5,447 nt of DNA, taken from IMG/VR virus record IMGVR_UViG_2671180669_000012; one strand, 5' to 3'. Numbering within the stretch: the stretch's first letter is position 1; the number at the start of each line of letters is the position of its first letter. This stretch comes from a virus (taxonomy: Duplodnaviria; Heunggongvirae; Uroviricota; Caudoviricetes). Of the stretch, positions 1-5,447 are shown one piece after another. The position numbers and the translations under genes are program-made. The notes under the pieces were generated by a model. It had not been told where the DNA came from. It worked only from the letters and a program-made list of their open reading frames with translations, and did no database searches.

Positions 1-101
1 GGAAAGCGGACAGCATCAGTAACGAAAGTATTTAGCGGGCATGAAAATGGCAAATAACGGTCAAACATCGTGGCGTTGACAACGGGCAGACGCTGACGTT
101 C

Positions 102-2504
102 GTGCAGGACCGACCGTCGGATAAGGTGTGGACCTATAACCGCAGTAATGTGGTGATGCCGGATGATGGCGCGCCGTTCCGCTACAGCTTCAGCGCCCTG
201 AAGGACCGTCATAATGCCGTTGAGGTGAACTGGATTGACCCGAATAACGGCTGGGAGACGGCGACAGAGCTTGTTGAAGATACGCAGGCCATTGCCCGTT
301 ACGGTCGTAATGTCACGAAGATGGATGCCTTTGGCTGTACCAGCCGGGGGCAGGCACACCGCGCCGGGCTGTGGCTGATTAAAACTGAACTGCTGGAGAC
401 GCAGACCGTGGATTTCAGCGTGGGTGCTGAAGGGCTTCGCCATGTACCGGGCGATGTCATTGAAATCTGTGATGATGACTATGCGGGTATCAGCATCGGC
501 GGGCGCGTGCTGGCGGTGAACAGCCAGACGCGGACACTGACGCTCGACCGTGAAATCACGCTGCCATCCTCCGGCACCACGCTGATAAGCCTGGTTGACG
601 GACAGGGGAATCCGGTCAGCGTGGAGGTCCAGTCCGTCACCGACGGCGTGAAGGTGAAAGTGAGCCGGGTTCCTGACGGCGTTGCAGAATACAGCGTGTG
701 GGGGCTGAAGCTGCCGACGCTGCGCCAGCGCCTGTTCCGCTGCGTGAGTATCCGTGAGAACGATGACGGTACGTATGCCATCACTGCCGTGCAGCATGTG
801 CCGGAGAAAGAAGCCATCGTGGATAACGGGGCGCACTTTGACGGCGACCAGAGCGGCACGGTGAATGGTGTCACTCCGCCAGCAGTGCAACACCTGACCG
901 CAGAAGTCACCGCAGACAGCGGGGAATACCAGGTGCTGGCGCGCTGGGATACGCCGAAGGTGGTGAAGGGCGTGAGCTTTATGCTTCGCCTGACCGTGGC
1001 AGCGGATGACGGCAGTGAGCGGCTGGTCAGCACAGCCCGGACGACGGAAACCACATACCGCTTCAGGCAGCTGGCTCTGGGAAATTACAGTCTGACAGTC
1101 CGGGCGGTAAATGCGTGGGGGCAGCAGGGCGATCCGGCGTCGGTATCGTTCCGGATTGCCGCACCGGCAGCGCCATCGCGGATTGAGCTGACGCCGGGCT
1201 ATTTTCAGATAACCGCCACGCCGCATCTTGCGGTTTATGATCCGACGGTACAGTTTGAGTTCTGGTTCTCGGAAAAGCGGATTGCGGATATCAGGCAGGT
1301 TGAAACCAGCGCGCGTTATCTTGGTACGGCGCTGCACTGGATAGCCGCCAGTATCAATATCAAACCGGGCCATGATTATTATTTTTACGTTCGCAGTGTG
1401 AACACCGTTGGCAAATCGGCATTCGTGGAGGCTGTCGGTCGGGCGAGCGATGATGCGGAAGGTTACCTGGATTTTTTCAAAGGAGAAATCGGGAAAGCAC
1501 ATCTGGCCCAGGAGCTGTGGACGCAGGTTGATAACGGTCAGCTTGCGCCTGATCTGGCTGAAATCAGGACGTCCATTACGAATGTCAGCAATGAAATCAC
1601 GCAGACCGTCAATAAAAAACTGGAAAATCAGAGCGCGGCAATCCAGCAGATACAGAAAGTTCAGGTTGATACAAATAATAACCTGAACAGCATGTGGGCC
1701 GTGAAACTGCAGCAGATGAAGGACGGACGCCTTTATATTGCGGGTATCGGAGCCGGTATTGAGAATACGCCAGCAGGTATGCAGAGTCAGGTGCTTCTGG
1801 CTGCTGACCGGATTGCGATGATTAATCCTGCGAATGGCAACACAAAGCCGATGTTTGTTGGTCAGGGCGATCAGATATTCATGAACGAAGTGTTCCTGAA
1901 ATACCTGACGGCTCCCACCATTACCAGCGGCGGTAATCCTCCGGCATTTTCCCTGACACCGGACGGGCGGCTGACGGCGAAAAATGCCGATATCAGCGGT
2001 AACGTGAATGCGAACTCCGGGACGCTCAACAACGTCACGATTAACGAAAACTGTCGGGTTCTGGGAAAACTGTCCGCCAACCAGATTGAAGGCGATCTCG
2101 TTAAAACAGTGGGCAAAGCTTTCCCCCGGGACTCCCGTGCACCGGAGCGGTGGCCATCAGGGACCATTACCGTCAGGGTTTATGACGATCAGCCGTTTGA
2201 CCGGCAGATTGTTATTCCGGCGGTGGCATTCAGCGGCGCTAAACATGAGAAAGAGCATACTGATATTTACTCCTCATGCCGTCTGATAGTGCGGAAAAAC
2301 GGTGCTGAAATTTATAACCGTACCGCGCTGGATAATACGCTGATTTACAGTGGTGTTATTGATATGCCTGCCGGTCACGGTCACATGACACTGGAGTTTT
2401 CGGTGTCAGCATGGCTGGTGAATAACTGGTATCCCACAGCAAGTATCAGCGATTTGCTGGTTGTGGTGATGAAGAAAGCCACCGCAGGCATCAGTATCAG
2501 CTGA
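102..2504 (+). CDS. J: Host specificity protein J (lambda gpJ-like central tail fibre), C-terminal ~800 aa only; 5'-disrupted, probably a gene remnant or pseudogene
   Basis: 800-codon ORF ending at TGA 2502-2504. The translation ([106 protein letters not shown]...) is near-identical, as far as I recall, to the central part of lambda gpJ (about 1130 aa full length). In this frame there are stops at 33-35 (TAG) and 42-44 (TGA), and the other two forward frames are also closed within the first 80 nt. The first in-frame start is GTG at 102 with no Shine-Dalgarno sequence. J-like coding appears to begin around nt 81 (NGQTLTF). Confidence 0.85.
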
Positions 2505-2522
2505 ATTTTATAACCCATATAC

Positions 2523-2550
2523 GGGCGCCAGAAATGGCGCCTTTTTTATT
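2523..2550 (+). terminator. Putative Rho-independent terminator downstream of J
   Basis: Perfect GC-rich inverted repeat GGCGCC (2524-2529) / GGCGCC (2536-2541) around a 6-nt loop AGAAAT, followed immediately by TTTTTT (2542-2547). Sits 19 nt after the J stop codon. Confidence 0.6.
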
Positions 2551-2571
2551 GCAGAAAAGCGAGAGGTAATT

Positions 2572-2643
2572 ATGCGTAAAGTTTGTGCAGCCATTTTGTC
2601 CGCAGCCATCTGTCTGTCCGTATCCGGTGCGCCTGCATGGGCG
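2572..2643 (+). other. Sec signal peptide of Lom (24 codons)
   Basis: Positively charged N-terminus (MRK), hydrophobic core (VCAAILSAAICLSV), then A-W-A before SEHQ, a typical signal peptidase I site. Predicted by eye only. Confidence 0.6.
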
Positions 2644-3171
2644 TCTGAACATCAGTCCACACTGAGCGCGGGGTATCTTCATGCCCGTACGAACGCTCCC
2701 GGCAGCGATAATCTGAACGGGATTAACGTGAAATACCGTTATGAGTTTACGGACGCGCTGGGGCTGATTACGTCCTTCAGTTATGCCAATGCTGAGGATG
2801 AGCAAAAAACGCACTACAGCGATACCCGCTGGCATGAAGATTCCGTGCGTAACCGCTGGTTCAGCGTGATGGCGGGGCCGTCTGTACGCGTGAATGAATG
2901 GTTCAGCGCGTATGCGATGGTGGGTGTGGCTTACAGCCGTGTGTCGACTTTCTCCGGGGATTATCTCCGCGTAACTGACAACAAGGGGAAAACGCACGAT
3001 GTGCTGACCGGAAGTGATGACGGTCGCCACAGCAACACGTCTCTGGCGTGGGGGGCTGGCGTGCAGTTTAACCCGACCGAATCCGTGACCATTGACCTTG
3101 CTTATGAAGGTTCCGGTAGTGGCGACTGGCGAACGGATGCATTTATTGTTGGTATCGGATACCGTTTCTGA
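2572..3171 (+). CDS. lom: Lom-like outer membrane beta-barrel protein (Ail/Lom/PagC family), prophage moron
   Basis: 199-aa ORF with ATG at 2572 preceded by GAGAGG (2561-2566). N-terminal signal peptide MRKVCAAILSAAICLSVSGAPAWA with an AxA cleavage motif. Motifs shared with lambda Lom as I recall it: GINVKYRYE, VMAGP, SAYAM-GVA-SR, IDLAYEGSGSGDWRTDAFIVGIGYRF with the C-terminal Phe typical of OMP barrels. Position between J and stf matches lambda gene order. Confidence 0.9.
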   Translation: MRKVCAAILSAAICLSVSGAPAWASEHQSTLSAGYLHARTNAPGSDNLNGINVKYRYEFTDALGLITSFSYANAEDEQKTHYSDTRWHEDSVRNRWFSVMAGPSVRVNEWFSAYAMVGVAYSRVSTFSGDYLRVTDNKGKTHDVLTGSDDGRHSNTSLAWGAGVQFNPTESVTIDLAYEGSGSGDWRTDAFIVGIGYRF

Positions 3172-3275
3172 CAACAGACGCCGATTTATCTTCTGTAAAT
3201 ATTGTTATGATACGCAGGTTCATCCACCTTATGGGGTGAACTGCGTTTGAGGAAACGTAAAGTTACACTGTCCTG

Positions 3276-3310
3276 AAGCCCGTGGCGTCACTGCTGCGGG
3301 CTTTTTTTAT
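3276..3310 (+). terminator. Putative Rho-independent terminator downstream of lom
   Basis: AAGCCCG (3276-3282) pairs with CGGGCTT (3297-3303) around a 14-nt loop, followed by a run of seven T (3302-3308). Lies 105 nt after the lom stop and 13 nt before the stf start. Confidence 0.5.
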
Positions 3311-3322
3311 TGGTGGAAAAGT

Positions 3323-5254
3323 ATGACAGTAAAAATTTCTGGCGTGCTTAAAGATGGCACAGGAAAACCAGTACAGAACTGCACCATTGTGCTGAAGGCC
3401 AGACGAACCAGCAGCACGGTGGTGGTGAACACGGTGGCCTCTGAAAATCCGGATGAAGCCGGACGTTACAGCATGGATGTTGAGCATGGCCAGTACAGCG
3501 TCACCCTGCTGGTTGAAGGTTTTCCGCCTTCACATGCCGGGATCATTACCGTCTATGAAGGTTCCAGACCCGGTACGCTGAATGATTTTCTCGGTGCCAT
3601 GACGGAGGATGATGTCCGACCGGAGGCACTGCGCCGCTTTGAGCAGATGGTGGAAGAGGTGTCACGTAACGCCTCCGCGGTTGCACAGAACACGGCAGCC
3701 GCGAAGAAGTCAGCCAGCGATGCCAGCATATCTGCCAGTGAGGCGGCAACCCATGCGACTGATGCTGCAGGCTCAGCACGTGCAGCCAGCACATCAGCCG
3801 GGCAGGCCGCGACGTCGGCTCAGTCAGCGTCTTCCAGCGCAGGAACGGCATCAACAAAGGCTACTGAAGCATCAAAAAGTGCTGCCGCTGCAGAGTCCTC
3901 AAAAAGAGCGGTGGCTACCAGTGCCGGTGCGGCGAAAACGTCAGAAACGAATGCGGCTGCGTCACAACAATCAGCAGCCACTTCTGCATCCACCGCGACC
4001 ACGAAAGCGTCAGAAGCAGCCACTTCAGCACGGGATGCGGCGGCCTCAAAAGAGGCAGCGAAGACATCCGAAACGAATGCGAAAGCCTCGGAAACCAGCG
4101 CAGAATCCTCAAAAACGGCTGCCGCATCGTCCGCCAGTTCGGCGGCGTCATCGGCATCATCTGCGTCTGCTTCAAAAGATGAGGCGACCAGACAGGCGTC
4201 AGCAGCAAAGGGCAGCGCCACGACGGCATCCACGAAGGCGACAGAGGCAGCTGGCAGTGCGACGGCGGCAGCTCAGAGCAAAAGTACGGCGGAATCCGCG
4301 GCAACGCGCGCCGAGACAGCGGCAAAACGGGCAGAGGATATTGCATCCGCCGTGGCGCTTGAGGATGCGAGCACGACGAAAAAGGGGATAGTACAGCTCA
4401 GCAGTGCGACCAACAGTACGTCTGAAACGCTGGCGGCAACGCCAAAGGCAGTAAAATCAGCCTATGACAATGCAGAGAAACGTCTGCAGAAAGACCAGAA
4501 CGGCGCTGATATACCCGATAAGGGACGCTTCCTGAACAACATTAACGCGGTCAGTAAAACAGACTTTGCTGATAAGCGTGGTATGCGTTATGTGCGGGTT
4601 AACGCTCCTGCAGGTGCAACATCTGGAAAATATTACCCTGTTGTTGTTATGCGTTCTGCTGGCTCAGTAAGCGAACTGGCATCAAGGGTCATTATCACCA
4701 CGGCAACGCGAACCGCAGGCGATCCGATGAATAACTGCGAGTTTAACGGATTTGTTATGCCTGGTGGCTGGACTGACAGGGGGCGTTATGCTTATGGAAT
4801 GTTCTGGCAATATCAAAACAATGAACGAGCCATCCACTCAATAATGATGAGTAATAAGGGCGATGATTTGCGCTCTGTGTTCTATGTTGATGGCGCTGCT
4901 TTCCCTGTTTTTGCGTTTATCGAAGATGGCCTGTCAATATCCGCACCTGGTGCTGATCTCGTTGTTAATGATACGACCTATAAGTTTGGGGCAACAAATC
5001 CAGCGACTGAATGTATCGCGGCGGACGTTATCCTTGATTTTAAGAGTGGGCGTGGTTTTTATGAGTCTCATTCGTTAATCGTTAACGATAATTTGTCGTG
5101 CAAAAAACTTTTTGCCACAGACGAAATTGTAGCGCGTGGTGGTAATCAGATTCGAATGATAGGTGGGGAGTATGGTGCATTATGGCGTAATGATGGCGCT
5201 AAAACTTACCTGCTGCTTACCAATCAAGGTGATGTTTATGAAGTGGCACACTGA
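3323..5254 (+). CDS. stf: Side tail fibre protein (lambda Stf N-terminus with Rac StfR-like distal region), 3'-truncated by IS insertion; the last codons and the stop lie inside the IS
   Basis: 643-codon ORF, ATG at 3323 with GGTGGA 5 nt upstream. The N-terminus MTVKISGVLKDGTGKPVQNCTIVLKARR...GQYSVTLLVEGFPPSHAGIITVYEGSRPGTLNDFL matches lambda Stf (orf-401) as I recall it. It contains the conserved tail-fibre motif KKGIVQLSSATNSTSETLAATPKAVK (about 4373-4456). The downstream region (NCEFNGFVMPGGWTDRGRYAYGMFWQYQNNERAIHS..., GGEYGALWRNDGAKTYLLLTNQGD) resembles Rac StfR-type fibres. Intact homologues are about 770-1120 aa; here the frame runs into the IS911 inverted repeat and stops at TGA 5252-5254. 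Confidence 0.85.
   Translation: MTVKISGVLKDGTGKPVQNCTIVLKARRTSSTVVVNTVASENPDEAGRYSMDVEHGQYSVTLLVEGFPPSHAGIITVYEGSRPGTLNDFLGAMTEDDVRPEALRRFEQMVEEVSRNASAVAQNTAAAKKSASDASISASEAATHATDAAGSARAASTSAGQAATSAQSASSSAGTASTKATEASKSAAAAESSKRAVATSAGAAKTSETNAAASQQSAATSASTATTKASEAATSARDAAASKEAAKTSETNAKASETSAESSKTAAASSASSAASSASSASASKDEATRQASAAKGSATTASTKATEAAGSATAAAQSKSTAESAATRAETAAKRAEDIASAVALEDASTTKKGIVQLSSATNSTSETLAATPKAVKSAYDNAEKRLQKDQNGADIPDKGRFLNNINAVSKTDFADKRGMRYVRVNAPAGATSGKYYPVVVMRSAGSVSELASRVIITTATRTAGDPMNNCEFNGFVMPGGWTDRGRYAYGMFWQYQNNERAIHSIMMSNKGDDLRSVFYVDGAAFPVFAFIEDGLSISAPGADLVVNDTTYKFGATNPATECIAADVILDFKSGRGFYESHSLIVNDNLSCKKLFATDEIVARGGNQIRMIGGEYGALWRNDGAKTYLLLTNQGDVYEVAH
3668..4357 (+). repeat. 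Ala/Ser/Thr-rich low-complexity region of the Stf shaft with degenerate internal repeats
   Basis: Stf residues about 116-345 are almost entirely A/S/T/K/E. Repeated motifs: AKTSETNA at residues 204-211 and 246-253 (nt about 3932 and 4058, spacing 126 nt); TASTKATEA at residues 175-183 and 301-309; ESSK-A at 191-195 and 261-265. The GCN/TCN/ACN codon bias leaves overlapping frames free of stops. Confidence 0.7.
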
Positions 5255-5274
5255 ATTTGGCCACCTGAACAGAG
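5239..5274 (+). repeat. IS911 left terminal inverted repeat (IRL)
   Basis: Terminal about 36 bp starting with TGAAGTGG, recognised from memory of the IS911 IRL. The exact inner boundary is uncertain. Confidence 0.7.
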
Positions 5275-5310
5275 GTGATATGCTCACCTCAGAACAACAC
5301 AGGTGCTCCA

Positions 5311-5447
5311 ATGAAAAAAAGAAATTTCAGCGCAGAGTTTAAACGCGAATCCGCTCAACTGGTTGTTGACCAGAACTACACGGTGGCAGATGCCGCCAAA
5401 GCTATGGATGTTGGCCTTTCCACAATGACAAGATGGGTCAAACAACT
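5311..5447 (+). CDS. insN: IS911 OrfA (helix-turn-helix transposase subunit / regulator), 5' part; 3' end off window
   Basis: ATG at 5311. The translation [45 protein letters not shown] matches the N-terminus of IS911 OrfA (InsN in E. coli K-12 nomenclature) including its HTH region. The ORF is open to the window end. Confidence 0.85.

Follow-up and report, generated by a model that had tools for sequence, protein, structure and literature searches.

Insertion of IS21 into J, a lambda-like prophage tail-tip gene, as the very probable cause of a coding breakpoint in a Shigella sonnei draft contig

The stretch of viral DNA analyzed here over its whole length of 5,447 bp (the window) raises the question of why the coding sequence of a lambda-like tail-tip protein, gpJ, appears abruptly close to its left end, at a place where no forward frame leads into it. 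A sequence-only reading of the same DNA had noted that all three forward frames are closed before about nt 80 and had suspected a local rearrangement or an indel-derived frameshift. Our comparisons make it highly probable that the breakpoint is explained instead by a simple IS21 insertion in the J gene of a lambda-like Shigella sonnei prophage.

Translation of nt 1 to 600 in the three forward frames recovered every stop codon that had been listed: TAG at 33-35 and TGA at 42-44 in the J frame (frame 3), TAA at 55-57 in frame 1, and TAA at 20-22 (the stop of istB) and TGA at 77-79 in frame 2. All of these stops lie inside IS21 sequence. The J-like coding said to be recognizable from about nt 81 (NGQTLTF...) is indeed open from nt 81 to the stop at 2502-2504, over 807 codons, and the mechanically called ORF has 800 aa. 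In megablast searches of 5,426 complete E. coli genomes and 50,697 phage records (INPHARED), matches to intact gpJ numbered in the thousands, and every one of them began exactly at nt 81, which is the first base of codon 353 both in lambda J (J02459) and in the J of APEC E12049 (WP_001403613.1, 1159 aa). Since J homology starts at this same base in all matches, the breakpoint is real and sharp. With the breakpoint at codon 353, 352 codons are missing from the window, and not the roughly 330 estimated earlier. The DNA junction proper lies between nt 81 and 82, as the A at nt 81 is the last base of IS21 and coincides with an AAC codon of J; the J alignments begin at 81 because this A equals the first base of that codon. 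The features around the breakpoint are the following.

1..81, plus strand: right end of IS21, comprising the final 81 nt of the 2130-bp element, 100% identical to E. coli IS21 copies in unrelated contexts
2..22, plus strand: 3' end of istB, codons ESGQHQ and the TAA stop at 20-22; the IstB of reference copy L001 (265 aa) ends MVESGQHQ*
82..85, no strand: ACGG, right copy of the 4-bp target-site duplication (TSD), from comparison of both junctions
82..2504, plus strand: 3' two-thirds of the lambda-like tail-tip/host-specificity gene J, residues 353-1159 of 1159
102..2504, plus strand: gene-caller ORF for the J fragment, starting with GTG, 800 aa

Searched alone, nt 1 to 85 have thousands of matches on E. 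coli chromosomes and plasmids, each located directly 3' of an annotated IstB. The matched copies are annotated (PGAP) as 'IS21-like element IS21 family' istA/istB, with helper ATPase IstB, and their neighbors are unrelated (yafV, IS66 tnpC, and a GTPase gene). As a reference, we used three copies (L001 to L003) compared at both ends, so that three independent insertions define the termini. The reference element has 2130 bp, starts with TGTCAGCGCC (IRL) and ends with GGCGTTGACA (IRR), with TG...CA termini and with 4-bp TSDs that read ACAC, AGGG, and ACTC in the individual copies; istB ends 59 nt ahead of its right terminus. In the window, nt 1 to 81 terminate in the same inverted repeat (...GGCGTTGACA at nt 81), J DNA following from nt 82, and both limits, the end of the IS and the start of J, therefore follow from the identity of this segment with the reference copies. 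The possibility that an IS end abuts position ~80 had been raised before, and it is the right end of IS21, reaching nt 81, that was found there. Of istB, the window contains no more than the final 7 codons (ESGQHQ*), and reference copies with identical ends carry both istA and istB, which encode the transposase of IS21 and an AAA+ ATPase helper, respectively. Compared with known IS21 elements, nothing detectably different was seen in this copy, of which the two ends alone are visible: the ends are identical (81 nt in the window and 75 to 83 nt in sister contigs), the termini are TG...CA, and the TSD has 4 bp. All four TSDs examined (ACGG, ACAC, AGGG, and ACTC) start with A, which may reflect a target preference, in a sample of four that is biased by the choice of reference copies for their similarity to the window flank.

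A rearrangement, duplication, or indel frameshift within J had been proposed from a near-duplicate at the junction, where AACGGTCAAACA (nt 56-67, one base to the right of the 55-66 given earlier) and AACGGGCAGACG (nt 81-92) agree at 9 of 12 positions, 25 nt apart. Matches this loose occur in the window at chance level, with 10 occurrences at up to 3 mismatches against 5.8 +/- 2.4 expected from 200 dinucleotide-preserving shuffles of the window, 16 of which had at least 10. In addition, IS21 carries the first 12-mer unchanged in every context compared. Given its chance-level frequency and its position within invariant IS21, the near-duplicate is a coincidence, and its interpretation as the trace of a rearrangement or frameshift was mistaken. 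The same reading was right that nt 1 to 80 do not encode the J residues expected before NGQTLTF, as nt 1 to 81 match IS21 at 100% and show no J similarity whichever frame is read; intact upstream J codons are present on another contig of the assembly. Altogether, an origin of the closed frames by rearrangement, duplication, or frameshift within J itself is refuted.

Insertion of IS21 leads to a precise expectation for the other side of J. With ACGG as the TSD, the left junction of a simple insertion should read ...GTATGGAACGG^TGTCAGCGCCAGTGATATAAGACGGTAA (the junction being marked here and below by ^), and translation across it, on the closest intact J N-terminus, should give a fusion of 362 aa in which J residues 1-354 are extended by VSASDIRR, encoded by the left end of IS21, up to a stop. 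By exact look-up, this predicted protein was found residue for residue in CSS48324.1, CSS98436.1, and CST08497.1, annotated as 'host specificity protein [Shigella sonnei]' on three contigs. Six candidate N-termini were tried in this look-up, and the APEC E12049 version alone exists; those based on lambda, P0005, P0008, and P0010 were absent. A word-indexed protein search returned many partial J fragments and none with the ...WNGVSASDIRR ending among cluster representatives; the fusion was missed there because it is hidden within a 90% cluster, and exact look-up alone found it.

The same kind of look-up, made with the 800-aa ORF, identified the window as the complete contig CXEX01000209.1 of assembly GCA_001261655.1, whose proteins are deposited under the name Shigella sonnei. 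As a complete contig with its left end inside a repeat, the window has no upstream extension. The 800-aa fragment likewise has three matching accessions (CSS39917.1, CSS98853.1, and CST07033.1). The 362-aa fusion is encoded on CXEX01000207.1, from the window's own assembly, and on one contig each in GCA_001258915.1 and GCA_001252655.1. CXEX01000207.1, the longest of the three, carries the tape-measure gene (partial), M, L, K, and I (H'-M-L-K-I), a 112-aa ORF, and the J N-terminal fragment, and its two shorter sister contigs start further along this tape-measure-to-J gene series. CXEX01000207.1 terminates in ...TGGAACGG^TGTCAGCGCC..., which gives the 4-bp TSD ACGG, and all three N-terminal contigs (L007 to L009) stop 75 to 83 nt into an IS21 left end that directly follows ...GGTATGGAACGG and is identical to the reference. 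Compared directly, sister contig L007 has ...GGTATGGAACGG^TGTCAGCGCC at the left junction and the window has ...GTTGACA^ACGGGCAG at the right one, with ACGG present at both (L007 5440-5443 and window 82-85); the target site is represented by the following feature.

Uninserted J sequence at the target site: ...GTATGGAACGGGCAGACG... / ...TGGAACGGGCAG...

When CXEX01000207.1 and the window are joined after removal of the IS ends and one ACGG, an open J of 1159 codons is restored. Against WP_001403613.1, this J has a single amino acid change (S776N) and 6 nucleotide differences over 3480 nt. The earlier alternatives for the first codons of J, namely, that they are absent or lie in a shifted frame, thus both give way to a third: 352 to 354 codons are intact across the IS, on CXEX01000207.1.

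In the mechanism that we propose, IS21 (2130 bp, istA-istB) would have transposed into J in the same orientation as the gene, within codons 353-354 and just after the first base of codon 353, with duplication of the 4-bp target ACGG. The window would then represent the downstream side, with the IS21 right end at nt 1-81 and J resuming at nt 82, and CXEX01000207.1 the upstream side, where J codons 1-354 lead into the left end of IS21. Split in this way, J would leave a 362-aa N-terminal fragment, the last 8 residues of which are IS encoded, and a C-terminal orphan without a proper start. The identity of the IS, both junctions, the TSD, the in silico restoration of J, and the recurrence in three assemblies were all observed directly. 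From the matching TSD, we infer that the two contigs flank one physical copy of IS21, about 1966 bp of its interior being in neither contig.

It is important to consider that the window is a short contig from a short-read draft with repeats at both ends, its limits falling within IS21 on the 5' side and within an IS911-type element on the 3' side. This situation could be taken to favor an assembly chimera between an IS21 read-end and J, with the genomic J being intact. However, the reciprocal left junction is on a separate contig with exactly the 4-bp TSD expected of IS21, the two junctions are seen again in each of three genomes assembled independently (GCA_001261655.1, GCA_001258915.1, and GCA_001252655.1), and a signature of transposition this precise is not expected of a random join, so we regard an artificial origin as very improbable. 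Partial multicopy ISs at both ends of a contig are the usual signature of an assembler halting in repeats. In S. sonnei 53G, 12 IS types have been described, IS21 and IS911 among them (PMC7373316). The short-read assembler would have halted within IS21, where the contig begins, because this element is probably repeated in the S. sonnei genome, and several copies of IS21 in the strain would explain the contig break.

A different history could be envisaged in which IS21 was inserted and recombination between IS21 copies, by inversion or translocation, later parted the two halves of J, so that the two IS ends come from different copies. IS-mediated rearrangements are abundant in Shigella genomes (PMC7373316), and the adjacency of the halves is deduced from contigs that both stop inside the IS. 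On the other hand, each of the three assemblies contains both halves, with the same junctions and with TSD copies that agree, and positive evidence for a rearrangement is null. We give this history a small chance, somewhat above that of an artifact, and the origin of the breakpoint and its consequence for J would be unchanged either way.

Turning to the gene that received IS21, the J fragment shares 99.9% identity over 807 aa with residues 353-1159 of WP_001403613.1 and 76.8% with residues 353-1131 of lambda J; at the sequence level, it represents an almost identical allele of a J that is common in E. coli prophages. The C-terminal fragment has Pfam matches to Phage-tail_3, Ig_J, Ig_J_second, Phage_Tail_Tip, and Ig_GpJ_C, and the N-terminal fragment to FNIII-A_GpJ. 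Once restored, J shows full-length colinear gpJ homology with the gpJ domain set and has in common with lambda gpJ/TipJ the domain families and the J-lom-stf order, its 1159 aa exceeding the 1132 aa of lambda J by 27 residues. Given the 76.8% identity to lambda J, the receptor specificity of this allele may differ from lambda's, which is LamB.

As found, J has no single uninterrupted frame, with IS21 at codon 353/354, and the only start available to its orphan 3' fragment is the internal GTG at 102. The prior claim that a full-length J cannot be made from this locus consequently stands, with J split by IS21 and all frames closed in nt 1 to 80. J is essential for tail initiation in lambda; for this reason, the prophage would be unable to build a tail tip and is presumably tail defective. 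A residual role for the C-terminal part (~360-1159), which holds the receptor-binding end, could be imagined if it were still made by read-through from istB or from the outward TTGACA of the IS, acting in receptor occupation or as a decoy. We consider such a role very unlikely; if true, the orphan fragment would benefit the host, keeping the fragment intact.

Regarding the outward sequence itself, IS21 ends in TTGACA (window 76-81), which faces outward and matches the sigma-70 -35 hexamer perfectly. J has nothing resembling a -10 hexamer 16 to 18 nt beyond it, and no sigma-70-like site occurs in nt 1 to 400, and a hybrid promoter formed by the terminal TTGACA and a -10 in J was rejected on this basis.

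Upstream of J, the 112-aa ORF separates tail gene I from J in prophages of this family (L007 3978-4316, L005 2540-2878, and L010 1040-1378), and in lambda there is no annotated ORF at the matching place. It has no Pfam hit on record and may represent a moron or else a tail gene of accessory function.

The remainder of the window continues the prophage past J until a second IS interrupts it.

2572..3171, plus strand: lom-like gene (Ail/Lom outer-membrane beta-barrel), intact, 199 aa, with Pfam matches Ail_Lom and OMP_b-brl
3323..5238, plus strand: 5' part of an stfR-like side-tail-fibre gene, ~639 of 1025 codons, truncated by the second IS
5239..5447, plus strand: left end of an IS911-type IS3-family element (TGAAGTGGCACACTG... 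/ TGAAGTGGCAC...), running to the contig end

The exact sequence of the lom-like gene is widespread in E. coli. The stfR-like gene matches an intact 1025-aa gene of NZ_CM149869.1 identically up to nt 5240 and is unrelated beyond, its mechanical ORF continuing to a stop at 5252-5254 inside the second IS. There, the orfA of the IS911-type element begins with the ATG at 5311 and is cut off by the end of the contig, with a Pfam match to HTH_Tnp_1 in the product of 5311-5447. The 3' end of the window matches IS3-family copies in thousands of E. coli genomes, and in E. coli UMNK88 this element extends further, into a gene annotated 'IS3-like element IS911 family transposase'. Directly outside the left end of the element, TGATGTTT occurs both in the window (5229-5238) and in UMNK88 (L011 ~1503-1511, in an integrase pseudogene); a flank common to unrelated IS911-type insertions could be due to chance or to a target-sequence preference. 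Because of this common flank, the BLAST matches start ~12 to 20 nt before the true end of the element.

The exact 643-aa truncated stfR-like product is encoded on 6 S. sonnei contigs, twice the count for the IS21-split J. Being on twice as many contigs, the IS911-type insertion in stf probably predates the IS21 insertion in J.

The distribution of the J insertion is narrow. No match spanning the junction in nt 1 to 400 was found among the 5,426 complete E. coli genomes, the INPHARED phages, and the PLSDB plasmids, where matches covered either 81-400 or 1-85. The exact 40-mer of the junction had 0 hits in the GTDB species-representative genomes, as expected because Shigella is folded into E. 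coli there. The insertion site was found in three draft assemblies only, with the consecutive-looking prefixes CXEI, CXEX, and CXEY. Its presence in three drafts with neighboring prefixes, and in none of the complete E. coli genomes, plasmids, and phage records searched, suggests that the insertion of IS21 in J is recent and lineage specific.

As to its kind, the event is a textbook case of an IS entering a structural gene of a prophage, a form of prophage decay that is ordinary and well understood. IS-driven decay of prophages is exemplified by the Rac prophage of E. coli K-12, in which lomR is interrupted by IS5. Here, it is a tail gene of a resident lambdoid prophage that is inactivated by an IS; a second, IS911-type IS also cuts the neighboring stf, and the site is known from three drafts. 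In Shigella, IS expansion and pseudogenization are well documented (PMC7373316).

For draft genomes in general, abrupt breakpoints at the ends of short contigs usually correspond to IS boundaries where the assembler halted. For the annotation of these S. sonnei genomes, the two deposited 'host specificity protein' coding sequences are the halves of one pseudogene disrupted by IS21, and the insertion of IS21 in J could be used as a lineage marker for the three related isolates.

Follow-up and report, generated by a model that had tools for sequence, protein, structure and literature searches.

A 5'-truncated mosaic J gene with a probable OmpC-type tip in a degraded, IS-bounded lambdoid prophage of Shigella sonnei

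The stretch of DNA analyzed here (5,447 bp, hereafter the window) is a whole Shigella sonnei draft contig (CXEX01000209.1, assembly GCA_001261655.1) with insertion sequence (IS) ends on both sides. A contig ending in repeats at both sides is a typical short-read assembly product of an IS-rich Shigella genome. Between the two IS ends lies a lambdoid tail-end block consisting of a fragment of the tail-tip gene J (positions 82 to 2504), an intact lom gene (2572 to 3171), and the 5' portion of stf, the side tail fibre gene (3323 to 5238), all of them located on the plus strand, as are all other features described below. Matches to phages and to complete Escherichia coli genomes all begin at position 81 and stop at positions 5240 to 5247, and the gene order J-lom-stf is common to lambda, VT1-Sakai, and PhiR55_1. 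An IS end is found upstream of J in place of the genes I, K, and L. The lom product (199 aa) is an outer-membrane beta-barrel of the Ail/Lom type, which is matched over its full length by Pfam Ail_Lom (E = 5.8e-126), and the gene is syntenic in every relative examined. Between J and lom, a terminator-like hairpin followed by a T-run was picked up by consensus scan only (2523 to 2542; eight pairs, six of which are G-C, then TTTTTATT), and the number of terminator-like sites within the window does not exceed that found in shuffled sequences.

On the right side, stf is interrupted after ~639 of its ~1025 codons. What is left of it matches the Pfam families phage_tail_N, Phage_fiber_2, and Gp34_trimer, its homology to the stf gene of the HCP5S3 prophage (3078 nt) ceases at position 5240, and the reading frame continues to a stop codon (5252 to 5254) within the adjoining IS. 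The latter is the left end of an IS3-family element (5239 to 5447), with a terminal repeat starting TGAAGTGGCAC and an orfA gene starting at position 5311. Positions 5235 to 5447 match, with 99.5% identity, loci annotated as IS3-family transposases in 4205 E. coli genomes, and the called gene (5311 to 5447) matches Pfam HTH_Tnp_1; the N-terminus of OrfA presumably resembles that of IS911.

On the left side, positions 1 to 81 correspond to the right end of an IS21-family element, comprising the istB tail and a terminal repeat that ends with TTGACA (76 to 81). This end was recognized by its match to annotated istB 3' ends: the first 87 to 90 nucleotides of the window are 95.6 to 98.9% identical to IS21-like (istB) 3' ends in 2074 E. 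coli genomes, and the IS terminus could be placed at positions 81-82 by aligning the window with the copy that sits in yafV in E. coli O121. The call covers the 81 nucleotides of this one end of the element. When the IS21-J junction was searched for as an exact string in a collection of species-representative genomes, no match was returned.

Homology to J starts directly after the IS21-family end, at positions 81-82, that is, at lambda codon ~353, and extends to the equivalent of lambda gpJ residue 1132. The corresponding open reading frame (ORF; 102 to 2504, 800 aa) begins with a GTG, which is the first in-frame start codon and is not preceded by any evident Shine-Dalgarno sequence, and in-frame stops are found further 5', at about positions 33 to 35 and 42 to 44. 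When compared with lambda gpJ by BLASTP, the ORF product spans residues 360 to 1131, and its match to the hub family (Pfam Phage-tail_3) does not begin until profile position 33 of 164. In intact relatives, J is 3480 nt long and encodes about 1159 residues, so that about 352 N-terminal codons are absent here, and a full-length J (about 1130 to 1160 aa, with N-terminal hub domains that form the tail tip together with gpL, gpI, and gpM) is not found at the locus. We conclude that this copy of J is a 5'-truncated, IS-bounded pseudogene remnant, very probably non-functional; because the hub domains are absent and the side-fibre gene is broken as well, it presumably makes no functional tail tip. 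The original prediction, made from the sequence of the stretch, had treated the gene as an allele with a probably different or altered receptor specificity. A functional allele is very probably absent, as an IS21-family end adjoins the gene and no start codon precedes the GTG at position 102. An intact, functional host-range allele with a novel receptor specificity is indeed a very improbable reading of the locus. The 800-aa frame is open throughout, with no internal stop and with all distal domains intact, and lom is intact 3' of J, but the N-terminal codons have been replaced by the IS21-family end, with in-frame stops upstream. Nor is the specificity class novel, since the tip is nearly identical to those of 1A2 and VT1-Sakai and belongs to a type carried by 62% of the complete E. 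coli genomes (see below).

What remains of J shows the distal layout of a lambda-type tail fibre, namely FNIII domains, shaft, prism, and receptor-binding domain (RBD). Four Pfam families are matched far over their cut-offs: Ig_J (ORF aa 251 to 355, E = 6.5e-43), Ig_J_second (aa 357 to 459, E = 1.7e-39), Phage_Tail_Tip (aa 513 to 641, E = 1.8e-31), and Ig_GpJ_C (aa 670 to 800, positions 2109 to 2501, E = 1.4e-37). The first two delineate two lambda-type Ig/FNIII-like domains (FNIII-1 and FNIII-2; 852 to 1478), with about 97% protein identity to lambda. They are followed by a long variant of the alpha-helical shaft module (1485 to 1706), by the central straight fibre or beta-prism (1638 to 2024, Phage_Tail_Tip), and by a neck and an Ig-like RBD (2001 to 2504), which we assign to the '1A2'/VT1-Sakai type on the basis of Pfam and of its match to 1A2, and which is probably an OmpC binder. 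Sequence matches of the ORF to lambda gpJ in the PDB reach E-values of 1e-112 to 1e-114. The fold of J is assigned here because of this homology to solved gpJ structures; AlphaFold2 run on positions 2040 to 2501 with single-sequence input gave a pLDDT of 40.8 and a pTM of 0.34.

Comparison with lambda gpJ reveals a succession of sharply delimited segments. Protein identity amounts to 97% (447/461) for aa 1 to 461 of the ORF (102 to 1484) and falls to 23% (17/74) for aa 462 to 535 (1485 to 1706), where 28 residues have no lambda counterpart (BLASTP yields a net insertion of 29 residues in the shaft). It is 59% for aa 536 to 589 (1707 to 1868), rises to 90% (51 of 57 residues) for aa 590 to 646 (1869 to 2039), and drops again to 43% (66 of 154) for aa 647 to 800 (2040 to 2501). 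Maximum chi-square breakpoints relative to lambda are located at positions 1484 (identity shifting from 0.96 to 0.34), 1847 (0.61 to 0.87), and 2029 (0.89 to 0.54), and sliding-window nucleotide identity, which is not uniform along the gene, gives the same picture as the protein segments. These values agree closely with the original prediction, in which J was described as lambda-like up to position 1484, abruptly different from position 1485, lambda-like again at about 1870 to 2050, and only loosely similar to lambda over its last ~150 residues.

The segment starting at position 1485 had also been described as heptad-like. This holds for the shaft core (PDLAEIR...AVKLQQ), whose hydrophobic periodicity of 3.6 residues is reached by 1.2% of shuffles, but not for the whole 77-residue shaft segment, in which periodicity is not significant (16% of shuffles). 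In lambda gpJ, the homologous segment has been solved as a three-helix bundle, an alpha-helical shaft to which the second FNIII domain is joined from above (PMC11101478). In the solved lambda structure, the RBD proper corresponds to the last ~130 to 150 residues. The heptad-like segment is a structural shaft and not a receptor determinant. A tandem-repeat search gave no sign of local duplication as the origin of the extra shaft residues.

The window was aligned with seven relatives, and the closest relatives were found to change along the gene. Between positions 81 and 1150, lambda, PhiR55_1, PhiR34_1, and the E. coli HCP5S3 prophage are close (87 to 100% identity), while VT1-Sakai, JLK-2012, and PhiR5_1 are distant (52 to 86%). 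From position 1149 onward, VT1-Sakai climbs to 90 to 98%. Between positions 1490 and 2000, the close relatives are VT1-Sakai, HCP5S3, PhiR55_1, and PhiR34_1 (88 to 100%), and the distant ones are lambda (13 to 89%) as well as JLK-2012 and PhiR5_1 (56 to 73%, up to position ~1970). Nucleotide identity of the shaft itself is 97 to 99% with VT1-Sakai and HCP5S3 and 89 to 97% with PhiR55_1 and PhiR34_1. Finally, from about position 2000 to position 2504, VT1-Sakai, PhiR55_1, JLK-2012, PhiR5_1, and HCP5S3 are close (94 to 100%), and lambda and PhiR34_1 are distant (46 to 73%). The corresponding breakpoints, at position 1982 for JLK-2012 and PhiR5_1 and at position 2055 for PhiR34_1, fall inside or at the edge of a conserved island (1869 to 2039; lambda residues ~923 to 975), which is both a natural and an engineered crossover site.

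The identity boundaries had been taken for recombination junctions, and the discordance of best relatives between segments, with matches of 94 to 100%, bears this out. The sequence comparison thus points to three modules (hub/FNIII, shaft and prism, and tip) that have been reassorted independently. PhiR34_1 combines a long shaft like that of the window with a different tip, and shaft length is therefore not coupled to the receptor module. One may argue instead that J diverged from lambda by gradual accumulation of point mutations under diversifying selection on the tip, as RBDs are known targets of such selection and as identity to lambda falls stepwise and not to zero. We consider this scenario extremely unlikely, because each divergent segment is 94 to 100% identical to some phage whose other segments reach only 55 to 75%, identity shifts are abrupt (for example, from 0.96 to 0.34 at position 1484), and shaft lengths differ by 28 to 29 codons.

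The RBD of the window is identical to that of PhiR5_1 and differs by one residue from that of VT1-Sakai. It shows 42 to 43% protein identity and about 50 to 60% nucleotide identity to lambda gpJ residues ~985 to 1132, and thus shows no close similarity to the LamB-binding RBD of lambda. Its closest characterized match is gpJ '1A2', a J tail that occurs naturally in an E. coli prophage and was built into the EB003 delivery particle (Brödel et al., Nature 2024, PMC11338833). In that study, natural gpJ tails were fused to lambda gpJ after residue 964, and two of them, A8 and 1A2, deliver DNA via OmpC when the recipient cells lack lamB. In lamB/ompC deletion strains into which OmpC variants had been reintroduced, 1A2 accepted EDL933-type OmpC along with many further variants, K-12 OmpC not being among them. 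OmpC-dependent, LamB-independent delivery by a 1A2 chimera has also been reported elsewhere (bioRxiv 10.1101/2025.02.28.640725). The engineered fusion point corresponds to position ~2000 of the window and lies within the natural crossover zone. As the published 1A2 gene is recoded, comparison at the nucleotide level is uninformative, and the two tails were compared as proteins. Of the 168 residues that run from GNVNANSG to the end of the protein, at least 160 are the same in the window and in 1A2, whose sequence was obtained by frame-tolerant translation from a machine-read PDF supplement containing frame slips, with about 7 to 8 unreadable positions. There is one clear difference in the tip, which ends with AGISIS in the window and with AGITIS in both 1A2 and VT1-Sakai; this S/T difference concerns the third residue from the C-terminus, in a strand conserved across all tip types.

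The closest C-terminal match is therefore not a LamB-binding J but an OmpC user, in agreement with the original prediction that receptor specificity is altered relative to lambda. By analogy with 1A2, we infer that the tip of intact carriers would use OmpC and not LamB. The 1A2 result might not be transferable if the tip of intact relatives bound another receptor, either LamB as well or a different porin. One residue does differ from 1A2 and VT1-Sakai, in addition to the few 1A2 positions that are unreadable; 1A2 itself distinguishes between OmpC variants (PMC11338833); and small changes in lambda J are known to add OmpF use, as mentioned in PMC13190303. We nonetheless regard a different receptor as unlikely, given the position of the differing residue in a conserved strand, the identity of at least 160 of 168 residues with a tail that works through OmpC without LamB, and the fact that the next closest solved relative, A8, is an OmpC user as well. 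As regards other sources of receptor information, we found the PhiR phages of the ECOR panel in the ManYZ/SNIPE work, and our search of the literature on this panel returned no receptor assignment; a 2026 receptor-prediction preprint covers GpJ of Drexlerviridae and excludes lambda-type tips.

The tip and the shaft of the window are both widespread. The tip type (2040 to 2504) was detected in 3387 (62%) of the 5426 complete E. coli genomes searched, an identity of at least 95% was reached by 2433 records, and the tip is identical in E2348/69 and others; the long-shaft module was detected in 3508 of the same 5426 genomes. Lambda's own tip was found in only 98 of them, and the five records listed are all laboratory strains, including DE3 lysogens. 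The original prediction had called the shaft and tip divergent, but they represent the commonest form in E. coli prophages and lambda represents the rare one. The term divergent therefore merely reflects the choice of lambda as a reference.

Although incomplete, the J fragment might be expressed, for instance if transcription read out of the adjoining IS21-family element, and might yield a soluble fragment (FNIII, shaft, prism, and RBD) with some activity such as OmpC binding. The IS21-family end does carry a perfect TTGACA facing outward (76 to 81), an N-terminally truncated lambda gpJ that begins at residue 713 is soluble and able to bind its receptor in vitro (PMC11101478), and three assemblies retain the 800-aa ORF unchanged, with its product entered as 'host specificity protein [Shigella sonnei]'. 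Yet a promoter scan detected no promoter-like site leading into the truncated ORF and no -10 element matching the TTGACA, and the GTG start lacks an evident Shine-Dalgarno sequence. The product also has no signal peptide, so a cytoplasmic protein could not reach the outer face of OmpC, and the presence of the ORF in three near-identical draft assemblies probably reflects clonality instead of selection. Expression of an active fragment thus appears most improbable. Equally speculative, and to be given hardly any weight, is the idea that outward transcription from the IS might supply a soluble trimer of the same domains, similar to gpJ713, which S. sonnei would have retained for an OmpC-related function, or that the longer shaft might tune the triggering of DNA ejection.

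We are instead highly confident that the window contains the distal part of a lambdoid J in a degraded S. sonnei prophage, a mosaic with an OmpC-type tip that persists as a non-functional remnant. According to published work on relatives, the intact protein of about 1159 residues would form a trimer, the central tail fibre, with hub domains, two FNIII domains, a three-helix shaft, a beta-prism, and an Ig-like RBD in this order. In published structures and genetics of lambda and of chimeras, loops of the Ig-like tip enter the trimeric porin, and the resulting change is relayed via the prism and the shaft until the tail opens. The present copy is made up of at least three modules, each exchanged independently of the others: a lambda-type hub/FNIII part (82 to 1484), a long-shaft and prism module widespread among E. 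coli prophages (1485 to ~2000), and a receptor-binding module of the 1A2/VT1-Sakai type (~2001 to 2504), with the conserved island probably providing the homology for tip swapping. Judging from its near-identity to 1A2, the tip would bind the O157-type and several other variants of OmpC, but neither the K-12 variant nor LamB. An IS21-family element has removed or separated the first ~352 codons, including the hub domains needed for the tail tip, and an IS3-family element has cut stf next door.

The mosaicism of J, the tip class and its receptor, and engineering at the crossover island are already known, and beyond annotation the present case is of little importance. It shows that a 'host specificity protein' deposited from a draft Shigella genome can in fact be a fragment truncated by an IS, and that lambda is an atypical J reference, as the majority form in E. 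coli prophages has the window-type tip and shaft. For receptor prediction, the sequence can be labelled as a 1A2/VT1-Sakai-type OmpC tip. As for the island at lambda residues ~923 to 975, this natural crossover site is already in use by engineers for switching lambda particles from LamB to OmpC.

Compared with known systems, the J of the window has the same domain order as lambda gpJ (P03749; structures 8IYK, 8XCJ, and 8XCK), and their RBDs are homologous (Ig_GpJ_C). Lambda residues 360 to 820 are 97% identical to the window and the island 90% identical, whereas the lambda shaft is 28 to 29 residues shorter and partly unalignable, and the lambda RBD, which binds LamB, shares 42 to 43% protein identity with that of the window. 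The best match among solved structures is A8 gpJ 713 (PDB 9wca/9wcb; E = 1.3e-134), ahead of lambda gpJ. The neck and RBD of A8 are 56 to 61% identical to those of the window, with two indels and a shared C-terminal strand; A8 is an OmpC user that accepts K-12 OmpC too, which 1A2 does not (PMC11338833). As for 1A2, it was tested as a chimera on full-length lambda J, while the window copy is devoid of its N-terminal third. VT1-Sakai (Sp15, AP000400), an Stx1 prophage, shows 97.6% nucleotide identity over positions 1485 to 2504 and 99% protein identity over shaft, prism, and RBD, but only 55 to 83% identity 5' of position ~1149, where it carries a different hub/FNIII module; its J is annotated as split by mutation. 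The PPompW/Stx2a prophages of E. coli O157 group with VT1-Sakai as close J relatives. Finally, PhiR55_1 carries the same three-module combination as the window in a full-length J (1159 aa; 92 to 100% identity along positions 81 to 2504), and PhiR5_1 shares its RBD. Both are plaque-forming, induced lambda relatives from the ECOR collection with an intact J, in contrast with the truncated copy of the window.

The tip of J is its C-terminal receptor-binding module, and our data suggest that the LamB-binding tip of phage lambda (4440-4904 in the lambda sequence used here) is rare among natural prophages, as it was detected in only 98 of the 5426 complete E. coli genomes, with every match at 99% identity or higher, and as the five matching records listed all come from laboratory strains, namely K-12, B and DE3 lysogens. 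Among lambda relatives, the host given in the records of PhiR55_1 and PhiR5_1, which carry the same tip type as the window, is E. coli C, and that of PhiR34_1, which carries a different tip, is K-12 MG1655. These hosts, which are record metadata only, fit the reported non-use of K-12 OmpC by 1A2, a published gpJ tail variant nearly identical to the J tip of the window.

The neighboring gene lom (window 2540-3170) is mosaic among relatives too. Over positions 2540-2700, identity is 72-80% with VT1-Sakai and PhiR55_1 but 92-100% with the related phage JLK-2012 and with PhiR5_1. Further downstream, identity reaches 99-100% with VT1-Sakai (2720-3050) and is 76-77% with PhiR55_1 (2720-2870).

The side tail fibre gene stf (window 3323-5254) is cut by an IS3-family element after codon ~639 of ~1025, its ORF continuing for 4-5 codons inside the element before a stop, and neither the distal receptor-binding part of stf nor tfa is on the contig. 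Outside the stf frame, the minus strand included, the Ala/Ser/Thr-rich low-complexity stretch of Stf (window 3650-4400) generates many long spurious ORFs (137-260 aa), none of which is a gene.

The window corresponds, edge to edge, to a whole Shigella sonnei draft contig, bounded by an IS21-family right end (1-81) and an IS3-family left end (5239-5447); the contig thus breaks at repeats. A perfect, outward-facing TTGACA closes the IS21-family terminus (76-81), and we found no usable -10 downstream of it, nor was any promoter called there by a promoter scan.

The closest phage match to the shaft, prism and tip part of J (window 1485-2504) is the J of VT1-Sakai (AP000400), the Stx1 prophage of E. 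coli O157 Sakai. Decay of J is common in resident prophages, since even the annotation of the VT1-Sakai J (548-4020) splits the gene into two CDSs, described as "truncated by a mutation".

Follow-up and report, generated by a model that had tools for sequence, protein, structure and literature searches.

Introduction

IS911 was first described in Shigella dysenteriae and belongs to the IS3 group of the IS3 family; it moves by copy-out/paste-in transposition. An IS911 element is expected to be about 1.25 kb long and to carry orfA (a helix-turn-helix protein of 100 aa) and, in the -1 frame, orfB (DDE/rve), joined by programmed frameshifting. Insertion of IS911 usually gives 3-bp target duplications, a statement of which we did not find in the open-access literature.

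In lambda, the central tail fibre is the J protein, which is essential. The side tail fibres consist of Stf and Tfa, and the locus described below shares the gene order J-lom-stf-tfa with lambda (Ur-lambda) Stf/Tfa and with the fibres of the Rac stfR/tfaR type. Laboratory lambda has lost its side fibres by a frameshift and plates normally, the fibres serving only to speed adsorption (PMC12617516).

In Shigella, IS911 is one of five insertion sequences that expanded in all species, and both IS21 and IS911 are found among the 12 insertion sequences of S. sonnei 53G (PMC7373316). Insertion sequences have caused extensive strain-to-strain pseudogene variation in the genus (PMC7373316, Hawkey et al. 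2020). Here, we analyse a stretch of 5,447 nucleotides of viral DNA, referred to as the window, in which two tail genes of a lambda-like prophage are interrupted by these two elements.

Results

The window is a draft contig bounded by two insertion sequences

When the truncated Stf encoded in the window was looked up by its exact protein sequence, the whole stretch proved to be the complete short-read contig CXEX01000209.1 (5447 bp) of the Shigella sonnei draft assembly GCA_001261655.1. On its plus strand, it carries the 3' part of J (82-2504; approximately codons 353-1159 of 1159, host-specificity/central tail fibre), which contains Pfam J domains and shows 100% identity with the unbroken J gene in an uninterrupted locus (L022), followed by an intact lom gene for a 199-aa Ail/Lom outer-membrane beta-barrel (2572-3171) and a truncated stf frame (3323-5254). 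The contig begins inside IS21 and ends inside IS911. Short-read assembly breaks at repeats, which is the sole reason we see for these two boundaries, and because IS911 is such a repeat the window is not extendable beyond it. Sister contigs from related assemblies all end within the same IS911, and the left junction between stf and IS911 is common to six contigs from different isolates. A scan of window positions 5150-5447 for promoters and terminators found none.

One of the sister contigs (L003, CXEW01000190.1) has an unusual structure upstream of the part that it shares with the window. Its positions 1-4540 are a palindromic mix of J paralogues with inverted self-BLAST matches of 93-100% identity, and this part has the appearance of short reads from several lambdoid prophages having been wrongly assembled together.

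The stf frame ends within the left inverted repeat of IS911

At the junction, the window reads ...CAAGGTGATGTTTA joined to TGAAGTGGCACACTGAATTTGGCC..., with TTA at 5236-5238 and the terminal sequence TGAAGTGGCACAC from 5239 onward. The string spanning the junction is GATGTTTATGAAGTGGCAC, and the corresponding string of the uninterrupted site is GTTTATGGTGGCTGG. The open reading frame at 3323-5254 yields a 643-aa product (P0121) whose end reads ...LLLTNQGDVYEVAH (...LLLTNQGDVY-EVAH) and whose TGA stop codon occupies 5252-5254. Codon 639 (TAT, 5237-5239) takes its third base from the first base of IS911, but the uninterrupted gene also has a T there; hence, residues 1-639 are native, while E640-H643 and the stop codon are encoded by the element. 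The earlier note had placed the end of the frame and the origin of the EVAH residues in exactly this way, and both its coordinates and its reading are correct. The first two bases of IS911 (TG) coincide with the target sequence, leaving a 2-nt ambiguity at the junction; owing to this coincidence and a chance GTGGC, the BLAST match to stf ran on to 5247. With 209 of 209 positions matching IS911 on one side and 5160 of 5160 matching the prophage on the other, the junction is far beyond chance.

Two ideas about this site were rejected. The sequence TGGTGGC after the insertion point resembles the inverted repeats and might have drawn IS911, but 99% of the positions in the prophage region score as well or better against the repeats. 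A Pin/Gin-type recombination site of an invertible fibre segment at the junction was dropped because the uninterrupted allele is colinear.

Both assembled ends of the element match IS911

Window positions 5239-5447 (plus strand) are identical over all 209 bp to left ends annotated as IS3-family/IS911 transposase in thousands of E. coli records. They include the left end of a full copy in E. coli D1 (L007 1801-3049, 1249 bp, flanked by AAG on either side), which is annotated as 'IS3-like element IS911 family transposase, programmed frameshift'. The left inverted repeat (5239-5274, 36 bp, TGAAGTGGCACACTGAATTTGGCCACCTGAACAGAG) is identical to that of annotated IS911 copies and matches the right repeat of its own element at 24 of 36 positions. 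It is followed by codons 1-45 of orfA (5311-5447), covering the helix-turn-helix region (Pfam HTH_Tnp_1, E = 6e-8) and identical to residues 1-45 of the 100-aa OrfA of L007.

The right end of the element lies on a second contig of the same assembly (L027, described below). Its inverted repeat is 35/36 identical to the IRR oligonucleotide TGAAGTGGTCAACAAAAACTGGCCACCGAGTTAGAG of the Chandler laboratory (Table 1 of PMC2909936), a publication that also gives the repeat length as 36 bp, and this one base is the difference between the present right repeat and the laboratory sequence. The terminal repeats thus span about 36 bp, start with 5'-TG, end with CA-3' and match IRL and IRR. Of this copy, the left 209 bp and the right 415 bp are assembled and identical to annotated copies, the right part including the 3' end of orfB (L027 1-407; rve, rve_3); the middle part of about 625 bp is collapsed in the draft, and the frameshift region falls outside both assembled parts. 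The element had previously been described as IS911-like. Judged by its identity to annotated copies, its OrfA start, its TG...CA termini and its 3-bp target duplication, it is IS911 itself and not merely a relative.

Distal stf and tfa continue on the far side of IS911

A homology search with the truncated Stf returned S. sonnei and E. coli proteins (P0142-P0145) that are 100% identical over residues 1-639 and then continue with GGWNTLRPF... to 1025 aa. Partial S. sonnei proteins (P0138-P0141) also run through the insertion site. The uninterrupted loci (L020-L025) have the gene order J (1159 aa)-lom-stf (1025 aa)-tfa (194 aa)-methyltransferase-potBA-pepT-roxA-phoQP-purB, and window positions 81-5240 are identical to one of them, L022, at 5160 of 5160 positions, with divergence exactly at both ends. 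As indicated by this identity and by the other isolates with an intact 1025-aa stf, the insertion is recent and polymorphic within S. sonnei.

The far side of IS911 was found by predicting the open reading frames that a simple insertion would leave behind, followed by exact-sequence lookup. The predicted distal stf frame starts from a GTG at codon 701 and encodes 325 aa; the protein collection contains precisely this product under the name 'side tail fiber protein [Shigella sonnei]' (P0256), and its accessions belong to the same submission series. P0256 is encoded on four contigs, one of which, CXEX01000078.1 (L027, 20,165 bp), belongs to the same assembly as the window. Its first 415 bp match the IS911 right end at 415 of 415 positions and finish with ...GTTGACCACTTCA, and TTA stands at 416-418, directly after ...GACCACTTCA. 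Thereafter, the contig reads TGGTGGCTGGAATACATTAAGACC... (TGGTGGCTGG...), the exact in-frame continuation of stf, and tfa follows at 1580-2164 (194 aa, Caudo_TAP). Upon removal of the element and one TTA, window positions 81-5238 joined to L027 from position 419 to its end form a sequence of 16,320 bp that aligns colinearly with L020, without gaps and with only 4 mismatches. IS911 therefore entered stf by simple transposition and duplicated the 3-bp target TTA. The two matching copies of TTA and the colinearity make it very likely that both IS911 ends belong to one contiguous copy and that the two contigs are adjacent.

These data settle several expectations of the earlier note. It had proposed that a TTA repeat at the other end of the element would indicate simple transposition, and this end indeed bears TTA and then in-frame stf. 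It had also anticipated several hundred further residues of Stf and a tfa gene, in line with the 386 additional residues of the intact allele and the 194-aa tfa. Its view that the insertion cuts off the distal fibre and tfa holds in the sense that IS911 uncouples them from the upstream part; they are not lost, however, but lie intact just beyond the element on CXEX01000078.1.

The insertion was not found in other collections. The left junction was present in 0 of 5,426 complete E. coli genomes, and exact-pattern scans of genome and metagenome contig collections for the left and the predicted right junctions found none. Lookups with Lom, an 800-aa J fragment and the short C-terminal Stf proteins P0035 and P0038 returned only intact loci or unrelated fragments, with no complete S. 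sonnei genome carrying the insertion among them.

The right junction is shifted in two sister assemblies

In GCA_001260455.1 and GCA_001252655.1 (L028 and L029, positions 1-160), the right end of IS911 is joined 137 bp further into stf, with no TTA copy; the junction reads CCACTTCA joined to TGGTGTTGAG (...TGGTGTTGAGTTTGATGG). The left junction of GCA_001260455.1 (L005) is the same as that of the window. Because the right junction lies 137 bp further in these two assemblies, the stf/IS911 locus is not static in this clade. The shifted junction is compatible with two histories, a deletion next to IS911 or the insertion of a second IS911 and later recombination between the copies.

Alternative explanations of the junction

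The sequence from 5239 onward could be read as genuine alternative stf coding insofar as the frame stays open, which it does only for four more codons; the 209/209 IS911 identity including the orfA start refutes this reading, as do the intact homologues, which continue with GGWNTLRPF... at this point, and we give it no credence. A wrong joining of stf and IS911 in the assembly was considered in view of the visibly chimeric and palindromic J-paralogue part of the sister contig L003, which demonstrates that artefacts occur in these data. Nevertheless, the same junction recurs in the six contigs from different isolates, and the same assembly also contains the opposite junction together with the 3-bp duplication that an insertion should produce. 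Since a chimera would not yield a matched target duplication, we regard an artefact as having a negligible chance of being correct.

An IS911-mediated deletion of distal stf and tfa, the alternative that the earlier note had left open, would account for the window, which taken alone is without either, and the shifted junction without TTA in GCA_001260455.1 and GCA_001252655.1 would agree with a small deletion beside the element, or with recombination involving a second copy, in that sub-branch. For the isolate studied here, this explanation is refuted by the right junction, beyond which TTA and the complete distal stf and tfa are present; even the 137-bp variant has kept tfa and 325 stf codons. 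We hold the deletion to be highly improbable. Alternatively, a simple insertion could have been followed by recombination with another chromosomal IS911, that is, an inversion or translocation that would leave the stf halves apart and the IS ends on hybrid copies. In Shigella, the chromosome harbours insertion sequences in hundreds of copies that vary strongly between strains (PMC7373316), and both contigs end within IS911, where adjacency is not visible in the draft. However, nothing points to such an event, a single assembly contains both TTA junctions, and colinearity of the flanks with the empty site extends over 16.3 kb; we thus consider later recombination very unlikely. Simple IS911 transposition into stf, together with an independent IS21 insertion in J, is the explanation that we hold with high confidence.

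IS911 separates the attachment half of Stf from its receptor-binding half

IS911 splits stf between codons 639 and 640 of 1025, within the gp34-like trimerisation domain. The truncated protein contains the Pfam domains phage_tail_N (1-134), Phage_fiber_2 (350-390) and Gp34_trimer (551-639, cut before its end at 650). In the intact Stf, the prophage tail-fibre N-terminal domain covers residues 1-134 (PF08400, E = 7e-70), residues 1-94 match the Ur-lambda Stf collar (9E7M/9MGH, E = 3e-46), the gp34-type trimerisation domain spans residues 551-650, and the distal part comprises a Collar domain (795-842) and a T4 gp37 receptor-binding tip (790-1025; 2XGF, E = 1.9e-82). The N-terminal attachment domain is thus encoded in the window, and the gp37-like tip and tfa are encoded beyond the element in the same assembly. 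The attachment half and the receptor-binding half are no longer one polypeptide and should therefore form no functional side fibre; the domain content strongly argues for a loss of side-fibre function.

The locus resembles lambda Stf/Tfa in its phage_tail_N/collar region (9E7M), its gp37-like tip (2XGF) and a Caudo_TAP tfa directly downstream. It differs from lambda Stf and K-12 StfR in that stf is a 1025-codon mosaic allele with a distinct central part and is split by an insertion sequence, whereas laboratory lambda lost stf by frameshift. With regard to the mosaic, window positions 3296-4080 are about 99% identical to a 1008-aa allele family (L009) and positions 4055-5240 are 99.3% identical to a 1137-aa stfR type (L001), the switch lying in the Ala/Ser-rich repeat region.

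Other observations were made among the stf homologues. At L008 10752-14670 (GCA_900449145.1, with an identical Lom), the stf frame ends at 437 aa beside an IS66-family element according to the gene table, a possible independent IS hit. At L013 13559-15845, stf is followed by an oppositely oriented tfa, gp37_C and a small resolvase-domain gene, which looks like a Pin/Gin-type invertible segment; this arrangement is absent from the stf allele of the window. In public records, many Stf homologues bear the name 'short-chain fatty acid transporter', and 'phage portal protein' is used for some, which looks like a propagated annotation error.

J is interrupted by IS21

The window begins with the right-hand end of IS21, distal to istB (1-81, plus strand, ...GGCGTTGACA), which is 81/81 identical to that of an annotated IS21 with istA and istB (L030 952-3081, flanked there by AGGG). 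J homology begins at 81/82, and its first four bases, ACGG (82-85), constitute the right-hand copy of a 4-bp target duplication. Assuming such a duplication, the 5' product of J was predicted to have 362 aa, of which 354 are native residues and the rest is read from the left end of IS21. The predicted sequence is identical to P0271, named 'host specificity protein [Shigella sonnei]'. In the same assembly, the gene for P0271 lies at the end of CXEX01000207.1 (L031), where the tape-measure, M, L, K and I genes precede it. The left junction on this contig reads ...TATGGAACGG joined to TGTCAGCGCC (...GGAACGG before the element) and the empty site reads TATGGAACGGGCAG, so that ACGG is found at both J junctions. 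The assembled parts of the IS21 copy in J are its terminal 81 bp in the window and about 83 bp on L031. The termini are TGTCA...TGACA, and the duplication comprises 4 bp (ACGG here, AGGG in L030). J is therefore split by a simple IS21 insertion with ACGG duplication.

This result bears on the state of the prophage, which the earlier note had called defective on the basis of the 5' break in J combined with the hit in stf. The break in J is a real IS21 insertion and more than the edge of the window. The loss of stf would not be sufficient by itself because laboratory lambda without side fibres still plates. The interruption of J is the stronger argument because J is essential, and the prophage is presumably defective mainly through this insertion.

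Discussion

In the assembly of this isolate, we observed both pairs of junctions, both target duplications and the colinearity with the empty site. Based on these findings, we propose that a single IS911 copy transposed into the stf gene of a lambda-like prophage in one S. sonnei sublineage, at a prophage site that adjoins potBA-pepT-roxA-phoQP-purB. Entry between codons 639 and 640 duplicated TTA, and the upstream frame now ends after EVAH. The distal 386 stf codons with the gp37-like tip, as well as tfa, are intact beyond IS911, uncoupled from the stf start and the N-terminal attachment domain. IS21 entered J independently with a 4-bp ACGG duplication, thereby splitting the gene of the essential central tail fibre.

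The insertion in J, the insertion in stf and the 137-bp-shifted derivative might represent nested markers of a stepwise and recent decay of one prophage in a single S. sonnei sublineage, a suggestion that we put forward tentatively and at somewhat less than even chances. If true, the junctions could be used as clade markers and could offer a modest case from nature of a deletion next to IS911.

The insertion in stf is an example of a well-known process that is ordinary for Shigella and holds nothing novel. As in the IS-driven pseudogenisation described for this genus (PMC7373316), resident IS911 and IS21 copies interrupt genes and the interruptions are polymorphic inside S. sonnei; the present locus differs in nothing in principle and adds one more case, in prophage tail genes. 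For annotation, stf and J should here be treated as pseudogenes broken by insertion sequences, with their halves spread over three contigs, and not as a short 'tail component' protein. More generally, the ends of Shigella draft contigs are usually IS copies, and a downstream gene that appears to be missing may be located on another contig. Beyond correct annotation, the significance of the finding is small; the polymorphic stf insertion could be a lineage marker for S. sonnei epidemiology.
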